Part shown: one piece after another, positions 1-64,000 of the stretch | Layout of the letters: each line of letters begins with the position of its first letter | Numbering within the stretch: the stretch's first letter is position 1 | Source of the DNA: Clostridia bacterium | GTDB taxonomy: Bacteria; Bacillota; Clostridia; UBA1212 | Direction of reading: 5' to 3' | DNA: 64,000 nt | NCBI GenBank assembly: GCA_017444825.1 | Contig: JAFSVU010000004.1 | Coordinates: 59,025 to 123,024 of the forward strand | The notes under the pieces: model-generated | What the model was told of the DNA's origin: nothing | Seen by the model: the letters and a program-made list of their open reading frames with translations, nothing else | Database searches by the model: none | Program-made: the position numbers and the translations under genes

Positions 1-2778
1 TGGCTCCTCCTTTTCAAAAACGAGACTCACAACCACCCCACAGAGATCGAGCCCTTCGGCGGCGCCTCCACCTGCATCGGCGGAGCCATCAGGGACCCCC
101 TCTCAGGCCGTTCCTACGTCTACGGGGCAATGCGCGTAACAGGTGCGTCCGACCCGACAGTTCCCGTTGACGAGACGATCCCCGGAAAGCTTCCACAGAG
201 AAAGATCGTCACCGAGGCGGCTGCGGGCTACGCGTCCTACGGAAACCAGATCGGTCTTGCCACAGGCATCGTTGACGAGATCTACCACCCGGGCTATGCC
301 GCAAAGCGCATGGAGATCGGAGCCGTTATAGCCGCGGCGCCGGCGGCCAATGTGCGCCGCGAGCGTCCCGCGCCGGGCGATGTGGTCATACTTCTCGGCG
401 GAGCCACAGGCCGCGACGGCATCGGCGGCGCAACGGGCTCGTCAAAAGCCCACGATTCCCACAGCGTGGAGACCTGCGGAGCCGAGGTCCAGAAAGGCAA
501 CGCCCCGGAGGAGCGGAAGCTCCAGAGGCTGTTCAGAGATCCCGAAGCCTCCCGCATGATAAAGCGTTGCAACGACTTTGGCGCGGGCGGCGTCTCTGTT
601 GCCATTGGCGAGCTGGCTGACGGTCTCGACATCGACCTTGACGCGGTGCCCAAGAAATACGAAGGCCTTGACGGTACGGAGCTTGCCATTTCGGAGTCCC
701 AGGAGCGCATGGCTGTCGTGGTGGCGCCGGAGGACGCAAATGCATTCCTCGCTCTCTGCTCAAAAGAAAACCTGAGCGCTACCCCCGTTGCGAAGGTCAA
801 ATCCGAGCCACGCCTCACCATGACCTGGAGAGGCAGCAGGATCGTCGACATCAGCCGCGAATTCTTAGACTCGAGCGGCGCTGAAAAACACGCCAATGCA
901 TCAGTCTCAAAGCCGGTCCTCGAAAGCGAATCGGTGACGGGCAATTTTACAGAAAACTACAGGAAACTCTCATCCGACCTCAACGTATGCTCGAAGCGGG
1001 GCCTTGCGGAGCGCTTTGACTCCACCATCGGAGCCGGCACGGTCATGATGCCCTTCGGCGGCGACCTCCAGCTCACGCCCTCCCAGGCGATGGTCCAGAA
1101 GATATCAGTTGAGCACGGCCACACCGATGACTGCTCCTTTATGGCCTGGGGCTACGATCCCTTTGTTTCGGAAAAGAGCCCCTACCACGGGGCATATCTC
1201 GCGGTGGTGGAGTCCGTATGCAAGCTGATCGCGTCCGGCGCGTCCTTTGACGACACCTACCTCACGTTCCAGGAATACTTCGAAAGACTCGGAAGCGATC
1301 CCCACCGCTGGGGCAAGCCTCTCGCCGCTCTTCTCGGCGCCTTCAGGGCCCAGATGGATCTCGGCATAGGCTCCATTGGCGGCAAGGACTCCATGTCCGG
1401 CTCCTTTGAAAACATCCACGTTCCGCCCACCCTCGTGTCCTTTGCGGTCACCACGGACAAGGCGGAAAACGTCATCACACCGGAGTTCAAGCAGGCAGGA
1501 AACACCGTTGTCCTCCTCAGTCCCAAAACCCGGGAAAGCGGCCTTCTGGGCCCTGAGTCGCTCATTGGCGTCTTTAACAAGGTCACAGCTCTGATGCGGA
1601 GCGGCCGCGTGGCAGCATGCTTCACCCCCGCCATGGGAGGTATCGCCGCGGCAGTTATGAAAATGGCTTTCGGCAACGGTTTTGGCTTCGACTTCGCGCC
1701 GACCTTCACCCTAAATGACCTCTTCTCCCGCTGCAACGGATCCTTCGTGATCGAGCTCACCCCCGGCGAGATTCCTGCAGGCGCAGTAACGCTTGGAACG
1801 GTCACCGACAACGCCTCGTTCACCTTCGGCGGCGAATCGATCTCCATCCATGAGCTTCTCTCATCATACGAGAGCCCTCTTGAAAGCGTCTACCCCTGCA
1901 ACATCCACCAGAGCGGCAAGAAGCCCGAGGCCTTCACTTTTGAGTGTGAAAACCGCAAAGCACCTGCCGTAAAGGTTGCAAAGCCCAGTGTGCTCATACC
2001 CGTTTTCCCCGGCACAAATTGCGAATATGACAGCGCAAAAGCGGTGGAGGACGCAGGCGCGGAAGCGAAGCTCTTTATCGTGAAGAACCTGACCGCTGAG
2101 GACGTGGCCTTCTCGGTTGAAAAATTCGCCAATGAGCTCAGCGCCTCCCAGATCGTTTTCATACCGGGAGGCTTCTCCGGCGGAGATGAGCCCGACGGAA
2201 GCGGCAAGTTCATAACCGCCTTCTTCAGAAACGCTGCGGTAAAGGACGGCGTCACGGAGCTTCTTTCAAAGCGTGACGGCCTTATGTGCGGCATCTGCAA
2301 CGGCTTCCAGGCTCTCATAAAGCTGGGCCTCGTTCCCTACGGAAAGATCATTGACGTGGACGAGAACTGCCCGACTCTCACCTTCAACACAATAGCGAGG
2401 CACCAGTCCCGCATAGTAAGGACCCGCGTGGCCTCCAACATGTCCCCCTGGCTCTCACTTACAAAGCCCGGTGAGATCTATAGCGTTCCCATCTCCCACG
2501 GAGAAGGCAGGTTCCTGGCCTCGGAAGACATGATACGCACCCTCGCTGAGAACGGCCAGATCGCCACACAGTACGTGGACCTTGAGGGCAACGTCACAAG
2601 CGACATCCATTTCAACCCCAACAACAGCGCCTTCGCCATCGAGGGCATCACGTCCCCCGACGGCCGCGTCTTCGGCAAGATGGGCCACAGCGAGCGCATT
2701 GGCAAATACCTTTACAAAAATGTTCCCGGCAACTACGACATAAGAATGTTTGAAGCTGCCGTGAAATATTTCAGGTAG
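1..2778 (+). CDS. purL: Phosphoribosylformylglycinamidine (FGAM) synthase, single-chain large form; 5' end lies outside the window
   Basis: Frame 1 is open from nt 1 and reads ...ETHNHPTEIEPFGGASTCIGGAIRDP..., a PurL signature. The C-terminal class-I glutamine amidotransferase carries GICNGFQAL (nucleophile Cys) and HGEGRF. Stop at 2776-2778. Confidence 0.93.
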   Translation, partial: WLLLFKNETHNHPTEIEPFGGASTCIGGAIRDPLSGRSYVYGAMRVTGASDPTVPVDETIPGKLPQRKIVTEAAAGYASYGNQIGLATGIVDEIYHPGYAAKRMEIGAVIAAAPAANVRRERPAPGDVVILLGGATGRDGIGGATGSSKAHDSHSVETCGAEVQKGNAPEERKLQRLFRDPEASRMIKRCNDFGAGGVSVAIGELADGLDIDLDAVPKKYEGLDGTELAISESQERMAVVVAPEDANAFLALCSKENLSATPVAKVKSEPRLTMTWRGSRIVDISREFLDSSGAEKHANASVSKPVLESESVTGNFTENYRKLSSDLNVCSKRGLAERFDSTIGAGTVMMPFGGDLQLTPSQAMVQKISVEHGHTDDCSFMAWGYDPFVSEKSPYHGAYLAVVESVCKLIASGASFDDTYLTFQEYFERLGSDPHRWGKPLAALLGAFRAQMDLGIGSIGGKDSMSGSFENIHVPPTLVSFAVTTDKAENVITPEFKQAGNTVVLLSPKTRESGLLGPESLIGVFNKVTALMRSGRVAACFTPAMGGIAAAVMKMAFGNGFGFDFAPTFTLNDLFSRCNGSFVIELTPGEIPAGAVTLGTVTDNASFTFGGESISIHELLSSYESPLESVYPCNIHQSGKKPEAFTFECENRKAPAVKVAKPSVLIPVFPGTNCEYDSAKAVEDAGAEAKLFIVKNLTAEDVAFSVEKFANELSASQIVFIPGGFSGGDEPDGSGKFITAFFRNAAVKDGVTELLSKRDGLMCGICNGFQALIKLGLVPYGKIIDVDENCPTLTFNTIARHQSRIVRTRVASNMSPWLSLTKPGEIYSVPISHGEGRFLASEDMIRTLAENGQIATQYVDLEGNVTSDIHFNPNNSAFAIEGITSPDGRVFGKMGHSERIGKYLYKNVPGNYDIRMFEAAVKYFR

Positions 2779-2896
2779 AACGGTTGAAAAAGGCAGAACG
2801 GAGAAAAAACAGAAGGAACCAAAAAAAGCAGAAAGAACCGAAAAAGCAAAAAGAACGGAGAAAAACCAAAAAGTCTGACAGGTATTCAGACAAAAG

Positions 2897-2941
2897 AGCG
2901 AGCCGCAGGAAAAGCCTCACATTGAGGTACCGGGGCTCGCT
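2897..2941. terminator. Hairpin between convergent purL and carbonic anhydrase genes (possible bidirectional terminator)
   Basis: An 8-bp stem pairs agcgagcc (2897-2904) with ggctcgct (2934-2941). An inner hairpin cctca/tgagg sits in the loop. Short T-runs lie on both strands (tgttattta on +, cttttg on -). Confidence 0.4.
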
Positions 2942-2968
2942 TGTTATTTATATCGCTTTGAAAGGTTC

Positions 2969-3502
2969 TCAGCAGATGATCCTGACCTCTCCGCTTAATA
3001 TGTCGTAGATCGCTCCTGCCACCGTCACGTCCTCATGATGGAAAAACACTCTTCTGATGCCTTCAACACCTTCCTTAACGTTTAGAGCACAGGCCTTCTC
3101 CGGATCCTGCTCATCGCCCGCGGCATTCTTGATGCGGTTCGTAATGACGCCAACGGTCCCACCGAACTCACCTGCAAGCGCAGCCTTCACCGCACCGCAA
3201 CCGGTATGGCCAAGTACGATCACAGTGCCCGCCTTAAGGTGCTCCACCGCGTATTCGATGCTCCCGAACTCGTGTACACCGATCACGTTTCCCGCAGTCC
3301 TTATGACAAACAGTTCCCCTATTCCTGCGGAAAATATCGCCTCCGGAATCACCCTGGAATCGGAGCAGGTTATTACGACTGCGCAGGGATGCTGCCCGTC
3401 TTTGTTTTCCGCCCTTTTGGCGGCAGAGACGTCGCCTCTGAAGATCCCGGTCTTTTGATAGCGCTCGTTTCCCTCAAGAAGTTTCTTGATCCTTTCGTTC
3501 AT
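2969..3502 (-). CDS. Beta-class carbonic anhydrase
   Basis: Zn-ligand motifs CSDSRV and HTGCGAV are present. Length is 177 aa. RBS GGGGG lies before the ATG. Confidence 0.9.
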   Translation of the reverse strand: MNERIKKLLEGNERYQKTGIFRGDVSAAKRAENKDGQHPCAVVITCSDSRVIPEAIFSAGIGELFVIRTAGNVIGVHEFGSIEYAVEHLKAGTVIVLGHTGCGAVKAALAGEFGGTVGVITNRIKNAAGDEQDPEKACALNVKEGVEGIRRVFFHHEDVTVAGAIYDILSGEVRIIC

Positions 3503-3560
3503 GATGTTACCCCCTTTAATGTTTCAAATGATCCCGGACATTCGTATTGGTCACAAGGTA

Positions 3561-3589
3561 AGTTTACTGAACTGCTCTATATTTGTCAA
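3561..3589 (-). promoter_or_regulatory. Sigma-A-like promoter for the carbonic anhydrase gene
   Basis: On the minus strand, TTGACA (3584-3589) is followed by a 17-nt spacer and TAAACT (3561-3566), about 60 nt upstream of the ATG. Confidence 0.4.
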
Positions 3590-3661
3590 TGAAACATGCC
3601 ATAATGAAAAGAGGCAGCAGATTACCCCGTTGCCCCTTCTTTCTTTGATTTGTCTGGACTA

Positions 3662-4330
3662 TCAGTCTTTGTTCAGATCTTCGATTATTTTAGTTACTAT
3701 AGCCTCAATCTGTTCTTCATTCATTACTTTTCCGGAATCATTGAGAGCCTTTGTTACAGCTTCGCTGATGGTGTCTTCGGAAATTGATGTAGTGATCTGT
3801 TTTGTGATCGCCTCGCTGATAATACCACCCAATTCTTCTTTTGAAATATCGTTTGACGGAAGCTTGGCCATTACCTGTTCAACTATTTTTTTCAGATCTT
3901 CATCCGTGAGCTTACTGTGGTCAGTAATGACCACATCGATTTCCTTGCCCGTCTGGTTTTCGAGAGCCTTGGTCACCAGAGCAACTATCTCCTCCTTGCT
4001 AAGCTGACCAATGTTCTCCGGAGCATTTATCAACACTATCCGGTTTTTTGTTTCTTTTTCAGCAAGCTCTTCTAAGACCTTATCAACAGCCCTATCCAAA
4101 TCCTCTTGAGTCATATATTTACCATTGTCATAGTTTGCTATTATTGCGTCAAGTTTATCATTAATATCTTCTTTCTGCTCGATTGCCCTGCCGGAAGCGC
4201 TGAAAACGCTACGCATAATCAGCCAAAAGATTATGAAAACCAATAGCACGACAATGATTACAAGAATAACTTCGACCCAGTTCCGGCGTTTTCCAGGCAT
4301 TTTGTCCGGTTCTTTTTGTGTATTTGGCAT
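3662..4330 (-). CDS. Single-pass membrane protein with acidic helical-repeat ectodomain (hypothetical)
   Basis: Start moved to the ATG at 4330, which is preceded by AAAGGAGGTG. An N-terminal TM segment (VEVILVIIVVLLVFIIFWLIM) is present. Repeats of the 'T..D..KA..E' type resemble the N-terminal part of the upstream pilin-like protein. Confidence 0.6.
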   Translation of the reverse strand: MPNTQKEPDKMPGKRRNWVEVILVIIVVLLVFIIFWLIMRSVFSASGRAIEQKEDINDKLDAIIANYDNGKYMTQEDLDRAVDKVLEELAEKETKNRIVLINAPENIGQLSKEEIVALVTKALENQTGKEIDVVITDHSKLTDEDLKKIVEQVMAKLPSNDISKEELGGIISEAITKQITTSISEDTISEAVTKALNDSGKVMNEEQIEAIVTKIIEDLNKD

Positions 4331-4365
4331 GTTTACACCTCCTTTTTTGTTCTGATTTTTCCGCT

Positions 4366-6270
4366 TTAGTCTGCGGTCATAGTTATTGTAAGCCCTGGAA
4401 CCTCGCATAAGAACGTCTCTTGCCAAGCATTTCCGGCATATGCGTTCCAAACTAAAGCAACGCCGGCTGTTGTAACTCCTTCAGCCGTGGTAGAATTGAG
4501 CATATTCCCTATATTATCAATAACGCCATAAAGACTCGAAACGCTAAGCGCCGTAGGATAAAACTCTGTCCAATCCTTCCAAACAGGAGAGCTGGAAGAG
4601 ATGTCCTCACCTGCGGTACTGTTTGAATTGTTCATTTTACCTCTGATCCCTTCGTACCAGCCAGCATAAGTGTTTTGAACAAACGCAATTCCTAAACCCT
4701 TTCTATAGTTAAAATCGATCATGCGTCGAACAACTTCGCTCTCAACATGTCTATAATCAGTAGTATTTCCGGTGCATTGCCCACACAGTTTAACTAGTAT
4801 AGCATCTGACCAGCCACCTAAAACGGTTTCGACATAGTATTCCAAGCTTGTTTCCGCGCCGGCAGAAAGCTCATTGATGTACTGATTTATAAAGTTTGTA
4901 TCGACGGATGCATAAGTCGTTAAACTATTATCTTTTAGCCATTTTCGGTAATCGTCAAATAATCCTCCCTGAGTTAAATATGGAATGTATTCTCCCGGTA
5001 AAGTGACATAATTGCCGTTTCCGTCAAGCGAATATATGGTTCCGTCACTTATTATTATCTGCGCCGCATTACGAATTGCATCGATTATTCCTGAACTGAA
5101 TACTGAAGAATCAATATGGAAGTTATGCCCGCTGTTATCTACTATTTTTATTGTATACCCATTGGACATGCCCGGCATCTCATATACGTCCATAAATCTA
5201 CTGTTGATATCAACAGGATCAAGTATGATCGTTGCATTTTGAGGAACATTGTCAGGAATCGTATACGTGACAGTACCCATATGCCATACATACGTACTAT
5301 ATCCGGTAATTCCATAATCTAAGCTATTTGCAATGCTGAACAACTGCATTGCTTTTGTGGTTCCAATGGTGTCCCCGTTGTTATACTTATGGTCATCCAC
5401 GGTGTTATACGTCAATACACCTGTAATGTGATATTCAACAGAACCGGCGGAAACTACTGTGACTACCGCTGTAGCACTCTTGGTACCGGATGTTGCAGTG
5501 ATCGTTGCAGAACCGGCTGCAACGCCTGTTACAAGCCCCGTGGCATCGACAGTCGCAACAGCTGTATCGGATGATGTCCAGGTAACGGTTCTGCCCGAAG
5601 GCTCCGTTGTAGCAGAAAGCTGAACAGTATCCCCAATTTCAATTTCGTCCTCTGTTGGCGTGACAGTAATTCCTTGAACAAATTGTTCAAGAATTTTATG
5701 AACGATGGCCGCTATATCATCTTCATCAGGTACATTTTCAAGAGCGTCATCTACTACTTCATCAACGGCAGTCTTTATCGATGTATCAAGACCAATCTCT
5801 TCAATCGCTTTCAGTATATCATCCTTGGTTATAGCTGTTTTTGGAAGTTTAGAAATTATATCTTCAATGTACGATTCGTCTACACCGGCTCTTTCAAGAA
5901 TAACTCTTACTTGAACATCCGTCAGATTCTTTTTAATAAGCTCGTTAAATATCTTTGTCAGTTGCTCTTCGCTCAGTCCCATATCGTCATAACCTTCGAG
6001 GAGTGCGATTATATTCCCCGTGTTAACTTCGCCTTGGGTCAATTTTTCCATGAGAGATTTTTCAAAATCCTCCCATGTCATATAGTTGTTATTGAGAACA
6101 CGCTCTGCCATATCATTAATCTGCTGGCTGGTGCGATCCTGAAGAAATACGGAATCGTTAGCTTTTTTTATAATTGCGGCAAACGTTGGAATGAGTACGG
6201 CCGCTATTATTGCAATAATCGCTATAACGATAACAAGTTCGACTACAGTAAATGCTTTTCTTTTATTCAT
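4366..6270 (-). CDS. Prepilin-type N-terminal cleavage/methylation-domain protein with Big_2 (bacterial Ig-like) domain and large unknown C-terminal domain
   Basis: The N-terminus MNKRKA|FTVVELVIVIAIIAIIA has Phe+1 and Glu+5, matching a type IV pilin signal. The segment VQLSATTEPSGRTVTWTSSDTAVATVDATGLVTGVAAGSATITATS matches the Big_2 pattern. Confidence 0.8.
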   Translation of the reverse strand: MNKRKAFTVVELVIVIAIIAIIAAVLIPTFAAIIKKANDSVFLQDRTSQQINDMAERVLNNNYMTWEDFEKSLMEKLTQGEVNTGNIIALLEGYDDMGLSEEQLTKIFNELIKKNLTDVQVRVILERAGVDESYIEDIISKLPKTAITKDDILKAIEEIGLDTSIKTAVDEVVDDALENVPDEDDIAAIVHKILEQFVQGITVTPTEDEIEIGDTVQLSATTEPSGRTVTWTSSDTAVATVDATGLVTGVAAGSATITATSGTKSATAVVTVVSAGSVEYHITGVLTYNTVDDHKYNNGDTIGTTKAMQLFSIANSLDYGITGYSTYVWHMGTVTYTIPDNVPQNATIILDPVDINSRFMDVYEMPGMSNGYTIKIVDNSGHNFHIDSSVFSSGIIDAIRNAAQIIISDGTIYSLDGNGNYVTLPGEYIPYLTQGGLFDDYRKWLKDNSLTTYASVDTNFINQYINELSAGAETSLEYYVETVLGGWSDAILVKLCGQCTGNTTDYRHVESEVVRRMIDFNYRKGLGIAFVQNTYAGWYEGIRGKMNNSNSTAGEDISSSSPVWKDWTEFYPTALSVSSLYGVIDNIGNMLNSTTAEGVTTAGVALVWNAYAGNAWQETFLCEVPGLTITMTAD

Positions 6271-6406
6271 AATATATTTCCCTTTATCTATAATGGTTCT
6301 TTACTCGTGCAAAGCCTTGTACAACAGACATAGATTTACACAAGAAAAGAATGAAACGCACCTCTTAAACAAGATGGTGCATAAAGTACAATAAAAGGGA
6401 TTTCAG

Positions 6407-6952
6407 TCAACAATTTAGCCTGCAGATCATAATTAGGATCCCTCCACGATTCATTGGCGGCAATATCGCGGTAAAAATCTTTTTTGAAACCCTAGTCTCT
6501 GCTTTTTTTATCAGATGACTCGCTGCACATATAAACTCTTTTGTCATCTCAAAAACGCCGTGCATAACAACAACAATGCCCAGCGTTACTGCCAATGTAG
6601 ATACAGATATAATCGTTTTAATGACCGGAGTATTTATTACATTGCTTTTTTCGTTTAAAAATCGAACAATATTTGCCGGATTGAATTCATACAGAAAATT
6701 AATACGTTCTTCTGAATTCAAAAAGCCTAGTTGTGCAACGTCTAAAACCAACAATGCATAGACCCATGAAATTATCACAGCCCAAAACAAAACAATAGAA
6801 ACCAATGCCACCCGCATCTTTCTCTTATAAAACATATTAGAAAGATAAAGCATGCTCAAAAAGAGCATCGCAAGAATCATGACCAGCATTAGGTATAATT
6901 TCCCTTCAAATAAAAAAATAATAATAATTACCTTTGTATACAATAAAACCAC
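6407..6952 (-). CDS. Hypothetical polytopic membrane protein
   Basis: The 181-aa ORF has 4-5 hydrophobic segments and lies in very AT-rich DNA. Its start codon is uncertain. Confidence 0.45.
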   Translation of the reverse strand: MVLLYTKVIIIIFLFEGKLYLMLVMILAMLFLSMLYLSNMFYKRKMRVALVSIVLFWAVIISWVYALLVLDVAQLGFLNSEERINFLYEFNPANIVRFLNEKSNVINTPVIKTIISVSTLAVTLGIVVVMHGVFEMTKEFICAASHLIKKAETRVSKKIFTAILPPMNRGGILIMICRLNC

Positions 6953-7151
6953 ATAATATTAATTATGAACTACTATTATGTGTTAATATATGCGTTTTTA
7001 GTGATATATGATTATTATTGTGTTTAAAAGAACTTATTATAGAGGAAATAAACGAAAAGTGTTGACAGTCTGTTCAGTCAAATGATAATATACCTGCATA
7101 GTAAAGAATGATTTTGGGAACATAATTAATATTATGTTTACTTTTTTTATT

Positions 7152-8024
7152 TCAAACTGCCCTTCTCCGCCGTCTTATCGCCAATACAAAAGCAGTCAGG
7201 CATATAACCGTCAATATTATCAGATATGCCTTATACCTTCCGGTCTTGATGATCCACGGAATATCCCCGCTTGAAATCTCCCGCTTTTCCGAAGTTAAAA
7301 ACGCTTCCCCGTCGATATCCTTCCAGAGGTTCAGTTCCCTCATATCGATGCCTGCGGAATATGCGGACGTGGGGATGGTGGCGTTCATTTCGTCGGCTGT
7401 CACACCCTCTTCTGTCCGGTTGTTCGCGCCAAAGGCAAGGGCCCCTGCGCATACATTCCCGGTGATCTCACCTTCAAGCGTGCAGTCTGTCCTGCAGTTT
7501 AATATCATCCCGTTAAAATCATGGGCGATTCCCCCCGCCTCGGCGGCAATGACCGTCGCCTTAACGCAGCAGTTTATGATAAGACCCTTGTTCCCTGAGG
7601 AACTGCAGGCGATGCTCCCCGCGATGTCGCCTCTTATCACGCTGTTTTCAACGGAAAGATTCATAACGGTGCCGCCAAGCCTTCCGAAAAGCCCGTTTCC
7701 GCCCTCCCGAGAGGTCTCAAGCCCTGTGATAACGCGGCCGTTTCCGTCATAAGTGCCATCAAAAGAATTATCCGTTCCGTACATCCCGATAGGCACCCAG
7801 TCGATGCCCGAAAGGTCGACGTCCTCCGTCTGTCTGAAAAATTTCCTCTTAAAGCTGTTCCCGCCGTTAACAAGCCTTGAGAGTTCGCAAATGTCCGAGG
7901 CCGTTTCGATGATATAGGGATCCCACGAGGTCCCCGCCCCCTTGAAAGGAACATCAGCCACGCAGGCGGAAAGGACCGTAAGAAGCATTGCCAAAAGGAT
8001 CGCCACAAGGAGGAGCTTTTTCAT
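7152..8024 (-). CDS. Lipoprotein with GLUG-motif-like repeats and C-terminal TM anchor
   Basis: A lipobox LLTVLSAC is present. G-rich repeats (GGLFGRLGGTVMNLSVENS.., AGGIAHDFNGMILNC) follow. The C-terminus is a TM segment plus RRRRR. The ATG overlaps the upstream stop (ATGA at 8021-8024). Confidence 0.7.
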   Translation of the reverse strand: MKKLLLVAILLAMLLTVLSACVADVPFKGAGTSWDPYIIETASDICELSRLVNGGNSFKRKFFRQTEDVDLSGIDWVPIGMYGTDNSFDGTYDGNGRVITGLETSREGGNGLFGRLGGTVMNLSVENSVIRGDIAGSIACSSSGNKGLIINCCVKATVIAAEAGGIAHDFNGMILNCRTDCTLEGEITGNVCAGALAFGANNRTEEGVTADEMNATIPTSAYSAGIDMRELNLWKDIDGEAFLTSEKREISSGDIPWIIKTGRYKAYLIILTVICLTAFVLAIRRRRRAV

Positions 8025-9286
8025 TTCCGCGCCTCCTTCCCGAATACCAGCCGGTTCAGCCCTGCGGTGACCCCGTCAATGGCAAGTTTCAGCACTATCG
8101 CCCCAAGCACCGTGACCGGAATGCACACCCCAAAGAACATGATGTATCTTCCCCAAAGAGGCGCATTGGCGTAAAAAGAGGCGTTGCCTACCGTCATGTC
8201 AAAATAGATGAACACCTGCATGTGGATCACGTAAAACGGGAAAGTGATCTCCGAAAACCGGTCGATCACGCTGAGCATCCTGAATTTCTCAGGCGGCTTT
8301 TTCTTCGGCGCGGAAGGGTCGTGATAGCGGATGATGAGAGCCCCGCAGGAAACTATGTAAAGCGTCGGAAGAATATACCTGTAGATGAAATAGTCGTCCG
8401 GGAGCGCATTGGCGTAGATCCTTGAGGTGTAGATCACCAGCAGCAGAAACTGAAGATTGCATAACACGCCAATGACCCTGCTCCAAAAAGGCGACTTCTC
8501 CTCCGGCGCTTTTTCCTTAACGGAATGATTGATCATCGCAAGAAGGATCCCGCAGACGACAATGTCAAGATTCGAAAAAACAAAGGTGTAGACCCACGTG
8601 TACCAGTCCGCCTCGAAGTACCACAGAAGTCCCCTCACCGCAAGGCCTCCCGAAAGAGCCGCAAAAAATACGATCTTTCGGCCCCTCTCGCCGAGCTTAC
8701 TAATCAGCAGGAAAAGCCAGGGCATGAGCAGGCATATCTGCATCGAAAGAGAAAGATACCACAGGTGGCCGATACCTGCGATACCGCCCTCGCCGTTAAA
8801 CGTAAAGGTGAGTATTCTCAGCGCGATGCCGGGCTTTTTCCAGAGAAAAGTCCTGTCCGAGAAAAACTCGAAGGCAAAGCAGTATATGTAATATATCGGT
8901 GCGTAGCGTATGAACCGCTTAAGATAAAAGATCAGCACCTTTTTCACACTGACTTTCCGTGAAAGGGGGTCTTTATATATATCGTATCTGCCCGTCAAAA
9001 ACCCGTTTCCCAAAAGGTAACAGCTGAGAAGTATGAATATCCAGACTCCCGCCCAGGCAGGTGTCTTCGTAAGAAATACGAAAGGCCCCTCTGCGGTCTT
9101 CATTCCAGGTATGAACTCCGATCCGTGGAGGAAGAAAACAAAAAGAGCGGCCAGCACCCGGAGGAAATTCAGAATATCCGGATGATAACGCTCTTTTCTA
9201 TTAAGCTCCGCGGAAATTGCAGTCATAGGATCGGGTCCCTTTAAAGCCTTTTGGGGTCCGCCCCTTGAGGCCTTCCCCCGATGCAT
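8021..9286 (-). CDS. Acyltransferase family 3 (membrane O-acyltransferase)
   Basis: About 10 TM segments are present, and the N-terminus carries RYHPDILNFLRVLAALFVFFLHG, typical of acyltransferase_3. The true start may be the ATG at 9226. Confidence 0.8.
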   Translation of the reverse strand: MHRGKASRGGPQKALKGPDPMTAISAELNRKERYHPDILNFLRVLAALFVFFLHGSEFIPGMKTAEGPFVFLTKTPAWAGVWIFILLSCYLLGNGFLTGRYDIYKDPLSRKVSVKKVLIFYLKRFIRYAPIYYIYCFAFEFFSDRTFLWKKPGIALRILTFTFNGEGGIAGIGHLWYLSLSMQICLLMPWLFLLISKLGERGRKIVFFAALSGGLAVRGLLWYFEADWYTWVYTFVFSNLDIVVCGILLAMINHSVKEKAPEEKSPFWSRVIGVLCNLQFLLLVIYTSRIYANALPDDYFIYRYILPTLYIVSCGALIIRYHDPSAPKKKPPEKFRMLSVIDRFSEITFPFYVIHMQVFIYFDMTVGNASFYANAPLWGRYIMFFGVCIPVTVLGAIVLKLAIDGVTAGLNRLVFGKEARK

Positions 9287-9403
9287 TTATGATACAGTTT
9301 TTCCCCGGTATAATCAATATCCCCCGGCTTTTACACCGGGGGACATTGTAATTTGATAATCTTTTATCGCGCGGTCTCAGGCTGCGCCTTACCGCTTAAA
9401 AGA

Positions 9404-10996
9404 TCAGTGCTTTTTTCTGATAATAAGAGCAGCTGCAGCAAGCGCTATGACAGCGGCGCCTCCGAGAGCAACGCTTCCGCAGCCAGACTTCTTTGGTTCC
9501 TCTGTTGTTGCGGGCGCTTCAGTTGCGTCTGCAGGAGCCTCGGTGGGAGTCTCAGCATCGGGTGTAGCTGTGGGTTCCTCTGTGGGAGCCTCGGTGGGAG
9601 TTGCGGGACCGTTGAATACTACGTATACTTCTCTGTCCTTCTCGCCCTCTTCGCCACGGTTATCGAATCTGTTAAGTTTAACGATATCGCCGTTTGCGAG
9701 TTTAGCATATACCCAGATGGTGTGAGCGTCGTCCTTCAGCTCGCTTACCGGAACGGTAACCTTGAATCTGCGGTTGTTAGCGTTAAGCTGAGTTACGGCA
9801 TCCTCTGTGTCAGCGAAGAACTCACCGTAAACAATGTCTGCGTCGTCGATCTTGTAACCGAAAGCGACAGTCTCGCTGTTGGCATTTCCATACCAGCCGA
9901 ACATTGTGATGCTGGTGATGTCGCCATTTGTTCCGTCAATAGCCTTCTTCGTTGCGATAATCGCGTCGTTTCCGTTAGCTATCTCAGCGTCGTTTGCAAG
10001 GATCTGGTCGAAGGAAAGTGCGTCGCCTTCGTCAGAGTCGAAATCACGGACGTTTACGCCGTTGGGGTTATTGAATACGATGGATGTGATCCTGATGGAT
10101 CCGCCGGTCTTAGCGCCGGGGAAACGGACTCCGGTAAGCTCTGTTCCTACCATAAGGCCGAATTCGTCCTCGATCTCAAACGTGCGCTCGGTCTTGCCCT
10201 GCATTTTGGGAGGAGTCCATGTGCCTACGTTCGGTGAATAACCGGGGTTGACTTCCAGGTCTCTCAGGTAAACGTTGTTTCCGTGGAGCTCACCTGTGAT
10301 CTCATATGTAACAGTGAATGAAGTATAGATGCTTGTGTCTATCTCATCAAGAACGAGGGAGATCCAGGGATCTGCGTTCTCTTCGATGGTTTCGCAAAGC
10401 AGTGATCCGTCATCCTCTTCGGTGATCTCAACGCCGTTCTGTGTAGAATCGGGTACGAGCTCAACTGCGAGTTTTCTGGGAAGATCGTTCTCTTTTGTCT
10501 CCTGGCCCTGCTGGCCGCCAACGTAGAGAGTAAACTCAGGCTTTACGTCTGCCTCGGAACCGTCGTCAAAGAGAGCGATGATCGCAACGGCATATTCACC
10601 CTCTGCGAGTTCGTCTGCTCCGATAAGCTCCATCATGTCATCGTTGTATCCGAATCCGGCATGCTTTGCGTACTCGGCATCCGTTACTACGCCTACAGTA
10701 AAGAGATCTTCTCTGTCGCGGTAAACGTCGCTGCACTCTTTGCTCTCGCCGTCAACTGTCCAGTAGATCTTTTCAAGAACAGCATCGTTCTTAGCGGCCC
10801 AGCCGAGGATATAAAGCTTATCGCCCTTATTGATAGTAACCGAAACTTTTCCCGCAAAACCTGCGTTGGGAGACTCATCATCATAACGTTCCAGTTCTTT
10901 AACGTTTGCGTACATCGCATCCAGACCCGCGAAGGAGCTGATGCAAAGCGCCAGAGCAACAGCAATAACTGTCACCACAGCAAATATTTTCTTCAT
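9404..10996 (-). CDS. Secreted protein with Pro/Thr/Glu linker and C-terminal SGCG-TM-RKKH tail
   Basis: Start set at ATG 10996, with GGAGG 5 nt upstream. The signal peptide is MKKIFAVVTVIAVALALCISSFA. The C-terminus reads ...PATTEEPKKSGCGSVALGGAAVIALAAAALIIRKKH. Confidence 0.8.
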   Translation of the reverse strand: MKKIFAVVTVIAVALALCISSFAGLDAMYANVKELERYDDESPNAGFAGKVSVTINKGDKLYILGWAAKNDAVLEKIYWTVDGESKECSDVYRDREDLFTVGVVTDAEYAKHAGFGYNDDMMELIGADELAEGEYAVAIIALFDDGSEADVKPEFTLYVGGQQGQETKENDLPRKLAVELVPDSTQNGVEITEEDDGSLLCETIEENADPWISLVLDEIDTSIYTSFTVTYEITGELHGNNVYLRDLEVNPGYSPNVGTWTPPKMQGKTERTFEIEDEFGLMVGTELTGVRFPGAKTGGSIRITSIVFNNPNGVNVRDFDSDEGDALSFDQILANDAEIANGNDAIIATKKAIDGTNGDITSITMFGWYGNANSETVAFGYKIDDADIVYGEFFADTEDAVTQLNANNRRFKVTVPVSELKDDAHTIWVYAKLANGDIVKLNRFDNRGEEGEKDREVYVVFNGPATPTEAPTEEPTATPDAETPTEAPADATEAPATTEEPKKSGCGSVALGGAAVIALAAAALIIRKKH

Positions 10997-11175
10997 AAAA
11001 ACCTCCGTATTAATTGCCCTGAGGGCAAACATAATGGTTAATCAATCGCCTCACTGGCCTTAAACGAAGCCAGGGAACGACCAACTGAATTATAATATCA
11101 GCCCGTGATAAATTCAAGTTTTTTGAAGAAAGGCCGCCTTTTTGAGGCAGTTTTTGGCTTTTTTAGCCTCGGGCG

Positions 11176-11820
11176 TCATCTCGCCCTGCTGTTATAGTCG
11201 TCGCTCACAGTCTTTTTCCAGGCTTTTCCGACCTTTCCCACACGGCGCACGTTTGATATCGCCTCACTCATGGCCCTGTAGTTCGTACACGTTCCCAGCT
11301 CGTCCGGGCAGTAATTCACCGCGTTATCGGCATTGATTCCGTAGTCCGCCGCGGTCTCCGCAGCGTCGATATTCGCCGCCACGAATATGAATTCCCAGCC
11401 CTTCTCCTGCTTCTCCGTGATCAGCTCCTTTACCTTCTTTTGGGTAAACTCACGGCTGGAGTTCTCCAGGCCGTCGGTGGTTATCACAAACAAAACGTGG
11501 TCCGGCACGTCTCCCGGATCGGCCTCCTTGTGGGCCCTGTCTACAGCCCCTATAGTCCCGCCTAATGCGTCAAGCAGCGCGGTGCACCCTCCCGGGGTAT
11601 AGTCCTTTTTGGTAAGCTTCGGAACCTTGTCCAAAGCCATCCTGCTGTGCACGGTCTTTATGACCGTATTGAAAAACACAGTTGTGACCACCGCTTTTCC
11701 GGCCTGCTCCTCCTTCTGTTTTTCTATCATGCTGTTGAACCCGCCGATTGTGTCCGCCTCCAGTCCCGACATGGAACCGCTCTCGTCGATTATAAAGATG
11801 ATTTCGGTAAGATCATTCAT
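11176..11820 (-). CDS. von Willebrand factor type A (vWA) domain protein
   Basis: The MIDAS motif IIDESGSMSG is present. Start set at ATG 11820, preceded by GGAGGG. Confidence 0.85.
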   Translation of the reverse strand: MNDLTEIIFIIDESGSMSGLEADTIGGFNSMIEKQKEEQAGKAVVTTVFFNTVIKTVHSRMALDKVPKLTKKDYTPGGCTALLDALGGTIGAVDRAHKEADPGDVPDHVLFVITTDGLENSSREFTQKKVKELITEKQEKGWEFIFVAANIDAAETAADYGINADNAVNYCPDELGTCTNYRAMSEAISNVRRVGKVGKAWKKTVSDDYNSRAR

Positions 11821-12020
11821 TTTTCGTCCCTCCAAAGTTTTGTAAGTCATTAAGTTTAACCGTTACTCCTGTCCGGGTCTTTCCCGGATCACGGCCTCAT
11901 TTTAGACTCTTCGGAGGGGGCTGTGGTCGCCTGCCGGGCGACATTTTAAAAAAGGCAGCACGCTGAATTGCGGCTGCCCGTTCGTTAAAATTGGTTATAT
12001 TGGTTATTATCTTATCACTG

Positions 12021-13025
12021 TCACTTTTTCCTGATCACAAGGCCTTTGATGAGCGCTGCAACGGATGCGATGAGAGGAGTTGCCACGACCAGCATGGTGG
12101 CGATATTGACGCTGGCGGAAAAAGCGATGGGCAGAATTCCGAAGCCCACGTTTGCCGGACCGTCCAGGTTGAACTTCAGCGCCACGAAGTAGAACACCGC
12201 AGAGGCCACGGACAGGCAGAGGGAGATAAGAGCGATCTTAAACAGCTGATCCTTCTTCTTTTCCGGCTTCAGGTTGTTGTAGTAAAGCTCCCAGCAAGCG
12301 AAGGTGCAGAAGGCCAGGAAGGAAGCGATCAAAACGCCGATGGAATAGGCGACGTACCCGTTTTCGAAATCGATGATAAACAGGCCGTAGAAGAAGCCGC
12401 AGAAGCCGTAGAGGGCAAAGAGCATCCAGAGCGTGGTGAAAAAGTTGTGGCAGAAGCGCCCCTTCTTTGACGCCAATGGCCTTGACGGACCCGCGTACGG
12501 ATGAGCCTCGGAGAATTTTTTCAGATATACCAGCACGCCGACGCCAAGGCATATAAACACCAATGCGTACAGCATGGCATCGAGAGGATAGAGCGGTGAC
12601 GGAGCGCCCTCAACAAGCGACAGGTACCTGCCCAGGATCCTCATGACGACGGTATAGACGATGATCACGGCGCCGATGACTATTGTAATGATTGCATGCT
12701 TTTTGGCCTTCTTTGCGGCAATTTCTTTTGACTCATTGCGGTAGAACGACTGGCACACCATAAGGCCGCCCAGCGTCAGGAAGAAGGACAGGAATATGGG
12801 CATAGACCTTAAAGCATCCCTCAGCGCAACGTCCGCCGAGGCACATACGATGGAACCGATGCAGTCCGAGAAGCAGTACAGGAAGTTCATAAACGTGAAT
12901 GCGGTGATCACGTAAATGACCGCCAGACAGACTATCAGGACTATGCCCTGTTTTTTCTGCTTTCCCTCAAGACCGGAGAATACGAAATTTTCTTTGTCAA
13001 ACATTTTCATCACCATTTTACCCAT
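12021..13025 (-). CDS. Hypothetical polytopic membrane protein
   Basis: The 334-aa ORF has about 8 hydrophobic segments. It overlaps the upstream gene by 16 nt, which suggests an operon. Confidence 0.65.
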   Translation of the reverse strand: MGKMVMKMFDKENFVFSGLEGKQKKQGIVLIVCLAVIYVITAFTFMNFLYCFSDCIGSIVCASADVALRDALRSMPIFLSFFLTLGGLMVCQSFYRNESKEIAAKKAKKHAIITIVIGAVIIVYTVVMRILGRYLSLVEGAPSPLYPLDAMLYALVFICLGVGVLVYLKKFSEAHPYAGPSRPLASKKGRFCHNFFTTLWMLFALYGFCGFFYGLFIIDFENGYVAYSIGVLIASFLAFCTFACWELYYNNLKPEKKKDQLFKIALISLCLSVASAVFYFVALKFNLDGPANVGFGILPIAFSASVNIATMLVVATPLIASVAALIKGLVIRKK

Positions 13026-14158
13026 CTGACGAAATCTCCGTCTGTCCTTTCGTTGTAGTAGAGATGCTCAAGATCGAAGGATCCGTCGCTGCCGGTGAGT
13101 GTCACCAGCGATGCACCGATAAGATCGAAATTCTCGGTGATGCCCACGGACTTAAGTCCCGCCTTCATCGCCTCGTCCTCCGATTCGGTGTCAATGTGTG
13201 CATAATAAAGCTCGGTGCCGGTCTTCACGCCGCAGCCTATCACGACGCCCATGTATTCCACTGTCCAGTCGTCGTTGTGGGCGTGGCCCATGAACGCTGC
13301 CTTGAGGCCGTGGTCTTTAGCCTTGTCGATGAAGTCGCTGGCGTATTTTTCATTGCCGTTGTCCGCAAAGCCCTCGAGTTTGAAGTACTTGTTTTTGTAG
13401 TCTGCGCCTTTTTCGGTCACGTCCTCCCAGGCTTTTGCGTTCTCGTCCTGGGGTATGTGGTAATACGCGATGCAGGGCACGTCCTCGCCCGCTGCGGCAT
13501 GCTCGGCAAGCCACCACTCGGTCTGCTCGGGACGGATGTAGTCATAATCTCTGAAAGGTGAGAGCTCGGTCTCGGAAAAGCTTGCGCCGGAATCCAGATT
13601 TGCGATCATCCAGACCGCCTTAGTGGCCCTGGTGCCGTCCTCGGTGAGATTGATCACGAAATTACTGCGGCCGTAGAGGTCGTCCTTAGGCTCCAGATAG
13701 AGGCAGTGCTTTGCGTTTTTGTAAGTGTCCGCAAGGTAGTTCGGATTGTACAGCGAATGGTGGTCGTGATTTCCCCAGATTATCGTGTAAACGAAACCGT
13801 ACTCCTCGGCTTTCGCCTCGAAAAAGTCGACAAAAGTCTCGACGTGGTAGGTGTTTGCCAGCATGAAGGAATCGCCGGTTATCTCCACCAGGTCGATCTT
13901 CGCTCCGCTGCCCTGGGTGCTGACGATGTGGTCATTGGCTTGTTTAAGAAGCTTGTCGAGGTACGTCTTAGATGCCATCGCCGATGAATTTGCGTTCCAG
14001 TGGATGTCGGTCAACTGCAGTATGTTAAAGTTATCGTGGTATTTGACGGTAAAGACGTAGTCGTCCAGATGCTCGGAGCTTTTTATCCCCTGCGCGCATC
14101 CCGCCAACGCCAATACGGCAAGCACCGCCAGTAAAATACAAATAATTCTCTTTGTCAT
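13010..14158 (-). CDS. Calcineurin-like metallophosphoesterase lipoprotein
   Basis: A lipobox LALAGC is present. Phosphoesterase motifs ITGDSF, GNHDHH and GHAHNDDW are also present. Confidence 0.85.
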   Translation of the reverse strand: MTKRIICILLAVLAVLALAGCAQGIKSSEHLDDYVFTVKYHDNFNILQLTDIHWNANSSAMASKTYLDKLLKQANDHIVSTQGSGAKIDLVEITGDSFMLANTYHVETFVDFFEAKAEEYGFVYTIIWGNHDHHSLYNPNYLADTYKNAKHCLYLEPKDDLYGRSNFVINLTEDGTRATKAVWMIANLDSGASFSETELSPFRDYDYIRPEQTEWWLAEHAAAGEDVPCIAYYHIPQDENAKAWEDVTEKGADYKNKYFKLEGFADNGNEKYASDFIDKAKDHGLKAAFMGHAHNDDWTVEYMGVVIGCGVKTGTELYYAHIDTESEDEAMKAGLKSVGITENFDLIGASLVTLTGSDGSFDLEHLYYNERTDGDFVRWVKW

Positions 14159-14280
14159 GTCTGCTGTTTCTCTCCTTTGATATGCTTAAGTCGAATATTC
14201 TTTAAACACTTTACCTCCTGCCCGATTATATCAAAAATTTCCCGTTTTCGGAACAGATTTACGCTGATATTTCACGGTGC

Positions 14281-14877
14281 TCAGAGTTGGTTTGCGGCAT
14301 TCCTTATGGCCTCCGCGGTCTTTTCGGCACAGCGGCGGTAACCCTCATCCGTCAGGTGAAGAAGGTCAGGGCATTTATAATAATGAGGATCCTTGAGGCA
14401 GAGCGTGTATAGGTCGTTCACGGCGACACCCTCCTTTTTCATGAACTCCGTTGCCGCGGAATTGTAGTCCAGCACCCATTGGTTATTGTAATAGGTTCGC
14501 GGGATCTCCTCCTTCATCACCTCCGCCGCAAGTTCTTCGGAAAGTATCGGGACCGAGGTCGCAAACACCGGGACCGCGCCGTTTTTTCTGATCTCCCGAA
14601 GGATCCTGGCGAGAAAACCAATGTACTCAGAAATTGGATGTATGGGCTCCGTCATCGGCGCCTCTATGTTCATATCCCAATAGCCGTTGTTCCAGTGTAC
14701 CACGTCAAAATGCCCCTCGTGTTTGAAAAAATGATTGGCCTGCCAGAGGGTGTATGCGGCAAAGCGGCCGTTGTCGTCGTTATCGTAGACCACTTCAAAC
14801 TCACCCGCCAGAAGCTCTTTGACGTATTCGTCGTAGCCCATCCTTATGGAATCGCCAAGAAGCAAAACTCTTTTCAT
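14281..14877 (-). CDS. SGNH/GDSL-type hydrolase
   Basis: Block I is LLLGDSIRMGY and block V is HLTDEGY. Start set at ATG 14877, 7 nt after AGGAG. Confidence 0.8.
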   Translation of the reverse strand: MKRVLLLGDSIRMGYDEYVKELLAGEFEVVYDNDDNGRFAAYTLWQANHFFKHEGHFDVVHWNNGYWDMNIEAPMTEPIHPISEYIGFLARILREIRKNGAVPVFATSVPILSEELAAEVMKEEIPRTYYNNQWVLDYNSAATEFMKKEGVAVNDLYTLCLKDPHYYKCPDLLHLTDEGYRRCAEKTAEAIRNAANQL

Positions 14878-15019
14878 GATCATTCTCCTTTTCGCAGAAC
14901 TGTTCGGACATTATAGAGGCATTATAACAGAACGGCGGCGGGCGGACAACAGTTGAACAACAGGGTCTCAGGCTGTATAATGTGCTCATCCCAGAAAAAA
15001 ATCAGAAGGAGGATATTGT

Positions 15020-16417
15020 ATGTCATTTTCTAAATTTCTGGACAGTATGAGAGACGACTGCCGGGGCCTTGTAAAAGAGCTTTCAAAAAGCTTCGACTAC
15101 GTAAGTATACTCGGCACCGACGTCCGCTCCACGGTATTCCGGGCGGATAAAAACATGTCCGACATCCGCGACAGCGAAGGCGAGTGCGGCTTTGTCGTTA
15201 AAATGCACAGCGGCAGGTCCTTTTACGAATATTCCTGCGGCGACATAAAAGGCGATAAGAAGGCCCTTGCCGAAAAGATCTTAAAGAATGTGAAAATTGC
15301 GGGCACCCTTACGGACCGTCAGATAGAGACCGCAAAGGTAAGCGACGTCCCCATGAAGCAGGACTTCTCCATAGAGACCGATTTCGATGACTTTTCCGAC
15401 GAATATCTTCTCGGCGTCTGCAAAAAGATCTCCGACGAGCTCTCCAAAAAGGATGAGAAGGTTTTAAACGCGGTGGGAGTCATGTCGCCCTACAGTGTCT
15501 CCAAGCTCTTCGTCACAGAAAACCGCGAGCTATCCCAGTACTACGGATGGGCCAACGGCTACGCACTGGTCATTTACAACGACGGAAGGATGGTGGAGGC
15601 CCGCCACGTGGAGGGTTCCGCGAAGCTTGCTGAGGTCATCGAAAAAACCAATGCCTCCCTGGACGGCGTCATCGACCTTGCAAGGCACCTCGTGAAGGCC
15701 ACACCCATCAAGCCCGGCGTTTACGACGTGATAACCGACAGCTCGATCACGGGCCTCATCGCCCACGAGGCCTTCGGTCACGGTGTCGAGATGGATCAGT
15801 TCGTGAAGGACAGGGCACTCGCGAAATATTACGTGGGAAAATACGTGGCCTCCCCCATAACCAATATGCACGACGGCGCGGCGGCCACCCGCTCCGTGGC
15901 ATCGTATTTCTTTGACGACGACGGAGTTCTCGCCCACGACACCCAGATCATAAAGGACGGCATTCTGGTGGCGGGTCTTTCGGACCTTGCCAGCGCCACG
16001 CAGCTGGGCACAGAACCCACAGGAAACGGCCGCAGGGACAATTTCAGCCGCAAGTCCTACTCCAGGATGACCAACACCTTCTTCTCCCCCGGAAAGGATA
16101 AGCTCGCCGACATGATCAAGTCCATCAAGCACGGATATATGCTTTTTGAGACCAACAACGGCATGGAGGATCCGAAGAACTGGCAGATCCAGTGCACGGC
16201 TGAGTACGGCATCGAGATAGTGGACGGAAAACTTACCGAAAACTACGTGTCGCCGGTGGTGATGAGCGGCTCAGTGCCGGAGCTTCTCAAATCGATATCG
16301 ATGATCTCCGACAATTTTGAGGTCATTGGCGCGGGTCACTGCGGCAAGGGCTACAAAGAGTGGGTGCGTGTCTCCGACGGCGGCCCCAATCTGAAAGTGA
16401 GGGTGAAGCTGGGATGA
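15020..16417 (+). CDS. tldD: TldD-family metalloprotease
   Basis: The motif HEAFGHGVEMD (HExxxH) is present. The C-terminal part is Gly-rich, as in the TldD/PmbA fold. RBS AGGAGG. Confidence 0.85.
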   Translation: MSFSKFLDSMRDDCRGLVKELSKSFDYVSILGTDVRSTVFRADKNMSDIRDSEGECGFVVKMHSGRSFYEYSCGDIKGDKKALAEKILKNVKIAGTLTDRQIETAKVSDVPMKQDFSIETDFDDFSDEYLLGVCKKISDELSKKDEKVLNAVGVMSPYSVSKLFVTENRELSQYYGWANGYALVIYNDGRMVEARHVEGSAKLAEVIEKTNASLDGVIDLARHLVKATPIKPGVYDVITDSSITGLIAHEAFGHGVEMDQFVKDRALAKYYVGKYVASPITNMHDGAAATRSVASYFFDDDGVLAHDTQIIKDGILVAGLSDLASATQLGTEPTGNGRRDNFSRKSYSRMTNTFFSPGKDKLADMIKSIKHGYMLFETNNGMEDPKNWQIQCTAEYGIEIVDGKLTENYVSPVVMSGSVPELLKSISMISDNFEVIGAGHCGKGYKEWVRVSDGGPNLKVRVKLG

Positions 16418-17688
16418 AAAACTTAAAAGCCATACTCGATAAAACACAGGGCCTCAGCGGATACAGGATCACCGAATCCGCCACGGCATCTTACGAGCTT
16501 TTCTTTGTGCACAGAAAGCTTGAGACCGTAAGGAGCACGGACACCGTCTCCTGCGACGCCACCGTTTACGTGGAGCACGACGGCAAAGTCGGGGATTCCA
16601 CCTTCCACGTCTACCAGTCCATGAGCGACGAAGACATTGCCGCAAAGGTTGAGGCCGCAAAAAACAGGGCATTGCTCATGTTTAACGAGCCCTACAAGCT
16701 GGCTCCCGGCGGGACCCTCGAGGCTGAGATACCCACAAACCTTGACAAGTACGCTCCGGAGGAACTGGGCAGCATGATAGCGGATGCGGTCTTCGCGGCG
16801 GACACCCTCCCGGGAGGCTCCATCAACGCCCTTGAGATATTCATATACCGCACCGTTTTTCACGTTGTGAACAGCCGTGGCGTGGATAAAAAACAGACCG
16901 TCCACCGGGTGATGATCGAGGCGATACCCACCTTTACCGACGAAAAACAGTCCGTTGAGCTTTATGAGGACTACCGTTTCACCAACTTCGACCCCGCAAA
17001 GATCACCGCGGAGATATCGGAGAAGCTGAAGGAGGCGGCGGACAGGGTGACCGCGCAAAAGCTTGACAAGGAGATGGAAATAAACGTTGTGCTCCGCCCG
17101 GAGGAGATCGGAGAGCTGGCATACGAGCTGGCATGGGACTGCAATTACCAGACCATCTATTCACACGCCAATCTCCACACAGTCGGAGACGATATCCAGC
17201 AGGGCAGCGGCGACAAGCTCACCATAACGATGAAAGCAGTCGTCCCCGGCAGCGAGCGCTCCTCATATTTCGACGGCGACGGGTCTACCCTCAGGGATAC
17301 GCAGGTAATCAAGGACGGCGTTGTCTCCGGCAGCTTCGGATCCATAAGGTTCGGACAGTACCTGGGCATAGAGGAGCCCAGCGGCGCCCTCGGCTGCCTC
17401 AGATTGGAGCCCGGGACACTTACTGATGAAGAGCTTAAAGCCGAGCCTTACATTGAGTGCGTGTCCATGTCGGGAATGCAGCTTGACACCTATAACGATT
17501 ACATCGGCGGCGAGATCAGGCTGGCATATCTCCACGACGGAGACAGCGTAAAGCCTATCACCGGAATATCCATGAGCGCAAAGCTTTCGGAGGTCCTCGC
17601 CACATTGCGGCTTCATGAGAAGACAGACATCCGCAATGCATTTGACGGCCCGGTGAAGCTGCTTCTTAAGAAAGTGAAGGTGCTTTGA
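16414..17688 (+). CDS. PmbA/TldE-family protein (partner of TldD)
   Basis: Its ATG overlaps the tldD stop (ATGA at 16414-16417). It has TldD/PmbA-like length and a Gly-rich C-terminus but lacks the HExxxH motif. Confidence 0.8.
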   Translation: MKNLKAILDKTQGLSGYRITESATASYELFFVHRKLETVRSTDTVSCDATVYVEHDGKVGDSTFHVYQSMSDEDIAAKVEAAKNRALLMFNEPYKLAPGGTLEAEIPTNLDKYAPEELGSMIADAVFAADTLPGGSINALEIFIYRTVFHVVNSRGVDKKQTVHRVMIEAIPTFTDEKQSVELYEDYRFTNFDPAKITAEISEKLKEAADRVTAQKLDKEMEINVVLRPEEIGELAYELAWDCNYQTIYSHANLHTVGDDIQQGSGDKLTITMKAVVPGSERSSYFDGDGSTLRDTQVIKDGVVSGSFGSIRFGQYLGIEEPSGALGCLRLEPGTLTDEELKAEPYIECVSMSGMQLDTYNDYIGGEIRLAYLHDGDSVKPITGISMSAKLSEVLATLRLHEKTDIRNAFDGPVKLLLKKVKVL

Positions 17689-17740
17689 TCTTTAATCGAA
17701 TTATCGAAGGTCTTTGATTTCAGGCCCTTCGCGTTTTAAA

Positions 17741-17789
17741 AGGCGTCCCTGTAAGCCGCAAAAGCTTGCAAAGACGCCCTTATTTTTTT
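17741..17789 (+). terminator. Putative rho-independent terminator after the tldD/pmbA pair
   Basis: The stem pairs aggcgtc (17741-17747) with gacgcct (17773-17779) and is followed by tattttttt. The loop is long. Confidence 0.4.
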
Positions 17790-17819
17790 GCGAACCGTTA
17801 TGATGGTCACAGATAACCG

Positions 17820-18755
17820 TCACAGATAAACGCCCCAGATGAGCCTGAACAGCGCCGCGATGCCGAACCCGCCGAAGAAGGAGACGAGATTCGCCACCAC
17901 CGTGTAGATCAGGATCCTCACCGGCTTTATGTTTGTCTCACGTTTAAACTTAAACTTCCTGAATATCAGGAAATATGCCAGGAACTCGATGCCGATGATG
18001 GCTATCTCCATGGGGATGTAGACATTGGTTATGATCGTATTGGCGTAGAAACCTCCCTCCAGAATATCGATGGCCAGCAAACCGTTGAGGGCCAGCTGGG
18101 TGACCGCATTGGCGATGACCACCGGAAGCAGTTCCTTCCCCCTGAAGCCAAAAGCGAGGGCAATAAGCACTTCGATCCCGATGCAGATGCAAAGCCTCAC
18201 GACGAAGGAGACGATGTGATGGGTATAATATTCCACCTCTTCCACCGTAATGGTCCTTTCGGGAGCGGGAACCGAGGGATCTTCACTGACAGACGCGCCA
18301 ACGTCACTCAAAGTCACGGTATACATGGAGCCGAAGCCCTGCTTTTCGTAGATGACGTTATCGGTGATGAAAACGTCGTTGACCGAGTCGTAGATAAGTA
18401 TCTTGAACGGGGACGGGGGGATGTAGCTCCAGTCGAACGAATTGCTCCCGATGCTCTTCATGTAGCGAAGGTAGAAGTAGCCGTCCCGGTCCTCATAACC
18501 AATGAACTTCGCCTCGGCGATCTGATCCGCGGTGGGATCCTCCGGAAGCTCATATTCACTCTTACCGTCATATGCGCTGTAGGGGCCGTAATACGAGTCC
18601 TTCGACAGCAGAGTCATGTACATTCCTTCCGTGTCTCCGACTATGTCGATGTGGGTGTAGGGATGGGGCCCCGTATCCGCCCCGGCATCAAGAGTCAGCG
18701 CAAAGCATAGCGCCAGCAAAAATATCGCCGCAAACAGTATAAAACCTTTTTTCAT
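17820..18755 (-). CDS. Hypothetical membrane protein (signal peptide, ~170-aa ectodomain, 4-5 C-terminal TM segments)
   Basis: The 311-aa ORF begins MKKGFILFAAIFLLALCFALT. An RBS-like GGAAGGAA lies upstream. Confidence 0.65.
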   Translation of the reverse strand: MKKGFILFAAIFLLALCFALTLDAGADTGPHPYTHIDIVGDTEGMYMTLLSKDSYYGPYSAYDGKSEYELPEDPTADQIAEAKFIGYEDRDGYFYLRYMKSIGSNSFDWSYIPPSPFKILIYDSVNDVFITDNVIYEKQGFGSMYTVTLSDVGASVSEDPSVPAPERTITVEEVEYYTHHIVSFVVRLCICIGIEVLIALAFGFRGKELLPVVIANAVTQLALNGLLAIDILEGGFYANTIITNVYIPMEIAIIGIEFLAYFLIFRKFKFKRETNIKPVRILIYTVVANLVSFFGGFGIAALFRLIWGVYL

Positions 18756-18928
18756 AACATGATTCCTTCCTTTCTGAAAATGCAGATTGGGAAAAAGCCT
18801 GTCAACTTCACCCTAATCATATCATTCCCGGCGGGGCCGGAAAAAGAGACAAACTGTCATTTTATGGATATTTCAAGCATACCCGGGGCTCCACGCCGCC
18901 GGTTTTATGATTTCTTTTATTTCGGAGA

Positions 18929-18957
18929 TTGTGCTGTGCTTTGAGTTGTGGTATAAT
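18929..18957 (+). promoter_or_regulatory. Extended -10 promoter for the 19026 gene
   Basis: TGGTATAAT lies at 18949-18957 (TGnTATAAT). A weak -35 TTGTGC lies 17 nt upstream. Confidence 0.4.
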
Positions 18958-19025
18958 TTTACTACATTTTAGGAAATAACACGGACGCGGCACATACCCG
19001 TCCCATGAACTAAAGGAGGAAAATC

Positions 19026-20309
19026 ATGAGAAAGTTTATTTCCCTTATCCTGGCTCTTGCCGTATGCATTTCGTGTGCAGCCGGAGCCATGTTTGTATTT
19101 GCGGACGACGCCGAAGTGGCGCTTCCGGATTACTACAAGACCTGCACGGATGATTTCACCATCATAAACGCCTACGGAAACATCGTCAATGAAGGCGGCA
19201 CACGTCACGCACACTTCATTGGTGATGAAGGTACCGGAGATGCATATTTCTTCCCGCAGGCAGGCTGGGGCCCGGATCTCGAGCACCCCGTACTTCTTCT
19301 CAAATACCGCACCTGCGGCGGCGAAGGCGAGGTCTTCTTCTGCTCAGCGTCCACTACCCCGGGCGTGACCGAGGGAACACGCACCACCATCGAATTCCCC
19401 GCTTCCGAGACTGAGTGGCAGTACATGGTCTACGATTTCAAGGCAAACGGCTTTGCAAGCTTCGACACGGACGACACCGTTATCAACTTCTTCAGAGTCG
19501 ACATGAACGCCATCGCCTGGATGGATTACGCCTTCGTCGCATTCTTCAAGACCGAGGCAGACGCCAATGCCTTCGCCGAAGCCGACAAAGCAGGCAAGGT
19601 TAAAATAATCAAGGAGACCGAGGTAGTAGCTTCCAAGTATATCGTAAGCCCCAGAAGCGCTGATCCTATGACCTTCACAGGCCATACCGACGTGGCAGTT
19701 GAGTTCACGGTGCCCGAGGGCAACTCCTTCAAGGCATTCGTCCTCACCGACGCTCCCACGTGGAACACCCAGGAAAACGCCACCCTCGACGCCACCATCT
19801 ATGCATGGGATGAGGATTATGACAAGACCATCGAGGGTATTGAGATTGGAACCTTCCACGAAGAGGCACATGCCGACAACCAGAGCATCACCATGGACTT
19901 CGGCGTTCTTCTCCCTCCCGGAAAGTACGTCATCCTCATGGTAGCAGAGAACGATACCATTGGCGCCTGGGGCGGAAACATTGAGCAGGTCGGCTACGAA
20001 GGTCTGTTCTATTTTGACGGCATGGAGAGCGAATCCTGGTTCCCCTACTCCCAGATCATACTGGTTGAAGGAACCGAGAATGCAATTGAGCTTCCGACAC
20101 CCGCTCCCACTGCTGAGCCCACAGCGGTTCCCACAGAAGCTCCCGCTACCGAAGCACCCACCGAGGAGCCCACGGCAGAGCCCACAGCAGAACCTACAGC
20201 GGAGCCCACTCCCGAGCCCAAGAACAGCGGCTGCGGCGGAATGGTATTCGGCGGGATCGCGGTCATCGCAGTTGCGGCGGCAGCATTCGTGGCAAGGAAA
20301 AAGGACTGA
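19026..20309 (+). CDS. Secreted protein with Pro/Thr/Glu/Ala linker and C-terminal SGCG-TM-RKKD tail
   Basis: RBS AGGAGG. The signal peptide is MRKFISLILALAVCISCAAGAMFVFA. The C-terminus reads ...EPTAEPTAEPTAEPTPEPKNSGCGGMVFGGIAVIAVAAAAFVARKKD. Confidence 0.8.
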   Translation: MRKFISLILALAVCISCAAGAMFVFADDAEVALPDYYKTCTDDFTIINAYGNIVNEGGTRHAHFIGDEGTGDAYFFPQAGWGPDLEHPVLLLKYRTCGGEGEVFFCSASTTPGVTEGTRTTIEFPASETEWQYMVYDFKANGFASFDTDDTVINFFRVDMNAIAWMDYAFVAFFKTEADANAFAEADKAGKVKIIKETEVVASKYIVSPRSADPMTFTGHTDVAVEFTVPEGNSFKAFVLTDAPTWNTQENATLDATIYAWDEDYDKTIEGIEIGTFHEEAHADNQSITMDFGVLLPPGKYVILMVAENDTIGAWGGNIEQVGYEGLFYFDGMESESWFPYSQIILVEGTENAIELPTPAPTAEPTAVPTEAPATEAPTEEPTAEPTAEPTAEPTPEPKNSGCGGMVFGGIAVIAVAAAAFVARKKD

Positions 20310-20358
20310 CGTGTTAAAACGTTAAAAACATTAAAAACATTAAAGCTTTAAAAGGCTG

Positions 20359-20411
20359 AAAAAACACCGGGTCCATGGCGATGATGATCGTCCGGGGCCC
20401 GGTGCTTTTTT
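20359..20411. terminator. Bidirectional rho-independent terminator between convergent genes
   Basis: The A-run at 20359-20364 is followed by a stem pairing caccggg (20365-20371) with cccggtg (20398-20404), then the T-run at 20406-20411. Confidence 0.6.
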
Positions 20412-20448
20412 ATGTATTATCTTCTCAAAGTGCCAGCAGGGTCGCTTT

Positions 20449-21090
20449 TCAGCGGAATATGCCGAGAAGATCCGAGAAGGTATTCAACCTGTAGTCCGCT
20501 CTTTCGTATTTTACGGCGTCGCCTATCGCAACACCCGTCATGCCCCCGTCCTTGGCGGCATCGATGCCCGCGAAAGCGTCCTCTATCACGGCGCACTCGC
20601 CCGGCTCAAGGCCCAGAAACTCGCTGGCTTTGATAAACACCTCGGGGTCCGGCTTGCTTCTTACGATATTGGTTCCGTCGCTGATGGCGTCAAAATATGA
20701 CGTGAGATCAACTCTGCCAAGAATGAATTTGGCGTTTTTGCTCGAGGATCCGATGGCCAGCTTATACCCTCTTTTTCTGAGTTCCCTTAGAGTATCCCTC
20801 ACCTCGTCCGTCACGTCCGCCGGAGTCATCTCCTTCAGGTATTCCACGTAAAGACCGTTTTTCTTTTCCGCGAGCTTTGCCTTGTCCTCATCGCTGAGGG
20901 GCGCACCCTCGTATCTTTCAAGTATGATCTCAAGACTTGCCATTCTGCTGACTCCCCGGAGCCTGTTGTTGATGATCTCGTCAAAATACACGCCAATGCC
21001 GTCCGCCATTTCCTTCCAGGCGAGATAGTGGTAGCGGTCCGTGAAGACCAGCACGCCGTCAAGATCGAATATAATTCCTTTTGTTGCCAT
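20449..21090 (-). CDS. pgmB: Beta-phosphoglucomutase (HAD superfamily)
   Basis: HAD motif I is FDLDGV. The segment RLRGVSRMASLEIIL and the C-terminal EDAFAGIDAAK are typical of PgmB. Start set at ATG 21090, after GAGG. Confidence 0.85.
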   Translation of the reverse strand: MATKGIIFDLDGVLVFTDRYHYLAWKEMADGIGVYFDEIINNRLRGVSRMASLEIILERYEGAPLSDEDKAKLAEKKNGLYVEYLKEMTPADVTDEVRDTLRELRKRGYKLAIGSSSKNAKFILGRVDLTSYFDAISDGTNIVRSKPDPEVFIKASEFLGLEPGECAVIEDAFAGIDAAKDGGMTGVAIGDAVKYERADYRLNTFSDLLGIFR

Positions 21091-21091
21091 T

Positions 21092-21730
21092 TCAAACCTC
21101 ACAAATAGTTATGCATTTGCCCTTATATCTTCTGTCTTCGCCTTCATCCACCAGGGCCCTTGCGAAGTCACGGTAGCTTATCCTGCTCTCGTGCTTTGAC
21201 GAAAAGATGACCTCTTCCTCGGTGCCCACCTGGTAAATGCCTTTTTTCTGCCCCTCGAAGTCGAAAAACAGGGACGGGCACACGAAAGTGTAGTTTACGT
21301 TCGGTTTTTCCTTCATCTCCAGATACCCCAGGCAGATGTTTCTCGATATCTCCCTGAGAAAATCCGGGTGTTCCTTGGTCTCGTATACCCGCTGGGTGTG
21401 GAGGTGGTCCGTGAACAATGTGCCCGCGCCTCCCACGACGACAAGGTATGTCTCCGTGTTCTGAACGATGTCCGAAAGCCGTCCGATGGCCTTTCTGTTG
21501 ATCTCGGGAGGATTGTTCAGTCCCCCGCCGAAGGTGCTGATTATGAGGTCGCAATCCTTCACGTCCTCTTTTTCCAGCTCAAACAGGTCCTTTTTCAGCA
21601 CGTTCTTAACGCCTTTTGTCCCGCATTCACCGCTTCTTACGATCGCGACCACGTCGTGGCCTCTCTCCACGCATTCCTGAGTGACCAACGTCCCCAGCTT
21701 TCCGTTCGCGCCAATGATCCCGACTCTCAT
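21092..21730 (-). CDS. NAD(P)H-binding oxidoreductase (NmrA/atypical SDR-like)
   Basis: The N-terminal Rossmann motif MRVGIIGANGKLG is present. Confidence 0.75.
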   Translation of the reverse strand: MRVGIIGANGKLGTLVTQECVERGHDVVAIVRSGECGTKGVKNVLKKDLFELEKEDVKDCDLIISTFGGGLNNPPEINRKAIGRLSDIVQNTETYLVVVGGAGTLFTDHLHTQRVYETKEHPDFLREISRNICLGYLEMKEKPNVNYTFVCPSLFFDFEGQKKGIYQVGTEEEVIFSSKHESRISYRDFARALVDEGEDRRYKGKCITICEV

Positions 21731-21731
21731 A

Positions 21732-22748
21732 TCATCGCCCTCCCCGGTCTTCCCTTGTGAGGACCTTGTCCAGCCAGGTCACGTAAAGGCTGATCCACTC
21801 TTTGGTTCCCGCCATCCTTCTGCCCGGTATGCCGAACATGGGCGGAATATCCGTTTGCGTCGCTCCGAAACCGTGGCCGCCTTCCGAGAACATGTGGACC
21901 TCGAATACCACGTTGTTCTTAAGGCACGCGTCTGCCATGTTAAGTATGTTCTCCGGCGACACTACGGAATCGTCGTTGCAGCAGCACATGAACACCGGCG
22001 GGGTGCCCTCTTTAACGTATTCGGGAACGTACGTCTCCTTCAGCGTCTTTTCGCAGAATTCCTTATCGCTAAAGATCCTTTCGCCGAACTGGAGGGACAT
22101 GAGAAACTTGTCCGCGCAGAGCTCCGGGTATATGACGCCAATGGTCGCAGGGACCGGGTCCAGCAAGTCGATCTCATCCTTCTCGTAGCCCGGAACCTCC
22201 GGCATTTCTCTGAAAAGATACGTGGTGAGGCCCACAAGGTTTCCGCCCGCCGAAAAACCGATGACAGATATCATGTCGGGATCGATCCCGAACTCCCCGG
22301 CGTGGTATTTAATGTAGCAGAGCGCTCTCCTCAGGTCCAGCTGCGCGCAAGGGTATTTGTAGGGATAGACCCTGTATTTCAGCGCAAAGGCGCTGACGGA
22401 GCGGCTTTGGAGATATTCGCAGGTGGGGTAGCCCTCGCCGTCAAGGGATACGTCCTGGTATGCGCCGCCCGCGACCACCAGTACGGCTTTGCGGGATCCT
22501 TTGGCGATAAAAGGCACTATGTAAGGCTCGTCGTCATACTTGTCGCTGACAAAGCCCCTCGGAATGTAGAGCTTCCTCTGGGCGGTGTTCGGGCCCAGCA
22601 TGTCGTTCCTTCTCTTTTCCGGGTTGAATGAACACTCCAATGCGTCCGCCGGAGTCCAGTCCTCCCTGTAGGGCGTAAGGTCCGGATATTTGCTCAGGCC
22701 GGTGTTGTAAGGGACCTTCGAATATATCTTAATATGTTCGTGTGACAT
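21732..22748 (-). CDS. Alpha/beta-hydrolase fold esterase
   Basis: The nucleophile elbow GFSAGGN (GxSxG) is present. A C-terminal HGF (catalytic His region) is also present. Confidence 0.8.
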   Translation of the reverse strand: MSHEHIKIYSKVPYNTGLSKYPDLTPYREDWTPADALECSFNPEKRRNDMLGPNTAQRKLYIPRGFVSDKYDDEPYIVPFIAKGSRKAVLVVAGGAYQDVSLDGEGYPTCEYLQSRSVSAFALKYRVYPYKYPCAQLDLRRALCYIKYHAGEFGIDPDMISVIGFSAGGNLVGLTTYLFREMPEVPGYEKDEIDLLDPVPATIGVIYPELCADKFLMSLQFGERIFSDKEFCEKTLKETYVPEYVKEGTPPVFMCCCNDDSVVSPENILNMADACLKNNVVFEVHMFSEGGHGFGATQTDIPPMFGIPGRRMAGTKEWISLYVTWLDKVLTREDRGGR

Positions 22749-22808
22749 ATTGTCCTCTCTTTTTATTCAAGCCCATATTCACTCCGGTGAGTATGGGCTT
22801 GCAATAAA

Positions 22809-24536
22809 TCATCTTTCTATTTTAGCTTCCCATTTTCCGCAGAACGGATCAACGGGCGATCTCCCCTTGAAATCCGATTCCCCTTTGAGCTTCTTCATCA
22901 GTTCATCTATCACCGTATTGAATCCGCAGTAGCAGTTGATGTAGGTCCGCACCTGCGGAACGTCCACCAGGTGATAGGGATTTTCAAACGATATGAACAC
23001 CGTAGGTATCGTGTGGCAGTAGATCGGCACGTTGGCGCCCATCGGGTTTGCCCATTCGATCCTCACGACGGTCTGGTTGGACTTCGTCTGAAGAGAGGCG
23101 GAATAGATCAAAAGATCGTATTTGTCGGTAAAATCGCTTACCGGCTTCATCATTCCCTCGAAGCCTCCGCCCGGTTTGAATTCTTCCACCTCAAATCCGG
23201 CCTGCACGAGGGCGTTCATGAATTTTTTGTTCTGGGAATCGTCCACGTTGAATATAACGGGGCCTTCCGCTTTGTTCTCGAGAGAATAGAACAGTATCCT
23301 CTTGTACCTTTCGGGTGTGATGGGAAGGACGCCTTTTTCCTCTTTGACCAATGTGATCGATTTGTCCGCGCACTCCCTGCTCCACTCGATATACTTTTTC
23401 TGGCCTATCACGCTCTTTGCGTAATCAACGTCCGGCACAAGGGTGCCCTCTCTCTGCTTTATATGAAGCTTGAGAGACGCTTTCAGCGCAAGTATCCTTG
23501 TGACCGCGTCGTTCAGCCTCTCCTCGGTGATGAGCCCCTCCTCGTAGCCTTTGGTCATGTACGCGATGTCCTCGTCCATTGATTTTGTGAACAGGAACAT
23601 GTCGCAGCCTGCGGCTATGGTCATTGGCACCATTTTGTGTCTCGGTATAAGGGAGGCCACGCCCGCCATCGTCGATGAATCGGTGATGATGAGGCCGTTG
23701 AATTCCAGCTTTTCGCGAAGAAGGTTCGTTACCAGCTCCTTTGAAACGGTGGCAGGCAGTATGTCCTTGTCCGCTATCGAAGGATTGAAGTGCCGAGAGT
23801 AGGCCGGCTGGAGAACGTGACCGATCATTACGGTCTTGCACCCAGCCTCTATGGAAGCCTTGTATGCCGCACCGTATGTCTTATCCCAGTCCTCGCAGGA
23901 CATGTCGTTGATGGAAGGAGCCACGTGCTGGTCTCTTTCATCCCGTCCGTCCCCCGGAAAATGCTTTATGCAGGCCGCCATGCCGTGCTTCTGGAGCTCG
24001 ACGACGTAGGCCTTACCCATCTCCTTTACAAGCTCCGGATCGGATCCGAAGGTCCTGGTATTGGTTATGGGGTTTCGCCAGTTGTAATCGATGTCGATGA
24101 TGGGCCCGAAGGACCAGTTGCAGCCCACTGCGCTGCCCTCGACTCCGCAGACCTCGCCAAGCCTTCTGGCCTGTTCAATCTCACCCGTCGCTCCCACCTC
24201 CATCGGTCTTCCGAGGATGGTGCCTTCACTGGACATGCCGTTGCCGCCGGCTTCAAGGTTCGCAGCCACCAGCATGGGTATCTTGGAATACTTCTGCATT
24301 TTCCCGGTGGCCGAGATGCACTCCTCCGTGGGCATGATCCTGCTCATGAACCCGCCCGGCCTGATCACTTCTCCGATGTACTTGCAGTAGTCTTCATTGT
24401 CGTTGTAAGTGATCAGACAGAACAGATGATGGATCTTATCCTCCGCGGTCATTCCCGCCAGAGTCTCGCACACCCAGCTGACGTCTTCGTCGCTCAGATA
24501 AAATGGTTTACTCTTTAATGATTCGTTTGAGATCAT
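22809..24536 (-). CDS. Glycoside hydrolase family 3 (beta-hexosaminidase/beta-glucosidase-like)
   Basis: KHFPGDGRDERDQH and GLIITDSSTMAG are GH3 N-terminal-domain motifs. Confidence 0.85.
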   Translation of the reverse strand: MISNESLKSKPFYLSDEDVSWVCETLAGMTAEDKIHHLFCLITYNDNEDYCKYIGEVIRPGGFMSRIMPTEECISATGKMQKYSKIPMLVAANLEAGGNGMSSEGTILGRPMEVGATGEIEQARRLGEVCGVEGSAVGCNWSFGPIIDIDYNWRNPITNTRTFGSDPELVKEMGKAYVVELQKHGMAACIKHFPGDGRDERDQHVAPSINDMSCEDWDKTYGAAYKASIEAGCKTVMIGHVLQPAYSRHFNPSIADKDILPATVSKELVTNLLREKLEFNGLIITDSSTMAGVASLIPRHKMVPMTIAAGCDMFLFTKSMDEDIAYMTKGYEEGLITEERLNDAVTRILALKASLKLHIKQREGTLVPDVDYAKSVIGQKKYIEWSRECADKSITLVKEEKGVLPITPERYKRILFYSLENKAEGPVIFNVDDSQNKKFMNALVQAGFEVEEFKPGGGFEGMMKPVSDFTDKYDLLIYSASLQTKSNQTVVRIEWANPMGANVPIYCHTIPTVFISFENPYHLVDVPQVRTYINCYCGFNTVIDELMKKLKGESDFKGRSPVDPFCGKWEAKIER

Positions 24537-24556
24537 AATCTCCCGCTCCAGTCCTG

Positions 24557-25636
24557 TCAGCCTTCCGGATCAGCCGTTTCGATCTTTTTCGCTTTCAGCT
24601 TCTCCCTGAACTTTTTGAACATAACAACTTCCACGATCTTTACTTCATTGTTAAGGTAGATCAGGAATGCCACCAGTATGACAGCTTCCACAACGCTTCT
24701 GATCTCGGTGGTGAACGCCGCATTTTTGAACGTGATCTGACCAAAACCGATCTGAATGAACTCGTAGGAGATGCAGGAAAGAAGTATCGCCACCTGTTTG
24801 TTTATGAACTTGCCGATAAATCCCGAGAAGAACAGCGGCAGGAAGCATGAGAACATGGTTCCGATGGTGGAGAAATTGATCGTTGGCGTAGTGCCGTTGG
24901 TGCTGCAGATGGAGAGCGCTCCGGCGATTCCGAAAAGGAAGCCCGCTATGATGTAACACCCCAATGCGTTCATCTTCTCGTTCACACCTGTGTTGACGGC
25001 GATCTTCTGACCGGTCTGGAGTGCTCTGTAGTCATATCCGAATTTTGTAAAATGGAATATCACAAGCATCACGCCAAGGCCCAAAGCCATCAGTATCAGC
25101 AGTGCCACCGGGTTAACGGTAAAGCTGTAATACGACGTATCCGTGCCGAATTTTACCGGCTGGCACCCGTCGGTGATTATCGCGACCACACCCTCGAGGA
25201 TCAGCGCCATACCGAGGCCGATGATCATCGGCGGAAGCTTGAGCAATATGTAAAGCAAGCCTACGAGTCCGCCGATAACCAGTCCGGCCACGGCCGCGAC
25301 AGCCATCATCCCGGCAGGGCCGAGGTTGAGACCGTACGCGACCTTAGCGCCTATAACGCCGCTTATGAGCATTACCGCGCCTGTCGAAAAGTCAAATCTG
25401 CCTGTGTGCATGTTTATCGAGACACCCAGACTGAGCAGGAATACGAACGTCGTACCTCTCAGGAAGAGCTGCAGCGTGCTGTACCCGCCGTTGAACAACG
25501 TGATCCCGTTTGCGATGCAGACGAGCTCCATTATTCCGAAGCACAATACGGGTATCGCAAGTATTCCTGCTATCCTTTTGATGACTTTGACTGCCTGATT
25601 ATTTTTTGCAGGATCCATTTTATTATGTCCTTTCAA
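24557..25636 (-). CDS. ABC transporter permease (ribose/monosaccharide type)
   Basis: The protein is about 10-TM and lies in an operon with an SBP, a second permease and a double-domain ATPase. Confidence 0.85.
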   Translation of the reverse strand: MKGHNKMDPAKNNQAVKVIKRIAGILAIPVLCFGIMELVCIANGITLFNGGYSTLQLFLRGTTFVFLLSLGVSINMHTGRFDFSTGAVMLISGVIGAKVAYGLNLGPAGMMAVAAVAGLVIGGLVGLLYILLKLPPMIIGLGMALILEGVVAIITDGCQPVKFGTDTSYYSFTVNPVALLILMALGLGVMLVIFHFTKFGYDYRALQTGQKIAVNTGVNEKMNALGCYIIAGFLFGIAGALSICSTNGTTPTINFSTIGTMFSCFLPLFFSGFIGKFINKQVAILLSCISYEFIQIGFGQITFKNAAFTTEIRSVVEAVILVAFLIYLNNEVKIVEVVMFKKFREKLKAKKIETADPEG

Positions 25637-25713
25637 TTTATAATCGCGTATTAATTATCAGTAGTTTGTTTGTTGTTTGTTTTGTTTGTTTTCGTGTTGT
25701 GTATTACCGGTTA

Positions 25714-26949
25714 TTATTTGCCGTAGTTTGCGTTGATGGTCTTGGCTGCCTCAAAGTCTGCGTTGCAGAGTTCTAAGAATTCGGTGTAGCCTTTGCCTGC
25801 GTAGTACTCAACTACCTTTCCGTTGTAGCAGTAGCCGTCTGTTTCATTGTCGGCTGCGAGCATGGTGTTGAGTTCGTCGAGAGACGTTGCTACCCAGTAG
25901 CTCATACCTGCTCTCGGAGCTGCGCCTGTTTCGTCAACGATCTTGTTTCCGTTAAGAGCTGCGGTGAGAAGAACGAGACCGGGGGCCATTGCCGAAGCAT
26001 ATTTGCCGCAATCGTAGGTATAACCAATGTTGAAGCAGTCTGCGTAAGCAGATGTGATGGCGTCAACGCCTGCGGATTTGACTTCCGATGCATCGATGGA
26101 TGCAACTGCGTTTGCAATACCGTATGCGATTCCCGCAACAGCGTCGCCTGCGCCGACTGAAAGAATGCTGGTGCCGCCTGCGATCATGCTCTGCTGAAGC
26201 TTTGTGGAGAAAGCGTCGTCAAAGGCGAAGCCGTCCATGTAACCTGTGATGGTGTACTTTGTGCTTACGAATTTAGTGGGGTCAACGCCCTGGCCTGCAA
26301 CCTTGCCAACGAGCTCGCCTCTTGTCTTGGCGCCGTCGTAGGATGTGCCTTCATCTTCGCAAAGGTATGCGAGGATACCTGCGAGTCTCTGTACGTGCAT
26401 GGAAACTGCGTAGCAGGTCGCGCCGCCGAAGAGTGTGAATACGGACTTGCCCAGATCGTTTACGAAGTACTTGGCCATGTCATATCCTGCCTGATAGTCT
26501 GTGTCGTCTGTGGGGGATACGGATCCGAGGTAGTACTCCAGCTTGTTCAGCTGCTCTCTCTGCTCGTCGTTAACGTTTCCGGTGGGGATAACGAGATACA
26601 TCTTGTTCTTGTTGGCTGCGGTCACGCTTGCGATAACGTCGTCATCCGAGAAAAGAAGGATGGCCTTGAAGCCCTTCGCCGCGAAGGTGTTGATCGCATT
26701 GACTTCAGAGGTGGAGCTGTCCGTGGTCACGAACTCGAACGTGAGACCCAGCTCTTTTCCAACGGCTGTGAGATATCCCTGCCATGCGATCGCCTCGCCG
26801 GAGGTGTCGTCCTCACGAAGAACGCCTACTTTATACTCTTTGGATGTTGTTCCTGCTCCGTCGCAGGCCGCAAATGCGAATAACGCCGCAGCGACCATTG
26901 CAACCGCTAAAATAACTGCTAAGATTTTTTTCATTTTGTTTTCCTCCAA
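25714..26949 (-). CDS. ABC transporter substrate-binding lipoprotein
   Basis: A lipobox LFAFAAC is present. The periplasmic-binding-protein-like length and operon position fit this call. Confidence 0.8.
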   Translation of the reverse strand: MEENKMKKILAVILAVAMVAAALFAFAACDGAGTTSKEYKVGVLREDDTSGEAIAWQGYLTAVGKELGLTFEFVTTDSSTSEVNAINTFAAKGFKAILLFSDDDVIASVTAANKNKMYLVIPTGNVNDEQREQLNKLEYYLGSVSPTDDTDYQAGYDMAKYFVNDLGKSVFTLFGGATCYAVSMHVQRLAGILAYLCEDEGTSYDGAKTRGELVGKVAGQGVDPTKFVSTKYTITGYMDGFAFDDAFSTKLQQSMIAGGTSILSVGAGDAVAGIAYGIANAVASIDASEVKSAGVDAITSAYADCFNIGYTYDCGKYASAMAPGLVLLTAALNGNKIVDETGAAPRAGMSYWVATSLDELNTMLAADNETDGYCYNGKVVEYYAGKGYTEFLELCNADFEAAKTINANYGK

Positions 26950-26954
26950 TTGAA

Positions 26955-27962
26955 TTACCTTTCAAGTAATTTGACTTTGTTACCCATGTTGATGAGAAAT
27001 ACCACTATAATAAAGAGCACGCCTTTTACGATCTGTAAATACCAGCTTCCGGATACGAATATGTTCATAAACGCGTCAAGGAAGCTCATTGAGAACGCAC
27101 CCAGTAATGCAGCATACATTTTTGACTTCGGTCCGCCGCTCATGGTCATGCCGCCGAAAACGAGAGCGATGAGCATGTTCATGCCTACGCTGGAGCCGGA
27201 CGACGCTGACAGTGTCGGTGTCTGGACGGTCATTGAGAATGCGGCAAGTCCTATGCCGATTCCCGCAAGAGCGAACGATATGATCGTAAGCCTTTTGGAT
27301 TTGATGCCCGATAAGTAAGCGCAGAAGGGGTTTCCGCCGAGGAACTTCTGTTGTCTTCCCAGCTTCAGTATGTAGAAAAGGAAGAGGCAGAGGAGCTCAT
27401 AGCCCACGATCAGGATGACCCTGAACCAGGTGGTGTTAAGCGGTTCCACCAGGGCCATAGGCACCGATATCTGTGCGTTTTTACCGAGTGTTGTTAGTAT
27501 AAGTGTCGCCACCGCCCCGTAGACGCTCATCATAACTATCGTCATGATGAACACAGGCAGGTTGAAAACGGACGCGAGGGTGGAGTTGAGCACGCTGAGA
27601 AGGACCGCCACTCCGATGGATGTGAGCAGCATGAGCACCAGGCTGTTTGTCGCAGAACCGACCAGACCGCCGAGAAGCGCACTTACCAGCATGTTGGAAC
27701 CCAGAGACAGGTCGAAGGAGCCTGACGTGAAGATGAAGGTCGCGCCGGTTGCCACGAGAGCCACCAGAGTCGCATCCGAAATTATGGTCTGAAGTCCGAT
27801 GGATATCGAATATCCCTTGATCGACGCAAATATCAGGTACAGTGCCGCAAGGATCAGACATGCTATCAAAGGAATGATCGAAATGATCCGCTGCTTGATT
27901 ATAGCTTTCTTTCTCAAAGCGGTTTCGTCAAGAACAGCTTCTTTTTTGATTTGAGCCGCCAT
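26955..27962 (-). CDS. ABC transporter permease (ribose/monosaccharide type)
   Basis: Polytopic 335-aa protein, paralogous in style to 24557-25636. Confidence 0.85.
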   Translation of the reverse strand: MAAQIKKEAVLDETALRKKAIIKQRIISIIPLIACLILAALYLIFASIKGYSISIGLQTIISDATLVALVATGATFIFTSGSFDLSLGSNMLVSALLGGLVGSATNSLVLMLLTSIGVAVLLSVLNSTLASVFNLPVFIMTIVMMSVYGAVATLILTTLGKNAQISVPMALVEPLNTTWFRVILIVGYELLCLFLFYILKLGRQQKFLGGNPFCAYLSGIKSKRLTIISFALAGIGIGLAAFSMTVQTPTLSASSGSSVGMNMLIALVFGGMTMSGGPKSKMYAALLGAFSMSFLDAFMNIFVSGSWYLQIVKGVLFIIVVFLINMGNKVKLLER

Positions 27963-27975
27963 TTAATCACACCTC

Positions 27976-29502
27976 CTACACCATGTATTTAATGATCTCT
28001 GCGTCTGACAGATCCTGAGAGCGCGGGAATTCTTTTGTAACGGTTCCGTCCTTCATGATTATCAGTCTGTCGGCCATTCCCATAAGCTCGGTCATCTCCT
28101 CCGAGATCATGATGATGGTCTTTCCTTCCCGTTTCATGGCGTACATCAGCTGGTACATTGTCTGTTTAACGCCAATGTCGATTCCCCTGGTGGGGCAGTC
28201 GAGGATGAGTATCTCCGAATCCCTGCCGATCCACTTGGCGAAGACCACCTTCTGTTTGTTACCGCCGGACAGCTCCGAAACAGGCTGGGAAGTTGAAAAA
28301 CACTTGACCTTCATGAATTCGCTGTGCTTTTTAACGTATTTCTTCTCGTTTTTCCTGAGGATGAAATGCCTTCCCACAGCTATCTTATCGAGGCCTCCAA
28401 TGGCGATGTTGTCCGTAATGGACGCATGTGTGCAGAGTGATTCGATGTCGCGGTCCTTCGCCACGTAGCCAATGTGGTTCTTCATGGCCTGGGTGGGGTT
28501 CTTAAGCTCCTTACCCCTCACGAAGACCTTGCCCTTTTCCGGTTTTACCGCGCCGTACATGATCTTACCGATGGTGTGCATGCCGCAGCCGGAAAGTCCG
28601 CCGATACCGAGTATCTCGCCCTCGTGAGCCTGAATATTGACGTTTCTCGCCTGGTCGCGCAGTGAAACGTCCTTGAGCTCGAGCACCACCTTCTCACCGT
28701 AGGAGCCGTCCCAGTCTGACCTGTAGTAGTCTCCCTGGAGCTCTCTGCCGATCATTGACGTCCTGATGGCGTCGGGGTCGAACTCTTCCTTCTCGAAGGT
28801 GCGGATGATCTTACCGTCTCTCAGCACCGTGAGGGTGTCGCACTTTTCCATGATCTCGTCAAGGTCGTGGGAAATGAACACAACGCTTCTGTTGCTCTCC
28901 TTCATCCTCGTCATGAGACCGTAAATGATGTCGCGCCCTATCTGGGACAGAGAAGTCGTCGTCTCGTCAACGACAATGATCTCCGGGTTCTTCATCCAGA
29001 CCTTGGCCACCTCCACCAGTTTTCTGTCCATCATGTCGAGGGTGCCTGTGATCCGGTTGGCCTTTATATGGCCTGCCCCGATATCGTCGAGAGCCGCCTG
29101 TGCCGCCTTCATCAGAGCCGCGTTGTTGACGAACAGTTTGCCCTTGGCGAATCTGTCGGTGTCGCACAGAAACATGTTTTCCGCCACCGTGATCCCGGGA
29201 ACGGTGCCGCTTTCCTGCACTATCATTCCCACGCCGTGGTCTGACGCCCATTTCATGCTCTTCGGATTCCAGGGTTCCCCTTTATAGAACATCTCGCCGT
29301 AATCGCATCCCTGCATTCCCGAAAAGATGGACGTTATGGTGGATTTTCCCGAACCGTTCTCGCCAATGAGCCCTCTGATCTCGCCCCGCTTTACAGTCAG
29401 GTCAACATCGTTTAAAGCAATCGTCGGACCGAAAGTCTTGCGCATGTGATTTATCTGCATTATCACTTCGCCCCTGACTCTCTCCTGTAAGCCTGAGTCC
29501 AT
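27976..29502 (-). CDS. Sugar ABC transporter ATP-binding protein (two fused NBDs)
   Basis: Walker A is GENGSGKST, the signature motif is LSGGNKQKV, and a second NBD is present. RBS GGAGG lies 6 nt before the ATG. Confidence 0.9.
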   Translation of the reverse strand: MDSGLQERVRGEVIMQINHMRKTFGPTIALNDVDLTVKRGEIRGLIGENGSGKSTITSIFSGMQGCDYGEMFYKGEPWNPKSMKWASDHGVGMIVQESGTVPGITVAENMFLCDTDRFAKGKLFVNNAALMKAAQAALDDIGAGHIKANRITGTLDMMDRKLVEVAKVWMKNPEIIVVDETTTSLSQIGRDIIYGLMTRMKESNRSVVFISHDLDEIMEKCDTLTVLRDGKIIRTFEKEEFDPDAIRTSMIGRELQGDYYRSDWDGSYGEKVVLELKDVSLRDQARNVNIQAHEGEILGIGGLSGCGMHTIGKIMYGAVKPEKGKVFVRGKELKNPTQAMKNHIGYVAKDRDIESLCTHASITDNIAIGGLDKIAVGRHFILRKNEKKYVKKHSEFMKVKCFSTSQPVSELSGGNKQKVVFAKWIGRDSEILILDCPTRGIDIGVKQTMYQLMYAMKREGKTIIMISEEMTELMGMADRLIIMKDGTVTKEFPRSQDLSDAEIIKYMV

Positions 29503-29756
29503 AAATCACCTCCAAAGTATTTTACCGTACTCATTAAGAATGGCTTTAGCGCCATTTTCAGCTGATACAATTATATTGGAAATAATTGGCGTTTATAAGG
29601 CCGATTCTTTCAATTATTGTGCACATTTTTTACATCATTTCCGTACGGCTGCATTGGTCATTATGGTTGTTAGTCAATTTTTTACATCTTTTTGATAAAT
29701 TTTGTTCACATTTTTGCACGTTTATGATAATATTGGGGCAGGAAGGTGATACAGCC

Positions 29757-32219
29757 ATGCAACCGATATATGAAATTATTAACAGTAAAGCGCCGCTTAA
29801 TATCGATCTCTTTATGCACAAGGTGAGCGTCTACCCTCTCCACTGGCACAAGGAGCACGAATTCCTGCTGGTTCTGGGCGGCGAGGCCAGGATCACTGTG
29901 TCCGACAACGTTTACACCTGCTCTGAGAACGACTTTCTGCTGATCAACGCAAACGAGCCCCACATGATATTCTCTCAGGAGGGAGTGGTCATGCTGGCTC
30001 TGCATCTTCCCAAGACCCCGGAGCAGGCAAACAAAAGGTTTGACATTAATTCCGTAAAGCATCCCGAAAACGATTACGATAACATAAAGGCGATATTGGC
30101 GAGGATGATAAAACTCCACTCGGAGGCGGCTCCCAACAGTGAGCTACTCATCGAAAGTCTTATCCTCGAACTGAGATACCTTCTTGTCGGCAGATATTCC
30201 TACGACTATGACGAGTCGGAGAACAATTTCGAGAAATATTTTTCCAAGATCTCGGACGTGATACGGTACATCCAGGACCACTACCATGAGGACATCGGGC
30301 TCAAGGATACGGCCGACAGGTTCTATTATTCAAGCTCCTACCTCTCCAGGCTCTTTGAGAAGACGATGGGGATAACCTTCAAGAAATACATCAATAATCT
30401 GCGGCTTGGCGATGCGGTGAACCTTCTCCTGTCTACGGACAGGTCTGTGGATGACATTGCGGCGGAATGCGGATTTCCGAACACCAGAAGCTTCGTCGCG
30501 CTTCACAAGGAGGAGTACGGCTGCCTGCCCACGGAGCACAGGAAAAACCAGGGAAATTCCCTTCTTTACCAGGAAAAGAACAACGAGAACTACCTGGACT
30601 TTAAGAAGACGGACTACCTTTCGAAGCTCGCGGTCTTTATCAATTCGGATGATAACCACGCGGACGTGCAGCCGGTGAAGGCCTCGGAGTCGGTCTATAC
30701 CTCGGTGGACACGGAAAAGCCGGTGTGCGTTCTGAGACACACTTTCAAAAAATTCTGCAGCGTGGGAAGAGCCTCTGACATACTTAAGCAGAACGTCAGA
30801 AACATGCTCATCGAGCTTCAGAACGACGTCAGGTTTGAATATATCAAATTCCACGGCCTGTTTGACGACGACCTCAGCGTATACGCCAAGACCGCCGACG
30901 GAAGGGTCGTTATCAATTTTGATGCCATTGACAATATCATCGACTTCCTGCTGTCCATAAGGCTGAAGCCGCTGATGCAGCTGTCCTTCATGCCTAAGGC
31001 ATTGGCGAAATATCCCGAAAAGACCACATTCTTCAGACCCATCGTGATGAGCGAGCCCACCTGCAACGAGGACTGGGTGTATCTCATCAAAAAATTCGTT
31101 GCCCATCTTCTTTCAAGGTACGGTCAAGAGACGGTCCAGACCTGGCTTTTTTGCGTTTGGAATGAGCCGGAATCCACCCCCGCCCTCTTCGGCTTTAAAG
31201 ATATCTCACTGTTCCCCGAGTTTTACAGGGCGACATACAGGGCAGTGAAGGAGGTCTGTCCGGCGCTTAAGTTCGGTTCCTCTTCGCTGATGAGCGAGAC
31301 CATTCTCAGCACCACCTATTTCGAGGACACGTTCCTTTCGGACAGCTCCACGAGGCCCGACTTCGTTAATTTCCACTTCTACCCCTTAAGTTCCAGCGCT
31401 CTTTACTCTGACAATAATCTGGAGAGCCCCGTGGTAAAGCTCGAGTCGAATCCCTACATCATGGGGGCCACCATAGAAAAGCTGAAAGTAAGGCTGGCAA
31501 GTCTCGGCGCGGGGGACCTTCCCCTCTACCTCACCGAGTGGAACTCCACCACCTCCCACAGGGATCTCTTAAATGACACCGCCTTCAAGGGGGCATACGT
31601 GGCCAGAAATATCATTGACAATTATGATTCGCTGGATTCCTTTGGTTACTGGACTCTCACGGACGACATACTGGAGCTTCCACTGGTGGACAATCTTTTC
31701 CACGGAGGAATAGGTCTTTTCACAAAGAGCGGCATAAAAAAGCCCCCCTATTACGCCTTCAAATTCCTCGCCGAACTTGGGGACAGTCTGCTGGATAAGA
31801 ACAAGGGGTACATCATTACGGAGGACAAGCGGGGGTTCCAGATACTTCTCGTGAACTACATCCACTACTCCGACATTTATTCCGCGGGGGAAATGTTCGA
31901 CATAACTTCCTCCAACAGGTACGCCGCCTTCAGAAACGAGAGGGAGCTGGAGTTCAACATCGATTTTCTCCACAGCGTGAGCGGAAATTACCTGATCGAA
32001 GAATACACGGTAAACCGGCAGTACGGGTCCTGCTTCGACGTCTGGATGGAGAGATTCGCCAATGAAGAACCCAGCACCCCGGAATCGATGCTGGCTCTAA
32101 AGAACGCTTCCCACCCGAAATACACCATAAGGAGGACAGTCGTCGATGACGGAAGGCTCAGGTTCCACGCGGTGCTGGAGCCCTTTGAGATAAGGCTGGT
32201 CAAGATAAAAAGGCTCTGA
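29757..32219 (+). CDS. AraC-family regulator (cupin + HTH) fused to a GH39-like glycoside-hydrolase domain
   Basis: Start set at ATG 29757, after GGAAGGTGA. The AraC HTH reads ...SSSYLSRLFEKTMGITFKKYINNLRL...ECGFPNTRSFVALHKEEYG. The C-terminal ~500 aa are GH39-like (CSVGRA.., RFEYIKFHGLFDDD, VWNEPES, LYLTEWNST). Confidence 0.8.
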   Translation: MQPIYEIINSKAPLNIDLFMHKVSVYPLHWHKEHEFLLVLGGEARITVSDNVYTCSENDFLLINANEPHMIFSQEGVVMLALHLPKTPEQANKRFDINSVKHPENDYDNIKAILARMIKLHSEAAPNSELLIESLILELRYLLVGRYSYDYDESENNFEKYFSKISDVIRYIQDHYHEDIGLKDTADRFYYSSSYLSRLFEKTMGITFKKYINNLRLGDAVNLLLSTDRSVDDIAAECGFPNTRSFVALHKEEYGCLPTEHRKNQGNSLLYQEKNNENYLDFKKTDYLSKLAVFINSDDNHADVQPVKASESVYTSVDTEKPVCVLRHTFKKFCSVGRASDILKQNVRNMLIELQNDVRFEYIKFHGLFDDDLSVYAKTADGRVVINFDAIDNIIDFLLSIRLKPLMQLSFMPKALAKYPEKTTFFRPIVMSEPTCNEDWVYLIKKFVAHLLSRYGQETVQTWLFCVWNEPESTPALFGFKDISLFPEFYRATYRAVKEVCPALKFGSSSLMSETILSTTYFEDTFLSDSSTRPDFVNFHFYPLSSSALYSDNNLESPVVKLESNPYIMGATIEKLKVRLASLGAGDLPLYLTEWNSTTSHRDLLNDTAFKGAYVARNIIDNYDSLDSFGYWTLTDDILELPLVDNLFHGGIGLFTKSGIKKPPYYAFKFLAELGDSLLDKNKGYIITEDKRGFQILLVNYIHYSDIYSAGEMFDITSSNRYAAFRNERELEFNIDFLHSVSGNYLIEEYTVNRQYGSCFDVWMERFANEEPSTPESMLALKNASHPKYTIRRTVVDDGRLRFHAVLEPFEIRLVKIKRL

Positions 32220-32261
32220 CGCACCCCGGCCGGCTGCTAACGTTTAACGACCGTAAAATTT

Positions 32262-32291
32262 AGGGCACCCCAGAGGGTGCCCTGTTTTTTT
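32262..32291. terminator. Rho-independent terminator between convergent genes
   Basis: A perfect 9-bp stem pairs agggcaccc with gggtgccct around the 4-nt loop caga. It is followed by gttttttt. Confidence 0.7.
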
Positions 32292-32308
32292 ACTGTTTTT
32301 TTATTTCC

Positions 32309-34999
32309 TTATGGTTCTATCTTTTTGAGCTCCGCCTCATATTTTTGCAGGTCCTCCGGCGCCGCCCTGAACATTGCAAGGTAGCCCAGGAACCGCCCCG
32401 TGTTAAGCTTAAACTCCTCATTCTCTCCCGTGACCATCCCGTAGGCGAAGGGGAGGTGTTTCTCGAAAAGCGCCCTGGCCCGGCTGTTTGCCAATATATC
32501 TATGTTCGGCGTGTCAAGGTCGAAGGGGTGAACGAGCTTTTCCGGAAGCCTGCAGGAAAAATCATATTCCCCGCGGGAAACTTTATGTGACGATCCGTCG
32601 GGGAGCTCGACCGTTCCTTCCGTTCCGAAAGGTATTTCGACCTTCAGGCTGAAATCACCGCCGGAGACTTTCCAGGACACCTTGTATTTTCCCATTGGCG
32701 AGTCAAATGCGATCTCCGCCTTTTTCATCCTGTAGTTTACGTGGGGCTTTATCAGCACCTTTTTCCACCCGGGCTCCAGATTTTTAAGTCCGCAGATCCT
32801 TGAGTAAATGGCCTCGCAGACAGAGCCGTAGGAGTAATGGTTGAGGGAGTTCATATTGATGCCGCTGATCCTGCCGTCCGGAAGCACCGAGTTCCACCTC
32901 TCCCACACAGTTGTGGCGCCCATGTTCACCGCGTAGAGCCAGCCCGGGCACTCCTCGTTAAAGAGGATCCTGTAGGCGTCGTCGTCCATGCCGTTGTCGA
33001 ACATTGCAAGAAGTATGAGGGGCGTGCCGGTAAAGCCGGTCTTCATCTTGTAGAAGTCCCGTCTCAGCCTTTCCCTGAAGTCATTTATGATCCTGTCCCT
33101 GTTGCGATAGATGCCGTAGTAAAGGGACAGCACGTAGGCCGTCTGGGTGCCTAAGGCCAGCTTTCCGTTTGGTGCGAAATACTCATTAAGAATGGCGTTA
33201 TACACCTTCTCCGCCCGCTCCGAATACTTCTTTTCAAGGTCGGAAGCGCCAAGCTCCCTTGCCGCGGAAGCTGTAAGCCTCAGGGAGTTCCAGTAGTATA
33301 CGTTGGTTATGAAGGTGTTGTCGGTGCCGCCCGCAAGGCTCTGCTCGCAAATTCCGTCCTGGGCAAGCCAGTCGCCGAATGTAAACCCGTGGAGGATCAG
33401 GCCGTTGTCACCGTCCGCCTTCTCCTTTTCCATCAGAACGTTGCAATAGTCCTTCATTATCTCAAAGCCGTAGCCCAGAAGCTGCCTGTCGCCATAGTTC
33501 ATGTAGACGTTCCAGGGAATTATCGTTCCCGCGTCCGCCCACACTGCCCCACCGGGACCCGCCTCATGCTTGAGAGACGGTGAATACATCGGGATGTCGC
33601 CCCCGTAGTACGCCAGCTGATCGTACCTCAGGTCGTGGAGATACTTTCTGTAGAAATTGTAGGTGTCCATCTGGTAGCAGGCGGTATTGACGAATACCTG
33701 GGTGTCGGCGGTCCATCCCAGCCTCTCGTCTCTCTGAGGGCAGTCGGTGGGCACGTCAATGAAATTCGACCTCTGTCCCCAGTAGGTGTTCTTCATCAGC
33801 CTGTTGATCTTTTCGCTGTCTGTGGCGCAGTAAAGCGTGTCCGCAAGGTCCGAATAAATGACGACGAACTCGAAACCTTCGGGGTCCACCTTTTCAAGGC
33901 CCTCCACCAGCACGTATCTGCCGCCGAAATAGGTAAAATATGGCTCGTACACCCTCTCTTTTCCGTCGCCAATGTACACGCACCGTGCAAGGGCCGTCCG
34001 CAGATTGTCCCGGTAGAAGCAGCCCTCCTGAAGGATCTCACCGTAGTGGAGGCTGACCTTTTGACCATAGCCGAGCTTCGCTTTGAACCTCACGAAGCCA
34101 GCCGCGTTCTGGCCGAAATCCAGTATCTGCTCACCCTTCGGCGATACGTAAAGCACCGGCTTCAGCACGTCCTTCTGCTTAACGTGGGTACCAAGGTCCG
34201 GCGTTATATTGTATTTGACCTCTCTTACGGCCGCGGGTTTTCTTTCGCTGAGCTTCTTCGTGTAATCCCTGACCTCGCCGTCGTAGATACTGTTTTCGGT
34301 GCAGTAAGAATCGCTCCACTCCCAGGTCTCATCCGTTTCCAGGGTCTCGGTCTCTCCGCCCTCATACTCTATGGTGAGCTTCAGGCAGAGAAGGTAGTCC
34401 GTGCCGAATACTTTGTCGCCGTTCACCGGCTTATCGATGCCGAACCTTCCCTTGTACCAGCCGTCCCCCATGTGGATCTCGAGCTCATTGGCGCCCTGTC
34501 TCAAAAGAGAGGTCACGTCGAAGGTCTGGAACCGAAGGTATGTGTCGTAGTCGTTGAAGCCCGGCGTAAGGTAGGAATCCCCCGCCCTCTCTCCGTTTAT
34601 AAAAGCCCTGTAGAGGCCAAGGCCCGTTACCGCCAGTTCCGCCCTTTCGATCTTTTTATCGATCACCTTTGTCTTGTAAAAAACCGGCGCGAAGGTCTCA
34701 GAGGAAGTGGTGATGACCTTTGAATCAAGGATCACCGAAGTGCGAAAATCCATCTCCGCTCTTTCGTCCCCGGAACCCACAAAATATGTGTATTTTTTAC
34801 CGTGCTCAAGGGGGCAGTCAAACGCGAAGGCGCAGGAATCGCCAATGTCCACCGTTTTCGAGGAAATGCATCGCCCGTTCTCCTCTATCCCCGCCGTGTA
34901 CGGGCCCTCGCCGTCCGCAATGAACGAGAAGGTGTTGAACATCGGCAGCACGACGCAGTTTTCTCTCATATGGTTTATCATCAATCCGGTAATCGCCAT
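32309..34999 (-). CDS. Alpha-L-rhamnosidase (GH78)
   Basis: The 896-aa protein carries DCPQRDERLGWTADTQVF and the domain order typical of bacterial GH78. Confidence 0.88.
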   Translation of the reverse strand: MAITGLMINHMRENCVVLPMFNTFSFIADGEGPYTAGIEENGRCISSKTVDIGDSCAFAFDCPLEHGKKYTYFVGSGDERAEMDFRTSVILDSKVITTSSETFAPVFYKTKVIDKKIERAELAVTGLGLYRAFINGERAGDSYLTPGFNDYDTYLRFQTFDVTSLLRQGANELEIHMGDGWYKGRFGIDKPVNGDKVFGTDYLLCLKLTIEYEGGETETLETDETWEWSDSYCTENSIYDGEVRDYTKKLSERKPAAVREVKYNITPDLGTHVKQKDVLKPVLYVSPKGEQILDFGQNAAGFVRFKAKLGYGQKVSLHYGEILQEGCFYRDNLRTALARCVYIGDGKERVYEPYFTYFGGRYVLVEGLEKVDPEGFEFVVIYSDLADTLYCATDSEKINRLMKNTYWGQRSNFIDVPTDCPQRDERLGWTADTQVFVNTACYQMDTYNFYRKYLHDLRYDQLAYYGGDIPMYSPSLKHEAGPGGAVWADAGTIIPWNVYMNYGDRQLLGYGFEIMKDYCNVLMEKEKADGDNGLILHGFTFGDWLAQDGICEQSLAGGTDNTFITNVYYWNSLRLTASAARELGASDLEKKYSERAEKVYNAILNEYFAPNGKLALGTQTAYVLSLYYGIYRNRDRIINDFRERLRRDFYKMKTGFTGTPLILLAMFDNGMDDDAYRILFNEECPGWLYAVNMGATTVWERWNSVLPDGRISGINMNSLNHYSYGSVCEAIYSRICGLKNLEPGWKKVLIKPHVNYRMKKAEIAFDSPMGKYKVSWKVSGGDFSLKVEIPFGTEGTVELPDGSSHKVSRGEYDFSCRLPEKLVHPFDLDTPNIDILANSRARALFEKHLPFAYGMVTGENEEFKLNTGRFLGYLAMFRAAPEDLQKYEAELKKIEP

Positions 35000-35019
35000 G
35001 TCAGTTCTCCCCCAAGGTC

Positions 35020-36633
35020 TTATCCTTTTTTGTATTCTTTACATGCATTTATTGCCCGTATGTACGGCAGGTTCATCGCGTAGACCGATTCGTCGCTGTG
35101 GCACGTGACGAAGGTCGCGATCACTTTCTCGGCATGTTCCCGAAGCAGTCTGTCCATAGACTCATTCTCCGCGACCCGTATGACCGTGGGTATGGCGGAG
35201 GGCCCCAGTTCCTGCAGATAGTTTACGTCGAGCTCATTGGTGCTTCCCGAAACATAGCAGTTGTAGTTGTGGCCCGCGATAAAAGCATCCGTATCCGGCA
35301 CCGCCAGCAGTCCGAAGCAGACCGCGAAAATAACCAATGCCGACGCCGCGAAGGGCAGCTTATCGATAAACTGCTTCAGGATCGCAAGGATGAAGAACAG
35401 GCAGATAAGCGCCATGAACCACAGTGTATAAAGTCTGAAACGAGTCAGCCCGTAAGCCGAGACGTACATGAGCATCTGGGATATCGCCGTTACCGATATT
35501 ATAACAGTTACGAGCGAAAGAATCACCGTCGAAATTTTCACAATGGGAGATATCTTTCCGCCGGCTGTTTTTTTGGTAAAGATCCGGATAAGTATGAGCG
35601 CTGCGGCGTTGATCGCGGCCACCGCACAGAGGCGGAAGAACCCGTCCCTGGCAAATTCGGCATAGGTGAAGGCATCGGGAAGGACCCCTGTGAACACCGC
35701 CTTGTAGTAATCCAGCTGCGCGATGATGAACACGATGTAAAGGAAGAGCATCGGCACCAGAGCCACGGCACCCACCACAGCGGGCATGAATTTGATCTTG
35801 TTTTCGATCTTTATGCAGTTTTCGCTGTTAAATTTGTCCTGAGAGGGATGTGCGCCAGTGTATGCCGCGGCGTAGAAGAACATGCCGAGAGGAATGCCGA
35901 AAAACAGCGCCCAGAAGCGGCTCACGATCTCGTCAAAAACGCTATTGGTGATCTTCTCAAGTATCTCGTAAAAGGCCATGTCGTAGGAAAGCAGCCAGAA
36001 TACCACTGCAGTCGGAATTATGGTCACGCCAATGCCCGCCATCACAAACAGCAGCGTTTTTCCGATCTTCTTCCCGCCCTTGTTTGAACCGATGGACTGC
36101 ACCGAGGCGGTGATATTCCTGAACGGCGAGAAAAACAGCGCTTTCACCGTCTCGAAAACGTATAGCTGTCCCGCATGATCTTCAAGAGCAGTCTCCGATC
36201 CCGTCTGGCAGAACATGAAGAAGGCGATCAGTGAATACGTAAGTTCAAACAGAAGGAGCACGGGGCTGCAGGAAAGGAAGAGCCCCGAGGCCACGACAAG
36301 GGCACTCACCGGGTAAAAATAGCTCCTCGGCTTCCTTTGCCTGTTTCCGAAGAACACGAATCCAAAGGCAAAAAGAAATATGATAAATACCAGAGCCAGC
36401 ACCGGGTTTTGCCACACGAAGAAGGTGCGGCAGAAAACGTACCCCGCAAGAACGGCCACCGGGACCAGGATCTTCTCTTTTTTGGTAAATTCTCTCGCAG
36501 GTTTTTTGGCCGTTGGCGTCTGATAAGTTATCTGATCCGGCGTGCGATACGGTGCCTGGTTTGGCGCCTGATACGTTGTCTGAGCCTGCCCTTCGGGATC
36601 GGCAGAATAATATGGGTTTTGCTGTTCGTTCAT
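35020..36633 (-). CDS. Large polytopic membrane protein (DUF4153/DUF4173-like), Q/P-rich N-terminus
   Basis: Start set at ATG 36633 (MNEQQNPYYSADPEG...). More than 10 hydrophobic segments are present. The longer ORF start would overlap the upstream HTH gene. Confidence 0.7.
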   Translation of the reverse strand: MNEQQNPYYSADPEGQAQTTYQAPNQAPYRTPDQITYQTPTAKKPAREFTKKEKILVPVAVLAGYVFCRTFFVWQNPVLALVFIIFLFAFGFVFFGNRQRKPRSYFYPVSALVVASGLFLSCSPVLLLFELTYSLIAFFMFCQTGSETALEDHAGQLYVFETVKALFFSPFRNITASVQSIGSNKGGKKIGKTLLFVMAGIGVTIIPTAVVFWLLSYDMAFYEILEKITNSVFDEIVSRFWALFFGIPLGMFFYAAAYTGAHPSQDKFNSENCIKIENKIKFMPAVVGAVALVPMLFLYIVFIIAQLDYYKAVFTGVLPDAFTYAEFARDGFFRLCAVAAINAAALILIRIFTKKTAGGKISPIVKISTVILSLVTVIISVTAISQMLMYVSAYGLTRFRLYTLWFMALICLFFILAILKQFIDKLPFAASALVIFAVCFGLLAVPDTDAFIAGHNYNCYVSGSTNELDVNYLQELGPSAIPTVIRVAENESMDRLLREHAEKVIATFVTCHSDESVYAMNLPYIRAINACKEYKKG

Positions 36634-36649
36634 CTTTAGTGTCCGCCTT

Positions 36650-36850
36650 TCATTTTTTGTACTCAATGATGTCGCTGACATCGCAGTCCAGGGCCTCGCA
36701 TATCGCGTCGAGTGTGGAGAACCGGACCGCCTTGGCTTTGTTGTTTTTGAGGATCGAGAGATTGGCAAGTGTGATGCCCACCTTTTCGGAGAGCTCACCG
36801 AGGGACATCTTTCGCTTCGCCATCATCACGTCGAGATTTATGATGATCAT
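36650..36850 (-). CDS. Small XRE-family HTH regulator (YozG-like)
   Basis: The 66-aa protein carries MSLGELSEKVGITLANLSILKNNKAKAVRFSTLDAICEALDC. Confidence 0.85.
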   Translation of the reverse strand: MIIINLDVMMAKRKMSLGELSEKVGITLANLSILKNNKAKAVRFSTLDAICEALDCDVSDIIEYKK

Positions 36851-36862
36851 GGTACTCTCCTT

Positions 36863-37336
36863 TCAGACCGTAAGGTCGTTTTCTTCCTTAATGTAGACTG
36901 CTTCCTCGATTACGTTCTTCACCACCCGGATGGCCAGGCCCACGAAGAGTACCACCGCGCCGGTAACGATCGCGATAGGCGTGCAGAAGGCCAGTATCAT
37001 CATTATGAAACCCATGAATATGAGGCACCAGGAGATGTAGCGGATGAGCTCGACAGCAGCCCGGGTGAAGACCTTTCCCTGTCTCACAAGAAGAAGCAGC
37101 GCAAAGAGCATCCCCAGTCCGCCTGCCGTAAGAGCCAGCTCGATATAGGCAGTGACGTAGACGATCACCCTTTGGGCCGGAACCAGTTCAAGCCTCGCCC
37201 CGCTGAGGTCCGGGAGTTTTATCAGATATTCGATAAATGCAGGCATAAAAAACGCCAATGCCACCGCCCCCGCAAGCATCATGCCGGTGAGAACGATGGA
37301 TATCATGACCGAAAGTTTTCTGTTGATCTTAAGCAT
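36863..37336 (-). CDS. DUF2975-like 4-TM membrane protein (usual partner of YozG-like HTH)
   Basis: The 157-aa protein has four hydrophobic segments. It sits directly upstream of the small HTH gene. RBS GGAGG. Confidence 0.7.
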   Translation of the reverse strand: MLKINRKLSVMISIVLTGMMLAGAVALAFFMPAFIEYLIKLPDLSGARLELVPAQRVIVYVTAYIELALTAGGLGMLFALLLLVRQGKVFTRAAVELIRYISWCLIFMGFIMMILAFCTPIAIVTGAVVLFVGLAIRVVKNVIEEAVYIKEENDLTV

Positions 37337-37433
37337 AAGAGCCTCCGTAATGTTTGTTACAGAGGCATCTTACCATGATGTAAATCGTTTGTCAATATGA
37401 ATTTATCGAAATTCAATAAAATTTTTTCGAGAA

Positions 37434-38903
37434 TCAAAAACTACTCTTCGAAGGCCCCATGTACTCAAGGCAGAGCATGGTCAGGTCGTCGAACTGCTCG
37501 GCACTTTTAACGAAGGCGTCCACGTCGCTGCGCACGTTGGCGAGGATGGTCTCGGGGTGCGCTTCCGGGTCCTTGTTCAGAGCCTCCAGCATCCTGTCCA
37601 AACCAAAAAGGTTCTTGTTGGCGTCCGTAGCCTCGGGCACACCGTCGGTGTAAAGGAAGAGCTTTGAGCCGGGCTCCATGTTGAGCTCGTATTCCTTGTA
37701 GCGGGCCTGGTCCATTCCGCCGATGACGAAGCCGTGCTTGTCCTTGACGATCTCAAAGGAGCCGTCAGCATGCTTCATGACGGGGTACTCGTGGCCTGCA
37801 TTGGCGGCGGTAAGCCTGCCTGTCGAGATCTCGAGGATGCCCAGCCAGACCGTCACGAACATCTCCTCACGGTTGTTGGCGCAGATGGCGGCATTGGCGT
37901 CGGTGAGTATCCGGGCGGGTGACTTTCCCAGCATCGCGTTGTTCGCAAGTATGATCTTCGAGGCCATCATAAACAGTGCCGCAGGAACGCCCTTTCCGGA
38001 CACGTCAGCCATAACTATGCAGAGATGGTCGTCGTCCACAAGGAAAAAGTCGTAGAAGTCGCCTCCTACCTCCTTGGCGGGGGCCATTGACGCGTAAACG
38101 TCGAAATCCGAGCGCTCGGGGAAAGCCGGGAAAATGCTGGGCAACATGTGCGCCTGGATGTTCGAAGCCATGTTGAGCTCCGCCTCGATGCGGGATGTCT
38201 CCAGCTTCTGCTGCTCGTACTTCTCGTTCTGGTTCTTGACGATGACCGAAAACATGAACACCGCGGCGCAGACAGTCGCAACAATGATGAACTGGATGCC
38301 GTAGGAGAAGCTCTGGATGAGTATCGCCAATACCGGCGCGACCATATATATCCAAAAGGCAATCCTGACTCTCCGGGAGATGTTCTTTCTGTGCCTAACC
38401 AGAAGCACCATGTCGAGCACCAGCATGAGTATAGGCACCAGGTTTGAGAGCAGGTAAAGGCCCGAACGGTGATAGACATTGGCGTCGTCGAAACGGTAGA
38501 TCAGGTCAAAGGGCCAGCCGATCAGCAGTATCACCGCGTGGAGGCCTGTCAGCGCAAGCAGCGAAATCTGAATGGGCTTGGCGAATTTTTCGGCCCTGGA
38601 GACTGTGAGAACGAGCAATGACATCATAAGCGCCATAAAGCCCGCCGCCAGCATCTCCGTGAAAGTGACTGTGTAAAGCGCCACCCTGATCCCGCCGCCC
38701 GGCCTGCCGTCCATGAGTTCCCTGGCGAGGTGTGCCGAGATGTACAGCATGATGAGGCCGAAGAAGACCTGGAAATAGATCCTGACCTCTTTTCTGATGT
38801 GAGTGGAGGAGGAGATGTGCAGGATGCAAAGCACGCACACGCCAATGCCTGCCGCAATGAATAATATATTGATCAAATTGACTGCAGAAAGCTGAAAATC
38901 CAT
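37434..38903 (-). CDS. Membrane-bound PP2C/SpoIIE-family serine phosphatase
   Basis: The N-terminal half has ~8 TM segments. The C-terminal half carries GGDFYDFF and ADVSGKGVPAALFM. RBS GGAG. Confidence 0.85.
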   Translation of the reverse strand: MDFQLSAVNLINILFIAAGIGVCVLCILHISSSTHIRKEVRIYFQVFFGLIMLYISAHLARELMDGRPGGGIRVALYTVTFTEMLAAGFMALMMSLLVLTVSRAEKFAKPIQISLLALTGLHAVILLIGWPFDLIYRFDDANVYHRSGLYLLSNLVPILMLVLDMVLLVRHRKNISRRVRIAFWIYMVAPVLAILIQSFSYGIQFIIVATVCAAVFMFSVIVKNQNEKYEQQKLETSRIEAELNMASNIQAHMLPSIFPAFPERSDFDVYASMAPAKEVGGDFYDFFLVDDDHLCIVMADVSGKGVPAALFMMASKIILANNAMLGKSPARILTDANAAICANNREEMFVTVWLGILEISTGRLTAANAGHEYPVMKHADGSFEIVKDKHGFVIGGMDQARYKEYELNMEPGSKLFLYTDGVPEATDANKNLFGLDRMLEALNKDPEAHPETILANVRSDVDAFVKSAEQFDDLTMLCLEYMGPSKSSF

Positions 38904-39002
38904 GTTGCGCTCCTGTTTACGGTTTGGTTTTTGTTATTCTACAGTTTTTGAGAGGGTTTTTCAATGGCGGAGAAAAGGTTTGTCACAAAATGCCGGCATA
39001 TT

Positions 39003-39203
39003 TCAGAAGCTCCCTCTTTTCGCCAGCAGTTCATATTTCTCCCTGATCAGGATCCGCTCCGCCATCTCTTTAACTTTCAGCTTGTCAGTCTTTTTCAGGC
39101 CTCTCATCAGATAAGCTAACGAGTCAGACTGGCCAAAAGAATCCCGAGTTTCTTTCAGTTCTACGATGTCTTTACTGGATTTTACTGTATTAAACTCTTT
39201 CAT
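39003..39203 (-). CDS. Hypothetical 66-aa protein downstream of the TIR-NACHT-LRR gene
   Basis: The ATG at 39203 lies 6 nt after a perfect GGAGG. A TATAAT (39257-39262, minus) lies upstream. No recognisable motif. Confidence 0.5.
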   Translation of the reverse strand: MKEFNTVKSSKDIVELKETRDSFGQSDSLAYLMRGLKKTDKLKVKEMAERILIREKYELLAKRGSF

Positions 39204-39321
39204 AATGATCCTCCTTTGTTGCCAACAGTTTTGTTGGTTTTTAACATATAGCTGCAATTATACTCTGATTTTGACAACTTTAATCTTGAGCAGTGTTTGT
39301 TGTTTTTCAAATTAACGCACT

Positions 39322-42300
39322 TCAACTGCCGGTGTAGATATAGATGATTTCTGCGTTGGCAAGGCATTCGTTTCCGGTTTCTACGTCAATACTCTGCCAC
39401 TGTTCTAACGATCCTTGGTAAAAGACTGACTGAAGCCCGATGCAATCCCAGAACGCTCCATGTCCGATTTCTGTAATTCCGGCATGCATTCCCACTCGTT
39501 TAAGCCCCGTGCAATATGAAAATGTTCTTGCGCTGATTACTTTTACTTTGCATGGTATGTCTATCTCTGTAAGCCCGGTGCAACCTGCAAATGCCCAGTC
39601 TCCGATTTCGGTAACACTGTCGGGTATTACTAAGCTTGTAAGTGCGGCGCAACCTGCAAATGCCCTATTCCCGATCTCGGTAACACTGTCGGGTATGGTT
39701 ACATTTTCAAGTTCTTTGCAACCGCGGAATGCACTGTCTCCGATTTTAGTCACACTGCCATCATCAGGTATAATACTATTTTTGCACCCTACAACCAGCT
39801 CTTTCGTATCCGCCTTTATAATACAATCATTTCGTTCATAATATCTCTCTGTTTTGGAATCAACAGATTGGACAGTTATTTTTTTGAGTTCCGTACAAAT
39901 CGAGAAGGCTCCGTATCCTATCTCAGACACACCGGCAGGTATGTCTATACTCGTAAGGCCTGTACATCCCGTGAATGCATTGGCTCCGATTTCCGTTCCG
40001 TCACCGGTTATCGCCAAAGTTATAAGCCCCGTGCAATTCTTGAACGCAAATTCCCAGATTTTTGTATCATCACTGTTTATCTCTAAACCGGTAAGTCCGG
40101 TACAGCCTTCAAACGCACTTTTCCCAATTTCTTTGATTTTCTCTGTTATTTGAATGTTGCTAAGCCCGGAACAACCGCTGAATGCGCTGTCACCGATCTT
40201 GGTCACACTGCCGTCATCAGGTATAATGCTATTTTTGCATCCGACTATCAACTCTTTCGTATCAGCCTTTATGATGCAATTATTTCGGCTATAGTATTTC
40301 CCAATTCCGGAGTTTACAGAATGAACCGTTAGTTTTTCGATTTCATTACAGCCAGCGAAAGCGCCGTATTCAATCTTCGTCACACTGTCAGGTATGTCCA
40401 AACTTGTAAGGCCGGTGCAACCGCTGAATGCACTTTGTCCGATTTCTGTTCCGCTGCCGGTTATCTCCACATTCGTAAGTTCATTGCAGTCGCTGAATGC
40501 AAAACCTCCGATTTTTGTTTTGTTGCCTGTTATCTCTATGCTCGTAAGGCCGGTGCAACCGCGGTATGCAGCATTAGTTATTTCTGTCCCGTTGCCGGTT
40601 ATTTTAACATCTGTGAGTGCTTTGTTATTACTGAAGGCTTCTTCTCCGATTCTTGTTCCGTTTCCGGTTATTTCTATGTGCTTAAGTCCTGTTGTGAATT
40701 CTGTATCAAAGCTCCAGCAGCCGAATGCTCTTCTTCCGATTTCGGTATTATTACCGTGTATTGTTATTTTTGTAAGGCTTCTGCAACCGCTTAATGCTGC
40801 TTCTCCAATTTTCGTAACCCTATCATGAATACCTATGCACGAGAGATTTGTGCAGCAAAAAAACGCATGTTCTCCGATTATTGTAACGGATCGGGGTATG
40901 TATATGCTCGTAAGACTTGTACGACCGCGGAAGGCAGATTCTTCAATTTGAGTGCCATTGCTTGTAATTCTATAAAGGCCTTTAAAAGTCGTGCACGAAG
41001 CTGCGTCCTTCATTTTTTCTACACAATCTTTAAAGCCAATCGCCTTTTTCCTGTCTTCGTATATTAAGGCCAGTTCAGAATGCATATTGTCGGAGAATAC
41101 AGCTTTCAGTTCTTTTAAAAGTTCTTTCCTCACATAGTTGTATTTCTTTAACCCCTTATGAAGATCAATTTTGTTCTCATTGCTCGTCTCTATATTGTCA
41201 AAAGAATCCTGAAGTATTTTATAAATTGCAGGAAAATAGAATAACTCGGTGTAAGGATTTGTCCCTTTCGCACATTTCCATGCAGGCTTGCCAAAACTTG
41301 AGTCCCATTTTTTCAATATTATGCTTCCGTCAAGATCCTCCACAGATACCGGAATTCGTTTGCGTTCTTTGAGGGAAAGCCCCGTAAGAATTCCTTCACA
41401 GCCTCGATCCATCATTCTTTCCAATATTTGGTTAATAGCCCGGTTTTTAATATGTGGCTTTTCAAACTGTGAAACCGCATCGCAAATAAGATCGTAATCA
41501 GGCTCATTTACCGACTGGAATCCCTCTACCAAAGACTCTGCGATATAGCTCTCCTTTGAATACTTGTCGCTGAGGAGAAGCAACGTCTTTTTAACGCTTT
41601 TCCAGTACTCAGAGTCAGATTTGGCTACTTCAAAGTCTTTGATCCTGACCGATTTATTTTTTATTGTTAGCCAAAGATATAGAGCATCTGAACTGGTTTC
41701 TCCATTTTTGGAATTGTCACCTTTGGCATTATTCTTGATCTCAGTCCACAAAAAATATGCAGCATAAGCCTCGGCAAAAAACTCGTGACTGAAACCGGTT
41801 TCATTACAAAGCTTGCTTTCCTCGAAAAACCGGTTAAACTTTTCCTTATACTTCGAATAATAATCCTCGTTAACTTCTTCGGCGCACCTTATAAGCATAT
41901 GCGAATCGATTTTCGGAAAAGGTTTATTGGCATCTTTCGCCCTGTAGATTTTATACGAAAGACATCCCAGGATCGATTTTATATCATCCTCGTTTATAAA
42001 CTCCCACCCGGTAGGGTTTTTATGCAATTCCCGATATATCACACTGTTTATGGCATACTCCACAGCGTCAAAACGAGTCTCCGGGAGGGAATCCTCCACG
42101 AGGGGATCGTAGGCGGTGAAGATCGTGAATAAAAAGAACGGGTTTCGCGATATGTCCTTGTAATCTTTGACCGTTTGCTCTTTTTCGTTTATTTTTTCGA
42201 AAAAAGTATCTTTTTTCTCATCCGATTCATGCCTGACATTGGCGAGCTTCAAAATATACTTGTCTCTCTTTTCATTGTCAAAATATTGGACCTTGTATCT

Positions 42301-43581
42301 TCTGACGAGAGTCATTGGCGTTTGGTCAATCATCATGTCGTTTACTGACGCCAATCGTTTCTGCCCCGGCCTTGAAGTAAACAATATATGCACTCCGGCG
42401 GTTTTGTGGTTCGAAATGAGGACGCTGTTGATCTTATCGACCAGAATATCCATGGTGCTTGCCGGGACCTCATCCATCGCGTCGAAAATGAATAAAGGCC
42501 TGCAGTTTCTCAGAACAGCTTCAAAACCCGGCTGGCTGAGGTCAATCCCCTTAAAGAGCGCTCTATAGAAGTCTTCGTCATTGGCGAGACTTTGGATAAA
42601 ATCCTTGCACTCGTAATACATCGGGAAAAACTCATTCTTTGAGAAACCGAGTTTTTTCGTTCTTTCGCCAAGGTCTATGCACAGTTTTTTGACCGCCAGC
42701 GACTTTCCCTGACCTGCATCGCCAACCAGCACCGCATACTTGTCTCTCATCAGCTGCTCCCTAAGATTTTCATCCTCGAACAGCTCTTTAGGAAGTTCTT
42801 CATGCTTTTCCCGGGCGGTCTTTATTTCTTCATCCGTATGAAGTCTTTCCAGCGTCACCGGCACATAGGTTCCCTCAATCGTAAGACCCGAATCGTCAAA
42901 CCCTTCTCCCGGAATGAATATTGCGTTTCGCTTTTTCTTCTGCGCATCAAGTACGTCGGCATAGTAACCGACCTCTGATTTTTCAAACAGCCTGTCAAAA
43001 ATAACGTCGGCGAAACTGCTCAAAGCTTCATCGTCAATATCCAGTGTCTTTAATTTCACGCCCTGGGACCTTCTGAGATAAAGCTTTACCTTTTCAAGAT
43101 CCTCTTTGGCAACCTCTTCGGCCTTTTTCGAAAGTGCCTCGTCAAAATGGTCTTCGAGATCAGCCCCGCTCACAAGTTTAAGGAGCCGCTCCGCTTCATC
43201 CTTCGGATAATCTAACTTCTGAGTTGTTGAGTTGGTTTTAAAATCCAGAAATACAGGTACGACTCTTGCTCCGTTTTCGAGTGCCGTCAAATATTCAAAC
43301 AGGCAAAAGTCTTTGTCGAGATCGCGGTTGCTTTCGGGGCCGAAGCTGATATAACTATCGGTGACCACAGGCATGAAAACATACGCACCACCGGCACTTT
43401 TTCTGAGATTTTCCACAAAATCACCGCTGCGCAATTCATTCTTATCGTAAAAAACATGAAGTCCTGTCTCAGCTTTTATTCTATTTATAAAGGAATTGAA
43501 AACCTCCTCCGTAGCGGCTTCCTTGTCGCCCCAGCGGTAGCTCAGAAATATATGGTATTGTCTGTCGTCAGTTGAGCTCAT
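39322..43581 (-). CDS. TIR-NACHT(STAND NTPase)-LRR (BspA/LRR_5-type) protein, 1419 aa; candidate NLR-like defence protein
   Basis: TIR elements are YHIFLSYRWGD, HVFYD and DFCLFEY. Walker A is VLVGDAGQGKS (nt 42700-42723), Walker B is LFIFDAMDEV (nt 42466-42495), and the NACHT-like ILFTSRP follows. Residues ~875-1419 are tandem repeats of the ..VTKIGDSAFSGCTGLTSI.IP.. type. Confidence 0.9.
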   Translation of the reverse strand: MSSTDDRQYHIFLSYRWGDKEAATEEVFNSFINRIKAETGLHVFYDKNELRSGDFVENLRKSAGGAYVFMPVVTDSYISFGPESNRDLDKDFCLFEYLTALENGARVVPVFLDFKTNSTTQKLDYPKDEAERLLKLVSGADLEDHFDEALSKKAEEVAKEDLEKVKLYLRRSQGVKLKTLDIDDEALSSFADVIFDRLFEKSEVGYYADVLDAQKKKRNAIFIPGEGFDDSGLTIEGTYVPVTLERLHTDEEIKTAREKHEELPKELFEDENLREQLMRDKYAVLVGDAGQGKSLAVKKLCIDLGERTKKLGFSKNEFFPMYYECKDFIQSLANDEDFYRALFKGIDLSQPGFEAVLRNCRPLFIFDAMDEVPASTMDILVDKINSVLISNHKTAGVHILFTSRPGQKRLASVNDMMIDQTPMTLVRRYKVQYFDNEKRDKYILKLANVRHESDEKKDTFFEKINEKEQTVKDYKDISRNPFFLFTIFTAYDPLVEDSLPETRFDAVEYAINSVIYRELHKNPTGWEFINEDDIKSILGCLSYKIYRAKDANKPFPKIDSHMLIRCAEEVNEDYYSKYKEKFNRFFEESKLCNETGFSHEFFAEAYAAYFLWTEIKNNAKGDNSKNGETSSDALYLWLTIKNKSVRIKDFEVAKSDSEYWKSVKKTLLLLSDKYSKESYIAESLVEGFQSVNEPDYDLICDAVSQFEKPHIKNRAINQILERMMDRGCEGILTGLSLKERKRIPVSVEDLDGSIILKKWDSSFGKPAWKCAKGTNPYTELFYFPAIYKILQDSFDNIETSNENKIDLHKGLKKYNYVRKELLKELKAVFSDNMHSELALIYEDRKKAIGFKDCVEKMKDAASCTTFKGLYRITSNGTQIEESAFRGRTSLTSIYIPRSVTIIGEHAFFCCTNLSCIGIHDRVTKIGEAALSGCRSLTKITIHGNNTEIGRRAFGCWSFDTEFTTGLKHIEITGNGTRIGEEAFSNNKALTDVKITGNGTEITNAAYRGCTGLTSIEITGNKTKIGGFAFSDCNELTNVEITGSGTEIGQSAFSGCTGLTSLDIPDSVTKIEYGAFAGCNEIEKLTVHSVNSGIGKYYSRNNCIIKADTKELIVGCKNSIIPDDGSVTKIGDSAFSGCSGLSNIQITEKIKEIGKSAFEGCTGLTGLEINSDDTKIWEFAFKNCTGLITLAITGDGTEIGANAFTGCTGLTSIDIPAGVSEIGYGAFSICTELKKITVQSVDSKTERYYERNDCIIKADTKELVVGCKNSIIPDDGSVTKIGDSAFRGCKELENVTIPDSVTEIGNRAFAGCAALTSLVIPDSVTEIGDWAFAGCTGLTEIDIPCKVKVISARTFSYCTGLKRVGMHAGITEIGHGAFWDCIGLQSVFYQGSLEQWQSIDVETGNECLANAEIIYIYTGS

Positions 43582-43715
43582 TGGTCCCTCGAAATGTTGT
43601 TACCTTATTTACTTGTCGTTAAAAGACATCATTATCAACATGTTCAATTGTAGCATAATCTCTTATTGAAGAATACTCCTATTTTAAGCAAAGGCAGAGA
43701 CTTAGACTTCCTGTC

Positions 43716-43807
43716 AGTTTACCCGCGTTAAAAAAACGTGTCAATATCAAAAATGAAGTTTCTCGCCTTGGTGTCGACCATAGCCGACAGTAAAACGCAA
43801 AAACTTC
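43716..43807 (-). promoter_or_regulatory. Promoter plus conserved upstream module R1 (in front of the TIR-NACHT-LRR gene)
   Basis: On the minus strand, TTGACA (43739-43744) is followed by 17 nt and TAAACT (43716-43721). The 70 nt from the -35 upward (43738-43807) match 46897-46966 at 61/70 positions by manual alignment. GTGTCAAT-like boxes lie at 43738 and 43771, 33 bp apart. Confidence 0.55.
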
Positions 43808-43847
43808 ATTCAGGTTTCAAAATACACATCCGCAAGAAAGGTTTCTA

Positions 43848-44045
43848 TTATTTCTTCCGCCTCCCGAAAATCGGTGAAACGATATCGGCTCTTCCCGAAC
43901 CAACGTCAACCGCAACGTCATCCGCGACCTTTACCCTCGTTTTTCCGTTTTTACCAAGAATAATGCCACCCGAGAATTCATATTCGACTTCGCCGGTCCT
44001 CCAATTCAGGACAGGCTTAAAAGGATCGTTTTTATCGTTTTTCAT
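43848..44045 (-). CDS. Hypothetical 65-aa protein
   Basis: The ORF has an AAGGAA RBS-like sequence before its ATG. No motif was recognised. Confidence 0.35.
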   Translation of the reverse strand: MKNDKNDPFKPVLNWRTGEVEYEFSGGIILGKNGKTRVKVADDVAVDVGSGRADIVSPIFGRRKK

Positions 44046-44096
44046 TTTCCTTCATCAATCAGTTCTTCTATCTTTTTCATTGCTTCTTCTTTATCC

Positions 44097-44444
44097 TTAC
44101 TGCCGCGGATCATTTCCAGGATCAGCTTCAAAACTTATCCACATGGCGGGCCTCACACCATATTCCCAGTCACAGTACATCCCGCTTGGACGAACTCCGC
44201 CATCATCAGCAACAGTTGCCGCAGGAAAACAGCGGCCATTCGGAACTGCTCCGGAAGACCGTAACCACCACCGACAGTGAGAGTTTCCGTAGGGCTTATA
44301 TTCGACTCCCTCATCTGTCTCAACACCTTTCATTTTAGCATTGGCCGTAGGCAGACACAATCTGGCTTCATTGCTTTCAAAAAGAGTTTTGGCCTCTTTG
44401 ACGCTGAGAAGAAACACTTTATCGATCGTGTCGCTGTTCGACAC
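44097..44444 (-). pseudogene. 5'-truncated paralogue of the 46181-46840 gene (C-terminal WWLRS/DUF6273-like domain only)
   Basis: 44137-44436 aligns without gaps to 46197-46496. Homology stops abruptly at 44436/46496. Only a GTG is available as a start, there is no RBS, and about 105 N-terminal codons are missing. Confidence 0.65.
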
Positions 44445-44546
44445 CTAAACAGATTTTTAATGTTTTTTTGAAAAACCAGCGGTTTTATCCGAACATCTCT
44501 TGATTTGCATCCCACTTCAAGTGCTCATAAGGCCTAGGAATTACGC

Positions 44547-45203
44547 TTATCTTATCTTCCACACGAATGTCAAGAGTGCATAGTCTGAACCGCAATCGAT
44601 GTTATCTTTGTCAAATACTATGGTATTATAGATATATTCATCACACGTCAAGTCGGTCTTATCGCTAAAGTACTTTTCATTTTTGAATGAGTCAAGTACC
44701 TCTTGCTTCTTTTTATTCTCAGTCCACACATCAGCAAGGATAACACCATATATGCTGAAATTCTCTAACCAATCAAGCTTGGCAAATCTCTTGTCCTTTT
44801 CGATGTCCTTTGCAAACTGTTTTATTCTTATGATGTCTTTGGTAATAGCGTTACTTTTTCCGGTTGTGTTCGTAAAGCGTTTCGACTCTATGACAAACAG
44901 GTTTTTTTCTGTTTTATCAATTATGATACAATCGAGGTGGTTGTTCTTTTTCTCGTCAATGAAATCAGCCGCACCTGGCTGTTCATTCTTATCGTCTTGA
45001 TCCGCCTCTTTCTTTGAAAACTGTAGCTCGTACCAGCTTAAAACATCTCTATTGGGAAAGGCATCTTTATATGCTTCCGCAAAATTTACAGTCAGATTAC
45101 GCTCTTGAAGACCGGTTGAACCGATTGAAGGATAGAAAGTCGTCAGAATGCGATTATATCGATTTCTGTAGTTTTCAAAGACTGCGTTTGTCAATATTTC
45201 CAT
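44547..45203 (-). CDS. Predicted PD-(D/E)xK-fold nuclease (hypothetical, 218 aa)
   Basis: Start set at ATG 45203, after GAGGGAAAA; the longer ORF would need a TTG start. The motif LDCIIID-x12-FVIESKR matches a D...ExK pattern, preceded by conserved acidic residues. Confidence 0.6.
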   Translation of the reverse strand: MEILTNAVFENYRNRYNRILTTFYPSIGSTGLQERNLTVNFAEAYKDAFPNRDVLSWYELQFSKKEADQDDKNEQPGAADFIDEKKNNHLDCIIIDKTEKNLFVIESKRFTNTTGKSNAITKDIIRIKQFAKDIEKDKRFAKLDWLENFSIYGVILADVWTENKKKQEVLDSFKNEKYFSDKTDLTCDEYIYNTIVFDKDNIDCGSDYALLTFVWKIR

Positions 45204-45238
45204 TTTTCCCTCGTGTTTACTCAAGTTTTTAGTGTAGT

Positions 45239-46102
45239 TCAATTCATGTTATAACCATTTTCTTTAGTTTGGAACACTTCTTTCCAATAACTTTCACGAG
45301 CTATAATAATATGAGAATCCGTGTTTTTGTTAAATGTCTCTATTATAGTAAACTCAAAATTTTCTTGGAAATACGATTCTCCAACGCGATTGTATAATTC
45401 AATAAGAGCTTTATTCCTTCCGTGCATTGAATCTATGTAGTCGGACCACCTTTGAAGTATACCTTCTTCTCCATACGCCGAACCAATGTAAAACTTACTT
45501 TCTTTTTTATCTGTTAAACAATAGACACCTTTAACACCTTGAAGAGCAGATCTATAATCTGCGTACTTATGCCCTTCAAGAATGTGTTTTAAGGTGGAGT
45601 AAGAAAGATGAACACTATCAAAACCTTGGAATTTGATAGGCTCATAGACGTTTGGAAGAATCTCGGAAACTTCTGCCTCGTCTATTACTGTTGCCAAGTC
45701 AAAAATGTAACGCGCAAATTTATTGCCTTTATGATAGCTGATTATCAATCTGCCTATCAGCCCCTGATAAGCTTCTAACTCAACATGGCCACATGCCCCA
45801 CTATTATTTCTATCCGGAATAGAAGTTATTTCGCCCGCCGAAACCAACAACCACTTATCATCATGTTCTTGAAGCCTTACAAAGCCAAAGCACCATTGGC
45901 CAACTCTTGTGAAGTTTCTATTCCTTCCGTGCACTCCTTGGTGTGAGTGATATGTAAAATCAACATTCCTGTTTTGCTCGTCACTTTCATACCAAATCTC
46001 GAAATGGGTTTTCCCTCCCCATTGCATGTTCAAACCTATTTTTGAATTTGCGATTTGTTCGCTGTTCAAGTGCAAGATATCGTTGAGCATTATTTTTGTC
46101 AT
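45239..46102 (-). CDS. GIY-YIG nuclease-domain protein with uncharacterised ~190-aa N-terminal domain
   Basis: The C-terminal segment GVYCLTDKKESKFYIGSAYGEEGILQRWSDY...ARESYWKEVF...GYN fits GIY-x10-YIG, Arg, Glu and Asn. RBS AGGAG lies 7 nt before the ATG. Confidence 0.8.
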   Translation of the reverse strand: MTKIMLNDILHLNSEQIANSKIGLNMQWGGKTHFEIWYESDEQNRNVDFTYHSHQGVHGRNRNFTRVGQWCFGFVRLQEHDDKWLLVSAGEITSIPDRNNSGACGHVELEAYQGLIGRLIISYHKGNKFARYIFDLATVIDEAEVSEILPNVYEPIKFQGFDSVHLSYSTLKHILEGHKYADYRSALQGVKGVYCLTDKKESKFYIGSAYGEEGILQRWSDYIDSMHGRNKALIELYNRVGESYFQENFEFTIIETFNKNTDSHIIIARESYWKEVFQTKENGYNMN

Positions 46103-46180
46103 AATATTCTCCTTGTTCTATTTTAAGGCAAAAGCACATTCATCGCTTGTTGCTTTCTCGTTTAGTAAGCGATAAAAAGC

Positions 46181-46840
46181 TTACGATTCAAGAGATATCC
46201 ACATGGCAGGTCGCACAGCAAATTCCCAATCACAGTACATTCCGCTTGGGCGAACTCCACCATCATCAGCAACAGTTGCGGCAGGAAAACAACGACCGTT
46301 CGGAACGACTCCGGAAGACCGTAACCACCACAGACAATGAGGGTTTTCGTAGGGCTTATATTCGTCGCCCTCATCTGTCTCAACACCTTTCATTTTAGCA
46401 TAAGCCGTAGGCAGACACAATCTGGCTTCATTGCTTTCAAAAAGAGTTTTGGCCTCTTTGACGCTGAGAAGAAACACTTTATCGATCGTGTCGCTGCCTG
46501 GCTCTATCGTTGTACCAAAATACGAGTCATAAATCGGTTTTTCCTCTACTTTTAAGGCAGTACTGAGAATTCTCTTCTGCTCAGCATCATTAAAGGCAAC
46601 CCGAAAAAAGTCGTTGTTAAGCCACTCGCGGAGTGAACATCTCTCCCAAGGTGCATTTTCGATTGCTTCATCATTGTACTGTTTGCAATCAAGAGCATAT
46701 TCGCTTAAGACAAGGGCCTTGCTATTCTCAACCCTTAGAACACGCCAAACAAGTTCCCGTATATCGCCTTCAGCCGTCGTTGGATATCGGCCGAAAGTGA
46801 TTGTGCGTTTTCCGTTTTCGTCAGTTTTAAAGTAGTCCAT
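46181..46840 (-). CDS. Hypothetical protein with C-terminal Cys/Trp-rich 'WWLRS' domain (DUF6273-like)
   Basis: The 219-aa protein carries ...CLWWLRSSGVVPNGRCFPAATVADDGGVRPSGMYCDWEFAVRPAMWI. RBS GAGGG. The promoter module R2 lies directly upstream. Confidence 0.7.
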   Translation of the reverse strand: MDYFKTDENGKRTITFGRYPTTAEGDIRELVWRVLRVENSKALVLSEYALDCKQYNDEAIENAPWERCSLREWLNNDFFRVAFNDAEQKRILSTALKVEEKPIYDSYFGTTIEPGSDTIDKVFLLSVKEAKTLFESNEARLCLPTAYAKMKGVETDEGDEYKPYENPHCLWWLRSSGVVPNGRCFPAATVADDGGVRPSGMYCDWEFAVRPAMWISLES

Positions 46841-46874
46841 TGCGGTTATCCCTCGTCTTTTTTTATCTATTTAC

Positions 46875-46966
46875 AGTTTATGAAAGCACAGAATTGGTGT
46901 CAATATCAAAAATGAAGTTTTCTGCGTTGGTGTCAATCATGACCGACAATAAAACGCAAAAACTTC
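46875..46966 (-). promoter_or_regulatory. Promoter plus conserved upstream module R2 (in front of 46181-46840 and the nuclease pair)
   Basis: On the minus strand, TTGACA (46898-46903) is followed by 17 nt and TAAACT (46875-46880). GTGTCAAT boxes lie at 46897 and 46930. It is the homologue of R1, exactly 3159 nt away. Confidence 0.55.
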
Positions 46967-47026
46967 GTTAAATTTCACCGATCTAATTACAACTATCTTT
47001 TATCAGATATCGCAGACCCGCATTGA

Positions 47027-47683
47027 TCATTTATACACATCTTCCGGAATGCCCGCTCTGATGTATCTCTCAAAGGGACTGTCAGTTTCCCAGTTCCAAC
47101 CTTCTGGCATGCTATCTTTTGAGATCCGGTTTACAAGGCTGTCTTCTTCCGTTGTCAAAAACACCTGTGGTATATTGGCGCTCATGTACTCAATGTACCT
47201 TAAGGCATTATCAGCATTTTTCTTTTCGATATATTCAAGCAGCTTTAATTTCGAATAATTGACGGGGACAGGGTGCTCATAAACACCGCTTTTTATCTTC
47301 CTTTTTCTCTCTTTTTGCTTTTGTGAAAGTCTATGAATTCTTCTGAATGTTTGTCCTTGCTGCTTTGTGAGCCAGGATAGAAGTTCCTCGCTGAAAGCCT
47401 CATCGCCGTACCGGATCAAAAGGAGAACGTACTCCTTGGCGATTTCGACAACAGACAGACTCATGTTACCCGGCCGAACCTTTGGCTCACCGTAGAACGG
47501 CATATCAATCTTTTTTGATAGATCACAGCGCAATCTGTAAACTAACTCTTCAGAAGCGCCTACGTCTCTCAGAAAAGTGTTCACCCTTTCCTTAAAGCTT
47601 TGAACTTCAGGGCTGTTTCTTCTTGCTTCAAGTTTTTTCGTATAAACGGTATTTGGCACACTGTCACCATCCAGGTCGGTCAT
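47027..47683 (-). CDS. Hypothetical 218-aa protein translationally coupled to the WYL regulator
   Basis: The ATG at 47683 overlaps the WYL gene stop (ATGA at 47680-47683). The centre is basic (KQKERKRKIK). The C-terminal segment YEHPVPVN...LTTEEDSLVN is of unknown meaning. Confidence 0.65.
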   Translation of the reverse strand: MTDLDGDSVPNTVYTKKLEARRNSPEVQSFKERVNTFLRDVGASEELVYRLRCDLSKKIDMPFYGEPKVRPGNMSLSVVEIAKEYVLLLIRYGDEAFSEELLSWLTKQQGQTFRRIHRLSQKQKERKRKIKSGVYEHPVPVNYSKLKLLEYIEKKNADNALRYIEYMSANIPQVFLTTEEDSLVNRISKDSMPEGWNWETDSPFERYIRAGIPEDVYK

Positions 47684-48660
47684 TCCACAGCTTCCCACGC
47701 CTGCCGCACAAACTCCCTGTACTCCTCCACGACCTCGTCCGGCCCGGTCACCTTCACCTTGCCGCCAAAACCCACGATCCAGCAGAAGAGCACGTTGTTC
47801 ACAGCCACCTCGACCGTAGCCTCAAACGTGCCGTCGCCCCGCAGGAACGTGTCCACCTTCTCGCCAAACCGGTCCACAATTGCATCCATCACCGAATTGT
47901 CGCAGATAAGCCTCACCCGCTTGCGCTCGGAATTAAACATGTGCGGCATTGTGTTGATGTGTCGCTCCAGGTCAAACCCCTTCTCCAGCGGGATCGCGTC
48001 ATCCTGCAAAATCTCCGGCGGCGCCACCATCCTGTCAACGCGAAAACTCGTCAAGCCCTCATACTTCTCATACCGGCCGATAACGTAGTAAAAATCGCCG
48101 TTCCACACCAGTCTGTAGGGACTGAAGCAATACCTGTACCCGTCGTGGCGCAGCTTCCTCTGCTTCTTCTCGTTGTACTCAAAATACTGGAACGAGATCT
48201 GCTTCTTTTGGTTTATCGCATCGTTGACCGCCTCAATGATCCCCAGCACTTTCTTGTTGGTCCCCTTGATCCGCCTCTCGACCGAAACGTTTCGAACCAG
48301 CTTTTCTGACCCGTGCTTTCCCGCAAGCGCAGTGATCTTCGCGATCAGCTTCTTGCTCTGAGTCGCCGGTATAAATTTGCACGACGCCAATGAATCGATC
48401 ATCAGCCTCATCTCCGCATCGTCAAAGTACCTTTTCCCGAAAAAGTAGCGGTTTTGCGTCGACTTGGTCATCTGAATGTCGAAGCCAAGCTCCTTCAGCA
48501 TCTCGATATCAGCGCCAATGGTCGTCCTGTGCGTAGTCATACCATACTCGTCCTCGAGTATGCGCATCAGCTGCGCCGTCGTCAGAAAATGCTCCGCATC
48601 GGTTCGCTCGAAAAGTATTCTGGCAAGCAGCCAGGGTCGAAGTTTTGCGTCAATGTCCAT
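47680..48660 (-). CDS. HTH-WYL-WCX transcriptional regulator (BrxR/CapW/PafBC-like)
   Basis: The N-terminal wHTH reads FLTTAQLMRILEDEYGMTTHRTTIGADIEMLKELGF. The WYL core is YRLVWNGDFYYVIGRYEKYEGLTSFRVDRM. A C-terminal extension follows. RBS AGGAGAGG is strong. Confidence 0.88.
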   Translation of the reverse strand: MDIDAKLRPWLLARILFERTDAEHFLTTAQLMRILEDEYGMTTHRTTIGADIEMLKELGFDIQMTKSTQNRYFFGKRYFDDAEMRLMIDSLASCKFIPATQSKKLIAKITALAGKHGSEKLVRNVSVERRIKGTNKKVLGIIEAVNDAINQKKQISFQYFEYNEKKQRKLRHDGYRYCFSPYRLVWNGDFYYVIGRYEKYEGLTSFRVDRMVAPPEILQDDAIPLEKGFDLERHINTMPHMFNSERKRVRLICDNSVMDAIVDRFGEKVDTFLRGDGTFEATVEVAVNNVLFCWIVGFGGKVKVTGPDEVVEEYREFVRQAWEAVE

Positions 48661-48746
48661 AATACCTCTCCTTTTAAGGCACTATCTTGGAAACGGCTTT
48701 AACCGATCTGTCGACTTATTCATATCCTTATCATTTTCTATCTATC

Positions 48747-48986
48747 TTAGATTTTGTAAAAAGTAACTCGCTTATTAATCAGATCGGGATCCATCCTATA
48801 CCCGCAGCCTAAAACTCTCGTTGGAAATCCGGCTTTTCTGCCAGAGGGACTCCAATATACTTTGTACTTATATGCCGAATTGCACAATCTGGACCCGATA
48901 ATGTCTTCAATTTCCGCAAAAGAAAGCGTAAAACTGTTTTGGGTCTGATGTCTTAAGTAATAGATGAAGTTATCAAATTTGTTCAT
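48747..48986 (-). CDS. Hypothetical 79-aa protein
   Basis: A strong RBS AGGAGG lies 6 nt before the ATG. No motif was recognised. Confidence 0.6.
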   Translation of the reverse strand: MNKFDNFIYYLRHQTQNSFTLSFAEIEDIIGSRLCNSAYKYKVYWSPSGRKAGFPTRVLGCGYRMDPDLINKRVTFYKI

Positions 48987-49020
48987 TTTGTTCCTCCTCT
49001 TTAATGTTTAGCCTTTTGTT

Positions 49021-49572
49021 TTATTCCGGCAGCATCGCTATCAAAGCGTCCCCGTTTTCCTTGAGCCAGGCATATTTTTCCCTATAATCAGGAAACACAC
49101 GAAGGACCTCATTGTAAAACCTTTTTGAGTGGTTCATCTCTTTCCGGTGGCAAAGTTCGTGGACCACCACGCTGTCAAGCACCTCCGGCGGCGCCAGCAT
49201 AAGCAAGCAGTTGAAATTCAGGTTGCCCTTGCTGCTGCAGCTTCCCCACCTTGATTTCTGCCGGCGTATCGTGATCCTTCCGTAAGTCACACCCACAAGC
49301 GGTGCATAGTGCGCCACGCGCTCCTGAATAACCTCTTTCGCACGACTCGCCAATGCATTTATCTCTTCCTGCGTCAGCTTCCGAACGGATGCCTTTGCCT
49401 GCTCTTTTGCCTGAGCCTTCGCCAGGTGGGTTTCGATCCACTTTTTGTTTTTCAGCATGAAGCGATCGATTTCCTTGTTTGTCGCAAAAAACGGCGCACG
49501 GATGATCAGCTTCCCGCCTCTTATCTCTGCTCCCAGCGTTTTTCGGTTGCTTCGGATCACTTCAAATTCCAT
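49021..49572 (-). CDS. YgjP-like (DUF45/M48-related) zinc metallopeptidase
   Basis: The motif HELCHRKEMNHSKRFY (HExxH...H) is present. Start set at ATG 49572, after GAGG. This family is commonly linked to Type I R-M loci. Confidence 0.85.
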   Translation of the reverse strand: MEFEVIRSNRKTLGAEIRGGKLIIRAPFFATNKEIDRFMLKNKKWIETHLAKAQAKEQAKASVRKLTQEEINALASRAKEVIQERVAHYAPLVGVTYGRITIRRQKSRWGSCSSKGNLNFNCLLMLAPPEVLDSVVVHELCHRKEMNHSKRFYNEVLRVFPDYREKYAWLKENGDALIAMLPE

Positions 49573-49756
49573 CTGTTGCCTCATTATCTCCGTTGCCGTT
49601 ATTATCAGGCGGCTGGGGACTACTTTTCTGATGCAATTCATTTTGTTTCAGTTTCATGATACTAAGGAGCTGTTTCATTAGCTCTTCATCCTCTGGCGTA
49701 ATATCAAAATCGTCATCTGGTTCCTCTATTAATGCTTCAATCTTCCTCATCTTCAT
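49562..49756 (-). CDS. Possible small acidic protein (64 aa)
   Basis: The ORF has no convincing RBS. It overlaps both neighbours. Its composition is strongly acidic. Confidence 0.3.
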   Translation of the reverse strand: MKMRKIEALIEEPDDDFDITPEDEELMKQLLSIMKLKQNELHQKSSPQPPDNNGNGDNEATDGI

Positions 49757-49955
49757 TATTTACATATATTTCGCCGTTTGGACCATAAAACTCTTCATGG
49801 TCTTTCCCGTCATAGTGGTTATAAAAATGATGATTGTCTTTTATCTTCTTCTTGCATTTTGTGCAAACATCCCAATATCCCCAGTCATCCTCAAATCCAG
49901 TAGTTACTGACGATACTGTTTTACATGTACAGAAATCGTTCTCGTTTTCTTTCAT
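49737..49955 (-). CDS. Small Cys-rich (CxC...CxxC) putative zinc-ribbon protein with acidic tail (72 aa)
   Basis: RBS GGAGG lies 9 nt before the ATG. The protein has FCTCKT...VCTKCKKK and a C-terminal NNEDEED. Confidence 0.55.
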   Translation of the reverse strand: MKENENDFCTCKTVSSVTTGFEDDWGYWDVCTKCKKKIKDNHHFYNHYDGKDHEEFYGPNGEIYVNNEDEED

Positions 49956-49968
49956 AGTAAAAGTCCTC

Positions 49969-50373
49969 CTATTTGACTTTATTTATCTTGTCTTTTCCAA
50001 GCAAATTTGTGTGGCTTTGTAAAAACAACGCGATTATAATAGAAACAACAGAGATTATTATAACGCACCATTCCGGGGCTCCAATACCTGAAATAATCAC
50101 ACCTACTAGGAATGCAATTACACTCATGACCCATTTTCCAAATTTCGAGTCATTGAATATAATAAAAGCTGCAATACCCCATAACAAGTCACATAAAAGC
50201 GACAATGGCGTAATGATAAACCCGGAGAGAATCTCTCCAAATACCAGTTTTCCCAGATTTGTTTCTGCAAGCCAAGCTAGCGCCTTAACAAACTTCAAGC
50301 AGCCTTCCGTACCAAATTGGAAAACTCTTGCAATAATTTGGAATATTGTTTCTAGAATGTTTGCTTTAAACAC
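49969..50373 (-). CDS. Hypothetical small membrane protein (3-4 TM)
   Basis: The ORF is hydrophobic and 134 aa long. It has a GTG start after a purine-rich GGGAAGAGAG and overlaps the upstream ORF by 8 nt. Confidence 0.5.
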   Translation of the reverse strand: MFKANILETIFQIIARVFQFGTEGCLKFVKALAWLAETNLGKLVFGEILSGFIITPLSLLCDLLWGIAAFIIFNDSKFGKWVMSVIAFLVGVIISGIGAPEWCVIIISVVSIIIALFLQSHTNLLGKDKINKVK

Positions 50374-50674
50374 CTCTCTTCCCTTGTTCTTTTTCGTCCT
50401 CTATACGGACCTCTTTGTTACGTTTCGAATCATATTCGATCCTTGCATTAAGATATTTTACAACCGCATCTGGATATGAGTTTGCATATTTTGTGTGGGT
50501 TTTTCTATGCGCATCTCTCAAACACAAACTGACCACACTGCGACTATTTCGGTCTTTCATGGCTTCAACCCACTCTGGTTTATTCTCGCAGGCATAAGTC
50601 ATCATTTCATAGTACGAAAACATCTGTTTTTCATTACAATATTCTAATATTTCTTTTATAATTTTAGTGTCCAT
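50366..50674 (-). CDS. Hypothetical 102-aa protein
   Basis: An ORF in AT-rich DNA with a weak RBS and no motif. Confidence 0.45.
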   Translation of the reverse strand: MDTKIIKEILEYCNEKQMFSYYEMMTYACENKPEWVEAMKDRNSRSVVSLCLRDAHRKTHTKYANSYPDAVVKYLNARIEYDSKRNKEVRIEDEKEQGKRGV

Positions 50675-50713
50675 CTATTCTACGGAATAAGTTCTGTCAA
50701 AGCAGCCCCCATA

Positions 50714-52102
50714 TTACACCTCAACTTCATTGGCAAAAGTACCATGCCGGATATACTTTGTCCCCTTATTTTTGCCAATTCTGTCAAGAATCATTTGCTG
50801 TACAAGTGATCCCAAAATCTCCTTTGTCCGAGTCGCTTTCAACCCGAGAATCGTCTGGGCTTCAGCGTTGGTGATCGAGCCGTTTTTGGCAATATAAGCC
50901 AGTATTTTTTCAATTATATCGGCACTTATCGGCGTTATATCGGCACTTATCGGCGTTTTACCGCTGCCGATATCCGTATTACCTGCTTCGGTGCTGCGGT
51001 AAAAGATGACTACGAAGCCGGATTTCAACTGATTAAAATCGTATTTTACGCTTGCGGAAGTACATGCGTCGTGAATACGCTTCAGTCCGGAGCCGAAACT
51101 CTCGACATCCTTGGAATAATATAGAGTTCTTGCGATTACAGGATTCCTTCGAATAGGTCTTTCAGAATGTTCAATAAAATCTTTCGGAGTGTATCCCTTA
51201 GGAAACTGTCCGGGATTGTAGATTTCAATTCTATCCTTGAAAATCGCGACTTCGTTGCTTTGACCGCTGCCGTGATCTTTATGGCAGAACGAGTTGAGGA
51301 GTGCCTCTCTTACAGCGTCCGCCGGTATTTCCGGAATTTCTTTTCTCTGGATGCTTCCATCGAATTCCACACGCCAGTGAATGTTATTCATGATATATTT
51401 TTCGGCAGCGTCAACAAGCCGGATGATCGGGCCATGCACTCTCTGAATATCAATAAAGGTGACTCGTTCATTTGTGGCAAAAATAGCCATCTGAACATCT
51501 TGGACGATATCGTCCGCAAAAAGCACTTTTCCGGCGTTGGTAAGGTGATCGACATCTGACAATCCGAGCTTTTTAAGCACCGTAGCTTTATCAGTGTAAT
51601 CAAAGCTGATCCTGCCTGCGGCCTTGGCTTTTTCAACGTATTGCCGCAGCAGTTTTTCATCTGCGTCGTCAACAAGCTTGTTTGAGGTATAATTCTCCCA
51701 CTGATTTCCTTCAGAAGCATTGTCGCGTATATAGTTCGCCAGTTCCTGCGGAGTCATCGTTAAATCTTCGTCGGCAACACGTATTTTAGCGACCCCTCTG
51801 GCAAAATACGGAGTATGATCACCTTCGAATTTAACGTGAACGCATTCTTTTCCGTCAATGACTACCCGGTTAATTTCCGGAAATATACGCGGTTCTATCA
51901 TGCTCCCAATTTTCTGACTGATATCGCGCAGCGTCTGTTCAGTGACGATCTGACCCACGACATCACCATTCGGCTTTATACCAAAGTAGATTTCGCCAGC
52001 CTGATGCTTATTCAACATTGCGCTGATCGAGTTAATCGCCGCATCAAGTTCCGCAGTTGATTGCTTGAACTCCAGCGTCTCTGTTTCAATTCCAAATTTC
52101 AT
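50714..52102 (-). CDS. AlbA_2 (Schlafen-like 'divergent AAA') + HATPase_c_4-like + C-terminal wHTH protein
   Basis: The N-terminus ETETLEFKQS...GEIYFGIKPNGDVVG is typical of AlbA_2. The C-terminal part is HTH-like (ITNAEAQTILGLKATRTKEILGSLV). RBS GAGGGG. Confidence 0.85.
   Translation of the reverse strand: MKFGIETETLEFKQSTAELDAAINSISAMLNKHQAGEIYFGIKPNGDVVGQIVTEQTLRDISQKIGSMIEPRIFPEINRVVIDGKECVHVKFEGDHTPYFARGVAKIRVADEDLTMTPQELANYIRDNASEGNQWENYTSNKLVDDADEKLLRQYVEKAKAAGRISFDYTDKATVLKKLGLSDVDHLTNAGKVLFADDIVQDVQMAIFATNERVTFIDIQRVHGPIIRLVDAAEKYIMNNIHWRVEFDGSIQRKEIPEIPADAVREALLNSFCHKDHGSGQSNEVAIFKDRIEIYNPGQFPKGYTPKDFIEHSERPIRRNPVIARTLYYSKDVESFGSGLKRIHDACTSASVKYDFNQLKSGFVVIFYRSTEAGNTDIGSGKTPISADITPISADIIEKILAYIAKNGSITNAEAQTILGLKATRTKEILGSLVQQMILDRIGKNKGTKYIRHGTFANEVEV
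50915..50956. repeat. Perfect 21-bp tandem duplication inside the AlbA_2 gene
   Basis: The unit tatatcggcacttatcggcgt occurs twice (50915-50935 and 50936-50956). This duplicates the heptapeptide ADITPIS. Confidence 0.9.
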
Positions 52103-52125
52103 AGATTACCCCTCGATCTCCCTAA

Positions 52126-52789
52126 TTATTGCGTCGATCTCTGCCCGGAGGACCGCTTGATACGGCAGAGGTTGTACGTAGTGATGTTGATTTCCTGACC
52201 GTAGAAACCGGTGCGGATGGCGTCTTTGCCAAGTACTTTTTCGGCTTTTAAAAGCAGGGAGCCGGAACCGCAGGCCGGATCGTACACCTTGTTGATCTCT
52301 TTTTTTCCAACCGTTCCGAGGCGCGTAAGCAGTTCAGACACGTCAGCGGGAGTAAAGAACTCGCCGCCGGATTTTCCTGCGTTGGAGGCATACATCGTCA
52401 TCAAATATTCGTATGCGTCACCGAAGGCATCAATATCGTGATGTTTGACGTCGCCCAGGTTCATATTGACGATGCCGTCAAGAAGCTTCACAAGCTTTTC
52501 ATTGCGCTTTGCGACAGTTGCACCAAGTTTTTGTTAGAGTTGACATCATAGTCATCAAAAAGACCCGCAAAGCTGTTTTCAGATTCACTTCCCTTGGCAG
52601 ACTCTTCAATGTGCAGAAACACTCTTTCAAGCGTTTCATTAAGGTTTTCGGATATGTAACGTTAAAACATAGTGCCCAGCACATAGTTCTTAAATCCCAG
52701 CCGTCAACAGCTCCGCGCAATTCGTCAGCAATCGCCCAAATCGCACGATGCAGTTCTTCACGTTCCTGTTCCTTCTTCAAATCAGCCAT
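52126..52789 (-). pseudogene. hsdM: Decayed Type I R-M methyltransferase gene (hsdM remnant)
   Basis: The N-terminus reads MADLKKEQEREELHRAIWAIADELRGAVDGWD. A -1 frameshift follows at ~52690. An in-frame TAA sits within GTMF*RYISENL. A second frameshift lies near 52495. The remainder reads GDAYEYLM..GGEFFTP..DPACGSGSLL..YGQEIN..NLCRI, and homology ends at ~52158, before the NPPF motif. Confidence 0.85.
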
Positions 52790-52979
52790 ATACTGACCTC
52801 CGGATGTTAAATCATTATCTCGCAAAACTGCGTAATCAGTTTATTATCGCATTCTGGAAATACCTTTTCAAGCCTCTCATCTGCCAAATAACACTTGCTG
52901 TCGCTTACGCCCGACACCAAAAACATTAATTCTTTCTTTCCGGGATTCAATGGACTATTTAAGTCACATTATCCACCGG

Positions 52980-54017
52980 CTACACCTCTCTCACCTTCAT
53001 AGCCTGGATATCTGCGTATGACCGCCGCAGCAGTTCCGCGCCGCGCTGCACACTGACCTCCTCTTCGTTGACTGCACGGTAAACAAGCTGCTCAAACAGC
53101 GAGGTGTGTTCGGCCTTTATACGGCTCGGCTCGGAGGTTCGCCATCCCGCGCGGGAGGCATTGACGTAAAAATACTCCGCCGCCGCAGCTGAAATGATCC
53201 CGCACAGTTTCGCACGGGTAACAAGCATCATCATGGAGATGCCGTACTCCTCGGCCACAAGCTCCATGTCCTTTGACACGAAAGAGCGCCTGACGCCAAG
53301 CTCACGGATCGCATCGCTTTTCGGGAACAGGAAAGCACCTCCAATGGCGGTAGCCCGGGCTTCGATTTCCTTTTCCTTGAGGCCTTCGGGCCAAGCAAAC
53401 ATCAGATGCGCAAGCTCGTGGACTGCGGTCGAGCGGTTTCTTTCTGCATTCATTTCGGGGTTCAGAACAATGTACGGTCTCTCATTCACGAAGCCGTTCA
53501 TGCCGGAGAATTTGGCGTTTTCGACCGGGCACTCATAAATCAATATCCCTTTTTTTTCGAGTTTTCCGATCAGGCCCTCGATCGGGCCGTCGCTTGCAAA
53601 ACCAAGGTGATCCCGAAGAGCCGCGGCATTCTTCTCGTCGTCCTCAGCCACCCGAAGCACATGGCACTCCGGGGCATTCGGCAATACCTCACCGCCAAGG
53701 ATCTCAACAGTCGTCATAAAGCGGCTGAAATAGTCTTCAACGCTCTCCCGTATGTACTCCCGCTCCATCTGTTTAAGCGATGCAGCCTTACGGAATTCAG
53801 CGTGTCTGAAGGTGATGTTTTCGTCGCGAACGGTCAAAAAGTCCGCAACACGCACGCCAAGCACATCCGCAAGGGCAGACAATATCTCCATATTCGGCTG
53901 ACGCGATCCGTCTTCGTAATGCGTGATCGCCATGGGGGTAACGTTGATTGCCTCGGCAAGGGCTGCCTTGGTCATGTTTTTCCTCAAACGGTAAAATCTA
54001 AGGTTTTTGCTAAACAT
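52980..54017 (-). CDS. XRE-family HTH fused to ImmA/IrrE-type zinc metallopeptidase
   Basis: The HTH reads MTKAALAEAINVTPMAITHYEDGSRQP. HELAHLMF (HExxH) lies in the central domain. RBS AGGAG. Confidence 0.88.
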   Translation of the reverse strand: MFSKNLRFYRLRKNMTKAALAEAINVTPMAITHYEDGSRQPNMEILSALADVLGVRVADFLTVRDENITFRHAEFRKAASLKQMEREYIRESVEDYFSRFMTTVEILGGEVLPNAPECHVLRVAEDDEKNAAALRDHLGFASDGPIEGLIGKLEKKGILIYECPVENAKFSGMNGFVNERPYIVLNPEMNAERNRSTAVHELAHLMFAWPEGLKEKEIEARATAIGGAFLFPKSDAIRELGVRRSFVSKDMELVAEEYGISMMMLVTRAKLCGIISAAAAEYFYVNASRAGWRTSEPSRIKAEHTSLFEQLVYRAVNEEEVSVQRGAELLRRSYADIQAMKVREV

Positions 54018-54049
54018 CAGGGAACACTCCTCTCTGTTTATATTTTAAC

Positions 54050-54086
54050 AAAAAACCGACTGAATGCAAACATCATTCCAGCCGGT
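54050..54086 (-). terminator. Putative rho-independent terminator (minus orientation) between the 23-bp repeat array and the XRE::ImmA gene
   Basis: The arms ccgactgaatg (54056-54066) and cattccagccgg (54074-54085) give 10 bp with one bulge and one mismatch, around a 7-nt loop. On the minus strand the stem is followed by TTTTTT (54050-54055). Confidence 0.5.
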
Positions 54087-54098
54087 TTTCAGTGCCCG

Positions 54099-54213
54099 TT
54101 TTGTGTTTTTGAGGCATTTCATTTTGTGTTTTTGAGGCATTTCGTTTTGTGTTTTTGAGGCATTTTATTTTGTGTTTTTGAGGTGTTTTATTTTGTGTTT
54201 TTGAGGTAACCTT
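54099..54213. repeat. Five head-to-tail 23-bp direct repeats (TTTTGTGTTTTTGAGGCATTTCA consensus)
   Basis: Units start at 54099, 54122, 54145, 54168 and 54191. The 16-nt core ttttgtgtttttgagg is identical in all five; the 3' 7 nt drift. Confidence 0.92.
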
Positions 54214-54423
54214 TCATCTAAAACAATAACAACAAAACGATAATCGTTCAGTAGACACCCAGCACATTTTTTCATTATAGTGTCTCCGGAAATCCCAAAA
54301 AACTACCGTCCTTTGAAATCATCAGCAAGTTGCTGAGGATTTGCCGCATCATGATAAAGACCGGCGCCAGCCGAAGTCTCAGCCCCTGATAACGCCGGTT
54401 TCTAAAACTTCAAAATTAACATA

Positions 54424-57180
54424 TCAATTCTTACGCCATGCCCTTCTTCCCCTAACAACCAAACTCAGCGCCACAGCAGCGGCCGCAAGGACGATCAGGG
54501 CGGCGGGAGCATTGCCGCCGGTCTGGGGCGGGTCGACCCGCTTCGGCACCGCCGTAAACGTGGGCCTAAAGGTCGTTACGGCGCCTTCGGCCGCGCCGGC
54601 GTCCCAGCCTGCGAAGGTGTAGGTATTGGCGTCGTCCTCCTCTTTGGTCGGGATGATATCGGGGGCTGCGGGCGGGGTCTCGCCCTCCAGGTAGGTCTTG
54701 GTGTCGAGGACATTGCCGTCGTCAGAGAGCCACTTCAGCGTGTAAACAACCTTTTCCCGGTATTTTGCGGTGAGAGTTGTATCCCCCGTGATCGTGAATG
54801 TGTAGGAGAGGTCGTCCGAGACCTTGGTCTCACCGTCGAACCAGCCCAGGAACACCCGGTCGTCGCTCACTGTGGCGGTGACCGTTACGGAAGAATTCGG
54901 CGTGTAGGACCCGTCACCCGAAACGACTTCGACGTCTCCATTGGAGGTGCCGAGCGAAACTGTGTGCCTGATAAGCGGGTTCTCGATAAAGAGCGTCGTG
55001 ACGCCATCAGCAGTGGAGGTCCTGCAGGTCGTTGTGACGGTGCCGGACTCATTGATGCTGAAAGTGGTGTCGGAAACCGCGGTGTAGCCCTCGGGGGCCT
55101 TGGTCTCGCGGATGATATAGTCGGTTTCGGGGAGAAGCCCGTCTGCGGAGAAGGCCTCAGTGCCCGACGTCCAGGATTTGATGACCGTCTCACCGGCGCC
55201 AATGAGCTGCATTTCAGCCCCCGCCTTCAGCTTTCCGTCGTCTTCATCCGCAACAGCGACCAGGACCGTGTAAGTCTTGGCAATGAACGAGGCATGGACC
55301 GTCACGTCCGCCGCGGGCATCTCGAAGGTGTATTTGCCGCCGCCGAGATCCGTGATTGCGATATCGAAATTATCCTTCTTTACCGTAAGTTCCTTAAGTT
55401 CATAGAGTCGGTCCGGGGCGACCTCCAGAGTAACCAGCTTGCCTGCCGCGATGCCTGTGAGGACTGCAGAGTCTTCGATCGACACCGAGACGCTGCCGTG
55501 GTCAGAGGCGTCATTGGTTATGTCGTACGTGAAATAGCCGAGGGTCGCCTCATTGGTTTGATTGAGCTTTACGCCATAAGTAGCATCGTCGCTGAAAAAG
55601 CAGGTTGCAAGGCCCTTTCCGGAGAGGCCCTTCGTAAAAACTACAGGTTCTGAGGCAGTGGGAGTCGCAGGAGTTTTTATGCCGATCTCGGAACCGCTGA
55701 GGTCGCCCGTTACGTTGATGAGTACGTCTCCCTTCAGGTAAACGTCGTCCGGGACCCTTGAATCGATTGGCCCGCTCATATTTCCGGTCACAGTTACCTT
55801 TCCCGACATGCTGACGTCCTCTTGAGGAAGATACAAAGGGCCAGTATACTCGCCACCGGTAACATCCACCGATTCGGGATTTTCAAACTCCGGGATCCAT
55901 ATTCCGCCGCCGTTTCCAAGGGCAACGTTATCGCTGATAACGCAGTCCTTAAATGACGCGTTACCCTGGCAGAACAGGCACAATCCCCCCTGCCCTCCTA
56001 TCGCCAACGTAAGAGTAAGCTGCGAAAGGTAAACGCCGCCGCCGTCCCTTCCGGCCTTGTTTTCGGTCACAGAAGCTCCCGACATTTGGAAATTGTAGGA
56101 AGCAACCACGTAAAGGCCACCGCCGTCAACATGAGCGGAGTTTCCTTTGATCTCGCCTCCGGTTATGATTATATTGCTCTCAATGGGAACGACAACGCGG
56201 GGACCGCTCGGGTCTTCTGTTTTGACTGACCATCTGATACTTCCGAATCCGCCGATGGCGCCGCCGCATCCGTTCCGTCCCACCGCGGAGTTGTACGCAA
56301 TGACACCCCCCGACATGTTAAGATCGCTGTTCATTATAAATATTCCGGCACCGTTTCCGCTCACGTTCCCGGATATCTCTCCGCCCTTGAAATTGAAGGT
56401 GACGTTATATGCCAGAAGCACACCGCCTCCGATGCCGTTCACGTTGCCGGTGATCGACCCGTTTTCCATAGTAAACGTGGCTCCGTTATGCACAGTAACG
56501 CCTCCGTGGTATTTGTCGTTTCCTACGTTGTTAATGAAGTCGTTTGTGTCGTAATAATTCTTTCCGGAGTTGCCCGTAATGGTGCCGCCCGTCATCGTAA
56601 AATGCGATCTGCTTCCCGTTACGAACACCGGTCCTCCGCTTATCATACGGCCGTCGTCGTGCTCAAACTCGCCAATGCCACCGACATTGCCGGCAATGGC
56701 CCCTCCCGACATGGTGGCACTGCCCATTTTTATAAGTATTCCGCTGTTTCCCGTCAGCGTGCCGCCCTCCATGGTGAAGTTGTCTTGCGTCTCATCCAGC
56801 TCTATAAGGCCTGTGACTGCCCCTCCTTGGATCATGTGCTCAGTGACCCCGTCGATCGGGTCAACGTACCTTAGCGATTCATGGGCCCTGGTCGGATCGC
56901 TGTCCTTAAGCGTCACCGTCCTGACGATCTTGATGCCGCCGTCAAGCACGTGACCGTTCAGGTCGATCACCGAGTCGTCTTTGGCAATGACGTCCCCCTG
57001 AATGTCGGATATAAGAACAGCGGTGCCGTGGCTGTCAAGAACGCTCTGAAGCTCTGAAAGATCGGACACCTCCGTGCCCGTCGCTCCCTGTTCTCCGCCG
57101 GCACCGCTCACTGCCATGATGGTTGCGGTAAATATAAGACAAATTACAGATAATACACCGATGATAAACTTTGGTTTCAT
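54424..57180 (-). CDS. Cell-wall-anchored surface protein: signal peptide, Gly/Asn-rich parallel beta-helix repeats, Cna-B/SpaA-like and Listeria-Bacteroides-type repeats, PPQTG sorting signal
   Basis: The N-terminal signal/TM is MKPKFIIGVLSVICLIFTATIMAV. Repeats of the GGAI.GN..GGG type are present, as is ...YIIRETKAPEGYT... Two ..FLGWFDG../..FAGWD.. repeats are present. The C-terminus is VDPPQTGGNAPAALIVLAAAAVALSLVVRGRRAWRKN. Confidence 0.85.
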   Translation of the reverse strand: MKPKFIIGVLSVICLIFTATIMAVSGAGGEQGATGTEVSDLSELQSVLDSHGTAVLISDIQGDVIAKDDSVIDLNGHVLDGGIKIVRTVTLKDSDPTRAHESLRYVDPIDGVTEHMIQGGAVTGLIELDETQDNFTMEGGTLTGNSGILIKMGSATMSGGAIAGNVGGIGEFEHDDGRMISGGPVFVTGSRSHFTMTGGTITGNSGKNYYDTNDFINNVGNDKYHGGVTVHNGATFTMENGSITGNVNGIGGGVLLAYNVTFNFKGGEISGNVSGNGAGIFIMNSDLNMSGGVIAYNSAVGRNGCGGAIGGFGSIRWSVKTEDPSGPRVVVPIESNIIITGGEIKGNSAHVDGGGLYVVASYNFQMSGASVTENKAGRDGGGVYLSQLTLTLAIGGQGGLCLFCQGNASFKDCVISDNVALGNGGGIWIPEFENPESVDVTGGEYTGPLYLPQEDVSMSGKVTVTGNMSGPIDSRVPDDVYLKGDVLINVTGDLSGSEIGIKTPATPTASEPVVFTKGLSGKGLATCFFSDDATYGVKLNQTNEATLGYFTYDITNDASDHGSVSVSIEDSAVLTGIAAGKLVTLEVAPDRLYELKELTVKKDNFDIAITDLGGGKYTFEMPAADVTVHASFIAKTYTVLVAVADEDDGKLKAGAEMQLIGAGETVIKSWTSGTEAFSADGLLPETDYIIRETKAPEGYTAVSDTTFSINESGTVTTTCRTSTADGVTTLFIENPLIRHTVSLGTSNGDVEVVSGDGSYTPNSSVTVTATVSDDRVFLGWFDGETKVSDDLSYTFTITGDTTLTAKYREKVVYTLKWLSDDGNVLDTKTYLEGETPPAAPDIIPTKEEDDANTYTFAGWDAGAAEGAVTTFRPTFTAVPKRVDPPQTGGNAPAALIVLAAAAVALSLVVRGRRAWRKN

Positions 57181-57418
57181 GCTTTCTCCCCCTGACTTTT
57201 TCCCTGCGCATCCGTTTTGTGAAAAAAATTAACGGAAATGCCTGACAAAATGCTTTATGAAAATCAGTTCGCTTTATTATAGTAAATTATAATCCGCGAT
57301 TTCAAGGTTTTCAGCGCTAATTTAGCACTGTTGCGCTTTGTCACTTTACATTATTCGCCGTTATAATATAATAAGGTCATTCTGAGAAAAGGCAGAAACG
57401 CGGGAGAAGAGTACGCCA

Positions 57419-57877
57419 ATGACAGACATCGGAACAAAAATAGCGACCCTCAGGGCGGACCGTAACATATCCCAGCAGGCGCTGGCCGACCGGCTTTATG
57501 TTTCACGTTTTCTTGTGTCCAGGTGGGAGTCAGGGGAGCGGCGGCCCGACTACAATATGATTAGGAGCATTGCCGAGGTGCTCGGGGTGAGGCCTGAGGA
57601 GATCGCGGACATAAACAGCATGGCTGTGGCGGAGCTGATGGAGTGCATTGGCGGCAGCTGCGGTCTGACGGAGGATGAGCTTGCCCTGGCGATCGGCGCA
57701 TTTCTTCGGAAAAACAACGCCCTTGAGTCGAAGATCTTCATCCAGCGGTACTACCATCTGAAGTCAACCTCCGAGACCGCCATCCTTTTCGGGATAGGAG
57801 AGAATCACGTGAGAAGCCTGCTCTCAAGGACCAGGCGCAAGCTGAAAAAGTTTTTAGCGGGGTACAGCGCATCATGA
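57419..57877 (+). CDS. Hybrid regulator: XRE-type HTH N-terminus + sigma-70 region-4-like C-terminus
   Basis: The N-terminal part ISQQALADRLYVSRFLVSRWESGERRP is an XRE HTH. The C-terminal part FIQRYYHLKSTSETAILFGIGENHVRSLLSRTRRKLKKFL resembles sigma70_r4_2. Confidence 0.7.
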   Translation: MTDIGTKIATLRADRNISQQALADRLYVSRFLVSRWESGERRPDYNMIRSIAEVLGVRPEEIADINSMAVAELMECIGGSCGLTEDELALAIGAFLRKNNALESKIFIQRYYHLKSTSETAILFGIGENHVRSLLSRTRRKLKKFLAGYSAS

Positions 57878-59136
57878 ACAACGAAACGATCTTTAACGCA
57901 ATATCAAAGCTGGACGGGGAGCTGGTCGACGGAAGCCTGCCTACAGCCAAGCCTGCAAGGAGAAAAACGCCAATAGCTTTAAAGCTGGTCCTTGCGGCCG
58001 CCGCCCTGGTGGCGGCGGCCGGCATTGGCGCCGGTGTGTCGGCGTACACCGCCGAGGTCAGGGAATACAACAACGCCCTGGACTTCTTCTCAAGCAACTC
58101 TCTTTCCACAGAGGGGCTGAGCCGCTCCGAGATCAAGGAAGTGTACCACGATATTACCACAAACACCTTTTCAAACAGCGCGACGGCGACCGCCATGAAC
58201 AATTCGATACCCGGCCTCGACCTTGACGTTGTCGGGATATCCTCCGCGGAACTGAACTCCGCCTGGTTCTCAAACGTTCTGATAACGAAGGCAAAAAGCT
58301 ACGTTTGCAACAGCCTCAGATCCACCGTGGACCCGGGCTTTGATATCCCGGAAGGGTGTACGCTTTACGGCAACGGGTTTTACGTGTGCGAGGATTTCCC
58401 GGAGGCTTCGTATGAGGCGTTCATTTCGGAGCTTGAGGGCATTGGTTATTCCTCGGCAAGGACCCTCACCGGCGCATTTCTTTTCAGGGACGACTGCGCG
58501 GTTTTTTTGAGTTACTACGTTGACCGTTTCGAGCTCTGCTGGTACAAAACAAGCCCCTACGCGCCAAAGTACGGGATCAGCGTCAGCGAAGCGAAGAAGC
58601 TGCTCTGCCCGGAAAAGAGTTTGTCGCCTATCGATTTTCACCCCATTGACGTGACGCCCGAGGGGTTCTACGTTAAGACAGGGGGCCAGATCTTTGCGGT
58701 CCCCACCTACTCCTACGACGAATACGCCAATTGGGACGGCAACGGCATGTCCCGGGAAGAGAACGAGCACTATTTCTTCGCAGTGTACTACGTCAAGGGG
58801 TCTCAGGTCAGCCAAATCGGCATGGACAAGATCGCAATTTTTGACATAGACGGGGACGGGGATGACGAGGTGTGCATATTGTCTTACGGGCCCACCAGCG
58901 GAGTGTTCACGTTCGGCGTCACGGTTGAGCATGGCGGCGCCACCCTCTCCCGCTACTTCCTTACGAATCACGCGGAGCTGTCCTTTGCGGAGGCAGATGA
59001 TACGGTCAAGATCCGCGCTGTGGAGTATTTGTCCGGCGAAGAACACTTTTTTGACATTAAGATCGAAAGCTCTGACGGCAATGACACCGTCGCCCTGTAC
59101 GAAAACGGCGAGCCGGTGCGGAGCGGGGGCAGTTGA
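57874..59136 (+). CDS. Membrane-anchored protein coupled to the hybrid regulator (anti-sigma-like position), hypothetical
   Basis: Its ATG overlaps the upstream stop (ATGA at 57874-57877). A single TM segment ALKLVLAAAALVAAAGIGAGV lies after ~35 aa. An IFDIDGDGDDEV Ca-binding-like motif is present. Confidence 0.65.
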   Translation: MNNETIFNAISKLDGELVDGSLPTAKPARRKTPIALKLVLAAAALVAAAGIGAGVSAYTAEVREYNNALDFFSSNSLSTEGLSRSEIKEVYHDITTNTFSNSATATAMNNSIPGLDLDVVGISSAELNSAWFSNVLITKAKSYVCNSLRSTVDPGFDIPEGCTLYGNGFYVCEDFPEASYEAFISELEGIGYSSARTLTGAFLFRDDCAVFLSYYVDRFELCWYKTSPYAPKYGISVSEAKKLLCPEKSLSPIDFHPIDVTPEGFYVKTGGQIFAVPTYSYDEYANWDGNGMSREENEHYFFAVYYVKGSQVSQIGMDKIAIFDIDGDGDDEVCILSYGPTSGVFTFGVTVEHGGATLSRYFLTNHAELSFAEADDTVKIRAVEYLSGEEHFFDIKIESSDGNDTVALYENGEPVRSGGS

Positions 59137-59298
59137 CACTACCTTGAGGGGTGAAAGGGTTGCGACAGATTTATTCCGCGTATCCGCAATACGGGCATAC
59201 CGGTTTGACCTCAACCGACCAGGAATTCTGATCTCTCTACTTGATTAAAACGCCGTTTACTATTGAAATCATTTTTGTCCTCTTTTTTCTGATCCTTT

Positions 59299-59727
59299 TC
59301 ACTTTTCCGGGTCCAAGACCTTTTGAAGTACTTGTTCGTAAAGTTTTTCGTCGTCATAAAGGATATAGACGTCGTTCTTTTCAGGCCAAGCCCCTTTCAG
59401 TTCCCGTGAAAGAGCCCTTACAAATGCCTGCTCGGAATCGAACCTTGCTGTAGTGACGATATCCACATCGTCTATAGACAAGTCAAAGTTCTCCCTATTG
59501 ATCAAACGATGCCAGAGGGGTTTCTTTGCACCATATATTCCAAACCCCTTGCACCCCGCAATAAGGATATCGTCCACCTGCTCCAAGATGAAAGACTCGT
59601 CGTCAATGTGCTCGACAATGAGGAAACAAATGAAGTCCCGTCCCAGAGGAACGTTGACTTTGCCTGTTGTCATGGATGCGCTGTAAAAATCGGGGCGTAT
59701 TTGGTTGATTGGGGTGTGGATGTTCAT
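59299..59727 (-). CDS. Hypothetical 142-aa cytoplasmic protein
   Basis: An ORF in AT-rich DNA. No motif was recognised. Confidence 0.5.
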   Translation of the reverse strand: MNIHTPINQIRPDFYSASMTTGKVNVPLGRDFICFLIVEHIDDESFILEQVDDILIAGCKGFGIYGAKKPLWHRLINRENFDLSIDDVDIVTTARFDSEQAFVRALSRELKGAWPEKNDVYILYDDEKLYEQVLQKVLDPEK

Positions 59728-59745
59728 TGTTAGAAAATGTATTGG

Positions 59746-60999
59746 CTACAGCAGATACACCGGAAACGCATATGCTTTTTCATTGATGGCTCTGATTTTA
59801 TCACAGGTATCAATAACGAGTCCCGGCATGATATTCAGCTTGTACTTTTCGAGCACGTTGAAATTCTTGGTCGGGTTTGACGGCAATGCGCTCTTTTTGA
59901 TCTCAACAGGATAGATTTTTTCGCCTTCGACGAACAGAAGGTCGATTTCTTTGCGGTCAATGTCTCTGTAATAGTACAGGGTTGCAGACGGATCTTTGTT
60001 GTAGGCGTAGAAGTTTTTTATGATCTCGCTGACAACATAAGTTTCAAAAAACGCTCCGTTCATCGCACAATTCTCAAGCATTTCAGCGTCAGGCCACTTG
60101 CAGAGGTATGCACACAGCCCTGTATCCATAAAATAGAGTTTCGGCGACTTTATGATCCTGTTGGAGATATTGGCCATGTAAGGCGTAAGCAGATAAACTA
60201 TTCCTGATGTTTGAAGAATAGATATCCATCTCTTGCAGGTGCGCACGTCGATTCCTACGTTTGAGGCAATCTCATCATAATGCAGTTCCTGAGCAGTTCT
60301 GAGAGCAACGATCGAGAGAAAATTCCTGAATTGCATCTCATTTGAAGCAGATATAAGTTTGAGAATATCTTTTTCAATGTACGTGTTAATGTAGGATTTA
60401 AAATATATCTCCCGGCTTGATTCGCCTGTGCAGATATCAGGCATACCACCCATGAATATGTCCTTAAAGATCTCACTTCTGGTTCGGTACATGCGTCCTG
60501 AGGCTTCACGCTTGCGTATATCAGACAGCTCCGGAGAGAACAGTGGACTGTCATAACCGTATTTTTCCGCTTGAGACAAAGAAGACAGATCAATTACCCC
60601 GCAGCGCCCTGCCAGTGACTCGGAGATGCCTTCCTGAAGTTCAAAACGGTTGGAGCCTGTGAGGATATACATCAGCTGACGTTCTTTGCCGTTTTTCAGC
60701 CAGGAGAGCCGTTGTTTATCGATAATGATTTTTATCTCGTTGAGAAGCATTGGTGCTTTTTGAATCTCGTCAATGATCAGAGGCCATCCGTATGATTCGA
60801 GAAACAGCTTTGGATTGGCAATGGCAAGAGCGCGATCGCCGGTATCGTCAAGGGAAACCTTGCGGTACTTATCCCCGAATATCATATCAACAGTGGTTGA
60901 TTTTCCCACCTGTCTCGGCCCGTAAACGACAATGCAGGGGAAAGACCGGCTGACGTCAATGATCATTTTTTCGGCAGTTCGCTTTAAGTACATTGGCAT
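59746..60999 (-). CDS. AAA-family ATPase with DUF4143-like C-terminal domain
   Basis: Start set at ATG 60999, after AGGAGG. Walker A is VYGPRQVGKST. Walker B is PLIIDEIQ. Confidence 0.85.
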   Translation of the reverse strand: MPMYLKRTAEKMIIDVSRSFPCIVVYGPRQVGKSTTVDMIFGDKYRKVSLDDTGDRALAIANPKLFLESYGWPLIIDEIQKAPMLLNEIKIIIDKQRLSWLKNGKERQLMYILTGSNRFELQEGISESLAGRCGVIDLSSLSQAEKYGYDSPLFSPELSDIRKREASGRMYRTRSEIFKDIFMGGMPDICTGESSREIYFKSYINTYIEKDILKLISASNEMQFRNFLSIVALRTAQELHYDEIASNVGIDVRTCKRWISILQTSGIVYLLTPYMANISNRIIKSPKLYFMDTGLCAYLCKWPDAEMLENCAMNGAFFETYVVSEIIKNFYAYNKDPSATLYYYRDIDRKEIDLLFVEGEKIYPVEIKKSALPSNPTKNFNVLEKYKLNIMPGLVIDTCDKIRAINEKAYAFPVYLL

Positions 61000-61134
61000 G
61001 TTTCCTCCTTTGCAGCTACAGTATAACAGATTTTCCCGATTAAAACAACATCCGACTGCTGTTTTAATCGGAAAAATCCGCATCATAAAGCCTGCAAAAG
61101 GGTCGTTTTTCCCCTTAGGCCCGCCATAAAGTCC

Positions 61135-61860
61135 CTAGCCCCGGTCCTGGCCCTGGTCCCGGATCAGCCTGCAGTCCATAAAATCAACGTATTCCAGTTC
61201 AGGCAGCTCGGATATGAAGCCCAGGTCTTTGACTTTAATCGCGGCGTTTACGTTGGTGCTGTAGCCGCAGATGCCCAGCACCTTGAGCTTTTTCAGCCCT
61301 GCCAGCACGGAATAGTCGGTGATCTTATTGGTGTCGCCAAGGATCAATACCTCCAGGCCGTCAAGCTTTGCCAACGGCGCGATGTCTGTGAGCGATGAGG
61401 CTTTTTCCAAAAACAGTTTTTTGAGGTTCCTGAGCTTTACGATCCCGTCGATCTCCTTGCAGCGGAGCCACTTGATTCTGAGGGACTCCAGGCTGTCCTG
61501 GCAGCACAGCGCGTCAAACACCTCCTGATTTAGGGAGGAGCAGACGTGGAGCTCTTTTACCGGCAGTTTTTCACTTTTGAGGTAGTCCACCCACCCCTGC
61601 GTGTATTGGCGTTGCTTTTTTTCGCACCCTTTCGGATCGGACATGCCCTCTGCCAGACTGAAGGAATGCTGTGAGCAAACGAGACACATTGACGACTGGC
61701 CGGTATACTGCCCGGGATGTTCCACAAACTCACCGGACCTCAGGTCGCGCACAAAATCCTCGTAGATTCGGCAATGCTCAAAATCCTGCGCAAATTCGAT
61801 CTTCGGATTCGCCAATGATAAGGCTTTCAGATATTCACGTGTTTTCTTGTATGATGTCAT
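61135..61860 (-). CDS. Cytoplasmic leucine-rich-repeat protein (hypothetical)
   Basis: Start set at ATG 61860, after GAGGA. The C-terminal half holds ~22-aa LRRs (LRNLKKLFLEKASSLTDIAPLAKLDGLEVLILGDTNKITDYSVLAGLKKLKVLGI). Confidence 0.65.
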   Translation of the reverse strand: MTSYKKTREYLKALSLANPKIEFAQDFEHCRIYEDFVRDLRSGEFVEHPGQYTGQSSMCLVCSQHSFSLAEGMSDPKGCEKKQRQYTQGWVDYLKSEKLPVKELHVCSSLNQEVFDALCCQDSLESLRIKWLRCKEIDGIVKLRNLKKLFLEKASSLTDIAPLAKLDGLEVLILGDTNKITDYSVLAGLKKLKVLGICGYSTNVNAAIKVKDLGFISELPELEYVDFMDCRLIRDQGQDRG

Positions 61861-61919
61861 TCTTGTCCTCGCTCCCTGTTCAAAAAATATCACACCCCAG
61901 GCCAAAACGCAAGGAAAAA

Positions 61920-62246
61920 TGCCTTCACGGAATCGATATTGCGGGGACCCGCCCGGGGGACAGCGTGTGCGTCATTGGCGGCGGCACGATCCTTCTGTTC
62001 AGCGTTCCGAAGCCCGGTGTCCACCACAGCCTCAATCTGGAAGACGTTTTCAACAAGGAGCTGAAAATCGTTGGTTCGAGGATCAATCCCGACACCCACG
62101 CGCGGGCAGTCTCGCTCATAAACAGCGGCAGGATCTCACTTGACAGGCTCATCACCCACACCTATCCGCTGGAGAAGCTGGAGGATGCCATCATAAAACA
62201 GACTGAAAATGATTCGATCAAGGTTGTGGTCGAGCCTTCGATTTGA
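61920..62246 (+). pseudogene. Remnant of a zinc-type (medium-chain) alcohol/polyol dehydrogenase: 5' truncated with internal deletion
   Basis: CLHGIDIAGTRPGDSVCVIGGG starts the Rossmann GxGxxG region and then jumps to ..FNKELKIVGSRINPDTHARAVSLINSGRISLDRLITHTYPLEKLEDA... About 70 aa of the Rossmann fold and the entire N-terminal catalytic domain are absent. Confidence 0.6.
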
Positions 62247-62272
62247 AAGGGGCAGGAAGCTTTTCTGATAAA

Positions 62273-62545
62273 CTATTTTTCAAGAGCCTCCTTGAGTTCA
62301 TCCATAGAGGAATACTCGGGGACGGAAGGATCGGACGAAATTCTTTTTGCTTCCGCCATTGCGTCAAGTGTTTTTTGAGAATACTGAGGCAGCTCGACAG
62401 CAAACGGCAAGCCTCCGCGAAGAACACACTGGTATAGAAAGATATTTACAGCGCTTGACATATCGAGTCCAAGTGAGTCAAACAGATCGACAGCTGCTTT
62501 TTTCACATTGGCGTCAATACGAATTTGAGTGGGAGTAGTAGCCAT
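62273..62545 (-). CDS. RelB/DinJ-family type II antitoxin (no adjacent toxin gene)
   Basis: The sequence MATTPTQIRIDANVKKAAVDLFDSLGLDMSSAVNIFLYQCVLRGGLPF is present. Start set at ATG 62545, 9 nt after AGGAG. Confidence 0.8.
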   Translation of the reverse strand: MATTPTQIRIDANVKKAAVDLFDSLGLDMSSAVNIFLYQCVLRGGLPFAVELPQYSQKTLDAMAEAKRISSDPSVPEYSSMDELKEALEK

Positions 62546-62664
62546 GAAAATCATCTCCTTTGTTTCGGTTTCGCAATTATTATAGCCGAAACGGTTTACG
62601 TTGTAAAGCAAAATCTTTATTATGTTCAAATAATCATGCAAACAAATGGGATAAGATCGAAATG

Positions 62665-63099
62665 CTAACGCCGCGTTTTCGGAACGAATCTATTGGTTAA
62701 AACATCTTCCACTTTGGTATCATTCAGGGCATATGAACGAAACTCGTGCTTCCAGGTTGCACTTTGCCCAACGTTTTTAAGACACACGCCATGTTCGTCA
62801 ATCAAAAGACCGGCACGATTAGAATAGTCTTCAGCAAGCGGAATCGTTTCAATTATGTGCAATCTCTTCGGCATAAGCAGGTCAACATCCGAAAACCACG
62901 CCAATGTAAAAAGGAATAGCCCCAGGATATCATTTGCACAGATCTTACTGATCGGTTTTACTATTTCTTCTGAAAGAGCAATCAAATAATAGTCTTGCTG
63001 ACGAAATAGAAAAACACCGCCATATGTTTTCTTTTTGCTTTTATAAAAAAAAACGTCTCCCGGCGAGTAGCTCGACGTGTTCTTAATAAGAATTCCCAC
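62665..63099 (-). CDS. Hypothetical 144-aa protein
   Basis: An ORF in AT-rich DNA with no motif. Confidence 0.5.
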   Translation of the reverse strand: MGILIKNTSSYSPGDVFFYKSKKKTYGGVFLFRQQDYYLIALSEEIVKPISKICANDILGLFLFTLAWFSDVDLLMPKRLHIIETIPLAEDYSNRAGLLIDEHGVCLKNVGQSATWKHEFRSYALNDTKVEDVLTNRFVPKTRR

Positions 63100-63295
63100 A
63101 GTCTAATTACCTCATAATTCTCTTATCATTGAATTGTCAATACCGCTATTATTTTCCATGATTGCTCATCCGTCCGTCTCTTAGGATCTTCGCATCATGC
63201 AATCCCCTATTCCAGTACCATTCCGGTAATCTTGGCTTTTCATCGCTGACACTCAAATCTTTTTTCTTCATTTGTTTTCCCTTTAGGCTATCCAT

Positions 63296-63955
63296 TCAAT
63301 CAGTCTCCATCTCGAAAACTTTTATCTTCTTCCCGTTTTTGTCGATGGCGTGAATGGTTATCCATGTATACGCATCTTCATAATCATCAAACGAGCATTC
63401 TATGCCGGTGTTTTGTTTAAATTCATCATAACTCGGGTCATGCTCCACCGAAACACAGATTTCAGCCGGAAGACCGTCGCGACGCTTTTTTTGCTTGAAG
63501 TGCGGAATATAAGTTGCTTCTTCGCCAATGGCATTGGCGCATAACTTCCCGCTGTAGCCGTTAAATCTGTTGTCAAATAGAATATACTCTCTACCGCATT
63601 GGCTGCATTTGATTTTGATAGTATGAATGCGTCCAAATACCGGAAGAGGCGGAACCATCACTTCCTGCCTTGGACCGTTTCGGTCAGACGAAAGCAGTTT
63701 CCAATGATGAACAGTCCCGTCATTGTCGATGGTACAAGTCGATGCACCACCACCGGAAAAAAGCTCTGTAAGTGCATCATAATGTGGTTTGCATGCTTTT
63801 TGTTCGTCTTTATCAAGATACGATTCAAAGACGTCAAACAGTATACATCCGCAGCTGCATCTCAGGCGGAAATTAGTAAAGTCGCCTTTGGTGGTTGCGT
63901 TGTATGCAATTGGTTTTAAATAGCTTGGAATCAGTATCATGCTATCTTCTTCCAT
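63296..63955 (-). CDS. Hypothetical Cys-rich protein (CSCGC ... CSQCG, possible zinc ribbon)
   Basis: The ORF is 219 aa. Its start is ambiguous (63955 or 63940). Confidence 0.55.
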   Translation of the reverse strand: MEEDSMILIPSYLKPIAYNATTKGDFTNFRLRCSCGCILFDVFESYLDKDEQKACKPHYDALTELFSGGGASTCTIDNDGTVHHWKLLSSDRNGPRQEVMVPPLPVFGRIHTIKIKCSQCGREYILFDNRFNGYSGKLCANAIGEEATYIPHFKQKKRRDGLPAEICVSVEHDPSYDEFKQNTGIECSFDDYEDAYTWITIHAIDKNGKKIKVFEMETD

Positions 63956-64000
63956 TCGTCGTTGCAGTCGTCTATACGAAGAATATTCTACTAGACGTTT

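Follow-up and report, generated by a model that had tools for sequence, protein, structure and literature searches.

Do a WYL-domain regulator gene and the gene that overlaps its stop codon form a working unit? The question is raised by a window of 64,000 nucleotides of clostridial DNA, in which the WYL gene and an ORF for a 218-aa protein (47027–47683; hereafter protein X) are both real genes, co-oriented on the minus strand. The original prediction placed the pair at the head of the island. Our preferred explanation, held with moderate confidence, is that the two genes are probably co-transcribed, were juxtaposed by recombination and form no dedicated unit, and that X is most likely a nuclease-like DNA enzyme.

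The pair does not stand at the head of the island: several genes lie upstream on the same strand, including a YgjP-like metallopeptidase gene, small ORFs, an AlbA_2 ATPase gene, hsdM remnants and an XRE/ImmA gene. The YgjP gene is the first of a block common to close strains (about 46897–49610; Table 1), and three gut-metagenome contigs (X4, X6 and X10) part from the window at 49609/49610. HsdR and YgjP genes are also found upstream of WYL in loci L010 and L011. The gap between WYL and X is 0–16 nt, no terminator was found between the two genes, and a hairpin lies 3′ of X. WYL and X are probably transcribed together; RNA-seq on X consists of two read-length contigs (two metagenome reads). In the proposed arrangement, X would be made from a YgjP–DUF7662–WYL–X transcript ending at that hairpin, so that its level would follow the control of this transcript, possibly including control by the WYL protein itself.

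Table 1. Features of the WYL–X region of the window, ordered by position
Feature	Position	Strand	Basis or remark
Sigma-70-like promoter TTGACA-17-TAAACT of the next operon (DUF6273, UzuA)	46875–46903	−	Scan 10/12
Hairpin with inner palindrome TGTCGG-N7-TGACA, then T-run (module R2)	46905–46966	−	60 nt past the X stop
Protein X core ORF, 210 aa, GTG here, ATG in relatives	47027–47659	−	Conserved start of homologues
Eight-codon N-terminal extension, strain-specific, in frame with the ATGA-ATG	47660–47683	−	
WYL-WCX transcription regulator, 326 aa	47680–48660	−	Pfam WYL and WCX, PADLOC WYL
Stand-alone DUF7662 protein, 79 aa	48747–48986	−	Pfam DUF7662 4e-7, above cut-off
YgjP-like metallopeptidase	49021–49641	−	Pfam YgjP-like 6e-47

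The WYL gene and the modules downstream of it

The wHTH–WYL–WCX architecture originally proposed for the regulator held for its WYL and WCX domains. Both scored above the curated cut-offs: the WYL domain (PF13280) with E = 3.1e-12 and 46.7 bits against a cut-off of 21.8, and the WCX C-terminal dimerisation domain (PF25583) with E = 3e-11 and 43.9 bits against 23.9; the PADLOC ‘WYL’ model matched at 1e-30. The N-terminal wHTH was seen weakly (HTH_33/HTH_11, E about 0.02, 15 bits, under the 25-bit cut-offs). By eye, the N-terminus has a YafY-like sequence pattern. In a phmmer search of all PDB chains, which include the BrxR and CapW structures, PafC was the sole sequence match (4.5e-4), and no similarity to BrxR or CapW was found.

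The suspected association of the gene with defence was confirmed by the neighbourhoods of its orthologues. They are 60–99% identical and come last, or nearly so, after type I R-M/YgjP, McrBC, BREX or helicase modules. The genes leading into WYL were HsdR–YgjP–DUF7662; HsdR–YgjP–SLATT/SMODS–McrBC; Sel1 proteins; helicase, Lactamase_B and Sel1; and, in a locus where WYL is followed by Macro-NADAR, BREX PglZ/BrxL. In architecture and in the company it keeps, the WYL gene is a BrxR-like regulator.

The DNA homology between the WYL gene of the window and those of loci L011, L012 and L050 is confined to the coding sequence, from ATG to stop codon, which identifies the gene as a portable cassette. 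The higher GC content noted originally was borne out, GC3 being 0.75 in WYL against 0.46 in X and 0.44 in the DUF7662 gene upstream. Relative to L010, the window differs at 34/327 codons in WYL, 6/210 in X (start codon aside) and 2/80 in DUF7662. Together with the homology breaks at the ATG and the stop codon, the GC3 contrast demonstrates the mosaic origin that had been suspected. Since both WYL flanks vary in all contexts, cargo could equally have been added on each side; an insertion of WYL into a DUF7662–X fusion gene was considered and dropped as unprovable on the same grounds. By itself the WYL gene adds little, being one more BrxR-like regulator in a defence island; a gene-precise WYL cassette at the 3′ end of many defence operons is useful for understanding how such islands are wired.

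The hairpin past X (RNA fold −20 kcal/mol, z = −4.1) is likely the terminator of the WYL–X transcript and is also a candidate operator. It belongs to a module that is repeated at 43738–43810. In these modules, R1 and R2, TGTCGG-N7-YGACA stands 27 bp before TTGACA-17-TAAACT, an element conserved in all module copies, and they head the DUF6273/UzuA and TIR-NACHT-LRR operons. Module R2 was also found in L010, L012, L050, G354 and G412. Regulation of R1 and R2 by the WYL protein, as originally suggested, would make the modules its real targets and X a mere passenger at the end of the transcript; this reading is compatible with our preferred explanation and is a tenable, if tentative, possibility. 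It is favoured by recurrence 2–5 kb 3′ of WYL genes of 81–83% identity whose surroundings are otherwise unrelated: in L012/G354 the module is found 3 kb past an 81% identical gene, and in L050/G412 2–4.6 kb past one of 82–83% identity. Across 47 genomes of the order, a WYL orthologue that is at least 80% identical occurs in three, each of which has the module, and none of the genomes outside the genus has it. After a 62% identical WYL gene in L051, a TGTCG-N8-CGACA palindrome lies upstream of a promoter, and BrxR binds inverted repeats in like manner (PMC9122601).

Against regulation of the modules by WYL stands the congener G410, 97% complete, in which two modules occur but no WYL orthologue reaches E ≤ 1e-30; for this reason the module was not accepted as proof of WYL regulation. 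Moreover, no module lies within 6 kb in L011, whose WYL gene is 85% identical, the association within the genus is weak (3/3 WYL-bearing versus 4/8 module-bearing genomes, Fisher p about 0.07), and the hairpin also functions as a plain terminator.

Protein X and its predicted fold

Protein X is rare and moves horizontally, and its fold is predicted with confidence. Its family comprises 73 clusters among 1.8 billion representatives, was found in 1 of the 401 genomes of its class, and is distributed sporadically across Clostridia, Bacteroidota and environmental metagenomes, most members being stand-alone. Homologues are 53–77% identical, and all start at the position equivalent to 47659. Conservation of the ORF, on which the original prediction depended, was upheld: X is under purifying selection, with 6 synonymous and 0 non-synonymous differences from L010, start codon aside. 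No X gene was detected by tblastn in 50,697 records of cultured phages and 72,556 of plasmids, and neither a viral-contig scan nor a first metagenome scan returned an X locus. As the original reading of the ORF had it, no motif could be named: X has no match in Pfam, PADLOC-DB 2.0, PHROG or NCBIfam, and a Pfam scan of all 47 family members at E ≤ 5 recovered fusion partners only, leaving the core uncovered.

The AlphaFold2 model of X (pLDDT 96.2, pTM 0.90) is mostly helical, with two strands only, at 134–136 and 173–176 by DSSP. In the fold search proposed in the original prediction, Foldseek returned no fold relative in the PDB (best E 1.3, no nuclease); against BFVD it gave one weak match, to an uncharacterised phage protein (E 0.06). 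Searching PDB sequences with a profile of the whole family, or of its C-terminal half, yielded noise only (eL27, OKP1, REV1). No His-Me or other nuclease match was present among the Foldseek or PDB profile matches, those of the C-terminal half included. The main value of the locus lies in this protein, which has a confidently modelled fold, is missing from Pfam, NCBIfam, PHROGs and PADLOC, and resembles no solved structure.

The family shares the motifs [WYF][ED]HxxP, GQxx[LIV][TS], D/N181, MPxxWxW and RY, and its invariant polar set consists of D54, Y64, Q109, R114, E/D136, H137, Q173, D/N181, R206 and Y207. A faint resemblance to His-Me-finger nucleases had been noted originally, and its first half stood: the (D/E)H..P motif is invariant and lies at a strand end, with E or D at position 136 in 47/47 sequences and an invariant H137 directly after strand 1. 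The second half did not, as N185, the Asn flagged in that proposal, occurs in 23 of the 47; the conserved partners are instead Q173 and position 181, which is D, N, E or H in 47/47 and D or N in 44/47. In the DSSP string, from which alone the strand pairing and a clustering of the conserved residues were deduced, the two strands are followed by a helix at 178–187. An hhalign comparison of X with an alignment of 17 DUF1524 domains gave a probability of 0.4% (E 0.14–0.16). Motif and modelled topology, rather than statistical similarity, suggest that X may be a nuclease of a divergent, His-Me-like kind.

X is probably a DNA-directed module. We hypothesize that it acts on DNA, most likely as a metal-dependent nuclease-like enzyme. 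Its core would consist of a strand, a two-helix insert, a second strand and a helix in a His-Me-finger-like layout, to which the end of strand 1 would contribute E136 and H137, strand 2 Q173 and the helix start D/N181. Should X be a nuclease, it would represent a new catalytic domain of prokaryotic conflict systems and provide a functional handle on DUF7662; should it serve as a reader or sensor, it would add a new recognition module.

Partners of protein X and the WYL–X junction

Shortly before the WYL gene in the window comes the DUF7662 gene, and the genome of the window (2.45 Mb) has one DUF7662 copy and one X copy, 1.1 kb apart; DUF7662 was found in 9/401 genomes of the class. The AlphaFold2 model of the DUF7662 protein (pLDDT 90.8) is winged-helix-like, in the order alpha-beta-alpha-alpha-alpha-beta-beta, and Foldseek found no significant match to it, the best being the wHTH domains of HSF2 and CodY. 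DUF7662 is fused to the N-terminus of X in three proteins (P0014, P0016 and P0019), and a conserved gene pair elsewhere consists of DUF7662–Zn-ribbon and DUF7662–X. In other genomes, winged-helix (wHTH) heads are fused to the N-terminus of X, and a DUF2779 protein is fused to X or adjoins it; the nuclease nature of DUF2779 proteins, Cas4-like or exonuclease, has been described (PMC3985635, PMC13621843). DUF6884 and GIY_YIG_2 genes also neighbour X elsewhere (cf. PMC11701544). Other proteins combine DUF7662 itself with GIY-YIG nucleases or with a serine recombinase, and X takes the slot that GIY-YIG nucleases hold in other DUF7662 fusions. The recurrent partners of X (DUF7662, winged helix, Cas4-like/exonuclease DUF2779, GIY-YIG and DUF6884) are thus DNA-centred.

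Because the DUF7662 head is a separate gene near X in the window and is fused to X elsewhere, DUF7662 and X are more likely to be a working pair than WYL and X. DUF7662 is not obligatory for X, since most X genes have no DUF7662 nearby (e.g., L001, L002, L004, L007, L008 and L015). A role of X as antitoxin or toxin partner of DUF7662 was also considered and rejected, as the DUF7662 protein of the window lacks a toxin-binding tail and DUF7662–X fusions occur.

The same partners bear on whether X is an enzyme at all. It is conceivable, though we judge it rather unlikely, that X is a non-enzymatic DNA- or ligand-recognition or regulatory domain (a reader, sensor or effector-binding domain) accessory to DNA-binding heads or nucleases. 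Its position C-terminal to wHTH and DUF7662 heads resembles that of the ligand-binding domains of regulators, its fold is mostly helical with a basic pI (9.1), and it has no detectable similarity to any nuclease. Where X is fused to a DUF2779 protein already holding two nuclease domains (PMC13621843), an accessory or recognition role fits at least as well as a third nuclease. What tells against a non-enzymatic X is that its invariant polar set looks like an active site, that most family members stand alone, and that X occupies the slot of GIY-YIG nucleases behind DUF7662.

A more far-reaching proposal, which we consider unlikely, is that DUF7662 and X together make up, in split form, an immune effector of an undescribed two-part kind that targets DNA. 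Its catalytic domain, of a fold absent from solved structures, would be built on a divergent His-Me-like (E/D)H...Q...(D/N) centre, and its recognition heads would vary among DUF7662, winged helix and Cas4-like DUF2779 proteins; in this genome, capture by the portable WYL cassette would have placed it under a switch responding to infection or DNA damage.

The case for a WYL–X unit turns on the junction, which reads gtggaATGAccg, the TGA at 47682–47680 overlapping the ATG at 47683–47681; the motifs quoted in the original prediction are likewise present in the sequence. The ATGA overlap exists in the window strain but is not conserved. All ten close homologues begin with MPNT or MANT at residue 9 of the 218-aa reading, which corresponds to the GTG at 47659. 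In L010, whose WYL protein is 99% identical, and in X4, X6 and X10, there is a 4-nt deletion at 47674–47677 together with a G>A change at 47659; as a result, the GTG becomes ATG, the ATGA-ATG falls out of frame, and X starts 16 nt past the WYL stop. The ATGA-ATG is out of frame in four of the five close lineages, and the segment that encodes the extension here is in relatives, owing to the deletion, a non-coding spacer with an SD-like GGATGGTGA. Because homologues start at 47659, residues 1–10 of the 218-aa AlphaFold model have low pLDDT, and the ATGA frame is lost in relatives, the conserved X gene is the 210-aa core ORF; in the window strain X may start at either the ATG at 47683 or the GTG at 47659. 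The translational coupling once inferred from the overlap would be a strain-specific feature.

A dedicated, translationally coupled regulator–effector or regulator–sensor unit of WYL and the 218-aa protein, like CapW–CBASS or BrxR–BREX, had been the original prediction and is now improbable. The tight same-strand adjacency, the overlap in the window strain and a junction kept in every sampled strain of the lineage are what such a unit would show, and a variable gene placed 25–35 nt 3′ of WYL in L050 and L051 suggests that ‘WYL plus variable cargo’ could be a general design. A survey of X homologues for a preceding WYL gene nevertheless found none at about 17 independent X loci outside the window’s lineage (0/~17), WYL orthologues from elsewhere are each followed by a different gene, most close lineages have the ATGA start out of frame, and both GC3 and divergence step at the WYL–X junction. 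Since the junction is kept in all sampled strains of the lineage, a functional link between WYL and X may exist locally.

Least probable, and in our view very much so, is that X is a selfish free-standing homing-type endonuclease placed 3′ of WYL by chance and of no benefit to the host: its sporadic distribution, one copy directly 3′ of a phage large terminase gene carrying a LAGLIDADG intein, its AT-richness relative to its neighbour and its HNH-like [ED]HxxP motif are set against its absence from the phage and plasmid records searched, several copies in large multi-domain fusions or conserved two-gene modules, and its purifying selection and retention across strains.

Comparison with known systems

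Like BrxR, CapW and PafBC, the WYL protein has about 300–330 aa and combines WYL and WCX domains; a small N-terminal region, weakly matched as HTH, precedes them. Picton et al. (2022, PMC9122601) report that BrxR homologues occur beside BREX, type IV and type I systems and that they bind inverted repeats. The WYL family of the window is likewise found among defence genes, BREX and restriction of types I and IV included; its neighbours are type I R-M/YgjP, McrBC with SLATT-SMODS, BREX and, in the window, UzuA and TIR-NACHT-LRR. However, BrxR homologues are mostly proteobacterial, whereas the host here belongs to the Clostridia (Firmicutes). Characterised BrxR genes lie at the 5′ end behind their own promoter, while WYL genes of the window type lie at the 3′ end of defence operons. 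Upstream gaps of 1–35 nt with no promoter region were found in L011, L012, L050 and L051, and the gaps of 1–13 nt in L011 and L051 leave no space for a promoter of their own, unlike in BrxR. The inverted repeats of BrxR lie between its own promoter and the gene; the candidate palindrome of the window lies downstream of WYL instead.

For X, the nearest comparison is with the DHxxP/EHIxP motifs of HNH (PF01844) and DUF1524 (PF07510) domains, to which the invariant acid-His-x-[IV]-Pro at the strand end may be likened. The second strand begins with G-Q in X and with G-N in the C-terminal DUF1524 of GmrSD, a helical insert separates the two strands in both, and the start of the helix after strand 2 carries D or N (44/47). 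X differs in having Gln in place of the structural Asn of His-Me fingers and, unlike HNH, in having no zinc-binding Cys or His; its surrounding 130 residues are unlike any HNH protein.

The second comparison is with the DUF7662-headed proteins of conflict islands, which carry GIY-YIG, PD-(D/E)xK, DUF6884 or antitoxin tails. The window differs in that head and X are encoded separately, on either side of the WYL gene; DUF7662 is missing from most X proteins, and its own role is putative. The likeness is that X is one of the C-terminal modules found behind the DUF7662 head.

X family and genomic neighbourhoods

The protein encoded downstream of the WYL regulator (X), which the original prediction described as a 218-aa ORF without a nameable motif, indeed has no match in Pfam, PADLOC, PHROGs or NCBIfam. 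When 1.84 billion representative proteins were searched exhaustively with HMMER, 73 clusters of the family were recovered, 46 of them under 1e-10. Within the class, the X gene was detected in 1 of 401 genomes, the window's own; the named X-carrying genomes are one Acutalibacteraceae MAG and two Paludibacteraceae MAGs from horse faeces, and none was found in cultured phage and plasmid collections. Compared with the related locus L010, the gene differs at 6 synonymous and no non-synonymous sites (start codon excluded), and two read-length contigs in one metagenomic RNA-seq run provide weak evidence of its transcription. AlphaFold2 modeling from a 47-sequence alignment (mean pLDDT 96.2, pTM 0.90) predicted some ten helices, the sole strands being two short ones at 134-136 and 173-176. 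Foldseek revealed no match in the PDB (best E 1.3) and one uncharacterised phage protein in BFVD (E 0.06), while the X profile returned only noise against PDB sequences. X belongs to no described family; it is a real, rare family with a confidently predicted fold of unmatched type.

Coordinates of features in the window and at related loci (L, loci found by search)
Feature	Sequence	Position	Strand	Remarks
Conserved X gene	window	47027-47659	-	210 aa; homologue starts and junction comparison
WYL-WCX regulator	window	47680-48660	-	326 aa; Pfam WYL 3.1e-12, WCX 3e-11
Stand-alone DUF7662 protein	window	48747-48986	-	79 aa; just upstream of WYL
YgjP ORF	window	49572-49641		start region of the ORF listed as 206 aa
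Module R2	window	46897-46969		hairpin, T-run and promoter, after X stop
Module R1	window	43738-43810		R2 twin, ahead of TIR-NACHT-LRR gene
Third palindrome	window	52899-52916		between XRE/ImmA gene and decayed hsdM
WYL orthologue	L010	6001-6981
R-type module	L012	9960-10060
R-type module	L050	10040-10150
BREX-type locus	L051-L053	1-9125
Two-gene DUF7662 module	L014	2170-3744
Two-gene DUF7662 module	L045	5465-8524		likewise L046, L047
DUF2779-X	L088	4063-6600		fused
DUF2779-X	L092	3788-6384		split
DUF2779-X	L090	2226-6624		separate, DUF2779 upstream
Terminase and X	L002	1410-4745
Second X copy, fragment	L006	2914-3087		58 aa

Genes found near X include a nucleoside phosphorylase upstream of it and an overlapping 298-aa unknown gene (L001), a Ser/Thr kinase (L004), AAA_14/DUF4143 and AlbA_2 ATPases (L006), LRR_5 proteins (L007, L014), DUF6884 and GIY_YIG_2 genes (L014, L015), an AAA protein with a MoxR-VWA pair (L045-L047), large unknown proteins (L048/L049) and, in environmental metagenomes (L082-L092), DUF2779 proteins, a ParA-like ATPase and a NERD protein. 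On a phage-like contig (L002), the X homologue follows 43 nt after a large terminase bearing a LAGLIDADG intein. The Acutalibacteraceae contig L006 also holds part of another X copy, covering HMM positions 114-169, 2.6 kb upstream of a full-length, N-terminally extended X gene. These loci all belong to lineages other than the window's, and in none of them is X preceded by a WYL gene. The proposed coupled regulator-effector pair is unsupported as a system, since outside the window's lineage X loci lack WYL and WYL orthologues have other genes downstream; X does not appear to be the partner of WYL.

DUF7662 fusions and possible activity of X

In three representative X clusters (P0014, P0016 and P0019) the N-terminus is a DUF7662 domain; winged-helix heads (HTH_24, GntR, MarR; two in P0043) occur in others, and one has LRR_5 at its C-terminus. 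A DUF7662-Zn-ribbon gene lies directly 5' of a DUF7662-X gene in L014 and L045-L047, in unrelated contexts with unlike flanks, and the two genes form a conserved module. In L045 the module is followed by a third DUF7662-headed protein (537 aa) and a bpMoxR-VWA pair. The arrangement resembles effector sets with a common adaptor domain. Across the class, DUF7662 was found in 9 of 401 genomes, in single copy each, with fusions to a GIY-YIG nuclease at either end, a serine recombinase and an unknown 250-aa domain. Its model (pLDDT 90.8) shows the winged-helix order alpha-beta-alpha-alpha-alpha-beta-beta, the best Foldseek matches, not significant, being the wHTH domains of HSF2 and CodY. The sole DUF7662 copy of the window's 2.45-Mb genome is located 1.1 kb from the sole X copy, and because of the fusions elsewhere DUF7662 and X are better supported as a functional pair than WYL and X. 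The nearby YgjP ORF probably starts 23 codons later than listed, at MEFEV; its L010 orthologue has 183 aa, and the sequences of related strains cease to match the window at 49610, shortly before this start.

In environmental loci (L087/L088), an 846-aa DUF2779 protein has X as its C-terminal part; in L092 it is a separate gene 12 nt past a 653-aa DUF2779 protein 89% identical to the fused form, the two arrangements differing by a one-base indel. In L090, a DUF2779 protein is encoded 1.2 kb upstream of X. DUF2779 proteins contain two nuclease parts, one Cas4-like and the other an RNase H-like 3'-5' exonuclease (PMC3985635, PMC13621843). DUF6884, a YaaA-like, probably base-flipping DNA binder (PMC11701544), recurs near X (L014, L015, L088); in L088 a 635-aa protein containing it and a ParA-like ATPase come after DUF2779-X.

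Among 47 family sequences, L55, Y64, Q109, H137, P140, P193 and R206 are invariant, D54, Q173, M192 and W196 are conserved in 46, R114 and W198 in 45, Y207 in 44 and Q111 in 43. Position 136 is occupied by E (41) or D (6), and position 181 by D (31), N (13), E (2) or H (1). Strand 1 ends with [WYF]-[ED]-H-x-[IV]-P, strand 2 reads [GP]-Q-x-x-[LIV]-[TS], and in the predicted model D/N181 opens the helix after strand 2. In the predicted model this is the element order of a His-Me (beta-beta-alpha-metal) finger whose two strands are separated by two inserted helices, as in DUF1524. A forced hhalign alignment with DUF1524, placing EH on EH and GQ on GN, is not significant (probability 0.4%). The Asn named in the original prediction (N185) occurs in just 23 of the 47 sequences. 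Considering motif, topology and DNA-centred company, we tentatively rank a divergent His-Me-like nuclease first among the possible activities of X. In the chief competing reading X is a non-catalytic domain for recognition or regulation, which fits its fusion to a DUF2779 protein already containing two nuclease domains. X is an unannotated DNA-associated protein family.

WYL cassette and its junction with X

Both co-oriented ORFs of the original prediction are present on the minus strand at the coordinates given there, and the WYL-WCX architecture claimed for the upstream one was borne out, both Pfam scores exceeding the gathering thresholds. The PADLOC WYL model matches the protein at 1e-30; an N-terminal HTH gives only a weak signal (HTH_33 and HTH_11, E about 0.02), and PafC (4.5e-4) is its sole sequence relative in the PDB. 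The noted GC contrast is real, with a GC3 of 0.75 for WYL versus 0.46 for X and 0.44 for the upstream 79-aa gene.

The upstream defence module and the downstream gene differ at each WYL orthologue: HsdR-YgjP-SLATT/SMODS-McrB-McrC and a 105-aa gene (L011, 85% identity); two large proteins, one with Sel1, and a 113-aa gene (L012, 81%); a giant helicase, Lactamase_B and Sel1, and a 55-aa gene (L050, 82%); BREX PglZ/BrxL plus a desulfurase-like gene, and Macro-NADAR (L051-L053, 62%). The last, a BREX-type locus holding BrxC/PglY, PglZ and BrxL, ends 3' with an Aminotran_5 (cysteine-desulfurase-like) gene, the WYL regulator, the Macro-NADAR fusion and a LexA-like S24 peptidase gene. Nucleotide similarity among the window, L011, L012 and L050 starts at the WYL ATG and stops at its stop codon. 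The L010 locus is near-identical to the window outside the WYL gene, with codon differences at 34 of 327 positions in WYL, 6 of 210 in X (start codon excluded) and 2 of 80 in DUF7662; codon divergence in WYL is three to four times that of its two neighbours. This pattern is suggestive of an allelic replacement confined to the regulator. Because of these similarity limits and the separate codon divergence, the WYL gene is a portable cassette with its own history, in agreement with the suspected mosaic origin and with gene-precise boundaries.

At the junction (gtggaATGAccg), the WYL stop (47682-47680) overlaps an ATG (47683-47681) in frame with the downstream ORF. The predicted ATGA coupling is therefore present in the window but not conserved: the ATG is out of frame in the lineages of L010 and of three junction-crossing contigs (X4, X6 and X10; about 95-98% identical) from three sheep and goat gut metagenomes. 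All three contigs share two changes: the loss of 4 nt (47674-47677) and, at 47659, a C>T substitution (coding strand, G>A). In L010, whose WYL is 99% identical, the junction reads TGA-CCCGGATGGTGACAGT-ATG-CCA, placing the X ATG 16 nt past the WYL stop. Close homologues of X (10 of 10; 53-77% identity, 209-211 aa) start with MPNT or MANT, corresponding to residue 9 of the 218-aa reading and to GTG 47659 in the window, and the first ten residues of the 218-aa AlphaFold2 model are of low confidence. Because of the homologue starts, the out-of-frame ATG in relatives and this N-terminus, we assign X the shorter, 210-aa reading. The coupling is a peculiarity of the window's strain, no conserved feature, and may make up for the start codon having changed from ATG to GTG.

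R modules and comparison with known WYL regulators

No terminator-like site was seen between WYL and X. A hairpin 60 nt past the X stop (-20 kcal/mol, z = -4.1) is followed by a T-run and the promoter TTGACA-17-TAAACT; R1 and R2 share the form TGTCGG-N7-YGACACC...CATTTTTGATATTGAC(A)-17-TAAACT. The module was detected in 4 of 47 genomes of the order, all of the window's genus, and WYL orthologues of at least 80% identity in only 3 of the 47, all among these four. Relative to the WYL gene, it is found 3 kb downstream in L012 (genome G354; WYL 81% identical) and 2-4.6 kb downstream in L050 (G412; WYL 82-83% identical). This distribution gives new, partial support to the suggested WYL control of the R promoters. 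The link is not obligatory, because genome G410 has two modules, heading YspA-SNF2-MoxR-VWA-RtcB and AAA_14/DUF4143 operons, and no WYL orthologue, and the WYL gene of L011 has no module within 6 kb. The R1/R2 module is a genus-wide element. The third palindrome, TGTCG-N8-CGACA (TGTCGCTTACGCCCGACA), stands without the remainder of the module, the chance expectation being about 0.55 such matches per 64 kb.

Together, these results describe an ordinary WYL regulator with unusual cassette behaviour. It shares the architecture of BrxR, CapW and PafBC and, like BrxR, is associated with BREX as well as restriction systems of types I and IV (PMC9122601). It is no BrxR orthologue. Characterised BrxR is encoded at the 5' end, whereas the window-type WYL gene is located at the 3' end.
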